Source: Setoptus koraiensis | Lineage: Eukaryota; Animalia; Arthropoda | Direction of reading: 5' to 3' | Length of the DNA: 64,000 nucleotides | Assembly (NCBI GenBank): GCA_048013815.1 | Contig: CM106585.1 | Location: forward strand, 14,012,001 to 14,076,000 | Shown: positions 1 to 64,000 of the stretch, one piece after another | How positions within the stretch are numbered: the first letter of the stretch is position 1 | Layout: every line of letters starts with the position of its first letter | Translations under genes and position numbers: made by a program | The notes under the pieces: model-generated | The model's database searches: none | Told to the model about the DNA's origin: nothing | What the model saw: the letters and a program-made list of their open reading frames with translations, nothing else

Positions 1-98
1 GTAACAGGCCATAGTTGAGGCCAATCACAATATTCTTGAAATGGTCAAGTCTGTCCTTGGTTCGTTGTCTCACAAGCACATAGTCGGGCTTGACAACT
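1..98 (-). CDS. Syn: Synapsin coding exon (4th in my model), runs off the window edge
   Basis: Acceptor ctctccAG at 101-99, phase 2. Reads (R)VVKPDYVLVRQRTKDRLDHFKNIVIGLNYGLL, matching the synapsin C-domain motif KPDFVLIRQ...IGLQY. Confidence 0.93.
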
Positions 99-200
99 CT
101 GGAGAGATTTCAGTCAGAATGCAGTCGATGTTAGTTACAATAACAACAATAATAAACAATAATAATTGAGCGATAATTGAAAGCATTAGTGTCGACTCAC

Positions 201-298
201 CTGCTCGACTTGTGACTCCTGCTGCTGTTCAGATAAATAGCCGTTGGCTCATTGGCGAGGCAAGAGTTAGACACGACGGATATCTCTCTGAAATCGGC
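201..298 (-). CDS. Syn: Synapsin coding exon (3rd in my model)
   Basis: Flanked by gttgtAG and GTgagt. Reads ADFREISVVSNSCLANEPTAIYLNSSRSHKSSR and continues VEQ|A(E/D)F as in synapsins. Phase 0 in, phase 2 out, consistent with both neighbours. Confidence 0.92.
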
Positions 299-464
299 CT
301 ACAACATCATACAGTACAATTGAAAACAGAGATATATTAACACAATTATTAACAAACGAAATACCACGAGACTACGAGCCGATGTCGACAAGTCAACATC
401 AATAGCTGGGTGCAATTGCAATGAGTGAAATTAAATAATAATTCATTAATGAGCTTGGGCCTAC

Positions 465-1162
465 CTGTTCGACTATCAACTCGGATATATTGCTGCCAGT
501 GGAATCTGACGACGACGAAAACGACGAGAATAGCGCCGACGAGGTGGCTCCCACCGAGGAAAAGGTCGACTTTTGTTGCACTTTCTTGAAATATTTAGCC
601 CAGTCCGTGTGATAGCCATCTATTACAAACAATGTCTGCTGTTTTGGTATCGCTGACTGGCCATTGGTGCTGCCACCACCAAAATTGGTTGTCCTGTTAA
701 TAATGGTGGTTGCGTTATTGGGTTGTTGCGTCGTTGCCGTCGGGGAATCAAATGGATTGCTAGAGGTGGCCGCTAATTGATTAATGGAGCTAGTGACATT
801 TCCCGAAAATCTTTCAATGTTTGTGCTGGCCAAATTGGGCACTTGCTGTAATTGAGACGAAATGGACCCGACGGCGCTCTTGACACTGCCAACAGCGCCG
901 CCCAGTCTGTCCGTAACGGAACTGGTGGTGACCGAGGTGGCCCTGGATAAAAACGAGCTGAAAGTTCTGGTGCTAGTGGGCGAACCAGGCGCACTGCTCG
1001 TGATACTGTTGGATCTTTGACTGGTGGCGGCTTGATGTTGCACCGGGGGCGCAGTTGTTGTTGTTGAGGTTGCTGTTGCGGTTGCTGTTGCTGTTGAAAA
1101 TGACGCACCGAACGGGTTTCGGCTCGAGCTGACAGGCTCGTCCTGATCCATGGGGCCGCCTG
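465..1162 (-). CDS. Syn: Synapsin coding exon (2nd in my model): domain B and start of domain C
   Basis: ORF 399..1151 contains SAPGSP and TLFVIDGYHTDWAKYFK (synapsin LLVID..TDW.KYF). Donor GAACAG|GTag at 464. Tandem CAGCAG acceptor at 1165-1160 is in frame with Met 1151. Confidence 0.9.
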
Positions 1163-4100
1163 CTGTTACTCACGGAATAACGGATAACTGAAACTAATTA
1201 TACTAACTAATATTGTGGTATTGTTATATGTATGATATGATTCAATAATAGTATACGGTGATGCTGCAATGATGCGTCAGCTTGAGCGGCCGCTACTTGG
1301 CGTCCGATTATGTAATATTAATTGCATATTAATGTCGATGTCGATTCAACACAGCGACGGCTGCTGGCTCACCTGTGAAACATTTGTAACATTTGCAACA
1401 TTTGCACCATTTGCAGCATTTGCAACATTGATTGATGCGCGCGAGGCGATTAATTCTCAGTTAGGCCGATTCTCGGGGGCTGGGGCCAGGACGCCAACGC
1501 AAACAAATGCCAGTAGGGCCCAGTTCTTTAGCAGCGTTCAGTTCAGTTGTCAATGAGTCGTTGGCAGCGAGTTCTTTGTTGTTGCTGCTGTTGTGCTTTA
1601 GCAAACTGCTGCACATGCACTAGTGGCAGCATAAGTGGCGCTAGTGGGGCCCCGCCGTCCATTAATGGCAGCAGTGGGGGCGCTTTGTAGAGAACTAAGC
1701 GCCCACAATATATCGCACAATGCAAACACTCTCGTCGGGGGGACGCTTCGAGTGCACTACGGGTGCACCCAACACACATGTGCACTGCCGTGCTTTGCTA
1801 TTTGCCAGCCAGCCAGCCAGCCAGCCAGCCAACAACAACAGTCACTGTTGAACGGTGCGATATGCGTCGCCCGTTACGCAACTTCACAACTTGCACCGTT
1901 GGCCTCCATTGGCCGCCATCCGCTCCATTGGGGCCCCGCGACGTGCGCCGAGCCAGTGCGCGCCGCCTGCACGCTGTTTGGCGCTGCTGCACGCTGTTTG
2001 CTGCATAGCATAGCATTGTGAGCATGTTGCCAGGCCGTTGCGAGGCCATTGTGGGGATATTATATATATATATATGCTGTGCAGATATTGCCATTGGGGC
2101 CCCGGGGAACAGTTACAGCGTGCAGATAACACACAATACGTAACGCGATAAATATATGACTGTGCGATGTGTGCGATGTGTATGTGTGTGTGTGTGCCAG
2201 TTATCGTTGGCGCGTTCGCGCCAAATAACTGGCTTGTCGCCCCCGCAAAAACTGTGCCGCTTCTCTCTGTCTGTTTCGCTGGATGTTGTGCGTTGGTTGT
2301 TGCTGCCGCTCGCAAGCAAACGGGAGGCGTCCTTGTGCGACCTTGTGCCGCCCCGTGCAGCGTACGCGCCACTGGCGCCCCAAAAAACTGCAAACCGATC
2401 GGCCAGCCCGAACGGCGCTGGCCGATTCACGCACGCTGGCCCGCAAGTTGCGAATTGCGCTTGGCCCCCGCCGAATTGGCCAATTGCGATATTCATCAGC
2501 TGTGGCCCCCATCAGCCACATGCCAACTAGCTGCCAGTTGATCTGTCAGTGTGCGGCCGGCTCAATGGCTCAGCGGCTCGCAACGATCGATACGTTGGCG
2601 TTGGCGTTCTCGGCGGGGGCCGCGCACAGAATTCACCTGTCGGCCGGTGCTGGCGACACACCGATGACACTGACGCGCTTATAGGGGGCTCTGCTGGCGT
2701 GCTCGTTGCTTGCGCTGCCAGCAAATGCACTGAGCCGACAGCAACAACAACAGCAACAACAACGACGACGACAGACGACAAGCCCGCAACGGCGAATTCG
2801 GGGCCCCAGTTAATTGGCCCATCGCTGGCGCGCAACTGGCGCCGCTATGAAAGCACAATGACAACGCTGCCAGCTGACAAATTGCAGCCTGTACAGGGAT
2901 AAACGAGCGATTATATTATCATGTTGGCACGATGTGTGTTGCATCGCACGCTGGCCAGGCCGTGCGCAACTACAAATCAACAATCACGCCGGCTTATAAT
3001 GGCATTCGGAGGCCGTCATTGTCCGCCCGGTGATCGGTGGGCCAGTTGCAAGGATCCATTAATGCAGCAGTCAGTCTATTGTGACGCGCTCGTGAAAGCC
3101 CTCGCCCTCGCCAAGGCCGGCCCGGCTCAATCGGCCCGGGCCCCAGCGACAATGGGGCGCCCTAGCCAGACAATTGGCTGCTGAATTAATCTGCTCGCCG
3201 CTGCTCGCCGCTGAGCTCGGCATCTTTAGCCATGGCAACTGGCGCTGCAGTTGCTAGGGGGCCAAAGTGGCTCGCGATATGACTCATATATATATATATT
3301 GCATCTGTGCAGTGCGAGCGGGCGCCCCAACTTGGCTGCCAGGTCGCGCCGGGCCCAGCCAAGTTGGCCAGCCGAGCGGCACGGGCGCCAAAGATCGGCC
3401 GAGGCCGCTGGCTCAGTCGGGATACACTGTAGTGACTGCAAATGGGGCGCCGCCGCCGCCGCCAGTCACTACAAACAGTCACACAACTCGCCATTAGATT
3501 ATTCGCCTTATCTCGTCACCGCTGCAAGCGGGATAAGTAAGGGATAAGTGAGTTGAGCTTGCCCAAAGTGACAGCGTCACCGAGCGACAATGCCACTCGG
3601 CGAGCCCCATTCACAAACAGCGCAGTGGATATTGTGATTATAGTGAGAATGAGTGGCATAAAGATGCAATAAATCGAGTCAGTGTGTGTGTGTGTGTGTC
3701 ATTGGCAAGATGTTATTTACATAACAGGTGAAATGGTACAATAATAGAAGTAAACAGTAAACGGGTTCAGTTCAAACGGCTGTGAATCATGCGAGAGAAG
3801 TCTCTTTATAAATAATAATAATAATAATAATACTATTCACTATATATATATATAAATATATGTGCAATGTGAATAACTATTTATACATTTATGTACACGC
3901 GAGAATATCCATCTCTGCAATATCCTCTTGGAATATTCCTTTTCGTTTAGCTCGGTTGCTTGCTGAGCAACACAATTGCTGGCTTGCTTGCTGAACAATG
4001 CGCAATTGTTGGCCCGCTTGCCGGCCCAAAAGTTGCCCGTTTCGCCCATTGCCCAGCGGGCCGGCTGTCGGGCTGTCGGGCTGTTGGGCACCAGAGTCAC

Positions 4101-4352
4101 TTGATCGGAATTGCCTCATCACGTCTCGGTCGACTGGTCGATCGATAAACAAGCCAGCGCGAAAACACTGATTCCGGTGGCCCCAATGGCCGCGTTGGGG
4201 CGCCTCCTAATTTGTATAACAGCAGGCTGGCTATGCTGTCAGCGCTGCTGTTAGCGCACGCATTTGCTGCATTCTGCTCATCTCGCCATGTCAGACACTG
4301 GCTTGGTGGCGCCATCTACTTCCGGTGCGCCTCGTGATTCACACAGTGTGAA

Positions 4353-4370
4353 CGTGTGTGTGTGTGTGGG

Positions 4371-4432
<62 letters not shown>
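4353..4432. repeat. (TG)n microsatellite
   Basis: About 80 bp of nearly pure TG with two interruptions. Confidence 0.95.
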
Positions 4433-4433
<1 letters not shown>

Positions 4434-5132
4434 ATGTGGGCGCAAATAATTCCAAGCAATTGTATAAATTGTATGTATGTGTGTGATCGCTCGTTCCGAC
4501 TCAATATTTGGGGCCCCAAACACTGCGCACACTCAGACATCAGGTTGCTGAAGTGTGCTCAGACATGGAATAAATTCAAATTGAAATTAAATTTCTCACG
4601 ATTGTCAGACAATTGTCGCTGTCTAGATCGCCTATAGCGTGTGTGGCTACAAACAGAGATACAGGGTCATTCAGACAGACTGGTGCGTGCAACAATGCAA
4701 ACTGGCCGACTGCCGAATGCTTTCGCTGCGCAAACACACTCTGGCTGCCCGAGAGATAAGGGCGACCTCGGGCGGGGGGCGACCGCATTAGACTGGCACG
4801 GGCCGGGCTCAGTTGGGCATGGCAAATTAATTGATTGTCGCAGGCTTCATTTGAATGCGGCACAGACTGTGTGTGTGTGTGTGTCGGTGCCATTATGGCA
4901 TAATGATTATGCGCCATTGTGTGCCTAGGGCGGCATCATTATTGTCGTCCGGTCCGGTCAGTCCGTTCGGTCCGGTCAGTCCGGTCAGTCCGGTCGGTCC
5001 GGTTGGGCCGGTCAGCTCGCCTTGTGCTGTCGTCCGACAGATCATTATCCGGCTGGGCGCGAGTGAGTGATGCAACGAGTGTGCCAAATATGCGTACAGC
5101 TGTCATTTGTCAGGTCATCTCGACCAGTTCAC

Positions 5133-5283
5133 CTGGCGCCCGCTCACTGAGAGTATCGCAACTTGAGATTCTCAAGCGGCTAAACGACGATGAGACCGAG
5201 ATGCTCGAGTGTCTCCGGCTCGATAATTGATTATTCAAAAATGCCTCAGTAATGGTGCCTGTTGGCTCGTTATCGCATATCAT
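5133..5283 (-). CDS. Syn: Putative first coding exon of synapsin (domain A-like)
   Basis: ATG at 5283 opens MICDNEPTGTITEAFLNNQLSSRRHSSISVSSSFSRLRISSCDTLSERAPG. SFSRLRISSCDT aligns without gaps to the insect domain A motif FLKRRFSSGDL (recalled). Donor CCAG|GTgaac is phase 1 and matches the phase-1 acceptor at 1162/1159. Confidence 0.6.
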
Positions 5284-5568
5284 TATTTATCATTATTATC
5301 CGATCGTAGACACACTCGTACACAATGGTGCCTGTGTGCAAGACGCCAGCTAATTGGCTTGGCGTTTGTTTGCGGCGCAACAACAACAACATGAGACACT
5401 CATTACGTCATTATGTCATGTCATGTTATGCGTTATGTTTATGCGTCCACATCATCAGGTGCCCACGTCATCGTGGTCGGCTGTTCCATCGGTTTCGTCT
5501 GTTCCAGCTGTTTCATCGGTTCCATCCATTGGTGTGCTTGTGTATAAATGATGATTGTCGGGCCCCGA

Positions 5569-5626
5569 TCAGTGCACCTTGACTTGCTTGAAATCGCAGC
5601 GTCGTCCGACGTAACCAGCGGCGCAG
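5569..5626 (-). CDS. vn: vein/neuregulin-like ligand, terminal coding exon (second half of EGF domain)
   Basis: Acceptor ctaataatAG, phase 2. Reads (H)CAAGYVGRRCDFKQVKVH*, supplying EGF Cys5-x8-Cys6 with the G-Y-x-G-x-R-C signature. Joins exactly to the phase-2 donor at 18253. Confidence 0.88.
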
Positions 5627-5652
5627 CTATTATTAGGTTATCGGCGTTATTA

Positions 5653-5722
5653 GCGTCATCAGTGTCATCAGTGTCATCAGTGTCATCGGCGTCATCAGTG
5701 TCATCAGTGTCATCAGTGTCAT
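5653..5722. repeat. 9-bp tandem repeat (GTGTCATCA)n just upstream of the vein terminal exon acceptor
   Basis: About 7-8 copies read directly. Confidence 0.9.
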
Positions 5723-5884
5723 TAGCGTTGTTAGGAGAAGAAGAGAATAAATTGGTTAGAGCATGTTGGCGAGCATATGTTCGTGTCGAGCTGACAATGT
5801 GAGCACTAATCAAGTTATCCGCCGACAGCACAGGTAAGCGTTGATGATAGGGTTGCCGGCAGCGAGTTGTTGAGAGTTGTTTAT

Positions 5885-5952
5885 TCACAGATATTCACAG
5901 ATATTCGCAGATATTCGCAGATACTCGCAGATACTCGCAGATATTCACAGAT
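5885..5952. repeat. 10-bp tandem repeat (CAGATATTCG-like)
   Basis: About 6-7 slightly varied copies. Confidence 0.9.
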
Positions 5953-8952
5953 TTGTTCGTGCGTTCGCTGCCGGTCGTTCCGTTCGCGAGACTCGACCCA
6001 GCGAACACAACACTGGCGATTCTTTTGCAAATCTCCAATGGCCGGTCACAGCCGACAGGCCGGCACACAGGTGAGGGGCGGTACAACGCTAATTACATAG
6101 GGCCGGCATTTCGCTCACGTCAGTGCCATTGTCTCAATTGTGCGCTCTCAGCAAATCAGCGCCACAATGCTCGCCAGAGCCGGTCTAATTAGCAGAGAAA
6201 ACAGAGAAAAACTTTTGTTCGCGACGGCTGCTTGCTGAACCGCGAACAAACATTGGCGACTCGCGAGAAACAAGCGACGACACGCCAGACCGACACTCGA
6301 AAGATTGAGTGCCGTTGCTGTTCGCCGTCAATCCTTTCTTTGTCTCGCTGCTCTCCCTTTGCGTCGGGTCTGTCTCCCCTTTGTGTCGGGCCACGCGGCG
6401 CGGACCACCCGACCCGAATCGAGCTCGCCCCGCGAACCCGCGCCCCTACCAGCTCCCACCGAAAGGCTGAACCAGGTTACCATGGCACCATTGAGGCCTG
6501 GATGGGCCCGATTCATGCGCAAAGCAGTTCAAATTTGGCGCCATCTCGTGTCGGTCAGACGGCACTGGACGACGGAGTGTCGCCACTGGCCAGCGTTGCG
6601 CCCCTTGCCCACGTGCGTCGAACGCGATCATCGGAAACAACAGCCTTCGAATTGATTTGTTTGTGTTTTCATGTTCGACGGTTCGAAGGGTCGAATGTGC
6701 GAATGGTCGCGTTTCGAACGTCGAAGTCCCGACAGCGTACGAACGTTCGAAGTTCGAACGGTGTGTCCGAACGTTCGGCCGGCGGGACGTTCGCGTGCTT
6801 GCGTCGGCGGCCGCGCTTCGTTGTCGTGCGCGCTTGGCCTCGGTCAGCAGCAACGACAACACGCAGCAGCAAAACGAAGAAGCGAAGAATAAGCGAAAAA
6901 TGATGAATGAACAAGAAATTCTTCGCCGAATGAGTTTGCGAAAATGTTGCCGAAAATTGGCACGCGTTATTTGCACGTGTTGGCGTCGATAATGCCGGTG
7001 GCACGCACAAATGGGCCGCATCACCTGCTCTTTTTGCGTCGCGCGAGCTGCGGGCATCATGGTGCGCCGGTCGGGCGAGCAGTTGTTGTCGGGCCGCAGC
7101 GGTCGCAATTGTCAATTGTCGCTGCCGGCCCGACAACAACTGTTGTTGTGGGCCAGCAAAACATGCACACACGACACGGCCGCAAGTAGTTGCAACTGCC
7201 CACTGGTCAAGTCGCGCTGTTCGGTGGGCCGGTGCGGAATTTCGCGCACAAACTGCACGCACTTTCGCGTTCGAACAGGCCCTCGAACTGGCGACGAAAT
7301 TCGCTTGCTTCGAACTGGCGACCAAGTTCGCTTGGTTCCAGCTCGCACACTGCTCGCGTTGTTGGTGGGTTCGAGCGAGCACGCGAATTCGCGCCGAACC
7401 GGCCAAAAGTGAAGTATGACGAGAGTGGCGCGTGCACGTGCTCCCGTGTCGCCCCGTGTTGTCGGTGTGCTGCCGCGACCGACGACCGCGGCACGTCACA
7501 ATGGGGCCAGCGGCGCACCGGGTCACCCGTCAACCGGTGCGCTGCTGACCGGCGGCGCCGCAAATGACCATTCCGGCCACCACCTAACTCCGGGCGCCGG
7601 GCAATTGGGCACGTGAGCGTGCTGGCTGTTTGTTGCAGCTTGAGCCCGATTGGGCCACTCGAGCGGCGGCCAATCGGACATTGGCACCGGACCGGGCCGA
7701 GTCTGTTCCTCGGAGCAGCGTCGACCGGGCCGGGCCGACACATGGTGCGCAGCGGCGGCCCGGCGTGCGAGCGTCATTGTGCGACAATGGCGCAGCCACA
7801 TAATGGAGCCTCACTCACTTCATTGCAACAGATATAGGCGACAGATATATGTGTTGGTTGTTGATAAATGTCACACAAACAGCCAAAAAGAGATTGCTGG
7901 CACACCAGCGCGGCCGACTGGCGCAAACAACGCACACATAAAGCGCACACAGAGCGCACAGCGCGTGACACTGGGCCCCACTTCCGGTCAGCAGAGGCCA
8001 AGTGCCGAGTTGGCCTGTCGCTTTGTTTGGGTTTGTTGTTGACGATGGCGTTTTGGCGGCCGCTTGTGGCGGCCGCTTGTGGCGCTGGCACAACCAACTG
8101 GTTGTGGTTGCATCAAGTTGCACGGGCACCGCCGAGCGGCACTGCTCATGTCTAATGCTACTCATGATTATTATGACACGTTACACTGCGTATATTATCG
8201 TTGTGTTTGTGGTCAATGGCGTTGCCAGAAACCGGCGCGAGGTGGCGGCCGGACTGGGCGCAAACTGGCCGCCCGACCAAGCGCAAGCTGGCCGCCCGAC
8301 CAAGCGCATGCCGCACCTGTCGGTGCGTTGGCGAGTTACGGACGGCACGACGGGCGACGTTAATGAGCCATGTTTATTCATATGCGAGTCAGGTGATGAA
8401 TAATTGCAATCAAAACGCCCTCTGTTGCAGTTGGCCTGCTGTTGTGGCCGTGCCCGAGTATGCGATATGCATGCGCGCGGATATCTGATCGGATATTGGC
8501 CGCTGGTCGGCTGGCGGACACGACTTGCACTACCGATTGGCACTACTGACATTACACTAATAACATGACCAATAATATGACATGCAGCAGGGCCGGTATC
8601 AAGTGTGGTTGCCCGTCAGACGGCGCGGACCGGCGCGGAGCCGGACGGTCGGGCCGTCGGCGGAGCGGCGGACAACAGAGCACAATCAATCAAACGAGCG
8701 ACTCTTGGTGTGTGTTCCGCGGGCCATTGTGCCAAGCGCTGCCGTTGTTGTTTGTTTCATCTTTTCATCTCCGTGCCCGTCTCCGTCGCATCTCGCCCGT
8801 CGCTCCGTCTCGCTGCCCGCCGCCCGCTAAACAGCGGCCGCCGGATAAATGGCCCCGATGAAGCCGTCACGTTTGTTGTGCTCGTTACAGCCGGTTATAG
8901 GCACTGAAAAGTGTGTGTGTGTGTTGCAAATTAAATTCTTGACGGTAACAGC

Positions 8953-8995
<43 letters not shown>

Positions 8996-10780
8996 TAATC
9001 GACACAATAACTGGCTCGGGTTCTTTTGTGCCCGACAAGTCGGCTGCCGTGCCGCACACCGGCCCGAGATGCGAGACACGAGATACAAGATACAAGAGGC
9101 TAATTGAGTCAGCAGCGGCCACACACGCCAGCCAATGGCATCGAGTGATCGCTTTTCGAGGCTGCTTGTGTGCATGATCGATGGCCCTGGCGATGCGGCG
9201 CTCGGGTAGCGCCGACGCGATGCTCGGACAGCGCCGACGCGGTGCTCGGACAGCGCCGGGAATGTGCCCACAATGGAGCCGCTCGCAATGGCTCGCGGTG
9301 GCCGGTGCGAACTGTGGCCAGAGAGCCATTCGAAGCGATGCAACTCGCCGGCGCAACAATGCCAGGCCAACAATGCGCACTCTGACTGCTGGAGCGGAGC
9401 GGGCCGACGCCGGCCGAATCATTCCAGTCAAACGATTCGAGTCGAGCGGCCGTGATTAATTGGATCATCATCGTCCATTGGAGCGTCCATTGTCACCTGT
9501 TGCCGCTGGCCGCTCGTCGGGCCGGCCGGCACGTACGCACGCCCAGGCGACAACAATTGCCGATCGACAGGCGACTCGCGAGCCGGGCGGGCCGCCGATG
9601 ATGCGGCCATTGATCGATCGGGCGCATCATTGGCCGCATCGTTCGCGTATCGTGCGACAGGTAGCCGACACATGTAATTGTGTCGCTCACTAATCGACAA
9701 CAATGGCCCACCTCACAATTGTCGGGCCGCACGCAGTTTAGGCCGGCACGCTGCTCGGGCGACGCTGCTCAGGTGACGCTGCCCGACTCGCGACTGGCCC
9801 TGCCGGCGGCGCATAAACGAGCGCGCGCGCGGCACACTGCTCAAGTGGTCAAGTGGTCAGTCAACAATGGCACATAATTGCACAATTGTTGCGCGCCGCT
9901 TGCCATTGTCGCGCCGCGCCGCGTAACCGGCCAACAAGCGCCGCTGCGACCACTCGATAGATCACTCAATAGATCAAAGTGATCTATTTGACCAGTCTGC
10001 TTGTATCCACACTCGGACACATGCCCAGATACTTATACGCATCTGAGTATGTGTCCAAATGCTCGTTGGTCGCACTGGCGCGCCGTTTGAGCGCTCTGTG
10101 AGTCGGCCAATAACCAAAAGCAGTTGATACTTTTGCTGACCACTGGTCACTCTCCAAGTTGACACATGCGACACTCTCGGGTCGCCAGATGACGCACACC
10201 GGCGACGCGTCAGCTGCTGACCGGCCGGCCGACCGACCGACCGACTCAAATGTCGGTGTGCAGTGGCCAGTTCGGTTGACAGCTACAACCAATTCGGTCA
10301 GTTGGCTCGCAAGAGCTGACAAGAGAGACTTTATATTTATTTTTATTTTTGTTTTATTACCATGTCATGACAGTGCGCTCATGCTCATGCCACGACAAAT
10401 CATGCGCAAGTAATGCACATGGCGCAAGCGCGTGCTCGCATACCGCCGGCGCACGCCGGCCCGCTACAGCTGCGGCCTGCAGTCTGTAGTCCGCAGGGGC
10501 TCGCAATTGGTCGGCACGCCTCAGCGAGCACGCTTTTGGGCCGCTCTGGTCAGTTGGCACAGTTGAACCGCTGGCCACCACCACAGCGACCTGTTTGCTC
10601 CAGTTTGCGCGCTAGCTCGCCAAATCTGAGCCGCCCCCGCGCCGTGTGCGCACGCCGCTCACAAGGCGCGCAGCTAGGCGGGGGAGGCTCGCATTTGGGC
10701 GCATCAATGCGATGCGACACGATGGGCACAATTCAACGCTCAACGCGCCTGTCGATATGATGCGCTCAGGCGGTTGCTGT

Positions 10781-10890
10781 GCAACGATAACGCACGCTAT
10801 TGCGCAACGATTACGCTCGCTATTGCGCAACGATTACGCTCGCTATTGCGCAACGATTACGCTCGCTATTGCCCAATGATCACGCTCGCT
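10781..10890. repeat. 23-bp minisatellite (GCAACGATTACGCTCGCTATTGC)
   Basis: About 5 head-to-tail copies with no spacers. Confidence 0.9.
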
Positions 10891-12170
10891 GTTCTAAAGT
10901 CGCTGGCTGTGGCGCCCTCACCCGTGAGAGTCGCTTCGATCGTTGGCGCAACAGTTGCGCCTAGCGAGCTAATGAGCAGATTGCCGAATTGCGGCCGCAC
11001 TTGCCGAAAGCGGGCCTTTGCGAACCAACCACAGGTGGCGCTGCACGGCGCTAAACAAAGCTAAGCGCGGGCTCCGCTCGGAATGGCCGGCTCTGTTGTT
11101 GTCGAGTTTGCGCGCACAACAGCCAGCATAATTGTTGCATAACATGTGTTGGCGTGGTGCCTTATGGGGCTATGAGCGCCGTAAGTCACTTACAGTAACT
11201 TACTGACAGTAAGTGTCGGTGTGCGTTATCTGGTGCACATTGTGCGAACAAACGACGCAAACAAACGGCCGCATAGGCGAGCTGTTTGTGTTTACGTTGT
11301 TTCGCTTGCTTAGGAAGCCCCGCCGCATTAGCACTTTCGAATGGCCGCCTTGCGCCACTCGAAGCCGCTTAGGCGCTCCGAACATGGCAGCGAATTTCGG
11401 AACTTGGCGGCGAATTCCGAGCGAATTCAGAGCGAATTCGAAATTCGGCGCGTCTCTCGCCGAGCGCGCCGACTTGACTAATTACGAGCCGCTGGCCAGG
11501 ATTCGCGGGCGCATGCACAATGGTCAGGCGATAACACGCCGGCGGCTGACGAAGAACCGACAAGGGCGAACAAGGGCGAGAACAGCATGACCGCTGTCAA
11601 ACATCGTGTCATGTGATGTCGCTGTCGCTGTTGTTGCTGCTGCGGTTGTTGTTGTTGCCGCTGAGGTTGTTGTTGTTGCGATATTGCGGTTGCCGCCGCT
11701 GCCGAGTTGGGCCGCCGCCAGTGGCCGGGCCAAATCGATCATGATGACTAATGAAACAGAATAATGATTACATCATATCACTCCCATCGGGCGCGCAATC
11801 CGCCGGCCGGGCCACCAATGGCGCCGCTGCCCGGGCCGACGCTCGGTGCGGGCCAACATGGCCGCTTGTGGCCGCTTGTGGCCCGCACTGACGTGCCGGC
11901 CGGCCGGTCACTGGCCTCGCCGGCTGGTCGCTCATGTATCTTGTATAGCTAGTATCACATCGAGCTTATTGTGCATTCGGCCTTTTATTGTTACATGCTT
12001 GTAGTGTCTGATTGTGGCGCTAATCGTGCTGTGCGTCGCGGCACGATTAGCACAGCACACGAACAGCACAGTGGCGATCTTGCCAGAGCGCGCCTGGTCT
12101 GTTCACAGGTGAGCTTGGCGATTCGCACTGTGCTTTTGTGTGCCGCTGCGCCAGCGGCCAGCCGCCGTGG

Positions 12171-12252
12171 CACACAAAAGAGGTTCGCAACAGAGGCACA
12201 AAAGACGCTCGCAACAGAGGCACAAAAGACGCTCGCAACAGAGGCACAAAAG
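12171..12252. repeat. 24-bp minisatellite (GCAACAGAGGCACAAAAGACGCTC)
   Basis: About 3 head-to-tail copies. Confidence 0.9.
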
Positions 12253-14211
12253 CGCAATATCTGCTCGGGCGATCAATTGTGCCAAGACATGACATGGGCC
12301 GCTTCGCTTTGTCGGCCGGGACGCCGAGATTGTTTGCGACGGGCCAATCAGCGGACAGCCTCGGCGGAGCGGCCGCCGACGGGCACACGCCGCCGACCGG
12401 GCCGGACAGCGAGCTTCATCGGCGGCGGCGGCGGCGATTGACCGGGCGAGCCAGAAGCGCCAACACGTCGCTTGTCGAATTCCTGCCCAGCGCAACTCGC
12501 CACTAAGCCTCGCTCGAGCCGCGACCGTGGAATTCTCGGCGGTTCTCTGCGACTCTCGCCGGTTCTCGGCGATTCTCGGCGACTCTCGGCGGTTCTTGCC
12601 GGTTCTCGGCGCGCCGATTCCAACAACAAGCGACAACGAGCCCGTCCAGCGGCACATAAATAGTGGCACATAAACAGGCCTGATCAGCCCAACTTGATAT
12701 ACTTTTGGCAGACGCACACACCGAGGTATTGCCGCCAGTGAGAAGTGTTGAGCCCGGACAAAATTAACATGATAAAGCCAGCGAACGAGAAGAAATTCTT
12801 TGGCCAGCTCTCGGCGCAATGGTCAGTGCGCTCTCGACGCGTTCACCTACTGCCGTCAGCACGCTGGCATCCTCTCTCGGCTAAGGCCCTGAACATGCAA
12901 GTTGAGACCCTGAACAACCGACTCAAGGCCCTAAACGACCGAGTTGAGTGCGTCGCCCCAGTGCGAACCGATCGGGGAAACCGGGCGCGCCGAAATCTGG
13001 GCAATTGGCGGCCAGTTGGGCCGACACAATGCCCCAACTGGCGAGAGTGAGTTAGGCCCAGAGAGCCATTGATCAGCTCAATAATATCGGCTCAATTGTG
13101 CGACTGTTGGCATTCGAATTTCGAATCGCTGCCAGTTGCAACGACTGAATTTCGAATCGGATTGGAGTTTCGGTGCAAGCTCGAACGCTGCCTAATGGCT
13201 CATGCTCGATGGGCATGCAACAAGCGCATGGAACCGGCAGAGAGCGCTCGCACAGGCCGCGAGAAGTGCCAAAAGAACTGCCACTGGACTGGACGAATTC
13301 GAGCAGTTCGAATTCGAACTCGAACTGCAACTGGAACTCGAATTCTTTGTGCAGTGCAACGGCAGATTCGAAATATTTCACATCGCATTGCTTTCACACG
13401 GGCACCCGGGCAGCGCCCCCACAGTGGCGACCCCCACAAGGATGTGGGTACGCCAGTGTGGCCAGTTGTTGGGGCAACGCTGCTGGTCCGAAGCCCTCGA
13501 CAGGCGCTAGATGCACTTGTTGTTGTTGTTGTTGTTGCTGTCGTTGTTGCTGTTGTTGCCGCCGTTGTTGCTGTCGTTGTCGGGCGAGATTATTCCCTAA
13601 TAAACTGGCGCTGTTGTTTGTTGCATGTGTCAGCTGTTGATATATTTGTTGTTGTTGTGTGTTTGTTGTTGTTTGACTCTTTGTCGGGCTGCCTGTTGCA
13701 ATTGTTGCCCTTGATACTGGCTGCGCACACACACACACACACACTCACGACACGTGAGTCTTGGCCGTCGGTGTTCGATCTCGATCGCATTCTTTTCGCC
13801 GCTGGCCTGGTCAGCTTTTCGCTTTTGATCCAGTGTGGTCTCTGGCCGGCCGATGCTGTCGGTCTTGCAGCGACCAGCCGGACACAGGCCGATTGTTGGC
13901 TCAATTGCGGCCAACCTGTCGCGCCGAGACACTGGCCATACCAGTGGGCAGCGTCGCTCACATGTCTGGGTATTACGTGTGCAGTCGGCCAAAAAGTCGG
14001 CCAAACAGTCGGCCAAAGCGAGCGATCTTGCCAAGCGCGCCGGGCCGATCGTGCGACTGTAATCGCCGATCGCCGGCCGCTCGAGGTCAACGAGACCGGC
14101 GGCAGGGGCGCCGCCGACGACAGCAATGACAGCGCCGGCAGCTATGACAGTTGCGAGAGCCACGGAGCGGCCCAGGGCGAGCGTGCAAGCGCGCACAAGT
14201 CAAAAGAATCA

Positions 14212-14294
14212 CGAGAATCGCGACAATCAGAAGAGAATCGCGAGAGTCAGAAGAGAATCGCGAGAGTCAGAAGAGAATCGCGAGAGTCAGAAGA
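14212..14294. repeat. 20-bp minisatellite (GAAGAGAATCGCGAGAGTCA)
   Basis: About 4 copies. Confidence 0.9.
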
Positions 14295-15257
14295 ATGGGC
14301 GCTGCGAGCTTCGAAGCCGCGGCTTCGAAGCCGCGACTCGCACAGGGCACAGGCGAGTTGTCGGTGATCTATGTGTCGCTGGCCAGGCGTGGCGTTGGCG
14401 TGTTTGCGCCATGTTTGCCCGCTTGTCTGTGCATCGCGGCCCGTCGACGAGCCGACGCGCCGACGCTTCGAATGGCCGAAGCCTCGACGGGCCGAAGCTG
14501 CGACGGGCCGCAGCCTCAAACTGTTCGAGTCGACGGTTTGAGATGTGTCGATGTGTTTGTATGTTTGCGAGTGGCCGCTCGTCGGGCATAACTGGCAACA
14601 AACAAGACGCGACAGCTCGTTTGTCATTATCGTGTCAACTCGGCTCAACAAGTTGCCCACTCGCCGCCACTTAAGCGAGCACTTGTTGAGTTTGTCGTGA
14701 AACGAGCGAGCCATTCATTTGGCCGATTTTGATTGAGATGTCAAACGGTCGCTGTGCGGCGCTCTACGGCGATACGTTTTTTATCACTGTTGCCGCTGCC
14801 ACGACGACCGATGATTATCAGCGGCCGGCCGGCAGTGCCAGTGAGGTGAATTGAGGTGGCAATTGTCGCTGCGGGCCTACACACGCTGCAAGCGCGGCCA
14901 AACGGGCAGCGGCGCTGACGCGGCCAACGGGCAGCGGCGCTGACGCGGCCGAGCGCCGACGGTGCGGCCAAACGGAGATTGGGCGGAATAAAGTGACTCC
15001 AGATCGCCGAGCCGACGTTGGAATGTCGGGCCTTGGACCCAGAGACAGAGACAAGTGCGCGGCTTGTGCCACCGCCGGCAACGGGCAACGGGCAGCGAGC
15101 GGCGGCCGGCGGCGGGCAGCGGAGGTGTGCCTGGCGCTGCACAACGCTCGCACAACGAGCTCGAGATCCTGTTGTCCGGCGCGCACAGGTGACTTGTGAG
15201 CTCTAATGGAGCTTCAAAAGTGACGAGCCGGCAACAACGGCAGCAATGACGGCAGCG

Positions 15258-15400
<143 letters not shown>

Positions 15401-15667
15401 GACAGTAGGACACACGCATTGCGAATAACTGGCAGCGAGCGGCGAGGCGCCGCCCTCATGCGCAGTCTATAAATGGTGCTCATCATCATCATCGCGGCCA
15501 TCATCGTCGTCGTCATCATGATAATGATTTAATGATCAGACGACGACCGTGATTATTGCTGCTATCATTCACCTGTGCTGCTAACTATTCTCCGCTCCGA
15601 TTCTGTTATCGGCGCATTTACACTCGGGCCGCCATTATCCGCTCTCGCCCTGCCTCTATATCGCCCA

Positions 15668-15730
15668 TGCTCACCTGTGCGGCCATGCTCACCTGTGCGG
15701 CCATGCTCACCTGTGCGGCCATGCTCACCG
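15668..15730. repeat. 18-bp minisatellite (CATGCTCACCTGTGCGGC)
   Basis: About 3.5 copies. Confidence 0.9.
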
Positions 15731-18253
15731 GTGTACAGGTGAGCATAGCTCTATATGGCATTCGAACGGCATCTCTGCGGCGTCTGTGTGGCATTTATGC
15801 GGCCGACAGGTAACTCGAGAACTAGTCAATTGCTCATCATTAGCTTGTTGCTTTATGACCTCGCTGCGCGTCGCCGCCGTTCGGCAGCCTCTGTCCCGCT
15901 GACTGGCCCGACCCGACCCGACCCGCTCCGACCCGCTCGCTCGCTTGCCCGTCCCACCGCTAACTGCGCCCCGTGCGCCACCCGTAACGGTCCACGCGGC
16001 CAACTTGCGCGCTTCCTGTGCCGGTGCGCGCTGTTACGTGGTGCCAGTGGTGCCAGTGGTGCCAGTGGTGCCAGTGGTGGCGGCTAGTGCGGGCACCGGC
16101 CGCTAGGGCCCGCACTAGCCAGTTGGTGCCGGTGGCCCGCACTCACAATAATATTGTCAGCACAATAATGATGTTAATCATGACAGTGTAGCGGCCAGTC
16201 GGGCAGTGCACACGAATAGAGTTTTGTATTTTGCACCGGCCAAAAAATTGCACCGTGCGTGCTGCGCCACAATAGGGCCGGGCCGCGGCTGTCATCGCGG
16301 GTCGGCCCGCGTGCCATGATTAAAGAGTTGCCACCAGCGGCCAGCGCGGCCCGGCCCGGCCCCATTAGCCGCGGCACACAGCGAGACGGTCGTGTCGTGC
16401 TGTTGTTGTTGTCGCTGTTTGTGCCGCGGGCTCGTGACAAGTGATAAGTGATTGATTATTGCAGCAACTGTTGTGTTCTTTTTGTTCCGATGATTAGATA
16501 TTTACGGCGCTGCTGCTAATAACTGGCCGATACATGATTGAGTTGTCAGCGTGTTCGGGCGGCCACTTCGGGCGGCCGTTCGGGCCGGGCAGCGCGTTGG
16601 ACAGGTCAGGCACAAAAGCGCACAAAGTGCGCCGCTAGCCAGTTTGCGCCAGGTCGCCGGGCACCGGCAAGAGGCCCGCGACTTGCGATTTTGCAAGTTG
16701 CCACAACTAAGTGTGTGGCCCGCCGTAAACGAGCCCGTACCCGCGCTCGCTGTTGGCTCGTTTGGGTGGGCGTGTAACTGATTAATTGTTGTTATTGTCT
16801 GTTTGTTTCCTATGCGCTATGGCGTGGCTCGTTCTCGCTCGTGTGTGTTCTGCTGCGCCACTCGAGCGGAGGCCGGGCCGGCCGAAGCCGGCGGACCGAC
16901 GCAGCCGACGCAGCCGACGCGGCCGATGAGGCCGCCGAAGCCGGAGAAGCCAACGAAGCCAACAAGTCCAACGAAGCCGCCGAAGCCCACGAGTCCAACG
17001 AAGCCGGAGAAGCCGCGAGCGGACCGGGCAAGCGCATGCAAGCAAACATAAACAAACAAACAAAAGAAATGCCTCCATTTCGGCTGATATCTCAATAATA
17101 GCCACTGAATGGTCAGCAATAATCAAGCGGCCATTCCATCATTGGCCGTGCCAGTCGCCGGTTGGCTGCCGGCGCTGCCAACGCGAGCGTTCGACGGCGA
17201 ACGTTCGCATGCAAGGCCGCGAACAAATTTAGTTTCTGTCCGCTGGCTCTCGAACACACACACACACACACAAAGTTAACCTATTTATATGACGAGATGA
17301 GGTATTCCAGCCGAGAGAGCAGCACGCTTGAGAAGATACAAACTACGGCCGCACAAGCCAGCGAAACATTCTAATTACATTCTCATCGAGTCGTCGCTTT
17401 GCACGGCCAGCCCACGGCCAGCGCCGGTCAGCCATTGGTGGCCGTAGCGCGCCGAAGCCCACAACAAGTGATCGAGTGCGCACCATTTGCAGCTTGGGTC
17501 TTTCCAGCCGCGCCGAAGCGCGCAGGAATTCGTCGGTGCGAGTTCGAGCCAATAGCGCTCCAATTGGAGCGTCGCATTCTCGCCGTTCGCTCGAACTCGC
17601 CATTGCAATTGCCAACTTTTAACTGCGCCAACTGCCCATTTCGAACTGGCCATTTCGAACCGGCCATTTCGAACTGCCAATTTCGAATTTCGAACTTCGA
17701 ACGTGTGTGTGTGCTCAAGTTGAAACGAGTTCGCTGCCGGCCAAAGTCAATTGCACTCGAACGAATTGCACTAACTAGAATCGTGACTCTAGTTAGCGGT
17801 TAATGAGCGCTCCTACACACAAACAAACTATTGTAACCATGGCACCACCATTGCAACTGTTGTGCCCATCGGTGCGTATGTGCGCATATAGGCCCCCTAC
17901 CGGTCGGGCGCCGTATCTACAAATTGACGCATTTCGTCGGCAAATTGGCGCATTTCGTCGGCAAATTGGATTGCATCAGATCTTCAACGGGCAGCAACGC
18001 GTTGATTGTCGGTGCAATACGACAACCAATGTGTGCACACTGTCGTTTCTCCGACAGAATTTTGCACAAACGTTTCGAAGCGTGCATTTGCAACAGGTGA
18101 GAAGCGCGAAAGAATCAAGTTCTATGGAACGTGCAAAGGTGTTCTAGTTGGGAGGTGCAACGGTGTTCAAGTTGAGAGGTGCGAAAGTGTTCTGGTTTAA
18201 AGTTGCAAAAGTTTAGTTCAAGCGCATAGTGCAAGGTGGCGGGGTCTACTCAC

Positions 18254-19033
18254 TGGCATATGTATTCGCCTATGGCGTCCAAGAATGAGCACGTTCCGTT
18301 GTTGAGACAATAGGCGTCGTTCACCTCGGGCCGGCACGGCCTGCCTATGGGCGATTCGACGCTAGGCGACAACGACGACGTAATATCCGTTTGCAGGGCT
18401 ATGGCAGTTGCTGTTGCTGGCGTGTTGTCGGCCGTTGTTGTTGTTGTTGTTGTTGCTGTTGTTGCCGCTGTCATTGTGACATTGTTGTTGGCTACAGCCA
18501 CCAGTGGCCGTTGCGTTGTTGTTGTCGATGTTGTGGCCAGTCGTTCGTTTGTTTGCTGGCTAGAAGTTGAGTATTTGATAAAATCGTCATTGTCATTGTG
18601 CTCCTGCTGATGATTATTATGATTAATATTATGATGATTGTGATTATGCAATGTCCGATGGCCAGTCTGATTGGACGCTGAGTTGCTGTGATGACCACTG
18701 TATGATGAAATCGCACTTGCGTTGTCGGTATTATTATTGGCACTGTCATTGTCATTACTGGCACCATTTGAGCCGCTTCTGTGGCCCGATTGGCCCCAAT
18801 CGGCCGCCAACCGGGAATGGGCGCTGCTGCCGTTGCTGGCCGTCGTCGTGCCCGTCGGGCTACCCATTGGGCTACCCACTGGGTATATTATCACTTTGAA
18901 GGCACCGATGGCGGGCTCACGGGCCACCACGTTCATGGCGCGGCATTCGTACAGGCCGGTGTCGTTTCGCTCTGACACCTGCTCTATGTCGAGTCGCGCA
19001 AACCGATAGTAGAGCTTGTGCTCGCGCTTGGCC
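18254..19033 (-). CDS. vn: vein/neuregulin-like exon 3: end of Ig domain, low-complexity linker, first half of EGF domain
   Basis: Contains DTGLYECRAMN (Ig F strand) and PCRPEVNDAYCLNNGTCSFLDAIGEYIC. Acceptor gatcAG at 19034 and donor TGCCA|GTgagt between EGF Cys4 and Cys5, the usual intron site in EGFR-ligand genes. Confidence 0.92.
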
Positions 19034-19071
19034 CTGATCACATGATCCAAAATGACAGTTGACAATTCGAC

Positions 19072-19138
19072 AGTGACAGTTGCAGTGACAATTCGGGTGA
19101 CAGTTGCAGTGACAATTCGGGTGACAGTTGCAATGACA
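19072..19138. repeat. 24-bp tandem repeat in the short vein intron 2
   Basis: gtgacagttgcagtgacaattcgg, about 3 copies. Confidence 0.85.
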
Positions 19139-19249
19139 CATGAGCGCATGTCGACAAAAATATGAATCAGTCAGTTTGTTAGTATTGGCATAATTTGGCA
19201 TCATTTGGGCATTGTTATTATATCAGCTGTTGTTCAATTGGCGACTTAC

Positions 19250-19481
19250 TTGGTGGTGGTCATCCTGAAGCGATTGGGCCGGTTCTTGATGGGCTTGCCG
19301 TTGCGGAACCACAGTATCCACGGTTTGGGGTGACCGAAAATCTTGCACTGCAAACGGAGCCTCTTGTTGGACTGTTGCCTCACCAACAGAAGCTGGTTGT
19401 TGCTGTTGATGGTCTGCTGATGGTGCACGGCCGCCAGTGTGTCCGACGTGCTGCTAACGGTCTCGATGCGGGGCTCCTTGG
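19250..19481 (-). CDS. vn: vein/neuregulin-like exon 2: first part of Ig domain
   Basis: AKEPRIE...LRLQCKIFGHPKPWILWFRNGKPI is an I-set Ig pattern. Flanked by caacAG and GTaagt; phase 1 in, phase 2 out. Confidence 0.92.
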
Positions 19482-22400
19482 CTGTTGTTGTACAGTTATG
19501 CAAATGCAAAACAGTTATGCAACGATACAAATATTGAGATGTTGGTATCAAATATTGAGACATTGAGATCAAACATTGAGCTACTGGGAAAGGTGAGTGA
19601 CTTGCGGTGACTCGTGGCGGATTACGCTCGAGTTGGTGTTTGCATTGTTTGCGCTGCGACTCGCAATGATTCGCAATGAGGTGTTTGTGAGCCTAATACA
19701 CTGATTTGTTTGGTGAGCTGGTGTTTGTTTGCCAAGTGGGCCACCTTATTATAATGATACAAACAACAACAACAACAACTGACCCCTGTCAACTGCGCCG
19801 TTGTCATCATAATAATACGGCCATTATAGCTAATAATCAACAAGTGGCAACAACAAGTGAACAAGCGAGCGCAAACAAGGTGTCACCTGTGGATGGCGGT
19901 GCCAGCGCTGCCGATCAACAGGGCAAACACCACAATCATCCAGTGACAAGCCAATGAATACCAATGAACACTGGCTACAGTGTCATTATCACATGGCAAA
20001 TATTTGCCCGCCACCAGGGGCGCATCGGTGACACAGTGGGGCACAGTGATTGTATTGATGGGTGATAGGTAAACAGCGCACGAGCGCACCAGGTAAATAT
20101 TATCACTGGCATTATAATAACGCAAATAACGTTTTTGTTGACTCGACCGTCTCGAGTTGAGCGGCGTCGAGTGGCCGCTGGTCGCGAGTAGCCGGCTCGC
20201 GACCAGTTTTGTCGCAAAGTCGAGAAAGGCGAGTGGCACCGATAGCCATCTTAATTGAATTGACTAATTGAATTCTCGAGAATCGAGGCGAAATTCTTTT
20301 GTCGATCACTATCGACGATATCACATCATCACAACGTCGCGTTTGGCACTGGCGTGTCTGTATTAGTGTATCTCATAATCAGCATTTGATGGATCTGGCG
20401 AGTTTTTGCATAAATTAGCCGATAATGATGTGCGGCCTGTGCGACATCTCAAACTGGCCGACTGTGACTCACAATTTGTGACTCACAACTTGCCCTCGTG
20501 AGGGCCCTCGATCGAGCGATAACTTATCGCCGATAAGCGACGCTGCAACTCGCTATACGGCACACAAAAATACCACCGATAACGTCGGCTCGGCCCCGTT
20601 ACACACGACGCTGTCGTGTGGATCGGGGGATCGCTGGCCCGAGCTGCCGTCGAGCCTGTTGTGACTCACAACTTGTGATCGGGTGACAGCCAGACAACAA
20701 CAACGTGACACTTGCACACTTTGAGCCAGCTTCGAAACTTGGCCAACGCTCAAACTTGGCTCGCAGTTGTTGTTCGGCCGACTGCACCGCTTACCTGTAG
20801 AGTGGCCGGCGTTCAGTTTGCAAACTAAATTGCCAGCGCCAATCGAACACAAACAATTGTAACTGGTGCTGCCAACTGTCACTTGCAACGCCGACCACAT
20901 GCGGCGCTGTCGAAGCCGCCGAAGCTGTCGAACACAACAAAAATGGTGCCAACGCGCGATAGTTGACATTCCAATCTGGTTTTTGTCACTTGGTCCGTTA
21001 CTTTTTGCCGGGCTCGCGCTGCTGACCAGTGGCCAACAGTTGCACTGCATACAGTAATGAGATGTGTCTATAGGCCTGACACAGATTGCGACTGGAGGCT
21101 AGAAAGCTCAGTCAGTTGGCAGACTCTGACAGTCAGACTCCGACAGTCAGACTCTGACAGTCGGACTCTGACAGTCAGAGGCAGCGAGCAAAGAGACGCA
21201 CCTACAGCGCCGCTGATATAGATGTCGCGTCGAGTGTCACCTCTAGGTGTAGCCGCTTGTGCCAATTGCGCCACCTATTCCTAATTATCGCTAATGATGG
21301 CAACTTTGTCCGTCTTACTCGGCCGCCATTGTGCCGCTCGCCACTGGCGGCCACCAAATCGGCTGGCCAGATCGCAATTGAGCCAATTCAATTGGCACAG
21401 GCGGCTAATTGCGCGCCCAATCGTCTGCTCAATTCAATTGATTGTGGGAACTGTGCGCGCCCGCAATTAATCAATTAATTGCCCACTGTCGGCGCGCACC
21501 GACAGGCGAAACTGTCAGCTCAAAGTCTGACAAACTGTGACAAGTGCCCGGTCACCTTTCGGCGGCCGCTCGTCGCCCGGGCAACCCGTTGCAGCAGCTG
21601 ATTTGAGTATCGCCAACAATCGGCCAACAATTGGCCTACGATTGGCCTACAATTGGCTGCGATATTCAAATTAGCTGCACGCTCAGATTCACACCAACAC
21701 TTGGCTGCTCGCTGTGCCTGCTCGAGTGGCTGCCATCGGCACAGGCCGTTAGCGCCCGCGAGTCGGGCCTAATGAGTCATTAGCGACGAGACACACACAC
21801 GAGGGGCACAGGGCACAGTGAACGCGCACCGCCAAATGCGCTCCGGGCTACGCTCGCGCGAAAGCCGCCAGCATAGCAGCGCTCACCTGTGCGCGCTGTG
21901 AGACTGACGCAGAGTGCGCACTGTGAGACTGAAAAGAGTGCGCACTGTGCACAGGTGAGCTACGTGGCACACTCTCTGCGGCCCTTTGCAGCGCCACAAC
22001 TGACCAGTGGCCACACGCGCGTCACAGCAACTTGCAACAGAGCGGCGGCGGCGGTCAGCTCGTCGGGCAGCGGCCTCGGGCCGCGCTAATGGCCGACAGG
22101 TAATAATGGGCGGTTGATGGGGCGCAATCATTAGTGGCGGACACGATGGCGGACGCAGTGATGTATTGTCGCTGCTGAGACTGCTCGTTAATAATTGCGA
22201 CGCGTTGTGCCACTCGCACTTGGTTGCTTGCTGTTGGGCTCACCAGCGGCCAAACGCTGGCCGGTTGTTTGGCATAATGAGCGCCGATGCTGCCGGACTC
22301 TCGGATCGCCGCACTGCGCGACTGTCGGGTGCCCGAGGAGCGCGCCCGACAGCCCGCACCCGAAGCGCGCCCGACAACCCGCACCCGCGCGCGCGCGCTG

Positions 22401-24960
22401 TCCAGGCCGACCGACGCAATTGGGCAGCGCACCGCCGAGGAATGCCGCTGACGATGCGCACAGAAATGCGAGTTATGTACCTGTTGCTGTTGTGCAATGT
22501 TGTTGGCTCGTTTGACTGTGCCGGCCGAAACAGGAAGCTGCAGCACAGCATATTGTTGTTTGCTTGTTTGCCGTTTATGGCCGCTGGCCGCTTCGGCCAA
22601 CTTGGGCCGCTTTGTTGTGTTTGCATTGTTGGCCAACAAACGGGCTTGTTTGCATGTTGCGCCATAACCACAACAGCGGCAACAACAGCGGCAACAACAA
22701 CGACGACGACGACGACGACGGCAACAACAATGCGGATGTGACCACCTCTCAGAGCTGTGAGCGATGCGCATCAGGTGCATCGGCGGCGGCGAGTCGGTGG
22801 TTGGCGCTGTCGTTGGTCGGAGTTATCGTGAGCGTTATGAGCGTTGCAGTCGGTTGCTGTAGCGTCCAGTTGGCGGGGCGCGTTGCTAGGCAACTGGATC
22901 CCCGCTCAGGCCGCTCGCCCGATCGGCACGCTCACAATTATCGGCGCTCGGCCCGAGCGCGCTGCCACGCCGGGCACACCCAGCCGTCGAGCGAGCCAAA
23001 CGATCCCGAGCCGAACCGTTCAACGGAGCCGAGCCGCTCACCGAAGCTCAGCCGCTCGAAGCCGCTCGAAGCCGAACCATTTGAAGTTGTGCCGCGAGCG
23101 AGCTCGCGCCCGAACAAACAACAAATATCCCACTGTCCGTATCGGTGTGCCGGTGGCGCTGGTGCGCCGGATCGGACACAAACAATGGCGACCGCTCTTT
23201 GGCTGCCAGCGAGCGGCCAGCGAGCGCCGGCCGACGGGCGACGGGCGAAATAATAATGGCAATCCAAATAGGACATTTGGTCACATCGGGCAAACCTATT
23301 CGCTGCTGAGCGGACCTGCGCGGCGCGGCGCGCCGACAGCTTGCGAGACCGGCCAACTTTGGCCGGCCCGGCCGCGAATTGTGCGCCCTTGCGCGCCAAA
23401 GTGGCCAAGTGCGCTATTGGTGGCCGGCGTGGCAGCGTGTCGCGTTTGCCGACACCCGCTAACTGGGCCGGCCAGATCCGCCTGCCACCGAGCAAACGGA
23501 TTGTCGCCCAACAATCTGGCCAATCCGTTGCGAGCGCGAATCGCGAATTGCGAACCTCGAATTTCGAATTTCGAACTTCGATAGGCGAACCTCGAACCTC
23601 GAATTGCGACTCGCGAACTGCGAGCTGCGAACTTGGAATCGCGAACCGCGAATGCCGAGTCGTGCCCAGCGGTGCCAACAATGCCCAACAAGGCGACCTC
23701 CGACTGTTTCTCTGTATGCGCGTGCTCGTGCCGCCATCGCCGGCCAACTATCGCTGCCGGCCCCAATGTCGCGCTAATGAAGGCGCGAATGGATGGGACA
23801 ATTATACACACACACACACACACACACACATTATCATTATCCCATAGATCCCGCAGTCGGCCACTGCGGAATCTGTGCGCGACAATGGGAACGGACACAA
23901 TTGATGCGCCGGCCGGTGATACAATGCGGGCGAACTCTTCACTTCTTTTCGAGCACCTTTCACCGGGCCACCATATAGGCACTCGATCGGCGCGTCAGAT
24001 TGTCAGATCAATACGTACACACATAAATCGGCTGAAATTAACCGCTAATTCCAGCCGATTTGATACTATTTACCTCGCTGTCTGGCTTCACTGCGCACTT
24101 TACGGGATAGAGTGGACACTGTGGAGTCGATAAAAAGTATCGCTGGCGCGAGTGGGCACTCTCGCCGCCGATAATGGCCCATGGTCATGTTGATATATGG
24201 CCGATATATGGCCGATATATAGCCGATATATAGCCGATATATAGCGGCGATATAGCGATGTGTGTATGTATGCGGCGGTGCCCATCGCGCGCCGGACAAT
24301 GGACACCGCACAATAAACGCTCGCTGCCAGCGGAACAATGGCATTTTTGTGCCGGCCGGGCACAGCCGGGCACGCTGGCTTGGCGCAGCGTGCCTCGCTG
24401 CCCTGCAAATCACACGTTGCTGGCGGTGACGGTGACGATGCGGCCAGTAACGAATATGCACTGAATATGCACTGAATATGCGCTGAATATGCAGGCGACC
24501 AGTGGTGCCCAACCGCTGCGGTGCCGATGGGGGCGAGCTGTGCCGCGCCACTCGGCACAGTGGGTCGGCCCGGGCGCAGCGGACAGGCACTGCGAGCGAG
24601 CTGGCAAAGGTGAGAGATTGTGACAATCGCGTCAGCGGCTCGAACGGGGGCCGGCCGCGGGTAATGGCAGCAAAGATGACAACAGTCACTAGATAATATC
24701 GCTGGCCAGCGACAACACAAACACTCGAGCCGGCCAATCAGCGGACGGCGGCGCTGCCGACAGTCAATAGAAGTCCGATAATAATAACAACACAACAATA
24801 ACAAGATGCCGAGAACTCGGGAATTCCTTTGTGCTGGCGGGCGCGGGCCGGCGCTGGTCGGCGCTGGTCGGTGCTGGCCGGTGCTGGCCGGTGCTGGCCG
24901 GACCGGCAGCGCGAGGCAGCGAGGGCGATCGAGGGCGATCGAGAGCGATTGAGAGCGATT

Positions 24961-24991
<31 letters not shown>

Positions 24992-26205
24992 GTGAGCGAG
25001 AGTAAAGAAGTGTCAAGTTTTTTGTCATCGGCGCGTTATCATTGCCATCTAGCCCTGACCGTTGTGCGCTGCCCGCGGACTTGTCGGGTCGCCCCCGCAA
25101 GCGCCAATAACGCACACGCTGCCGTGAGTGATATTTCACTCGGACAGGCTCAACTTGAGCCTGTCCAGTGTTTGTTGAGTGCGCCCAGTTGTGTGTCGCA
25201 GGCCATTGAGCCGCTCAATTGGATGGAGTAGCGCACGACAATCAAATGGTCAAGTAAATATTGCCGGCCGTGGGTCACTGGCCACTAGACAATTATTAGC
25301 GCCGTCAAACGGGCCGAGCGGGCCAAGCGGGCCAAATGGGCCAAATGGGCGCTCACCGCACGTACCCCGCACCCTGCGCGTACCTCTGCACGAGGAATGG
25401 CTGTGGCGAGGAATAAAACCGGACCAAATTGGCCAGTGGTCAGTCGACAGCGGTCGGTCGGCAGCGGTCAGTCGGCAGTGGCCAGTCGGCGGTGGACGGT
25501 CGGCAGCGGACAGTGGCCGTCGCCGGTACGTGGAGCTGACACGCTGACACAACTATTTATTGGGCGCATTCCCGGGCAGCTTGCAACGCTCGGGCAGCCC
25601 GGCCGGGCTCAGGTGAATCGTCAGCGGGCCGCAGCAAGCAACGAGCGGTTGTCAGTGGCCGCGATTGTGCGCCGCACCGTTGTCAAATGGCCGGCCGCAA
25701 CGGGCCGGCGTGCATCAGCGGCCAATATAAGCGCCTTAGCGCGCACAAACATTTTGAGAGGACATTTTGTTTCAAACGGGCTTCCAATGGCCGCTGCCAA
25801 TGATGATTAAATGATGCATTTAAATTGTGCGTCTCTCACCGTTTCAACCTGATACCTGAGCGTGGCGCGTTGTCGCCCGAATGGAAATGGAAATAAAAAT
25901 AATAATAATAATAATTCTTCCAACAGGCCGAGAGTTATTTTATTTGAGTTCGCGCGCCATTGTGGAGAGCGCACCAGAGCAGCATCATTAGCTCGAGTGC
26001 GAGCTTCATCGATTCGCCACGCACTGGCCAGCGGTCAGGTTCTCTGGGCTGCGGCCCCGCGGACCGTGGGTCACGGACCACTCCAGCGCTGCCGGGCCCG
26101 CCAGGGGCCGGCCAAGCCGTCAACGTGCAATGATAGATGTGTGCGGGGGTGTTGTGGTGTGGTTGCACCGTTGCGGGCACGACAGGTCGGCCGGCCGACT
26201 GGAGC

Positions 26206-26292
26206 ACGGGCCGACTGTAGAGCGGGCCGTCTGTAGAGCGGGCCGACTGTAGAGCGGGCCGTCTGTAGAGCGGGCCGACTGTAGAGCGGGCC
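26206..26292. repeat. 16-bp minisatellite (CTGTAGAGCGGGCCG[A/T])
   Basis: About 5 copies with alternating A/T. Confidence 0.9.
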
Positions 26293-28118
26293 GGCCCGGT
26301 CGCCTCGGGCCCCGCAGCTCGACGTTGGCCGGTCAGCGCGGTCGGTGTTCTCATGCAATCGACGAAGTCTCGATATCATATCGCGATATTTCCAGGTTGG
26401 CATTTGTTCAATATTTCGAAATTGCGAAGTGTATCGACAATACGCTGCGGACGGTATTGCGCCGGCCGGTGTCGCTGGTGCCGCTGGTATCGCTGGTGTC
26501 GGCGGCGCTGGTGCTGACCGCGGACAGTGGACGGCGTTGGTGCCGGTGCTGGTGCCGGTGTCGACGTTGCCGGTTGCAAGCCGGCCGAAGCGGCTGGTGT
26601 TTAATTTATCACACATAGCAAACGAGCGTCATGATGATGATGATTGGCTGCGCCGGCTACCGATCTCAGGCCAGCAGATTGTCGGCCAGTGGCGATTCTC
26701 AGGTGGCCAATCTCAGGTGAGATTGTGATGAAATGAGCACGCGAAACAGACCAGATAGGCCCAGCGAGAGAAGGAGCGTGTCCACGCGAAGGTGCATTGA
26801 GGTGCCGAGGACACACCAGAGAAATCCACTGCAACTATGCTGTGGTGTGAGTGTGAGTGTGTGTCTAATTCCATTCATTGTATAGAATTCTTGTTTCTTG
26901 TTTCTGGTGTTGGCATGGCCAAAGTGAGAAGAATTTTCAGAAGAGCGACACACACACAAAATCAATTCTTCTCTCACTGTGTGTGCCTTCGCTCTGAAAC
27001 TATCCATCAGTGGTGTCGATTATAAACGACCAACACGGACCAACACATCGGACGAGAGCGGACGAATCGGCGAGAGAGAGAGAGAGAGCGAGAATCGATT
27101 TTGTTGTTCGTTGGCTGCTGCTGCTGGCGCTGATTGAATTCGCGGGTGTCGGTGTCAATTGAGTGATACAGCGCGCTGATGCTGCCGCTGCTGGTCAAGC
27201 CAACTAACACCGTCACTAATACAGGTAAAGTGCCCAGTGGTCAGCAGCGGTCGGCAGTGGTCAGCGAGTGGGCAGCGGTGGCAATCATTATTAGCATCAC
27301 CACTAGCGCTAATATTATTATTATTAGCAGTGGCGCCACTGAGCAAACAAAAGCTAGACACTTTCTGGTCACACCGACTGTCGTCGCGTCTATGACACAT
27401 TGTGCTGGCACTGTTGGCATTCGCGTTCGTCCGACCGTTTGCCGGCCTTTGTCTGTCGCTGCGCTGTGGCCGAGGCTCCGAGCTCGTTGTGCTGCCGCAA
27501 GAACCGCGGAATTGGCCGCCGATTCGAAGCTTCGATCGCTTCAATTGCAGCAGCAGCAGCTCACCACAACAACAACAACACCAACAACAACAACAACAAC
27601 AACTGCAACAACAACTGCAACAAACAACACATTTGCACCGGCTACTTGCTGCGGCCGATAACAATAGTACACGGGGGCACGTTATTAAAACGCCCGCTTC
27701 ACCTTGTTTATGGCCGCCTACAACTGGTCGTCTCGCCTGCCGGTGTCACAGCGACCGGTCGCAGTATCGCCGCAGCGACTCGGCGTATCGCTGCTCGTGC
27801 TGGCCAGCATTGGTGCAGGACGTGCAAATAGTTGTTTGTAGAAAGCATTGAGGTGTCAATTGGCCAGGAATTTATAATCGGGCGCACAAGCCCGGCGTGA
27901 TGAGCACTGGCAACTGTCATTGGCTGGGTGCTGCCGTCCGATAATCATAATTGTTCATCAAACATCAAACATCACACAGCACCAATCAACAATCATCGGC
28001 GTTGACGTGGGCGCCAATTATCGGCCTTGCTAACTTAGAGGGGGCACCTCTAAATCTAAATTTGAAGAATTTAATTCAAAGAGACACAGATAGAGGGACG
28101 GATAGAGGGGCGACTTAC

Positions 28119-28571
28119 CGCAATTCAGGCACAGCGTCCTCTTCACTGCTTGACTAGTGGCGTTGGTCAGAAGCTCTGGCGTTGCGTAGGCACTCCAAAC
28201 GATATTAGTAGTCCTTAAATTGTTAATGTTTGCTGCTGTCACGTGATGCAAATTTTGCAAATTGAAACCCTGCTCATACACAGCTGATTGGGGCTGCTTC
28301 GCGACACCCGATTGTCGCTTTAGCAACAGTGACGAATGCTGATCAACCAGTGGACTAGTGACAAATAGTATGTAAACTTGATTCAAATTCAACGGTTGCT
28401 GCTGCTGCTGGCCGCTCTTATCTGGCCAACCGGCGGACTGTTTGTTGTTGTTGTCGGCATTGTTGTTGTTGTTGTTGTTGCTGTTGCTGCTGTCCAAGCT
28501 GATGGCACACCTATTGGGATAATGCTGTTGTCTGCTGTTGAAATGCACCTGTGTTGCGTCACCCGCTTGCA

Positions 28572-28602
<31 letters not shown>

Positions 28603-29541
28603 TAATTGCTGCAATTGCAACTGCTGCTGATGATGGTGGGGCCCCAGTGAGGCCCATTGAGCGCGGGCGACACCGCTGATGGCGGCGCGCAAGTTGCTCG
28701 GTTGCACCATTTGTATCGCTTGCGAGGTGGGCGTTGATGTTGTCTTGAAATATAGCGTTAAATTGCGCCCGTCCATTAGTTGCTCTTGGGCCCGGCGATA
28801 AATCTCGGGTATTTGCGGTAATAGTTGCGGCTGCTGCTGCTGCTGATGATGAGAGTTGTGCTGTGATCCGGTCAAAACAGTGTTAACAGTGGGCGCGGGC
28901 AGAGAATTCTTAACTGTTTTCACCACTTGAAATGTGGCCTCCAGCTCATATAAATACGACGACGGATTAGAGGATAGATTGTTGCTGAGTGAGTCCAATA
29001 ATGATTGCGATGAACTAGAATATTGTTTGCCCAACGGATACCATCTCAAATGGACAAGTTTACCGTGCAATATAATAGGTGCAAGAAGCGCCTTGCTGGC
29101 CACGTCCAACATGGGCCTCCATTGGGCGGGCGGGCCCAGAGGGCAGTCTTTGTTGCTGGTGCTCTTCAATTGGCTGGTGTAAATTAACGACGACGAAGAC
29201 GAATACAATTGCGGTTGCGATTGCTTCTGCAGTTGCTGTTGTTGTTGTTGTTGTTGCTGCTGCTGGAAACTGTTGTGCGACTGTCTGACGGTGTGCAGAG
29301 CCTCTAAGCGGGGATATAGCTCGGATGGGGACCAGGTTGTGCCCGACGAGGAATAGGTGGCACCACTTGTTGTTGGTGATAGTAATATAAGTGAAAGAAT
29401 TGAGTAACTCGCTAATGCTAACAACATTTTTCTTAGTGACAACGATAACGCAATATTGGACAGTGCTATAAATTTTCGACAATAACAACTCTCTATTTGT
29501 TTTATTTGATTTGATTGATTTATTGATTGAGATCTTGCCAT
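28119..29541 (-). CDS. vn: vein/neuregulin-like exon 1: signal peptide and Gln-rich N-terminal region
   Basis: Signal-like MLLALASYSILSLILLSPTTSG from Met 29427. CP..DVASKALLAPIILHG and VKRTLCLNC resemble the vein-family N-terminal block. Donor TGCG|GTaagt at 28118, phase 1. The four exons total 2493 nt (830 aa), in frame, with no transmembrane segment. Confidence 0.85.
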
Positions 29542-30137
29542 TTTTTACTATGTTTAGATTTATTTTAATTTTGCTATTTTGTTGTTTGTTTAATTTGCTT
29601 GCTGTACGTGTTCACAGCCACTTCCTATGTGATATATGGCTTGTTGTTATGTAATGAGTGAGTGTGCGTGCTTGCTTGCTTGGACGCGGGAGTCGATCGA
29701 TTAAAACTGGTGCGATGGGTGTCTAATGGGCACTGATGACCACTTCACTCTATGCATTCTCAACTGTCTCGGTAAGGTGATATGATGATCTAATATGCTA
29801 CAGTGCGCTTGTAGTGGTTGTAAATGGTATTGGTTGGACAGATGGACGTTGCGTTCGTTTTGTTTATAGAGGTGCTCATGGCCGAATCAAATGAACAAAT
29901 GAAATCATCTACTGCCACGACAATTACTACAACTTTTTCTTGTTGATGTACTGCCACCACCACTACTACTACTAATACTACAACTACTACAACTACTAGT
30001 ACTACTATTACCACTACTACTCTAATACTCTACTACAACTACTACTACTACTGCCAACACTAATACTTCTAATAACAACCAAAGCAACAACAACAAATGA
30101 CGATATGATGAGTCAATAGTAGCGACCAGATAGTTAC

Positions 30138-30148
30138 TGCGCATGCGC
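30138..30148. promoter_or_regulatory. NRF1/Erect wing-type GCGCATGCGC palindrome in the divergent vein-CD2BP2 intergenic region
   Basis: TGCGCATGCGC matches the NRF1/EWG consensus. Function is inferred from position only. Confidence 0.4.
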
Positions 30149-30738
30149 TAGAAAAGAATAAAGAATAAAGAAGGCTTCTTTCGTTTGTGCGCTGCTCTCT
30201 ATCTGCTATCTTGTAAGGTAACACCAATGAAAGTCTCTAGCCGCTGTGTATCCTCAATTCTTTCCTACTTGTGAACTACCTAGACTTGGCTGACCTGCCA
30301 GTGTCTATGGTGACCCAACGAGAATATCCTGGTGCTTTTACCAATCTACAATATCACCTCTAAACGAGATACAACTCGTATTCGTATCCTCGTTTTTGCT
30401 ACCCATTTCTCGCTGTATTCGTCGGCACGGGCACGTTGCACGCTACACTGGCGCCGTCTTGCGTTCATTATTTCACTAACGGCAGAATGTAAACAGATGT
30501 TTGCATGTGCTCGCGCCGTTTTAGCGGTATCCACATCGACTTGTCATTTTTAAAACTATCAATTAATATTGTCATTTGTTGTTTGGGTGTCTCACTGACT
30601 TACTTTGTCTCATTGCATCCATTTCTATCTCAATTGGACACCTCAACATAATGAAACGTTGTTGTCAAGCTTCCAGACTAACCAAGTGATTGTCATTGAT
30701 ATTCATTTCCCTTCACTCCAAAGGAAGGGCCATTGGAC

Positions 30739-31662
30739 ATGGCCAGCGAAGAGCGAGCAAGACGGAGAAGGATCCAAGATGAGGAATTGGAATTCGGATC
30801 ATTGGTTGACGATGACGACGACAGACCTTTCGAACAGGAAGAAGTTTTGCCCGGTCGCACCATTGATAAAAAATACAAAAACACTCTGGAAAGTGATGAG
30901 GAAGACGACGAAGTGGAGGCGGAGAGGCGAAACAGATTGAGGGTGTCCAATCTCAAACATCGTGAAAAGAAAACAATCATTATGGATGGCGATATAGAGG
31001 TGACACCATTCAACATGAGAGACGAGCTTGAGGATGGCCACTTCGACAGAACGGGAAATTTTATTTTTGATAAGCCACAACAAAAACGCAAACAGCTAGG
31101 CCTCGGCACCGACGCTGATGATAGCGAAGAGGACGCCTGGGCGGATAGTGTCGACAATTTGCCCGTATATACTCCCAGAGATAAGTCATTGATTGATCAA
31201 GTGTCCGCCACGACAAGCGGTGTTAAAAGGAAACACGAACAACTTGACGACAGTGACGAAGAAGATGGTAAGCCACCGCTCGTGGACGATGTACCCAACA
31301 ATCAACATCAAGGTGCATCAGTGGGCCAATCAATTGATCGTTACAGAAAGATCATATCATTCATGTTGCCAGACGAGACAGTTCAAAGGACTATCCAGAG
31401 GCTAGGCAAGAACGTTCCTAGGGGTCGCCAGTTTAAGACAAAATGCAGCGCAAATTCAGAGACTGGAAAAAAGCTACTTGAAGACAAGGCCAAACTTGAC
31501 AAGTTTATCGAGCTCGCACATAGCCTAATGGAAACGGTTGATCTAAAAATCTACGAGAAGACATACGAGCAGATCAAGTTAATTCTAAAACAAGCGCCTC
31601 CACTAACGGCTGCTCAGAGCTTAGAGCGTGACTTGGACTCGGATAGCGATGGACAACTTTAG
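30739..31662 (+). CDS. CD2BP2: CD2 antigen cytoplasmic tail-binding protein 2 / U5-52K / Lin1 homologue, intronless, 307 aa, no GYF domain
   Basis: Motifs KNTLESDEEDD, TPFNMRDELEDGHFDRTGNFIF, DAWADSVD, LPDETVQRTIQRLG and IYEKTYEQI match CD2BP2. First ATG is at 30739 (the ORF track starts at an upstream TTG). Confidence 0.9.
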   Translation: MASEERARRRRIQDEELEFGSLVDDDDDRPFEQEEVLPGRTIDKKYKNTLESDEEDDEVEAERRNRLRVSNLKHREKKTIIMDGDIEVTPFNMRDELEDGHFDRTGNFIFDKPQQKRKQLGLGTDADDSEEDAWADSVDNLPVYTPRDKSLIDQVSATTSGVKRKHEQLDDSDEEDGKPPLVDDVPNNQHQGASVGQSIDRYRKIISFMLPDETVQRTIQRLGKNVPRGRQFKTKCSANSETGKKLLEDKAKLDKFIELAHSLMETVDLKIYEKTYEQIKLILKQAPPLTAAQSLERDLDSDSDGQL

Positions 31663-31820
31663 TACAATTTATTTAATTGTTTGAAATACATGGATAGTTT
31701 CGTAGAAATGGACATTTCGGAACTATGTATGTGTATATAGATGTGTGTAAATATATTCTTTATGCAAGCAAGTAAATTTTGTTGAATAATATTAATGAAA
31801 AAACCCATATCAATTCATTA

Positions 31821-32567
31821 TTATTGGTTTGCGTGTTGCTGTTTTGAATTTGATTTTTGATTAACATTTTGGTTAACTAGTAAATAATGTGCTATGTATT
31901 CCATGATACCCTCATGAAAGAAATCATTTCCTGCTGTTCTGGATATTGTGCCAGTGTGTGACTTGTGGTGCCTATAAATGAGATGCGATTGTTTGTATGG
32001 TCCGTCGACGCTTTTCCTTGGTGAGGTATAAATATTTGGATTATATTTTCCGGCTCTCTTGCCAGGTTTGCAATTAGTATTGTTGTTTTTGGTAGTTGTT
32101 TTAATTTGACGGCCATTAGTTGATGATGAGGAAGAGGAGGAGGACGACGACGAAGACGACGACGATGAGGTGGTTGTGGTGATGGTGGTGCTGTTGCTAC
32201 TCTTTTGAGTTTTAGTAAACATGTTTCCATTGTTGGCGCTTCCGCCGCTTGCCACACTGCTGCCGCAAGTATCTGTGGTGCTCGAAGTAGAGTCGTCTAT
32301 CCACAATTCGGGGCTTTCCTCGAGCGAGGCCTCAAGTGCTCGTTTGAGATCATTTTCTTCTAGTTTGATGGGATTGTTGGTTTGCAAATATCTGAAAAAC
32401 TGTACATGTGGCGCATAAATGGAGAGAAACGAGTTAGTACGAGCGGATAATTGTAATGAAAATGAATGGAGCGATAATGTTGATTGATGGGCGCTACTTA
32501 CATGTGTATTGGCGGCCCGTCGTCTGGGACGAGACGAGCTGACGTTGGCTGAACGCCTTCCGGTCAT
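31821..32567 (-). CDS. Uncharacterised protein of about 214 aa with an N-terminal Arg-rich motif and a UIM-like motif; exons 32567-32502 and 32399-31821
   Basis: Open frame containing a 102-nt in-frame GTaagt...tacAG intron. EENDLKRALEASLEE fits the UIM consensus, followed by a Ser/Thr tract, basic KPGKRAGK and a globular-looking C-terminus (DFFHEGIMEYIAHYL). Confidence 0.65.
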   Translation of the reverse strand: MTGRRSANVSSSRPRRRAANTHVSSAHQSTLSLHSFSLQLSARTNSFLSIYAPHVQFFRYLQTNNPIKLEENDLKRALEASLEESPELWIDDSTSSTTDTCGSSVASGGSANNGNMFTKTQKSSNSTTITTTTSSSSSSSSSSSSSSSSTNGRQIKTTTKNNNTNCKPGKRAGKYNPNIYTSPRKSVDGPYKQSHLIYRHHKSHTGTISRTAGNDFFHEGIMEYIAHYLLVNQNVNQKSNSKQQHANQ

Positions 32568-33895
32568 TCTAGGCTTGTTAGAACGAACTGGTGGTCGAGA
32601 GTTGAATTAATTACTAGCGATCTACTATAATTGGTAACTAGCTGAAAATCAATAGTCAAAAGTGACCACGAATGTTCTATGTGAGTATAAATAATTTAAA
32701 TATCCTCTCTAAATGTGTGCATCTATTCTTATAACTGTAATCGAAAATAAATAATGATTCTAGTTATAAGGGGGACATGTGATGATGGTACAGTTAGAGA
32801 TGGGCAGCATTTAAAGACAAAACACTAATTATTTAATATAAATATACCTATAACTGTATATATATATACAGATAAAAATCAAAAATATAATATATATATA
32901 TTTGTATATATCCGCAGAACATGGTTCCTGCCTTTGTTCTGTTAGTTCTGTTGGGTTTGCTCTCATTGGTCAGCAACATTTAACGCTGCACTCCAGCAAA
33001 TACACACACACACACACACACACACGCATACACGATTTCCACGCCCTTTTCGCCGAGCACGCCATCTACGCATAGATGCTGGAACCAGTGAAAGCTTGTA
33101 AACTTATCATCATGAGATATCAGAGATTATTTTAAACAAAGACCAGTTTTTATAATATATTCAAACAACAAGCAACATCTCAGCAAACTTCCTTCACTAC
33201 ACAATGTAGTGCTCGACAATAAATAAATGGATCTAATATAGACAGTAATTTGTTGTTAGCTTTAACTCAATTCTGGCGCACATTTTATGCTTTATAAAAA
33301 CTTATATAGATAAAAGTGGAAATAAGTTAATGATGATATCACTTTTTGGTGGTACAGTATCCCTAACAGTCAGGCCAACACATCGTGCATGTAACAGCTA
33401 CTCTCAGAGTAGAAGAATAAACTTGCCAATCTAACCGAATACATCTTGTTTCGGGTTTGTTTAACCTTGGTCATAACAATCGATGATATAGATAGTTTCT
33501 GTGGCGTTTCGCAGTGCTTAGGCTTATCATTGATATACCGTTGTTCAGTAGTTGCTCAATAAAATCTATTCAATTTTTCTAAATAAATCTCTTTGCTTGC
33601 TCTGTATATTTACAATTAGTCTGATTTTTACTTAGAGGTATGGGTTGGCAAAAATCTAAAGGGATAACATATGGCAACTAACATTTAAAGTTCGCAATAA
33701 ATAATAGGAAGTTTGTAATTATAGTAAAAACAAGATCTCGCAATGACAGTTGATTTTGTGAAAACGTCGTAAAACGACCATGATGGTGATGATGATGGTG
33801 ATGACTATGATTATCTAGTAGTTGAACCTCAAGATAACACATCCAATTTATAATAGATCCGCACTTCAATGCGTGGTTAGAACAATATATAACAA

Positions 33896-36829
33896 TCAAA
33901 GTTCATCGGTCATGAACACGCGTGAACACATCTCATTGTTTTCTTTGTTGAGAGAGTAGGATTTGGCACTTATTCTTTGAACCTTGCCACTAAATTTCCT
34001 TTGGATTTGATCCGAGAGTAACTGCTCATGCCTCCTAGAGTTGTGTCTAGAAAGTAAATAGGTAGGGAATAGATCAGTATTTATCGATAAGATGGACGTG
34101 AAGACTGAAGTGCTCGGAAAGCGATAGCTCAACCATTAAAATACTTACCTAAACTTAAATTCTGGCTGGACAACTTGCAGACAAAACTCTGGCGTTGAGT
34201 GGAAATTACGCAGGTCAGAATTGAAATCAACAACAGCATGACCACCAAAAGAGTATAAATGCGACGACCAGATGTTTTCGTGTCCAGTAAAAACTGATTG
34301 GGATGATTGCACTATGACTGAAGCTTTGGTTCGCACCAGAGATTCTGAGGTACCGTACCATAATGAAACTTTAATGGTTCCAGTAACTTCTATAGATAAA
34401 ACTCCGCGCATTTGCTGTTCAGCAACGAATCCGCTGATCAAAGGATAGCCTTCTTGGTGGTCTATTAATAGTAGATCGCCGCTAAATGCAGTCAAGGGAT
34501 CACTTCCTCTCCCATTGAAAACGTGACCCATCAACTCCATTTTGCTCGTGAAGAAAATGTATGGTCTCAGGTAGCCTCCAAGTAGACGTAATGTCATTCC
34601 AGCCGTCCAAGATTCATCGTCATCCATGTCTTGTAAACCTCTAGCAAATATGCCCAATGAAAACAAGTCTTGTCTCCGTTGATTTGTGTCTAGCATAACA
34701 TCGAATGAACTTTCCTTCAAGATTTTTTTTCCGGTAAGTTCGACATTAACTCCATAACTAGCGTTCACTGATGGAGTTTCAGCCATAGTTTTCACGAAAG
34801 ATGCGCTCGATCCATTGATAATGCACGACTTCCAATACCAGTTACCTGCATTAGCAGATTTTGAATCTGGCCTCAAGGACATCACTCTAGAGTAAATCAT
34901 GGTCGCTAGCTCATTGTTACCGAATGATGGTAAATGACCTATCAACTGGTCAGAGGCCAATGAGTCTGGTATGAATCTCACAATCAGTTCAGAAGCTAAC
35001 ACTCTGGCAGTCGTCTCTTGAAGGTCATCGTAAACTACACGAATCAATAGATCTTTGATGTTTTTGTAAAACGATAATGATAAATGCTTACCAGCGGCAC
35101 AATTTTGCAAGCAATCCTTCAATGCTTTCATCGCAGCAATGGATTCACGGCGACCTGAATTCAGAATTTGATCTTCGAGTAGACGAAAGTTAGCCTCATT
35201 CAGATTTCCAATATTACCTATTGCTTGTATAACGACTATTCTACAGTCCGTCTCGGAATGACTGCATTCGCCTAATTCTTTTATCAATAGACTCTCTACT
35301 TGTTGATTGAGTTCGTCATCTAATTTCGCAAAGTTACTTTCTTGATTATGAGCTTGAACTAGCGATGATAAAGTAAGCAACGTTGACCATCTGAGCTTCT
35401 GTGATGTCCATTCTTCGGTAGGTTTCTCTCGGACTAGATTGAGGATTTCATTGGCTATGAAAGCTATGGGTGCTTTTGGGGCAGTTTTGACCATTGAACT
35501 CTTAATTAAAGCTGGTGTGGGCACAAAGTGATAAGGTGATTGTAATGGTCGGTTCAAATGCATCTTTGCTGCGGTATTGGCCGAAACAGAAAGCGCTGAC
35601 AAAAATCTTTCGGCCATGTCCAAGTTTTTGTTTTTAGGCAGCTTCAGATATTTGAGGGCAGCTAGAATTGAGTCTTTAGTGCGAGCTGCAGCCAATATAT
35701 CCAGAAATGAGTCCAACGCCCCTCTAGAATTGGCGCTGCTCTTAAGTTTTTTAAGTATGTTTGTTATATCTGACAAGCTGGTTCCGTCGTGCTCTCTTAG
35801 ACGGGCTAAAACTTTCAAGTAGGCAACCGCGGCATCAACTGTGGCCAATGATGCAGTCGTAAGGCTATCGCGGTAGTCTTGGAATAATGCATTGAGTGAT
35901 TTGTCACAATGATGATGTGAACAAATTTTTGTGACTCTTTGAAGTGCTGCAGATTCAGGATAGTAACCATGTGGTAACAATAGGGCAATAGCTTTGTCGA
36001 TACTCTGCGCCTGGGAGAATATTTCTTTCTGATTTGATATAAGAGTATTATCTGACTGGGTGAGCTTTAAGTTGATTTGAGTTTGCAGCAACGAGCTAGC
36101 AGATGAATAAACTCTAGATTTAAATGTGACATTCTGGTATGCGTCTACTTGCTGAAAGATACTTGAGCGGCCCTCGCTCAATCTAGCATTCAAGCTTATT
36201 TGAGAGTAGGTATCAGGTGAGAATAGTTCAGGTTGTGATAAAAAGTTGTTGTCGAAATATTTGGCCTGTGACTCTTTGGATGCCGAATGCAAATCAGTGG
36301 GTATTAAATTAAGTACTATGGATTTCTTGATATTTTTGTATGTGATGAAATCACTTTGTTTGGAATAGAATTGCTTAACATAAGATGTACCATTGGACCT
36401 AATGACAACATGAGCATAGGAATCAAAGAAATCGCCACCCTTATAATTTGGCTTAGCTGCATCCGTGCCATGTAGATTGGTGGCGTGATTTGTGTAGTGA
36501 TGCTCACTATGCCTATTACCTGGCTTAAATTTTGGTTCATCTAAATAGATTCTAATTAGTCTATTGTTGGCATCATAGAAGACATCCTGGAATTGTACAA
36601 TGGCATCAAATTGAAAAGCGTGCGATGGAGAAGAAATATCATCATGGTCAATGGCAAGCTCAGAGTGATAGTTGTATGTGTAGGCGCCCAGCGTCAGATC
36701 GGCCAAATTGAATGGTTGAGCATTAACAAGTGATGGAGCTGCCTCCAGTGAGTAGGTGCCAAATATGAGTAGAGAGAACAGTGACAGCGATAGGAGAACT
36801 GTATTTGATTGTAGGATTGTGATTTCCAT
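33896..36829 (-). CDS. MTTP: Microsomal triglyceride transfer protein large subunit; exons 36829-34149 and 34046-33896 (943 aa)
   Basis: Signal peptide and lipid-transport (LLT/vitellogenin-N) architecture. Motifs LFSLGIFARGL, GMTLRLLGGYLRPYIFF, LLLIDHQE..PLISGF and EFCLQV. A 102-nt phase-2 intron leads to a final exon HNSRR...ENNEMCSRVFMTDEL*. Confidence 0.92.
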
Positions 36830-38261
36830 AATTGTTGGGTTCAACTAGTATCAATTAAGTAATAAATTATAATAGGTAATAATAAATAAATAAATTAGAA
36901 ATGTCCTCTATCTAGTAACAAATTTGTAATTTGTCGAGACGAGGGAAGGGGAGAGGACGAAGCCAGGTCAATACAAATGCAATCTGTTCGCTGTTGTTGT
37001 CGTGCTGCTTGTATCCTCATTTAACTCCTTGTTAATTGATAGCAATTTCATACTAATGGCAATAATAATGATAATAATAATAATAGTGATGGTTGTAATA
37101 ATAATTATTACAAGTGCCACACAAAGGCTTCCAATTTGTGACAGATAGAGTAACGTTTCTGCAAAGCGACACGTTTAATAATGTTGTCCATCGGAATGTA
37201 TGTGAGTGTGTGTCAGTGTGTCTAAAGGTTTTAGAAACACCGTGGAGGTTAGCATCTTATCATCGCTATTAATCACTCGGCGCATGACTCTTCTCTTTAT
37301 TCTCAAGGTTACTTCCCCTTCAACAAGCCTATTAACAACAAGTGTCCACTTTGTTTACTTCCGTATACAAATATTGAGCATGCGCATATTGAAATTTAAA
37401 TATAAATAGCCGCCATAATCTGGATTGTCGCCTTGAGACATTGTGCCGAAAGCTGCTAGTTGCAAGCTAATTTTTTGCAATTTTTTCATCTTATTCTCAA
37501 GCCAGCGAGCTTAGCGCTGGCCTGCGAAGGAGCCAGCTTGCCGCTGCCATGCTAAAGAGGCAGCTTGCCGTTGCCGCATGCATTACAGATTGTAGTGTTT
37601 TAGCTGAAAACTTTTGGGAATTTTCACGAGAAAAGAACAGGTTCACTAGAGGGTTCAACATGCGGTCGGAGACAAGGATGCAGCCAACAGGGAGAAATCT
37701 TCTTGATGCACTAGACACAATTCGCCTTCGACACCATGCAATCTCTCTCAGGTACGAGTATTTTAACGAACCGGACAGCTAGGCCGAAACTACACTAGAT
37801 TGAGTGTACTTGTACCTGGAACATCGATGCTCAACAAGCTACCACTAGGCGTAGCGTGGTTGACCGAGTGACTTTGCAAGCTTCTAGATGGGCAGCTTGT
37901 AAGCCACAGTAGAGATCAAAAACGAAGCCAGATCAAACGAACGATTGCTCGCTAGCAACTTGCCCGCTAACGAATAATGAGATAGTGAGGAGACCACATA
38001 TGAGCATAGTGAACACATAAATAAGACAACAACAACAGGTTCTATACAGCTTACGAACTAGCAAATATTCAAGGTTGACCATGGTGAATTTGAGCTACCA
38101 CCGAGTCGGAAGTCGCACAATCAACAAGTAGTGCTGTTATAATTACCATGGGCTCACTAATAGATAGATTTGAAACAAGCAGGGAACATCAGACACACAC
38201 CTGTTCTCGTTAGATTAGTTCGCTGCGAGTATGTATGACTTTGTGAGTTGAATACATTTTT

Positions 38262-38292
<31 letters not shown>

Positions 38293-41061
38293 ACCAACAA
38301 AAGCCAACAACCACGGGATATTCGTCCTGTCTTTGTCCCGTCTCTGGGCCATTAGTAACACAAAAAGGTCGTAAGTAATAATAATACTGTTAATAATGAG
38401 TTAACAGCAGTAGTAGTGGTAGTAAGTTAATAGTGGTGGCAGTCAAATTTTTATGAGAATTTAACGGTGAAGTGTCTTGGCAACAAACATACAGGTTAGC
38501 TTATGCTATTAATGGTTCTGATGTACGACTATCTCATCTACATTAACTACTATCCACTTGCTATACACCATGCAGTTTATGTGGGTACCACATACTACAT
38601 GTACAACATTTATAACAGTCAATAATCAAGATTATTTCAAATCCAATTGGCTGCCCATCCGACGTTTTAGAAAGCTCTATAAGTAGTCAACTCACTTTTC
38701 TCACCGTTATGTTTGCCATTTGCGCCGTTGGTATATTTTGACTAACCTCAGTTAGCCATTCGGCGAACCGTTGCGTAGACACAACTCATACAAATACTTG
38801 GATAGATTTATAAAAGGTGTCTAATCGAGCGCCATAAAATTTGATAAATCATCGTACAAGCATAGATAGTTGAGTCCCTATTCAAATATTTGTTGTGCTA
38901 TACTCTTTTGTTTCCTGTTGTTAACCATTGGCCCTTATTCTAACTATTCAATATTTTTTCCAATTAATGATTTCAATCAAATTTTTTCTACGTGATTTGC
39001 TAACAATGTTAACGTTCACTGCTCAAGACTTGAGTGATTATCTATTGGCTTTGAGGGAAACAAGTTAATGTTGACAATTATTCTATTAGTCAAATAAATT
39101 GTCTTGCTACAACTGACTGAAGCATTAGATCTTTCAACCCTATCAACTCAGCCAAAGAGAACTTGTCAACCGTTTTATCTTGATGCAATTACTGCTGATT
39201 TCGAGCTTGCCAGTGGCCAAATTATGGTTGCAAGTTGCAACTGCATCAACTAATGTGAATAAGCGCGTCGAGTTTCGCGTAGAAAATATTGTGTTTTATG
39301 GATTTTGCAAAACTATTGTCGAGCCGAACACTAAATTACAATCGGCATGCAAATCTGTCAAGTGATCATAATAATTCAAGTGCTTTATTAGCTTCTGTAA
39401 ATTCTTTTGTGTGAGTGCAAACCTGCAAGATAACCTCTCAGATGACTCTGCGGGTCTCATTAGAGAAATTTAATCATTGTTGTCATGAAAATGGATGCAC
39501 TTGATTGTAATCATGCGTACAAACGATACTACAACATACCAGCAAGCAGCATTATCATGAGTTTTGTATGAATCTCGAACTCACTTGATAATTAGTTCTC
39601 CGCCTAGTCAGCAGTGGTGATATATTATAATTGCGACAGGTATGCTTGAACATTTTGCACACAATCTATTTGTCATCGCCATAATGTATGACATGGTCGT
39701 CGATCATTTTGGACATCGACATCCTGATATAAAGCACACATACAGACTTATTATACGTGTGTATCTAATCTCTGGAGTCTTAGATTGTTTCGTTGTTGTT
39801 GTGGCCAGGATATTGATGATCTAACAACAACAACCTCATCTACAATCCGCATGTGTGTACGTACATTTAGAACAATATTTTCTATCAGTTTCCGCTTAAA
39901 GATGGCTTTATTCTTATTTTGGCAGCCTGAATTTGACACTAACATGCCAAGACACACGCATCTAACAAGATAAGCAGTGAACAGGTGAAAGATCCTGGTG
40001 GGCTTCCTCTTCTCACGGCTATTATGATTATTTACTGCTAGACAGTTGATTAGGCATTTTATTCATCCGCTTGCACAAGGAGCAACTGTGTTTGTGTGTG
40101 TGTGTTCTTTTCTTTCTCTCATTACTACCACTACATTGGCTAGGTACTTAAAATTCAATGTCATTCAATTTAGAAGAAACTAACGACGAATAATAGAAAT
40201 GAGCAAATAAGATTTATACACCGTTAGCACACAATAACAAAATGCAGAAGTAATTCTATTCCTGAATGGGTGGTGCTATCTGCTTATTAGTATTGTCATG
40301 TACGTCTAATTCAAATTGTTAGAAGCACCTCCCATGTCAGGTATACCGCACAGGTACATGTAATGTGGATAGAACTTCTTTGCCCAAGTCAAACATCCTG
40401 TCAAGAGTAGCTGCTTAAGAGGTAGTTAATCGGAAGTGATGATAATAGCAGTTTTAGAATTCATTAAGGATCAACAAAGCTAATTCTTGATCTCTCTATC
40501 TCGTGATAGCTCACAAAACGCGTTCTCTCTCCCTTTCTCTCTAACTATCTCTGTCTTTCAAAATTCCGCTTGTTCGAGGTTATCGTCACCTCAACTAACC
40601 ATAAACTGGCTATACTAATAAATTTATCTCTAAAAATTCATAGCTACAATCAGCCAAAGAGTGATGGCTTCGTTTCTTATCAATCTGTCTTATCTTGACA
40701 ACATCACCTCCTGAACACAAACCGGATGGGGTGGCTCTTTCTATTGTTGGGTGGCTGGCTACACACAAAACAAAACAATACCATGTTTAAGATCAACAAA
40801 AGACAGAAGGGCCGTGAGTTTAATACAATGTCAGGGGTGGTACTAGGAACCATCCTATTCCGATGTACCAAGTGCAGTGAGAGTGATTGAAAGAGGCAAT
40901 GTTATACCCATCAAGGACAATAATATATCCTCTTTCATGCGGTTTCAGACAGCGTTACATATCTATGAACTATGTATAGAGTTATATATCTAATTAGTAG
41001 ATTAGGTATTTTAACAGCTAGCCAGATGTTCTGGGCAGAATAATGAAGAACAAAAAGTTAG

Positions 41062-41069
41062 TATAAATA
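41062..41069 (+). promoter_or_regulatory. TATA box of the Gly-rich protein gene
   Basis: TATAAATA lies about 170 bp upstream of the ATG at 41232, followed by TCATT-like initiator candidates. Confidence 0.5.
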
Positions 41070-41231
41070 GAGTGGCGAATCATTCCAAAATCATCATTAG
41101 TGATCTGCTCCAAACAACAACAATCCTTCCAACCAACCACCAATAGCAACATTTCAAAGTTTGAAAACAAATTTGAAATAACTTTTAGTTAACTTTTAGC
41201 AAACAACCAACCACTACAAAAACCAATCAAA

Positions 41232-41879
41232 ATGAAGATTTTCGTAAGTGTCAATCGCCATCTTCAACACACCAGATCCCACACCCTGGTTACACAGTCG
41301 TTTAAACAATGCAACTAAACTAATCAAAATCACGATTTTTTTACACAACTCATAATAGGCTGTCACAGTTGCTATCATTGTCGTCTTGGCTCTAGTGTCT
41401 GAGGCTCTTGCCGGAGGTAAGATACAATACAACCACCAGCGTGAACACAACTATATTCAAGCTAAGATGTATTCTTAAAACTAACCAACAATTTCTTTGA
41501 ATTACTACCATAAATCACAGGATATGGCGGAGGCCGATCCAAGGGATACGGCGGAGGAGCCATGAAATCATCAGGTGGATCATCAGGTGGATACGGCGGA
41601 GGAGCCATGAAATCATCAGGAGGCTACGGTGGTATGGGTGGCGGATACGGCGGTGGAATGAGAGGAGGCCGATACGCAAGATCAGGAGGATACGGAGGAT
41701 CACGAGGAGGATCAGGAGGTTACGGCGGTATGGGTGGCGGCCGATCCAAGGGATACGGTGGCAAATCCGGAGGAGGACACGGTGGTTCGAGCGGAGGATA
41801 CGGCGGAAGCCGATCCAAGGGATACGGTGGTGGATCCCGTGGAGGTATGGGAGGAGGTCACGGAGGATACGGCAAATAA
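41232..41879 (+). CDS. Secreted glycine-rich protein; exons 41232-41243, 41359-41416, 41521-41879
   Basis: MKIF|AVTVAIIVVLALVSEALAG|GYGGGRSKGYGG... All four splice sites are canonical (introns 115 and 104 nt). Signal peptide is followed by GGY/GGS/GGM repeats ending HGGYGK*. Confidence 0.88.
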
Positions 41880-42417
41880 ACGCCTTAACTCGAAGCGATT
41901 TCCATCCGACTCCATGACCACTTTAGATAGACCACCACACTACTGTGCCTAAGAACACTCGCATCCTGAGAGGATCCGGTATAGACAGCTAGTTAGTGTT
42001 AGTGAAGCCAAGAAGGAGTGAAGGAAAAAATGATGATTTAATGTAAAATTTAATCCGACAACTAAGTGGTTATAGTCACTAAATTGATCACTTTTCTATT
42101 CAATAGAGTACAAAGAGCTGCTAGAAATTGAAAAATTGAGATTGTACTTTAATAGATATAGATAGATATATATACAACAAATGTAAACACACACATACAA
42201 AGTAAAATAAAAAAGTAAAGCATCACCTCGAAGTGGTGACTGCCCAAAAAACTACATCCAACAATTCCCTCAATATTCAGTTATTATTATCAATATCGAC
42301 ACAACCTTTAATACCCTTCATTGAAACAGATCTTCACTTTTGTTCATTGTATATAGAATATCTTCCCTACATAAATATTTCATGTAGATCTCATAATAGC
42401 TCATCGAGCTTACTTTA

Positions 42418-43836
42418 TTAGGTTGTTAGTTGTTCAATAGTTCTCCACTGTTCGCACTCTCTCCAACTCAAAATACTAAGCCCGTCCTTGGCCGCGATGG
42501 CTTTCAACAAGGGACTTATGGATTCATTAATGGGAACTATTTCTTGGTGACGTAGATAAATCAATAAATGGAAATCGCTTATGGCTTCTATAAATTGCGA
42601 GTTCAAATCAAATTGGTTGAGGTAAGACTGCAGTGACCCGAAATCCAAAATTTCTCTGTTGTTGATTGGGAAGGGTTTCTTATCAGGTAATGGATTGAAT
42701 CTTCTAGTTGGCGTCATGGGCGTAGCGACTGGAACATCAACTAATAAATATTCAATCGGTAGGGGACGGGCTAATTTTGTTATCTCATTCTTATAATTAT
42801 CTATCAATTTATAGTAGACATCTGGTACATATTGACCACTTGTAGATGTTCTAACATAACCTAATTCTGGTACATCCTTTGTGGGTAACATACAATTGTC
42901 GCGGACTAGAGCCATACATTGATTGGAGACTTGATACCCTTCCATGTGTATTTGATTGTTTTTATCACCAGTGACGCACACAGTAGCAAATTTAGAACCA
43001 AAATATCCATCTGAAGATAATGAGCAAGGATTAGGATGACGATTTTGTAGATAACCAGCAGTTATACACTCATGGGCGCTTAAGAAGAACGAATCTTTAC
43101 TCCTAATATATTCCACTGTACCATTATGCACATCCTTGGCAATTAAATCAGTAAAAATCCAACCCACTCTTCTGAGACCCAAATCTTTGGCTAATTGATC
43201 AACTGTCGCCTCATGAGGATCATACTTTATTTGAATATGATTTGCAGAACTGTCCTGAGGTGGTTCATATATAGCAACAACATTTGTTTTTATTCCCAAT
43301 GGAACACTTTCGTGAGCAGTGTAATAACCGTAAAGATAGCCTAATCGTTGATTGCCCGTTGTCCTCCAGTAATTGAGAAAATTATCAACAATTGAGGCGT
43401 TCTCGAATGTAATATTATCAACATGCCTGTATGGCTGCCTATTCAACGTGATGGCACTGGGCTGGCACTTAGTGCAAATACCCTCGGGCCAAGGTTTGTG
43501 AGCTATACATCCAGATTTTATGCGACAGCTGATATTCTCGAAAGGTGCGTATTTGCCTTTGTCGACACCTTGAGTCAGTTTTCTCATGTAGGCATGAAAG
43601 GACATGTGCTTAATATTATGTTTTTCCAAATAAGTTTGATCAAATGGTTGTATGGGTAAACAATTGATACATCTCGCCTGACCTCTATGACCGCAAGATG
43701 TCTGTTCTGGTGGCAATTGTATGAGTCCCGATTGTTTGCTGAGAAACTCATCTACTGAGTCTAGCTTATAGTCGTGCTGTTGCAATTTTTGATCCTGGAA
43801 CTGTTGCTGAAAGGTGCTAGAGTTCGGCTTGGCCAT
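42418..43836 (-). CDS. NPLOC4: Nuclear protein localization protein 4 homologue (p97/Cdc48 cofactor), intronless, 472 aa
   Basis: zf-NPL4 (CGHRGQARCINC, KHMSFHAY, HKPWPEGICTKCQPSAITLNRQPYRHVD) and MPN-like core (VGWIFTDL, FLSAHECITAG, SKFATVCVTG, EGYQVSNQCMALV, RPLPIEYLLVDVP). Confidence 0.97.
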   Translation of the reverse strand: MAKPNSSTFQQQFQDQKLQQHDYKLDSVDEFLSKQSGLIQLPPEQTSCGHRGQARCINCLPIQPFDQTYLEKHNIKHMSFHAYMRKLTQGVDKGKYAPFENISCRIKSGCIAHKPWPEGICTKCQPSAITLNRQPYRHVDNITFENASIVDNFLNYWRTTGNQRLGYLYGYYTAHESVPLGIKTNVVAIYEPPQDSSANHIQIKYDPHEATVDQLAKDLGLRRVGWIFTDLIAKDVHNGTVEYIRSKDSFFLSAHECITAGYLQNRHPNPCSLSSDGYFGSKFATVCVTGDKNNQIHMEGYQVSNQCMALVRDNCMLPTKDVPELGYVRTSTSGQYVPDVYYKLIDNYKNEITKLARPLPIEYLLVDVPVATPMTPTRRFNPLPDKKPFPINNREILDFGSLQSYLNQFDLNSQFIEAISDFHLLIYLRHQEIVPINESISPLLKAIAAKDGLSILSWRECEQWRTIEQLTT

Positions 43837-44524
43837 CGTTATTGATAACGACCTGTGTATGTCTAGGGGGTTGATAAGGCGTCTGGTCTTGGGCGGACTA
43901 CACTAGATTTTCTTATAGTACCCGTGGCCGACAACAGAGAATGTCTACAAGATATAAGCCAGCACAAGACTCAATCCGTGGTTGCTATGATCAATAATAG
44001 TATTGAATAATGACTATTCAACAATAGACAGTTTATATTGATAGAGATGGATGAGTGGATTCGGTTGACAACAGGCGATAATGAATGATTCAACAAAATC
44101 TATGATGATACCAATGCACTCATATGTTTCGTGAGCATGCGTGTTTGATGTAAGCGCGACATTCAACCATTATTGCCAGTCTTTTTGGCAGGTCCATTGA
44201 GATTGATGACTGTTGTTGATTTATATAGTTTATTATCGTATGATAGCAGGCGCCACTAACAACTGATAATACACGCTAGTTATAAACACTGGCAAACCTA
44301 CAAGCTCGCAATAGGAAGAATTAAGACCCGAATGGACCAAGTGGAATCAAAATGGGCGACACCTCGCGGTTACTTTTATCATGGTCACCGTGAAGCTCAT
44401 CTGTGTGCTTACTCACAGGTTTGTAAGTAAAGGCGAAACGATCAAGACATGCACGTGTTTGGCAGAGAAACGTTCAACATGGAATCATTAATATTCACCA
44501 CGAGCTGTCCACTATAATATAGTA

Positions 44525-45580
44525 ATGAAATTGTATCACAATGAGGTGGAATATACCATGGAAAAAGAACTTTCAGGAAAACAAACTCAACTACAAACAT
44601 TCAAATGTGTGATATTGAAAAAATTACAACCCAAGGACTTCGGAGTAGATAGTTTCGCAGGGCAGATCACATTGAGTGACTCCTGGATGAGACGTATCTA
44701 CAAGAGATCTCGCTACATTGACAGGGAGAAAGAAACAGATGACGGCCAAAATGTTTACTCACCGTCGAAACTTACCCTTCTAAACAACTATATCGAAAAG
44801 AGGAAAATCTCGCCTATGATAGAAAGAGTTCAACGCCCACCCCCAACCCTAAAACCAGAGGTTGCAGACTACACGCTTAACCCAGAGCTATTGAGGAACG
44901 AACTTAAGAATATTAAATACGATTACGATGATCTCCCCAAATTGACCCCAAGTGATTCAGTGAGGAAATGTGTAAAAAAATGCCGGAAGCAAGCGTTTGA
45001 TAAGTCACCACCAAAACTATATCCAGAAACGGACGGATTTGTGGACGATGTTGATATAATTGACTTTGCAGATCCAGATTATGTCCAAAACAAAAATCCC
45101 TCGCCGACTGCTAGTCTACATGCCTCAATTATTCACCACAAGTTGCGTAGGCGTAACCAATTCCCCCCGGACGATCTCCTAAGATGGTTGTCTGAAGATG
45201 GACCACCGACAAAAGCCTTAGATGACTGTAGATTCGTCACTGGTGAAGGTGTACCTAGGCTGGATTTACATGCGATACAAGCCCCTAGTATGATAACAGA
45301 ACTGGCGATAGATTCTATGAATAACCTTAAGCCCGAAGAGGAGGAGAAATTGAAACTTCTCACATCGGACAAAGACTACATGGATAGATTGATGAGGATA
45401 ATTGGTAAAGCCATCAACAAGACCCCCAATGATGAATTTTCGTCTAACGATCTTCCCAATGGTTATCATCAATGCGATGAAGGCCAACATAAGGATCATC
45501 GGAGTGTTAATAGCTCGAGCAACGTCGACAACTCTGAACGCTTTGATGCAAGCACGGACGACACTACTGTTGACCAATAG
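44525..45580 (+). CDS. Hypothetical protein, 351 aa, intronless, not recognised
   Basis: Long ORF in AT-rich DNA with ordinary amino-acid composition, head-to-head with NPL4. No family motif recognised. Confidence 0.7.
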   Translation: MKLYHNEVEYTMEKELSGKQTQLQTFKCVILKKLQPKDFGVDSFAGQITLSDSWMRRIYKRSRYIDREKETDDGQNVYSPSKLTLLNNYIEKRKISPMIERVQRPPPTLKPEVADYTLNPELLRNELKNIKYDYDDLPKLTPSDSVRKCVKKCRKQAFDKSPPKLYPETDGFVDDVDIIDFADPDYVQNKNPSPTASLHASIIHHKLRRRNQFPPDDLLRWLSEDGPPTKALDDCRFVTGEGVPRLDLHAIQAPSMITELAIDSMNNLKPEEEEKLKLLTSDKDYMDRLMRIIGKAINKTPNDEFSSNDLPNGYHQCDEGQHKDHRSVNSSSNVDNSERFDASTDDTTVDQ

Positions 45581-46148
45581 TTCTCAATTAAGAATTATGA
45601 AGCAATCAATACACATGTGTATATGTTACCCTATCAAAATAACTAAAACTGGCCCGTTTTTTAATTCATTATAAAAATTGGAGATTTGATGTCTCGTCAC
45701 TTCTGTATGTTTGTGCTATCTCAATATTTGGTATCTCAACAGTTGGTAGCAAATATGGTAGTTGCGAAAGTTTGCCTTTTGCCTGTTTATCTTTATTCAT
45801 TGTGAACAATAGCGAGAGACTACGAACAGAGGTGAAATCTGTCGAATCTGACGCCAAAAATTTCTACGCATGCTCAAGCGACCATAAACTAATATCGCGC
45901 CAATTCGCTGAGCAAAAGAAAACAACAAAGTTTTTTGCCTCTTGCTAATGCAACAATAAATAAGCACAGTGTTCCGCGCATTACATCGCAGCGGTCATCT
46001 ATCAATAGAACGATTCCGTTCCTTCAGTTGTCCACAACTATTCTCGTCACAAATCGATGGTTATTATTGATAACAGAAATACTGTAAAATTTATCTACCA
46101 CGAATCTCAGATATCAATCCTTGACCGGCTCTCCCAGCTAAAATCATA

Positions 46149-47189
46149 ATGAGTGAATTACTAGAACGTGGTGAGCAGATGGATGATGACAAGATTGTCA
46201 TCCAGGCTCAGCCCATAGCCAAATTGTTGGACACATCAGGATCGTCTGGTATTAGCGAAGGTGACATCAAGAAATTGGTTGAGTCAGGATTTCACACAGT
46301 TGAATCTGTTGCATATGCAACAAAAAAGATGCTATGTGAGGTGAAAGGAATATCAGAAACCAAGGCAGAGAAGCTACTGGCCGAATGTATGAAACGAACT
46401 AGCATGGGCTTCACCACAGCTACAGAATTTCAAGCAAAACGTTCAGAGATGATACAAATCACCACCGGATCGAGGGCGTTAGACTCATTACTGGACGGCG
46501 GCATTGAGACTGGATCAATAACGGAACTGTTCGGTGAATTCAGAACGGGAAAATCACAACTCTGTCATACTCTTGCTGTCACATGCCAACTGCCAATTGA
46601 TCACGGTGGAGGCGAAGGAAAGTGTCTTTACATAGACACTGAAGGTACATTCAGACCCAACAGACTCATGGATATAGCGGAGGCATACAAACTAAAACCT
46701 GACGAGGTGCTCGACAACGTTGCTGTGGCCAGATGTTATAATACCGATCACCAGACTCGTCTATTGTACGAAGCTGCCGCTATGATGGCAGAATCTCGAT
46801 ACTCACTAATCATAGTGGACAGTGCCACAGCTTTATATAGGACCGACTTTTTTGGAAGAAGCGAGCTGTCAGCGAGACAAATGCACTTGGGAAGATTCCT
46901 TCGGATGCTCCTTCGTCTCTGTGATGAGTATGGTGTGGCTTGCGTAATAACCAACCAAGTTGTAGCCCAAGTGGACGGCTCTGCCGGAATGTTCAATCCG
47001 GATCCGAAGAAACCCATAGGCGGTAACATTATTGCTCATGCCTCCACAACAAGACTCTATCTCAAGAAAGGCAAAGGAGAGAATCGTGTGTGTAAGATTT
47101 ACGACTCTCCTTGTCTACCTGAAGGAGAGGCTACTTTTGCAATCACCAAGGCAGGTATCAAGGACGCCAAAGAGACCAAAGAAAAGTAG
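46149..47189 (+). CDS. RAD51: DNA repair protein RAD51, intronless, 346 aa
   Basis: Walker [20 protein letters not shown], Walker [28 protein letters not shown] and [16 protein letters not shown]. Confidence 0.99.
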
Positions 47190-47254
47190 AGTAATCAGTC
47201 TCGAGTGTTTTCTGTGTGTTACAATTGTCAAGCTAGTATTTAAATTTTATTAGA

Positions 47255-48583
47255 TTATAACGATTCAGCCACGAGTTCCTCCGCAGATGCCTTGCTATCG
47301 ACTTCCATCTCATCGCTCTTTTGTGTTTCCACAGGCGGTTGTACAGATTTTATCTCTGTCAGCTTCACAATTGTTGCTTTTATACTGTCTGCCAATGGCC
47401 CGTTGTATGCTTTGTCGGCTGATAAATCTAGTTGAACAAATTGTCTTAGAGTCCCTCCTAGAGAACGTTGGGGATTGACTACTAGACATCCGTTAACTTC
47501 CTTGTGAAAGCACACCAGTCTGCTGGGCGCAATAAGTATGTGAGGACAACGTCCTAGCTTATACGACTTCATCAAAACAGAATAATCCACAGATACATCG
47601 GGTTTTGGGGGGTAGATAGGGTACATGTTAGCCTGATTAAGAATGTGTCTACTTAACAGAACCATCCGGTCATTAGTACATCTGTTTATTGTCACTTCGC
47701 TTGAACTTAAATGAAATAGAACGTCGACGGAAGTGACACTAACAGTTAGGCCGTCGAGGTTTAGATGTGATGGATCTGATATCGGAATTATTTTCAAATT
47801 ACATTTCTTTTTGTCTTTCGTGATTGATTTTATAGATAATTCTGGACACGGATAGATGTTGGCGGATATCATGGATTCGCACATGAGTTCTCTGGGTGAC
47901 GAGACCAGATATAGAGTGCAAGTTAAATCTTTTAGCGCTGTATAAATTTGAGTGACGAACGCATTCAAATCTTCAGTGAATTCTTTTGGTGACTTCAGAA
48001 GTTTCTCTTTGTTCTCTGAGTTGACGAATGGTCCAATGAGAATAGTATGCGAGGGTTCGGCTTTTTTGCATGCTTCCAACAGAGTGCTCAATGATTTATT
48101 ATTGATATCGCCATTTTCGTTGTAGTCGACAAAGGGACCAGAAGCTACAATTATACGAATATTCTGAGTGAGGGTGAATTCGTCATCTGGGAAAGGAGGT
48201 TGAATCGTTTGAGGATCAATCATGTTTCTGACAATCAAATGTTTGCTCCTTTCGTAGCTTGGTCGGCCAGCAAAAGCAATTATTTGACCTGGGAAGAATG
48301 AGAACTCTTGCGAGACTTCGCTTAGATCGACAGTAACTTTTGCGTTATCAGTGAGAGATTGGGAACCTCTGATGGGAAGCTCTTTGATATCCAAAAGGCT
48401 TTGTCCATCGTTCCAAACCATTCCTATGTAGTGGACATCTGTGCCTGATTTCACGCTTTCATCAAAACGATCAAATGCCTTTATTTGAGGGCACGCATCA
48501 AGGTAGCGGTAGGCATGTTCATCGATTAAAGCATCGAAATGACTTTTCACCGATGAGGCATAATTAGTCCTAAACTTAAACAT
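47255..48583 (-). CDS. POLA2: DNA polymerase alpha subunit B (p70/Pol12), OB fold plus phosphoesterase-like core, 442 aa
   Basis: Motifs VDLSEV..FSFFPGQIIAFAG, IIVASGPF, ILIGPFV, LSRHILNQANMYPIYPP, PHILIAPSRL..F and GCLVVNP. Confidence 0.93.
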   Translation of the reverse strand: MFKFRTNYASSVKSHFDALIDEHAYRYLDACPQIKAFDRFDESVKSGTDVHYIGMVWNDGQSLLDIKELPIRGSQSLTDNAKVTVDLSEVSQEFSFFPGQIIAFAGRPSYERSKHLIVRNMIDPQTIQPPFPDDEFTLTQNIRIIVASGPFVDYNENGDINNKSLSTLLEACKKAEPSHTILIGPFVNSENKEKLLKSPKEFTEDLNAFVTQIYTALKDLTCTLYLVSSPRELMCESMISANIYPCPELSIKSITKDKKKCNLKIIPISDPSHLNLDGLTVSVTSVDVLFHLSSSEVTINRCTNDRMVLLSRHILNQANMYPIYPPKPDVSVDYSVLMKSYKLGRCPHILIAPSRLVCFHKEVNGCLVVNPQRSLGGTLRQFVQLDLSADKAYNGPLADSIKATIVKLTEIKSVQPPVETQKSDEMEVDSKASAEELVAESL

Positions 48584-49595
48584 GGTTTCTATATGGTTGG
48601 GGATAATAGTAGGGGAAATTTCGATCCGCTAATGAAATTGTTTTCTCATGGCTCGACACAAAAATTGGAGGCACTTTATTGTTTCAAAAGCAACTGTTGA
48701 ATGCCGCACTTTCTCTTTATCCGAACAGCGCCAAATTTGAAAGAGGAAGGTGCAAAAAACCGTGATTGATCCGCGTGATCTTGGTACCAGATTGAGTCCC
48801 GGATGTTTCACATAATGAATTAACAGGTTGTGCAATCGAACTTCGAAAACAATAGTGAGGTATCTCTTTTCAAATGTAATCTAATGATCATAGTCTTTCT
48901 GATCGATGATACGTTTCCATCGTCAAGATGTTCACGATGATGCAATCAAAATTAAAGATCAAAAGATGAAGACAACCACGGCAATTCATGCTGCCCTGAA
49001 TAGAGAAAAGCCTTCATTGACAAAACATTCGCCATTGTTAATTGTTGAAAGTTCCAGATGTTGCCATGGAACGCACGATTTAACGTGTCACAGATCTAAC
49101 CAGACAAACAAAAGTTATTTCGATTACGTAACAAGTTCGAAAAACGCGCTAAGGTAATGTGCTGAACTTGTACACAAGAGGTCAGCTGATATAGCACTGC
49201 ACCAATAGCTGTCTGCTGTATGTTGTGACTTGGTGCTCAACAGCGAGCGACAGGTAAAATTGAAACCATACTATAAAAAGAACAAAAATAGACAGATAAA
49301 ATAACTTCATTGTCATTAATATTATTCTATGCACCATCATAGATTCTTTAGCAATTATACATGTATAATTGTACACATTCATACATGATGTGAACTAAAC
49401 TCTTTTACAGCACCATCATTTCCAAAAATTAATCAGTCCGTAGATCTTATGTGATACATCATTGATTGTCATATTATTACTATCACCATTATTATTCGTA
49501 AATTCACATTGATATATTCTTCATTCGTTAGGCCCCAGGAATCACTTTTACCAAGCTTCAATCAACGAACTGATCTAGCTCTACATACAACAAAA

Positions 49596-50751
49596 ATGGT
49601 GGGAGACAGACCGCCAGTAACTGCGAATTTAGTTTTGCCAATACTTATCAAGCCAGCCTTGAGGAAGGTGAGTTGGAAAATATTGTTATATATCACAAAC
49701 TATAGAGATTGCGCACCGTCAATGTTGTTTCAGACAATAATCTAGACGATTATGTTCAACTTATTTGCATCATTCAGGTTGAAAAATGTTCTATGCCGGC
49801 TGCATTAAGCCTCAAGATGGCCCTACTAAAGGTAACTTTGATCAGGCAATATTATTAATCAATATTAATTCTGTTGCAGCGATTTCCAAGTTCGTTTCCA
49901 ATAACACCAACATGCAATTCTTTCATTTATTTACAGGCTGAATCATCTCACCCGGGACTGATATTGGAAATTGTAACCATACTAGCTAGAAGAGTGGATC
50001 CTAGTATAAACATGACTGAGTCATTGCTCAGGCTTCAAGGAATAGTTCCTGAATCTGAAGGTACCGTACAAGTTTATTGAAACCTCAAATGTCTTATTTA
50101 TCTTTACACAATTGACTAATCTCAAAAATATATCAAACTGTCATGCCACAGAATATAAATCCCGACGTTCTGAAGAGCTTTATTTAGATCTTAATAGGAA
50201 GTCAAGCACGCTCAAGAAGATACTGAGCAGAGTGCCTGATGAGATCAATGATCGAAAAACTTTCCTAGAAACCATCAAGTAAGATATTACCTTTATATAC
50301 ACAGACTTGTCCCATGAACTAACTAATGTTACTCGACTTTTTCTAACAAACTACTACTCTCTTGTGTGATTTTCACTCTCCTCAAACAGAGAGATTGCCA
50401 GCGCCATTAAAAAACTATTAGATTGTGTCACCGAAATATCAAACCAGACCCAATCTCAAAGTAGCAGGCAGGCACTCGAAGATAGGAAACGTGATTTTAT
50501 CAAATATTCCAAGAAATTCAGTAATACACTGAAAGAATTCTTCAAAGAGGGCCAGTAAGTAAAAAAGAGAGTTAGAAAATAATTTCTTAACCTTCAGTTT
50601 TTCACACTGATTGACACACACAAATTAATTTCATTCTTTGAATTCTAGGGCCCAATCGGTTTTCATCAGTGCGGCTCACTTGGTCAATCAAACTTATGCC
50701 ATCCAGTTAACAGTCAAAAGTCGGTGTGATAATGCAAACACCTCCTCATAA
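49596..50751 (+). CDS. PDCD10: Programmed cell death protein 10 (CCM3); six exons 49596-49667, 49778-49831, 49937-50060, 50152-50278, 50390-50554, 50649-50751
   Basis: Spliced product has [44 protein letters not shown] and DFIKYSKKFSNTLKEFFKEG..SVFISAAHLVNQT. All five introns are GT-AG (91-111 nt) with consistent phases. Confidence 0.96.
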
Positions 50752-51574
50752 ATATGCACGCCTATTGTCTGGATATGATAATTTTTCGAGATTCCAAAGT
50801 GAACACCACATATGCAATGAGACACTCGACCAATACTTGTTCAGGGGGGGGGGGGGTAACTGTCCTGGATCACTCATCCAACCCTATCTTCCGACATCGA
50901 CCCAGCTTCGAAGCGGGAGAAACAGTGCTCCGAGTTATTTCTAAGCAAGACAGTCTGCCCTCAACTCTCTTCTTTCGATGTGCCATACTGAGTGTAATAT
51001 ATCGTAAGTCATGATGCCTGAGACTCTCATATAAATACTCTTGGTAGATGGTTCTCCGGTGACCGGCAAAAAAAAAATGAATTCTTCAGCTGGAATTGTC
51101 GGAATCGATTTCGAACGATTTAGAAAAGTTTTATTTTTGTTACTTACAGCTAAGTTACGTGGTTCGATATACTCTTTGCATTGCTGTGAGGCTATGTTAC
51201 GTCGCTGTTGTTGTTGTTTGAGGCGCCCAACTTGCTCTATTTGATCAAATCGAAACCTAAAAATAGATTTTCTCGTTTTTTTTCTGTCGGGACTTGAAAA
51301 TCAACTGAACGGCCATGTTCATTTGTTTAGTACATGATCTTTATAGATATATTGATTTCGGCTACTTTTTCACAATCTACTGATTCTGAATAATAATACT
51401 TTTCAACAAATTCAATTTACTTATTGGAAAGACCAGCGAAATTCTATCAATAACTCTTATTGCATAGGTTCACCTCAGTCCAGTATATATTGATACTTTT
51501 TGAATTGGAAGATAATCGTGCCCAAGGTCGAAAGTTTGTGAGTTTGATTTATGCTAACAACATGTGGATAAACA

Positions 51575-54500
51575 ATGAGAATTAGTGCGATAATGGCACC
51601 CGAGAGGAGACTAATATCATCACACTCCAGGCAGCACTATCATTCGGTTGAACATTTACTAAGATTGTTCACAGTTAAGAATCTATTGCTACCATTACTT
51701 ATACTACTGTTATTATCACCTGTACTAGCGAAACGATGGCCATCAGTGAAGCAACATTTCTCCAATTTGATGGGCTCGGCCCGGCCTGCCAGGTTTCCTT
51801 TAGCCCATGGTCGCATGCCATACACATCTCCTCTGAACTCCATAGCCCCTTTAGCTCCTCTAGCTCCAACTGCTCTAATTCCACCCGTCAGTCCAATAAG
51901 ATCAACAAGTTCAATGACTCCAATGACTCCAATGACTCCAATGACTCCAATGATTCCAATGGCTCCGACTGCTCCGAGAGCACCGACTGCTCCGAGAGCA
52001 CCGACTGCTCCGATAGCTCCGCTGGCCCCGCTGGCCCCGATGGCCCCGATGGCTCCGATGACGCCTATGGCGCGTAGGTTGAGTTCGGTATCCCCACCAA
52101 GTCCAATGGCCACAACTAGACTAAGGCCCGGACTACGCCGTCAGAATTATCCACAGCGAACATACGGACACAAAATTCCCACTGGTGGTGTCGTGGATCG
52201 AATCCGAAATTTCACAAAAGAAAGAGCACCATTTCAAAATATATCTCGAGTTCACAATGGACTACCGCCAAGAAGTTTGCCTCGTCACGGCAAAGTAGCC
52301 AGGAAGCTGGGTAACTTGGGTTCTTCAATATTGAACAACTTTAAGAATCGCCGTGTGGACACTTCGCCGCGAATAACTCCGAACGCACCAATTATGCAAA
52401 CGACTGTAACAACGGCGAGCCCAGCTTTCAACAAGCCCGCAGAAATGAACTATCCAGCTCTGGGCCACTCGCAATCCTCTTCGTATTCGCATTCGTCCTC
52501 GTCGTTCGTAGAGCACGACCCCTCAAAAGGAGCTCCCAAGTATTATCAAGAGGCTCACACTTTCACAAATAACAATGGTCAAGTTGAGCAACAGCACTAT
52601 CAAAACTATGGTCCTCCTAAAGGAGTGACCCTCGGACTGTCAGCAGGAACAAATGAAGGAATGGCATCCAGGGCTGTGGCATCCGTTCGGCCAATGCGAG
52701 CGGGTAACAACAGAATTCGATCGAGGCCCAACAATATTCAAAGTACAAGAGATATGCCTGCGATGCCAAGGAATGCCAACGCTCGTTATCCCTTGAGCAG
52801 GCAATCGAGCGGTATTCGTCGAGTTTCTCATGGTGTCAATGGTCGGCTGAAATCATTATTGAGGCCCAGTGCAAGTCGGTCAGTTTCATCTAATGCAGGC
52901 ATTGCGCATCAAAGCCGGTTTGGCCCGCCAAGAGGCTCGCCTTATGTAAGGAGGTCACGAGCGATGCCAGGAAATGTTGAGATGAGAGGCAAAACTCCTT
53001 GGCGAGCGGCACTAACTAATGTGGGCCGCAGAATGGGCGATCGCAATCCAATAAAAGCTCGTACAAACATGATAAGAAACAGATTGATGCCTCACAATAG
53101 TCGGCCCACTGTTGCGCGACCTGTGCCGTCGCAACAAGCCAGAACTGCAAAAATGAGACCAATGTCATTGTCTAGCCGTTCGAGAGCTCCAATCAGCAGT
53201 AAACTACCTCTAAACACAAGTTGGTTCAAAGAAAGAATACGCAGACCGATGGCAAGCAGAGTTCGATCGCCTCGTTATCTAGCTCGACAAATGCCAAACA
53301 AACAAAACAATGGTATAGCAAGGAACATTGTCAACAGAAGCCCGCCGAGCCGCTTGCCACTTCCTCGCCGGTCATTGAGCATGTATAAACGAGGCCAATC
53401 AGATTATGGTCGGGCTGCTATGCCACAGCAGCAAGAGAGAACTGCACGGCTACCGCCTCCACGACTAGCCTATCGTGCTAAATCTCTACTCAACCGGCGC
53501 CCCGAACAGAACTCGCTGAGTAGCGTCCCTGTGCGAATACCTAGCTACAAAAGTCGGCTTCCAATGAGAATGCAGAGTTTGCGAAACACCAAGCCCCAGA
53601 ATACATTGAATAGTGAGGCCTTGCCCAATGTGGCCAACAAAAGAAGAATGATGAAAAGTAGTCGCCAGACCCCAATTGTGGCTGGACCGTTGAACCCGGA
53701 GCAATCAACAACAAGTGAATTATCCCCTGATGGCTCAGATTCGCAACAAGAACCAAACACCTCAGCACAGGTCAATGTTATCGATTCTTCGCACAACGAA
53801 GGCCCTGACCACCACGAACATTGGAGCTCAGAGGAACGAATTGTCACGCCAACGGGCCATGAGTCGACATCGTCTAGTTTTACATCGACTCGGATCACTA
53901 GACCGTCAGCACAACCACAATTATCTGCACCGCTTGCCAATGCTGCGGCGCATACTGAAATGCAGCCGTCGCCTCATCGCATCAAATCAGCCCCGGAATT
54001 GATAACGTCAAACCTAGCAGCAAGTGCCGGGGATTCGCGTCAAGACGGCGATAGCTCCAAGGAGGAACAAGTTCCACCAGTGTCCATTGGCAATGCAGGT
54101 GGGGCCCTCGGCAATGATGATTCTGCACCGAACAGCAACAGTGCCGAACAGCCAAAAGCACTTACTGAGGGTCTGAAGGATCTCAAACCCTTGGATTCAA
54201 TTAAGCAACGTCAGCCATCAGTGCCTTCGATGCCCCCTCTGCGAGTGCCCACAGTTCCTGATGTGAGTCAGCTGATCAGGGCACCTTCGACCCAGGGTCA
54301 GAATGAAGAGCTTGCAGAGCAAGAAGAATGGGACGATGATGACGACGACGACGACGAAGATGACGACGATGAAGACGACGACGACGACGACGATGATGAT
54401 GAAGACGACGATGACGACGATGACGATGAAGATGGTGGCGAGAAGGGAAAGTTTGAAGAAAATGCTGAGGACAATGCTAAAAGTAATCATATAATCCCCA

Positions 54501-55024
54501 AAATTCATGGTACCCTCAATAAAGTTCTGCATCATCCCAACATGAAGCATCCTGGTACCAGTACGCAAGTGACACCCAATGTCCTGCCGGAGAATCCGTC
54601 ATTATTGGGGGCCAATGGTAACAAAATTGCAGCTGCTCCCGTGGTACCCAGCAACCCGGTAATGCAAATAGATGGTAATGAGCGGCAGCAAGGTCATGAG
54701 AGAGGGGGCCAACAGAGCGGCAATTCGCTCGTCGGAGGCCCGGTTAATTTCGATAGAGCTGGAGCAAACGAACCACCTGGCGCGAATGCCTTAGATAAAC
54801 TACCAGAGAGTATGCATGCTCAGCAGGTTGCAGCAGAAAGTGATCATCATGACGACCAGGGTGATGGCGACGACAACGAGGACGACGATGATGACGACAA
54901 CGACGACGACAACGACGAGGACTATGACGAACACGATGACAAAGATAATGATGACGACGATGATGATGACGACGACGAAGATGGCAAGACCAATGAGGAG
55001 GACGGGGATAAAATAAATGTCTGA
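51575..55024 (+). CDS. Large low-complexity, probably secreted protein (1149 aa): Pro-X-X repeats, Arg-rich basic half, Asp-rich acidic C-terminus
   Basis: Uninterrupted 3.45-kb ORF. Hydrophobic LLLPLLILLLLSPVLA|KR, (MTP)n/(APX)n repeats and two poly-Asp tracts at about 54332-54433 and 54851-54982. Confidence 0.85.
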   Translation: MRISAIMAPERRLISSHSRQHYHSVEHLLRLFTVKNLLLPLLILLLLSPVLAKRWPSVKQHFSNLMGSARPARFPLAHGRMPYTSPLNSIAPLAPLAPTALIPPVSPIRSTSSMTPMTPMTPMTPMIPMAPTAPRAPTAPRAPTAPIAPLAPLAPMAPMAPMTPMARRLSSVSPPSPMATTRLRPGLRRQNYPQRTYGHKIPTGGVVDRIRNFTKERAPFQNISRVHNGLPPRSLPRHGKVARKLGNLGSSILNNFKNRRVDTSPRITPNAPIMQTTVTTASPAFNKPAEMNYPALGHSQSSSYSHSSSSFVEHDPSKGAPKYYQEAHTFTNNNGQVEQQHYQNYGPPKGVTLGLSAGTNEGMASRAVASVRPMRAGNNRIRSRPNNIQSTRDMPAMPRNANARYPLSRQSSGIRRVSHGVNGRLKSLLRPSASRSVSSNAGIAHQSRFGPPRGSPYVRRSRAMPGNVEMRGKTPWRAALTNVGRRMGDRNPIKARTNMIRNRLMPHNSRPTVARPVPSQQARTAKMRPMSLSSRSRAPISSKLPLNTSWFKERIRRPMASRVRSPRYLARQMPNKQNNGIARNIVNRSPPSRLPLPRRSLSMYKRGQSDYGRAAMPQQQERTARLPPPRLAYRAKSLLNRRPEQNSLSSVPVRIPSYKSRLPMRMQSLRNTKPQNTLNSEALPNVANKRRMMKSSRQTPIVAGPLNPEQSTTSELSPDGSDSQQEPNTSAQVNVIDSSHNEGPDHHEHWSSEERIVTPTGHESTSSSFTSTRITRPSAQPQLSAPLANAAAHTEMQPSPHRIKSAPELITSNLAASAGDSRQDGDSSKEEQVPPVSIGNAGGALGNDDSAPNSNSAEQPKALTEGLKDLKPLDSIKQRQPSVPSMPPLRVPTVPDVSQLIRAPSTQGQNEELAEQEEWDDDDDDDDEDDDDEDDDDDDDDDEDDDDDDDDEDGGEKGKFEENAEDNAKSNHIIPKIHGTLNKVLHHPNMKHPGTSTQVTPNVLPENPSLLGANGNKIAAAPVVPSNPVMQIDGNERQQGHERGGQQSGNSLVGGPVNFDRAGANEPPGANALDKLPESMHAQQVAAESDHHDDQGDGDDNEDDDDDDNDDDNDEDYDEHDDKDNDDDDDDDDDEDGKTNEEDGDKINV

Positions 55025-57212
55025 AGTCGATCGTAATCAGCAAGCAAACATTGGATTATACGATTGAAAATTTTTATTTAAAATCACTCAAGTTGGAAAC
55101 TTTTAACAAGTGTATATGATGTGCAATGGACTGTGTTAGACCGACTTCCGATCGAGGCTCATAATAAACGTATTAATTATTAGGATTTTCGACGACTAAT
55201 TGGGCTCGCTTGCTAGCGCGGGCCAGCCTTGTGAGCCGGTTATAGTTGTAACAAGGCACTCTACTAGGGGCCCCTCGATAATCCAGTGTTGAAGAACTTG
55301 TTGTCGAGACAGGATTATAGTCTGTTTATCGCGATGACAAAAATGTTTGCACATGTGAAATTTATCTGTACCTTCACCGAACACACACTGTATTAATAAA
55401 GATTGCAGCTAATTATTTGTCATTCGTTGCAAAAAACAATAGTCACATGCCCGCTAATGAAATAATAATCGATGAGATTGCGACCGGAATAACCTGCAAT
55501 CAATTTGGACGCCATATAGTTGGACATAAACCTACTTTCGAACAATAGAAATTAGACTCTAGTCTAGAGACTCTAATCATTAGAGATTTATTGTGTAGAT
55601 GCGACAGACAGCAAGTTTTGTTGCGATCTGGATTTGACTAAATCCAACTGATCCCAACTGATGTTCGACCATCAATTATAAGGCAATTATTGTAACACTG
55701 ACACATCTGATCGCATTTTCAATATTCGGATTCCAGTTTCTCGATTAAGGGAGCGATAGTATTTAAACTAACTGTTCTACTCTCTGGTACCATTAGTCAC
55801 TAACTGACCTAAGCAACAAGTGTGTTCAATTTTGAAGATACAAGTGTTTGTCATTTACTGAAAGATATAACTCGCAAGGCGCAAAACCATCCAGGAGGTG
55901 GAGGAAGTACAGGAATGGTATCTGGTGCAGGAACTGAGAGACCCCAACCAAGTGTAGCACCCCGTCTCTAATCTCTCAGCGGTGGACCAATGGTAGGTAA
56001 TTCCAGGCCATCTGATTGATGCATTGTTTGCTGCAGTGAAAAGAGATCTTCAAAACGGAGCAAACATCAGATATTAATGATGAAGCCAGCCTTCAGATTG
56101 GCCCGGTGAATACGAAACAAACGACACAACTATGTTCTAGCAGAATCAAAATGTAAAATTGACAATGAACGATGGCGAGCTTGAGATCAAATTATATGTT
56201 GTTGAAAACGAATCATAAAATGAAAATCTTGCTTCCACAGTGTATTCTCGATTGTTAACTGCTGGCATATGATGGGCCCTATGTAGATTGAGTGTGGTGC
56301 TTTAGTTTATCGTTGAAGAATATTTGTTTCTAATTTCTAAGTTTTTTTTTGTCTATTTTTCTTTCCGTTCACTGGTCTCGCCTTCTCGTTCGTTTACCTG
56401 ATAAGCTCCCTATGCTGCAGCGCTGCAACGGATAGTCGGTTGCAAACGGGCTCTATACGGATAAACCGCTGAACATGATGAATTTCCAACACAAATCCCT
56501 AACACACAATCAGCAACTTGCTGTGATCGATCTCAGGCCAACTGAGTCATCGGCGATGAATGAGACAATCTCAGACAGAGAGGTCTAGAGAAAGATCGAG
56601 AAACCAGAAGGAAATACAACCCGACGATCTAGGGATCGACAGTCTTTCTTTGGCCGACCGACCGACCTTTGGAGGAGTCTTGTTTATGGTATAGTCCAAT
56701 CTGACTCAGTTTTAAATTGAGTCTAAGAGAGTAATTGTCACACATCATTATAAAGTATATAATTAAACACATTGATATTCATATTCATTAAAGTATAAAG
56801 CGAAAGTATTTCAAAACAAACCAATATTGTATAACAAACCAATACTCACGAGTAATAGTATGTTATAAGCTCCAATCAAAGCAATTCTAGTTGTAGTTAT
56901 CGTATATGTTTTCTCGGTCCTATACCAAGCTGATGGGGACCCCAGCAATACGATAAGAAAGCTCATAAACAGTGTTATAGCATCACTCTACGAGTAACCA
57001 ACGCTTACACTGTAGGTATTCTATCATGCTTTATGATATATACCGTGCTATATGGATCTTTGAATACATCTCCTACTCTGGTCGATTGATGGAAAACTCT
57101 ATGTTGGGTTAATACCAGGGTTATATCATCGATATCGTTATCAGGTATTAGTCTAGCTGCTTGTGAATATATTCGGGACACGTCATCATACGGTTTTGAA
57201 TATCCTGCAACC

Positions 57213-57387
57213 CGATGAATTATCGTTGGCTGGCTGCTTCTTATCTAACTGGCTCATCTGAATTTTTGTCGCCTTTACATTGTGTGCAAACTTTATTTGA
57301 TTAAACAACTACCCATACATCACATTGACGTTTTGTGTTCTCGAATGGTCTCGAACTGACTGGACAACACTGCACAATGGCTCGTAT
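57213..57387. repeat. 175-bp dispersed direct repeat, copy 1
   Basis: cgatgaattatcgttggc...caatggctcgtat is nearly identical to 59053-59228, with a few substitutions and one small indel. Confidence 0.95.
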
Positions 57388-57472
57388 AGCTAGCGTCAGG
57401 ATGCGCGACCGCACTCACACGACCACTCCCAAGAAGACTCACCGCAAGACGCAGCAATAGCAAGACTTTCAT
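57320..57472 (-). CDS. Possible small ORF (50 aa) with hydrophobic N-terminus MKVLLLLRLAVSLLG
   Basis: Signal-like start. It contains GTGAGT donor-like sites and its 3' part lies within the duplicated segment, so coding status is doubtful. Confidence 0.25.
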   Translation of the reverse strand: MKVLLLLRLAVSLLGSGRVSAVAHPDASYTSHCAVLSSQFETIREHKTSM

Positions 57473-57697
57473 TATATGACTCGTTTTCTTACTCTTTATT
57501 GACAATTCAACAACCACTTAACACAATCGAATTTGCCTCCGGTAGCCAACTCGCTCTCATTTATTTCCGATCTTCCATTCTGATTCTCTTAAACATTGTT
57601 GATTTGTTTGTTTCACAATGACCAGGCCAAATATAATTGTGGTTCCATCATACAGATTTTTTACGGCTGATAAGAACCATCTCGGTTGAATGATGAA

Positions 57698-57886
57698 TCA
57701 TTTGCGTCCCGATGCTAATTCTTCTACGCCAGCTCCATTCGCTCCATCCATAAGAGTGTCGAGAAGATTTTGAAAATTGACTAACTGATCCTCACTCTGC
57801 CCGAAGCATGGTTGTATTATGCCCGGTATTGCTACCATGAGCAAAGCGAACAGGCAAAGGCACAAAACAAAAGAATTATTCATCAT
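57698..57886 (-). CDS. Small putative secreted peptide (62 aa)
   Basis: MMNNSFVLCLCLFALLMVAIPGIIQPCFG is signal-like, followed by an acidic segment ending SGRK*. A ctaacAG acceptor sits just upstream of the ATG and AATAAA is downstream. Confidence 0.55.
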   Translation of the reverse strand: MMNNSFVLCLCLFALLMVAIPGIIQPCFGQSEDQLVNFQNLLDTLMDGANGAGVEELASGRK

Positions 57887-59052
57887 GTTCTGTTAGTTGG
57901 GTAGTTTTGCGTCTTGCGAGCTATATTATTCAAAAAATGGCAACTGTTTATTTATTTGAAACTGATTACACTTGTTCTGTAAGTTATTGACTTGTGATGT
58001 CAGAGAGTGAAACAGAGAGTTTAAATACTATCTCCCTCAATCGAGAAATTGGAATACAAATAGTGAAAATGCGATGAGATGTGTCACACTGATTGACTTA
58101 CAATTACATGCCATCGCTAGCCGGCGCATTTGTCGGGATTGAGTCAAATCTCGATCTCAGCGAAACCTGAGCACGCAATAAATCTCTAATCCCCATTTCT
58201 AGTGTTCGAAAATGGCTTTGTGTCCAATTATATGGCGCACAGATTAAAGATTGCAGGTTTCACTGGTCGCAATCTAATAGATTATTAATTCATTAGCGAT
58301 CATGTGACTATTGTTTTTTGCAACGAGTGCTGCACTCGGCTGAAGCATGAATGACACGACGAAGCTCATGTAATTGCATTCGGGCCGGCGGTGCACACTC
58401 AAATAAATGACAGAATCTGGTGGGAGCTGGCCGTTGTCAAAGCCTCATTCCGATGGCAGGATCCGGTTTGGATTTGCTTACCATACTTTAATGGAGAATA
58501 AATAAACACATCTAGGCGTCCTAGCATGCATGAAGAAAAAAATTGTGAAGGAATCGTTACTTGTCATCGGAAACAAACATTAACAATTTATTGCCCTACG
58601 CACTGATTATCCACAGAAAATTCCAGCTCACTTTCAACTCCAGACCAAGAGTGGAAAAGAGCACTAAACAGTGAGATTAATCAATTAATGATTTCCCATT
58701 TATTGCTATGGCATGCTCCAAACAAGCGCTCACCAACCGTGTGAGCCGGGTATAGTTGTAGCTCGACACTATACTATACGATAATCGACTGTCTGAGGAT
58801 TTGTCGTCGCCATTGTCCAAAAATCATTATTGGCGTTATTTTGCGCGTTAACGGTTATTAATTGTAGCGCGACAAGTGTAGTCGCAATCGCAGAAGCCAT
58901 CATTTGTTTGGTGGCTCATTCCTGTCTGGCCCCATTCTCATGCTCGTTGGAACTTATCACCTATCAGCATTTATGACATCCATGGAGCAGTGTTAGTTAT
59001 GGTGCAGAGTGGAGTGTTCACTAATGGTTCACGGCCGCAAGTGTCAACTGGA

Positions 59053-59228
59053 CGATGAATTATCGTTGGCTGGCTGCCTCTTATCTAACTGGCTTATCTA
59101 AATTTTTGTCGCCTTTCATATTGTGTGCAAACTTTATTTGATTAAACAACTACCCATACATCACATTGACGTTTTGTGTTCTCGAATGGTCTCGAACTGA
59201 CTGGACAACACTGCACAATGGCTCGTAT
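59053..59228. repeat. 175-bp dispersed direct repeat, copy 2
   Basis: Same sequence and orientation as 57213-57387, about 1.84 kb downstream. Confidence 0.95.
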
Positions 59229-61091
59229 GTGAAAGAGGCTTGACGGGGACAGAATTGCACCATAATATCTGTGGTAAAAGTGTCGCACGGTGAACAGTGT
59301 CAGACGCTTTGTTTGTCGCACGTCGGGGCCCCTTCGCACATTGCTCACCTGTTTTGTTGCCACTACACGGCTTACTTGCCTGCTCGTGGCTGAGGTATTT
59401 GGCTTGATAACTAGGCCTGTCGGAGCTGGCGCCTCACGTGATGGGTGTATAAGTGTCCAGCTAACGGCAACGTTGACACGTTTGGTACATGGTTGCGTAG
59501 TATTGTGGTCACTGTCACTGCGGCCAGCATCACCGCCATTATCATCATATATCAAGTGTGTGTAATTTGCATATTTTCTCTCTGTTGCTCGCTTGCTATC
59601 TCTCATATCGGCCCAGTCAGTCACTCACTCGCTTAATGGAATGTTATTTTGCAGTTCCGGCGAGCCTACAGTCAGCAACTAACACGAAGTGACCAGGAAC
59701 TTGTTAAGTTTGTTTTTGCTTGCAACACACTGTGGTGGTTTGTTGGTGTTGACCAGCGCAGACCAGAGCGGCTGGGGGGCCCACCATCAATCATATATCA
59801 GCGTGTGCACTTAAATTTCTTTTTAGCGAGCCAGCCAGCTTGATGCATTTTAGAAGAAATCAATGTCGCAAGTGGACAGCCCAGAGTTCATCTCTCATGG
59901 CGGTGGAAAGGGCGAGCGCCGAGGTAACGACACTTTTGCTCCCCAGTTGTCGGGTGAAACCTCCGAGGGAGCGAGAGAGAGAGAGAGAGAGAGAGAGTGA
60001 GACCCCAGCCAATGGGCTATAAGTGATGGGTGATAGTTGAGTGATAGGATGATGAGCTGAAACTAAATGGAGCATGATCCATCCCATCAGTAAATAGATT
60101 AGAGGCTCGAGTGGAAAATCTGGGGTCTGGGGGCGCATTGTTCTTTCGCTTGCACTGGCAATGGCGCACAAAACTGGTTTTGCCACTCCATCATTCGCAA
60201 CAGCGAAACTTCAATCACATTCCAGCCAGCGAGAGCCTGCCTGAAACGGCTCCCTTTTGAGGCCTCAGCAGTTGAGGCCAGACTGCTGGCCAGACTGTCG
60301 TGCGAGGCGCTCAATTCGGTTCGTGCCAAATCGAGTGCCGGCGCCGACGAAATAAAACAGAACCCACCAAACAGAACTAACGAAATGCGAGCGCGAAAAG
60401 AATTGCTGAAATTGGGACCCCCGAGCCCCCATTGGCCAGGGCCTGTATCGGTGTTGCTTGCGCACATGAGCCAACAGTGCCAACACGGCCAATGGGTTGC
60501 CAATCTCTTACATCATGTGTCATTTGGATTAGCGGCGGATTGGCGACGCAGCGAATATGTCGATCTAGTCGTCTATTATTGAAAACAACAACATCAACAA
60601 CAAAGTAACACGACCAATGATGACGTTGTAACAAAACGTCGCAACACTGACTGGCACTGCAAATTAGAGAATGCTTGTGTAGAGGTCATCAATCGATTCA
60701 ATTGTTTCTCGCACGCGGGGCCCGCCGCGTGCAAAGAGATGGCTGCAAAAGGGGCCCAAGTTCCATCCCAAGTGCCATCACGATGGGTAAGATCGCACAG
60801 TATGTATGTTACATAGAGCGATCTTACGCAATGATTTGTGCCTATGATATGTGTCGTGTGCGCGCCCTCATTTTATTCAAATTGAGGCCCCAATCAAGCC
60901 AGCCAATAAAATTTTGCGAATCGAACGCTCACACTGCGGCCGCTCTGGCCTTCAAGGAGCCTCTTTGGTGATATTTGAAACTGGCGCTACTCAAGGGGGC
61001 CTTGGGGCCCCACAGTGTTTGCGCCGAGTCGCTAGGTGCCGCTGCCTGAAGTGAAGCAGGTGAGGTTTGCACCAAATACAAAGTCTCTTTC

Positions 61092-61159
61092 ATAATATTT
61101 ATAAATATTATATATTAATATATAATATTTATAAATATTATATATTAATATATAATATT
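61092..61159. repeat. Pure A/T 30-bp tandem repeat containing the palindrome AATATTTATAAATATT
   Basis: 2.3 perfect copies of ataatatttataaatattatatattaatat. Confidence 0.9.
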
Positions 61160-64000
61160 ACCGGTTCGCAAGATCATCCGCAGTAGCAGTGGCAGACAGA
61201 TAGAGGTCAGTATCAGTAATAATATCATTGTGATATACTTTCATGTACGTATGGTGGGTGGCAAACTAGACAAAAGGTACAAAGGTGCAAAAAGTAAATA
61301 CGAGCTCGTTCGTGATCGTGATAGATCGACATTTTACACGAGTCTAACCAGCTGAATCTGATGAAATTTTGAAAGACTGGCCTCTCTGTTAAGTAGCAGC
61401 TTGCAACAAACAATCATCAGTCGTTATCGCCTCAATGCATAATCTCGAGATTGCCCACCAGAGTCATTTAGCCACCATAATCAATATCGAGCCTGTTTCT
61501 TATCTCACAAGATGTAGCAATACACCGCTGTGAGGACCCTCCCCTGCCCCCCATTCCACTCTGCTATTCTCTTTCAAATCAATCAAATCAACCAACAGCA
61601 ACAATGATCAGATAAATTATCTTTGCCATTTCTGTTGGCTGGCCGAGCCAAGCTGCACAGCCAACAGCCGGCTATCAGTGGGCCCCATGACAATCCGTAC
61701 AAGATCGTACGCATTGTGGCCATCACACACTAAGGGGCCCCACATTGAGGTTGCTCCAGTGTGCACTTAGCACCCAGCTTAATTACTACCTGCAAGAGGT
61801 GCACCTGTTAAGCTGCGTGCCAACTAACGATCACTTTTGCGGGCCGCTTGTTGCAAAACAAACAATTGCCCCCAAGCCGCAACATTGCCACTGTGCGACT
61901 ATTTTGGGTTGGGATTCAGCTATTACGATGCGGGCTGCATCATGTAATTTGTTGCAAACCTGGCAAAATTGCATAATTATCTATTAGGCACGTCTGTTAT
62001 GTAACTGACTGGCTGGTTGAGCAACGTATTGTGTGACCATTGGACGGCCCACAGCTCTGATTGTCGTTGCCGCTTTGAGTGTCAGTTGATTCATTATTTG
62101 GGGCACCTTCTAAGTGCACCAAAAACTGTTGATGTGAGTGGTGACAAATTCAAATTGAAATTGATTTGAATTCACAATTGACGCCAGCAAATGCAAACGG
62201 TACAATTGGCGGTCTCTGGGCCCCAGAGGCCGGGACGCAGTTCTGGCAGTGTGTTATGGTAGAAAGGCATCCCATTGAAAAGGCCGAAGCCCAAATGTAT
62301 TTGCTGCCCAAAACAGTGTGTGGCGAATGTACCATTTGAAACATTAGGCGCCGTTAGAGTTAAGTCAGTCAAATTGAGCGCGTTGTTACGGCAAAACTAT
62401 TACGTGCAATTGGCACCATAGCCAAGCAGTTCTGGCATGGTGTCGACAGGTAACACTTTGCTGCGAATGTGTCAGAAAACGCATTTTGTGAGGCATCTTT
62501 CGCTCGGCGTCACTCGACTTAACTGGGCAAACGGGGCAAAAATAGCAGACATGCTTGCAGCAGTTTTAAGTAAATTGCATCTGGCAAGTATTAACTCGAA
62601 CTGACTTGGGGCGCTTGAAGTGCAACCATCATGGCCACGAACAACAAATGGCGCAACGTCAAATAGTGAACTGATCGGACTACAAATGGATAACAAAACA
62701 CAACCAGACAGACGAGACGATTTGAAACGATAGCGGGACGTACAACGTGTGTTGTTAGATATGGTGATGGCGATATCTCACATGAGCCAAAAGAATAAAT
62801 CATTGCTAGCTGAGGCCAGTAGTTAAGCTTCCACTGGTAGTAATGGCATCCATAAATAGCTGAGATGGCGAAAGATGGATGCAAATTAGATGGCGAGAGA
62901 GCTGCTGGTGCCCATTGTGCTCTTATGATAAGAGTCTTATCGCCCATATTAAATATTGAGGCGCGTTGCAAAATTGAATCAATTTGATGCGATGCTCTCT
63001 CTCTGGTCAGTGGACCCATTTGATGCAACGGCCCCTCTCAGAGCCTTCGTGCCAATTTCACGTGATGCACCCAAGCCGGGCGGGTATCAGAAACAACGTT
63101 GGTGTGCCAAGTGTTGTTGTGGTCAAACAGGCAACACTTTATCAAGTTTAAACACTCTATTTGCATTGCAGTATGCAGATTATGTACTGCACAAACTGTC
63201 TAAATCTGTATCTAGTGAAAGGAGAGATTATAAAGATTACAAACTGTTTTATCAACTGTCTGCGTGTCTATTGTGGCCAGTTGTAAAGCATAAAGTGTTA
63301 GCGGGACTGCACATTGTACATCCGAAGCTGTGCCGGGGTATTACCTGGGGTCAAGATTACTGGCTTTTTGTGTATTGATATAAATTGATAAATCCAGGTG
63401 AGTGAGAGCTGTGAGAGCAACAATTCAGACAGTTGAGCCAAGTCTGTTGCAAACTGCACAACTGGCGCCACCATTAAGCAAGCGAGGAATTAAGCAGATA
63501 CAGGCGATAGTGTGGATTGGATAGTGTGAATATATATTTGAAGCGGGTTCCGTCGAGTCGGCTTTGTCGGCTTGTGTGGCCTTCCGGACTGGTGAAGCTG
63601 GAGTTAAAGCAATCGAGGGCTTGATCATTTATATCATTTCATCAAGTTGCTGCTGGCAATTTCTTGCTTTACTTCACTTGAGCAGTTGTTGTGTGGGCCG
63701 AGTGCGATGAGTGAAATGAGGCGAGTTCCGACGAGTCCGATGAAAGCGCCACTAACCTTGATAGTGTGTTATGTCGGCAATAAGGAAATAAAGTATAGAT
63801 AAGTGAAGCCAGCACCACTCAACGGTACCCTCGACAATACCCTCAATGCTACCGGGCCCAAGAGGACCAATGCGACAATAACAGCCGCACCAGCGACAAC
63901 AATCGACAGTTTGTGATAGATCTAGGTAAAATGGCAAGATAGTGCCAGACAGCGAGCGAGACAGAGAACTGTCGAGAGGCGTGTGCATAAAGGAGGAGGA

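Follow-up and report, generated by a model that had tools for sequence, protein, structure and literature searches.

A charge-segregated, disordered orphan protein with a signal-like N-terminus encoded in an eriophyoid-type mite genome

In the 64,000-nucleotide stretch of Setoptus koraiensis DNA analyzed here (the window), a reading frame at 51575–55024 on the plus strand predicts a large protein of strongly biased composition, raising the question of whether it is a real gene and, if so, what kind of molecule it makes and where that molecule acts. A first-pass annotation, made from the letters alone, had described one intronless 1149-aa ORF for a secreted-looking orphan protein. The ORF is exactly as stated there, a complete single exon of 1149 codons followed by a TGA stop. 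No in-frame stop occurs in its frame between 51575 and 55024, compared with 38–76 in each of the other five frames, and in every segment tested this frame (frame 0) has the top codon-usage log-odds under a model trained on the neighboring genes. GC3 of the ORF (0.44) resembles that of the neighbors RAD51 and unk351 (0.43 for both). Two codons before the ATG there is a TAA in the same frame. On the plus strand, an AATAAA-type polyadenylation hexamer is found at 55161–55170, about 140 nt past the stop, and a second near 55395; both are consensus matches only.

The neighbors of the ORF in the window include the intronless housekeeping genes MTP, NPL4, RAD51 and POLA2, and the ORF itself is flanked by 3–4 kb of gene-free, AT-rich DNA in which scanning the window for Rfam families and tRNAs gave no match. 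The host is an eriophyoid-type mite with a genome of 48.8 Mb in two contigs and intronless genes, in agreement with the plant-feeding mite suggested earlier. Searches of this genome at both the protein and the DNA level found the ORF in single copy, with no paralog; two further matches (L002 and L005) turned out to be other 9-bp tandem arrays. A non-functional or very young ORF, kept open by low-complexity expansion or recent origin and yielding no working protein, would be in line with the gene-free flanks, with the tandem-repeat DNA that makes up about 15% of the ORF, with the lack of any detected homolog, even in a close relative, and with a codon log-odds of 0.02 bits per codon versus 0.17–0.18 in RAD51 and unk351. 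We nevertheless consider this explanation very unlikely. The non-repetitive residues 170–905 alone span more than 730 stop-free codons, an event with a chance probability of about e^-35, while a stop interrupts the other frames every 15–30 codons; frame 0 scores highest throughout, and a streamlined genome of this size is unlikely to hold 3.4 kb open accidentally. These results support a real, single-copy protein-coding gene; its restriction to this eriophyoid-type lineage is part of the joint reading that we tentatively prefer and set out below.

The search for relatives bears on this lineage restriction. A word search of 5.8 billion proteins with residues 170–900 and a scan of JGI metagenome contigs with residues 170–918 found no relative, and ESM Atlas returned no usable match to either the whole protein or residues 180–700. 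By exact-sequence look-up, the ORF protein and three neighboring window proteins were absent from the collection. Searching 1.84 billion representatives with phmmer yielded 152 matches, all of them confined to the AP/MP repeats or to the poly-D run, and the nine inspected were unrelated low-complexity proteins rather than relatives. These null results could be calibrated with the neighboring genes. The Logan dataset SRR33593474, from a close relative, contains NPL4, unk351, RAD51 and POLA2 at 98, 69, 98 and 81% identity, respectively (range 66–98%); identity at 4-fold sites is 0.64–0.78, so that silent sites are unsaturated, and intergenic DNA can still be aligned. No fragment of the ORF protein was found in SRR33593474 although all four neighbors were recovered, and at such divergence the missing match is meaningful. 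The contigs bearing the POLA2 and unk351 orthologs (L009 and L011) both stop short of the ORF position. A 1470-aa gene without Pfam domains that lies beside POLA2 on a distant eriophyoid-like ENA scaffold (L010) was considered as a diverged ortholog and rejected, the best BLASTP E value being 4.4; its product carries Cys/His zinc-finger-like motifs. The orphan status assigned at first sight is thus borne out by the database searches together with the neighbor-gene calibration.

The predicted protein is built of compositionally distinct blocks, all encoded on the plus strand. Residues 53–700 (51731–53674) form a polycationic disordered block with a net charge of +92, in which R, P, S and M account for 13, 13, 12 and 5% of residues and 85 Arg and 24 Lys stand against just 17 Asp/Glu. 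Near its start, residues 113–166 (51911–52072) consist of tripeptide repeats of the (MTP)n and (APX)n types; the DNA beneath them is a coding minisatellite whose periods are 9 and 18 bp, seen as TRF arrays at 51912–51966, 51965–52021 and 52010–52071 with 72–94% matches. Residues 170–905 contain no internal repeat, self-BLAST returning the self match alone. Fourteen dibasic sites are scattered through the basic block, and the sole tribasic cluster, KRR at residues 689–691 (53639–53647), is a candidate convertase site at the basic/acidic boundary. Beyond it lies a mildly acidic spacer rich in Ser, Pro, Glu and Gln (residues 701–905, 53675–54289; net −12), followed by a first D/E tract at residues 915–954 (54317–54436) with an unbroken 34-residue D/E run at 920–953. 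This tract is written in mixed GAC, GAT, GAA and GAG codons (TRF matches of 83–86%, period 3/30), and the Asp tracts are therefore no fresh slippage product. A near-neutral linker (residues 958–1088, 54446–54838; net −3, pLDDT ~30) without database match separates it from a second D/E/N tract near the C-terminus (residues 1097–1137, 54863–54985). The whole protein has no Cys, 18 Tyr (1.6%), 64 Gly (5.6%) and just six S-x-D/E sites. The elements listed in the first-pass annotation, namely the (MTP)n(APX)n repeats, a long Arg/Pro/Ser/Met block poor in acidic residues, a Ser/Pro/Glu spacer and two poly-Asp/Glu tracts, could all be located.

Charge segregation in this protein is well above chance expectation, with a sequence charge decoration of −85 versus −2.2 ± 1.3 in 200 shuffles. 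The acidic half (residues 701–1149) has a net charge of −90, and because it is paired with the +92 block the whole molecule is electrically neutral, with an overall charge of +2. This near-exact balance could be a coincidence; if signs were assigned at random, a naive model, we estimate its chance at roughly 1 in 10. AlphaFold (AF2) gave a mean pLDDT of 33 and about 30 for the basic block, and therefore no fold is predicted, from a single-sequence run, an input that under-predicts folds; helices appear solely at residues 19–67 and 241–257. Pfam at E up to 1 returned nothing but sub-threshold matches on the poly-D run (residues 907–968), to Nop14 and DNA_pol_phi at 16.1 and 17.0 bits against gathering cut-offs of 34.9 and 27.6, respectively. 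Both the block-wise segregation of charge and the absence of a folded domain, as originally claimed, are upheld by these analyses.

The two sub-threshold families are nucleolar, which would fit a different kind of molecule: a membrane-anchored or nuclear/nucleolar disordered protein, its N-terminal helix an uncleaved anchor or unused, whose charged blocks would face the cytosol or nucleoplasm and act like a scaffold, binding RNA or chromatin or joining condensates. Nuclear proteins are enriched in Arg-rich disordered regions and D/E tracts, and in statistical terms long D/E tracts beside basic blocks typify nuclear and nucleolar proteins; many of the phmmer poly-D matches are of that compositional type. 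However, the Pfam matches, at 16–17 bits, stay below their cut-offs and cover the poly-D run only, and Pfam detected neither an RRM nor a PWI nor any further domain of nuclear proteins. RS and SR dipeptides, at 22 versus 18.3 expected in residues 170–700, are not enriched; on this count, and with the RRM/PWI domain missing, an SR-related or SRRM-type identity was rejected.

The N-terminus provides further evidence on location. Residues 28–52 form a TM-grade hydrophobic segment ending SPVLA/KR at 52/53, with a Kyte-Doolittle maximum of 2.17 at residue 34 (19-residue window); it is the sole such segment in the protein, and the signal-like stretch noted previously at this position is thereby present and unique. 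The second Met is at residue 7 and none follows before residue 66, so that the segment is included whether translation starts at M1 or at M7. Read as a signal peptide, it would comprise an Arg/Ser/His-rich n-region of net charge +4 (residues 1–36, 51575–51682, plus strand), a Leu-rich h-region of 11 residues (37–47) and the c-region SPVLA (together residues 37–52, 51683–51730, plus strand), with a putative signal-peptidase site between A52 and K53. The h-region is within the ~7–15 residues expected of a cleavable signal peptide, and the c-region, as read from its residues, conforms to the −3/−1 rule with A at −1, V at −3 and the helix breaker P at −4. The n-region is the exception, measuring 36 residues from M1 or 30 from M7 in a total of 52. 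In classical signal peptides the n-region is typically under ~10 residues and the total ~15–30; the window also encodes the ER protein MTP, whose canonical signal is short (~25 residues). K53 and R54 directly follow the putative cleavage site and the early mature region is very basic. The long n-region and K53/R54 could instead indicate that the segment stays uncleaved as a signal anchor, or that the topology is N-out/C-in, with the bulk of the protein cytosolic.

These features can be weighed for either location. The long, positive n-region, the KR straight after the h-region and the AF2 model, in which residues 35–54 form a single continuous 20-residue helix with the top pLDDT of the model (~66), agree with an anchor. 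On the other hand, an 11-residue h-region, a Pro/Ser break and small −1/−3 residues resemble a cleavable signal rather than a 20-residue anchor, and a TM-grade N-terminal segment is unusual in soluble nuclear proteins. Taken with the domain and dipeptide results, a membrane-anchored or nuclear protein is a candidate that we consider somewhat unlikely. Secretion is plausible from these sequence features. Of the earlier description "secreted-looking", the canonical h-region and c-region stand, while the 36-residue n-region is atypical. The C-terminus carries neither a KDEL/HDEL motif nor a hydrophobic segment.

Our preferred explanation, favored with less than even confidence, is a joint one in which this genuine gene encodes a cysteine-free, disordered block polyampholyte that is ER-targeted and charge-neutralized. 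The Leu-rich segment would most likely send the nascent chain to the ER, probably as a long signal peptide cut after SPVLA at residue 52. The most likely principle is that the polycationic half is masked or complexed by the poly-Asp half, either intramolecularly or between chains, and such neutralization would let a cell make, densely pack and export a very basic chain while keeping it from adhering to polyanions of the cell. Release might be triggered by a shift in ionic conditions, by Ca2+ bound at the Asp tracts or by proteolysis at KRR between the halves, and the freed cationic block might then bind an anionic target or condense into a material. Candidate settings include salivary or accessory gland secretion, egg or spermatophore material, and an effector. 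A more specific and distinctly unlikely version is that this fused polycation-polyanion secreted chain, neutralizing itself within a single molecule, is unique to one eriophyoid lineage, where it serves as a coacervating extracellular material such as a glue for eggs or spermatophores, or else as an effector directed at the host, with Ca2+-chelating Asp tracts and an Arg block that binds plant polyanions; it would have arisen, or become unrecognizable, after the lineage separated from the relative whose silent sites differ by only ~35%.

The proposal made at the outset was more concrete still, and speculative: a silk, cement, egg glue or salivary effector, to which a spermatophore glue can be added, that self-coacervates and whose multibasic sites may be cut to give a cationic and an anionic partner. 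Its block polyampholyte layout with balanced charge, the KRR where the two blocks meet as a candidate site and the signal-like N-terminus all speak for it, as does the failure to detect an ortholog in the close relative, in keeping with the rapid turnover of secreted effectors and reproductive proteins; effectors are species-specific (PMC7738191), and sandcastle-worm cement provides a precedent for a coacervate (PMC11277488). We nonetheless regard this identification as unlikely. Bioadhesive hallmarks are missing, given the low Tyr and Gly contents and the few S-x-D/E sites, and so are fibroin-like repeats, residues 170–905 being free of internal repeats. Genes for effectors and glues often form families, but this one occurs once in its genome. 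A clean split is also hard to reconcile with the 14 dibasic sites, since convertases would shred the basic block; the proposed multibasic split would depend on the single KRR, which is not surprising in a block with 13% Arg.

The genomes of eriophyoids have been streamlined to an extreme degree, with introns, domains and whole genes lost. That a disorder-only, charge-balanced 3.4-kb gene is open in such a genome, with no counterpart found in the relative, suggests that it likely serves a lineage-specific purpose. If secreted, as we tentatively prefer, the protein would be a natural case of a polycation and a polyanion fused in one chain, of interest to protein phase separation and bio-adhesives and a candidate molecule at the poorly understood mite–plant interface. 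If nuclear or membrane-bound, it would be an ordinary low-complexity scaffold of little wider interest. The assignment to either role is at present drawn from the sequence.

Comparison with known systems places the protein among several classes. Since arthropod cuticular proteins can carry AAP(A/V)-type repeats, such an identity was considered and rejected: no Chitin_bind_4 or other cuticle domain was found (Pfam, E up to 1), and the AP-X repeats are a 9-bp minisatellite. The Nop14 and DNA polymerase phi/MYBBP1A families share with it long unbroken acidic tracts beside basic disordered regions, but the mite protein has none of their folded regions and has an N-terminal TM-grade segment. Granins, the calsequestrin tail and mollusc Aspein are secretory or luminal Ca2+-binding acidic proteins with poly-Asp/Glu runs, and the mite protein resembles them in its signal-like sequence, disordered acidic tracts and dibasic sites; they are acidic overall, whereas the mite protein has an equally large polycationic half, and no domain of these families was detected in it by Pfam.

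In the sandcastle worm, oppositely charged cement proteins are packed in secretory granules (PMC11277488). Like Pc1–Pc5 and Pc3A/B, which are secreted, the mite protein is a disordered low-complexity polyelectrolyte with balanced opposite charges. The two nevertheless differ in three respects: the worm's polycation and polyanion are separate proteins whereas both blocks lie in one chain here; negative charge comes from phosphoserine in the worm and from encoded Asp/Glu in the mite; and the worm cement is rich in DOPA/Tyr and Gly while the mite protein has little Tyr. No homology between them was found by phmmer among the 1.84 billion representatives. Of the features of coacervate or DOPA adhesives, opposite-charge blocks are present, and Tyr/Gly-rich repeats or dense phosphorylatable Ser runs are absent.

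For cationic defensins and cathelicidins, the charge balance hypothesis holds that anionic propieces offset the cationic peptide (PMC4571063). The mite protein has no sequence similarity to alpha-defensin or cathelicidin precursors, is 10–20 times larger, places the cationic part first and has no Cys and no fold; at the junction, KRR does lie between the blocks, yet as one of 14 dibasic sites. What it has in common with these precursors is the arrangement itself: a signal-like N-terminal segment, a basic cluster at the junction, and an anionic segment that offsets a cationic one within the same chain (+92/−90 here).

A single open frame of 1149 codons occupies window positions 51575-55024 on the forward strand, as the first-pass annotation had proposed, and it is a real gene rather than a chance frame. 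The five other frames of this DNA carry 38-76 stops each, and this one none. When codon usage was modeled on the neighboring genes, this frame had the top score over the whole ORF and over each non-repetitive segment, and its GC3 of 0.44 is the same as that of RAD51 and of the 351-aa neighbor unk351. That the frame is open without encoding a functional product is unlikely because more than 730 non-repetitive codons run without a stop. An in-frame TAA lies two codons upstream of the ATG, and AATAAA hexamers are found 3' of the stop. A seven-codon upstream ORF (ATG, six codons and TAG; 51562-51585) overlaps the start codon in another frame, and is relevant only if the transcript begins upstream of it.

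The flanking genes (MTP large subunit, NPL4, unk351, RAD51 and POLA2, the DNA polymerase alpha subunit B) are likewise each one open frame, and the assembly comprises 48.76 Mb in two contigs. Eriophyoid mites are characterized by two chromosomes, a genome below 50 Mb and massive loss of introns (PMC11879100, PMC7738191), and Setoptus koraiensis has been reported with 47 Mb and two chromosomes (PMC11920263). The ORF sits between AT-rich flanks of 3 kb upstream (48584-51574) and 4 kb downstream (55025-59100), in which no ORF larger than about 90 aa, Rfam match or tRNA match was found; both are long relative to the tiny intergenic regions described for such genomes (PMC11879100). Base composition breaks sharply within the window, from a GC content of 0.55-0.61 across most of 1-28000 (four 2-kb bins there are at 0.49-0.54) to 0.37-0.43 at 30-52 kb. 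Both strands of the GC-rich block are packed with short ORFs that overlap; nine were tested, and none carried a Pfam domain. The block may be a GC-rich isochore, or consist of intron-rich genes or of repeats.

The encoded protein is strongly partitioned by charge. Residues 53-700 form a basic block of net +92 (85 Arg and 24 Lys against 17 acidic residues), in which neither an internal repeat nor an excess of RS/SR dipeptides was found. The MTP and APX tripeptides at residues 113-166 correspond to tandem arrays of 9- and 18-bp period in the DNA (72-94% matches), and thus represent a coding minisatellite. A mildly acidic Ser/Pro/Glu/Gln spacer (701-905) leads to two Asp/Glu tracts (915-954 and 1097-1137), written in mixed GAC, GAT, GAA and GAG codons and separated by a neutral 130-residue linker. 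The basic block, the tripeptide repeats, the spacer and the two acidic tracts had been described from the sequence at first pass, and each could be located. The acidic half totals -90, leaving the mature chain at +2 overall. Sequence charge decoration is -85, more than 60 standard deviations away from shuffled sequences, confirming an extreme charge segregation. The protein has no cysteine and is predicted to be near-totally disordered: a single-sequence AlphaFold2 run gave a mean pLDDT of 33, with helices only at 19-67 and, weakly, at 241-257, in line with the earlier claim of no folded domain. Elsewhere in the genome, further arrays of 9-bp period (L002:874-1830 at C2:16.14 Mb and L005:1480-2175 at C1:17.11 Mb) would translate as (PVA)n or (VPx)n in long frames without a stop, embedded in GC-rich DNA; proline-containing, possibly coding 9-bp minisatellites seem to recur.

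The signal-like stretch noted at first pass is present: an Arg/Ser/His-rich segment of net +4 (residues 1-36) precedes an 11-residue Leu core (37-47), after which come SPVLA and KR. The protein has no other transmembrane-grade hydrophobic window than this one (Kyte-Doolittle 2.17), which belongs to any plausible product because Met is absent between residues 7 and 66. With its canonical h- and c-regions, the segment probably engages the membrane and targets the chain to the ER; a cleaved signal peptide is indicated somewhat more weakly. Two features speak against a textbook signal peptide, and a signal anchor or reverse topology may apply instead: the n-region has 36 residues, compared with the normal signal of about 25 residues in the in-window MTP product, and Lys-Arg stands immediately after the putative cleavage site. 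A membrane-anchored or nuclear/nucleolar scaffold is a serious rival, if a somewhat less probable one; Asp/Glu tracts next to basic blocks are typical of the nuclear/nucleolar scaffold class. Neither a C-terminal retention motif nor a C-terminal hydrophobic segment is present. The roles proposed at first pass (silk, cement, egg glue or salivary effector) would be special cases within the secretory reading, and we consider them improbable.

No relative of the protein emerged from a word-indexed search of 5.8 billion proteins or from JGI metagenome contigs; ESM Atlas gave no usable match, and the species' own genome no paralog at the protein or DNA level. Pfam returned only sub-threshold Nop14 and DNA_pol_phi matches confined to the poly-Asp run. 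Phmmer against 1.84 billion representatives yielded 152 matches at E ≤ 1e-3 (best 1.7e-9), all confined to residues 85-190 or 885-1010, and nine that were inspected proved to be unrelated repeat proteins. A 1470-aa protein from a distant eriophyoid-like metagenome (L010:1914-6326, reverse strand; ENA ERZ28596442 scaffold_382), encoded after POLA2 at the place RAD51 takes in the window, was also unrelated; it is mostly low-complexity, with Cys/His zinc-finger-like motifs and an acidic tail.

Neighboring genes calibrate this absence. POLA2 (47255-48583, reverse strand) retrieved one close relative at 81% identity from the Logan assembly of SRR33593474 and about 15 more short-form eriophyoid-like proteins at 32-40%. 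The intronless unk351 (44525-45580, forward strand, between NPL4 and RAD51), which lacks a Pfam domain and is a second lineage-restricted gene of the window, found exactly one relative among 5.8 billion proteins, at 66% BLASTP identity and in syntenic position in the same run. On the relative's two contigs, NPL4 still neighbors unk351 and POLA2 still neighbors RAD51. Four-fold third-position identity between the species is 0.64-0.78, and the 200-bp region upstream of POLA2 remains alignable (score 52 versus 13 ± 1.7 for shuffled sequence), so silent sites are far from saturated and phmmer should detect even a neutrally drifting ortholog, if assembled and called. The gene may have been missed in the relative's short-contig assembly, plausibly so given its tandem arrays and the fact that neither recovered contig reaches its position; alternatively, it may evolve unusually fast or be lineage-specific. 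Orphan status is thus supported by every search and by this calibration, as far as public data go, short of proof. The short POLA2 forms (442 aa in the window; 379-452 aa in the roughly 15 Logan/ENA proteins, P0151-P0165) all lack the N-terminal PF08418 present in the ~600-aa proteins of other arthropods, which fits the domain loss noted at first pass.

Lineage-specific disordered proteins are common, which limits the interest of this one; the exact +92/-90 balance and the ortholog missing in a close relative are noteworthy. The most likely mechanism is electrostatic self-neutralization. By masking or complexing the Arg-rich half, the Asp/Glu half would allow it to be made, densely stored and exported, and unmasking could follow through a Ca2+, salt or pH shift, or cleavage at the KRR junction. 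Cationic defensins and cathelicidins have anionic propieces for which such a charge-neutralization logic has been proposed (PMC4571063), and sandcastle-worm granules hold charge-balanced cement proteins of comparable logic (PMC11277488). We claim membership in neither family: the ORF protein shares the charge balance but has no homology to either, no cysteine framework and no DOPA or phosphoserine chemistry. It also joins the polycation and polyanion blocks in a single chain.
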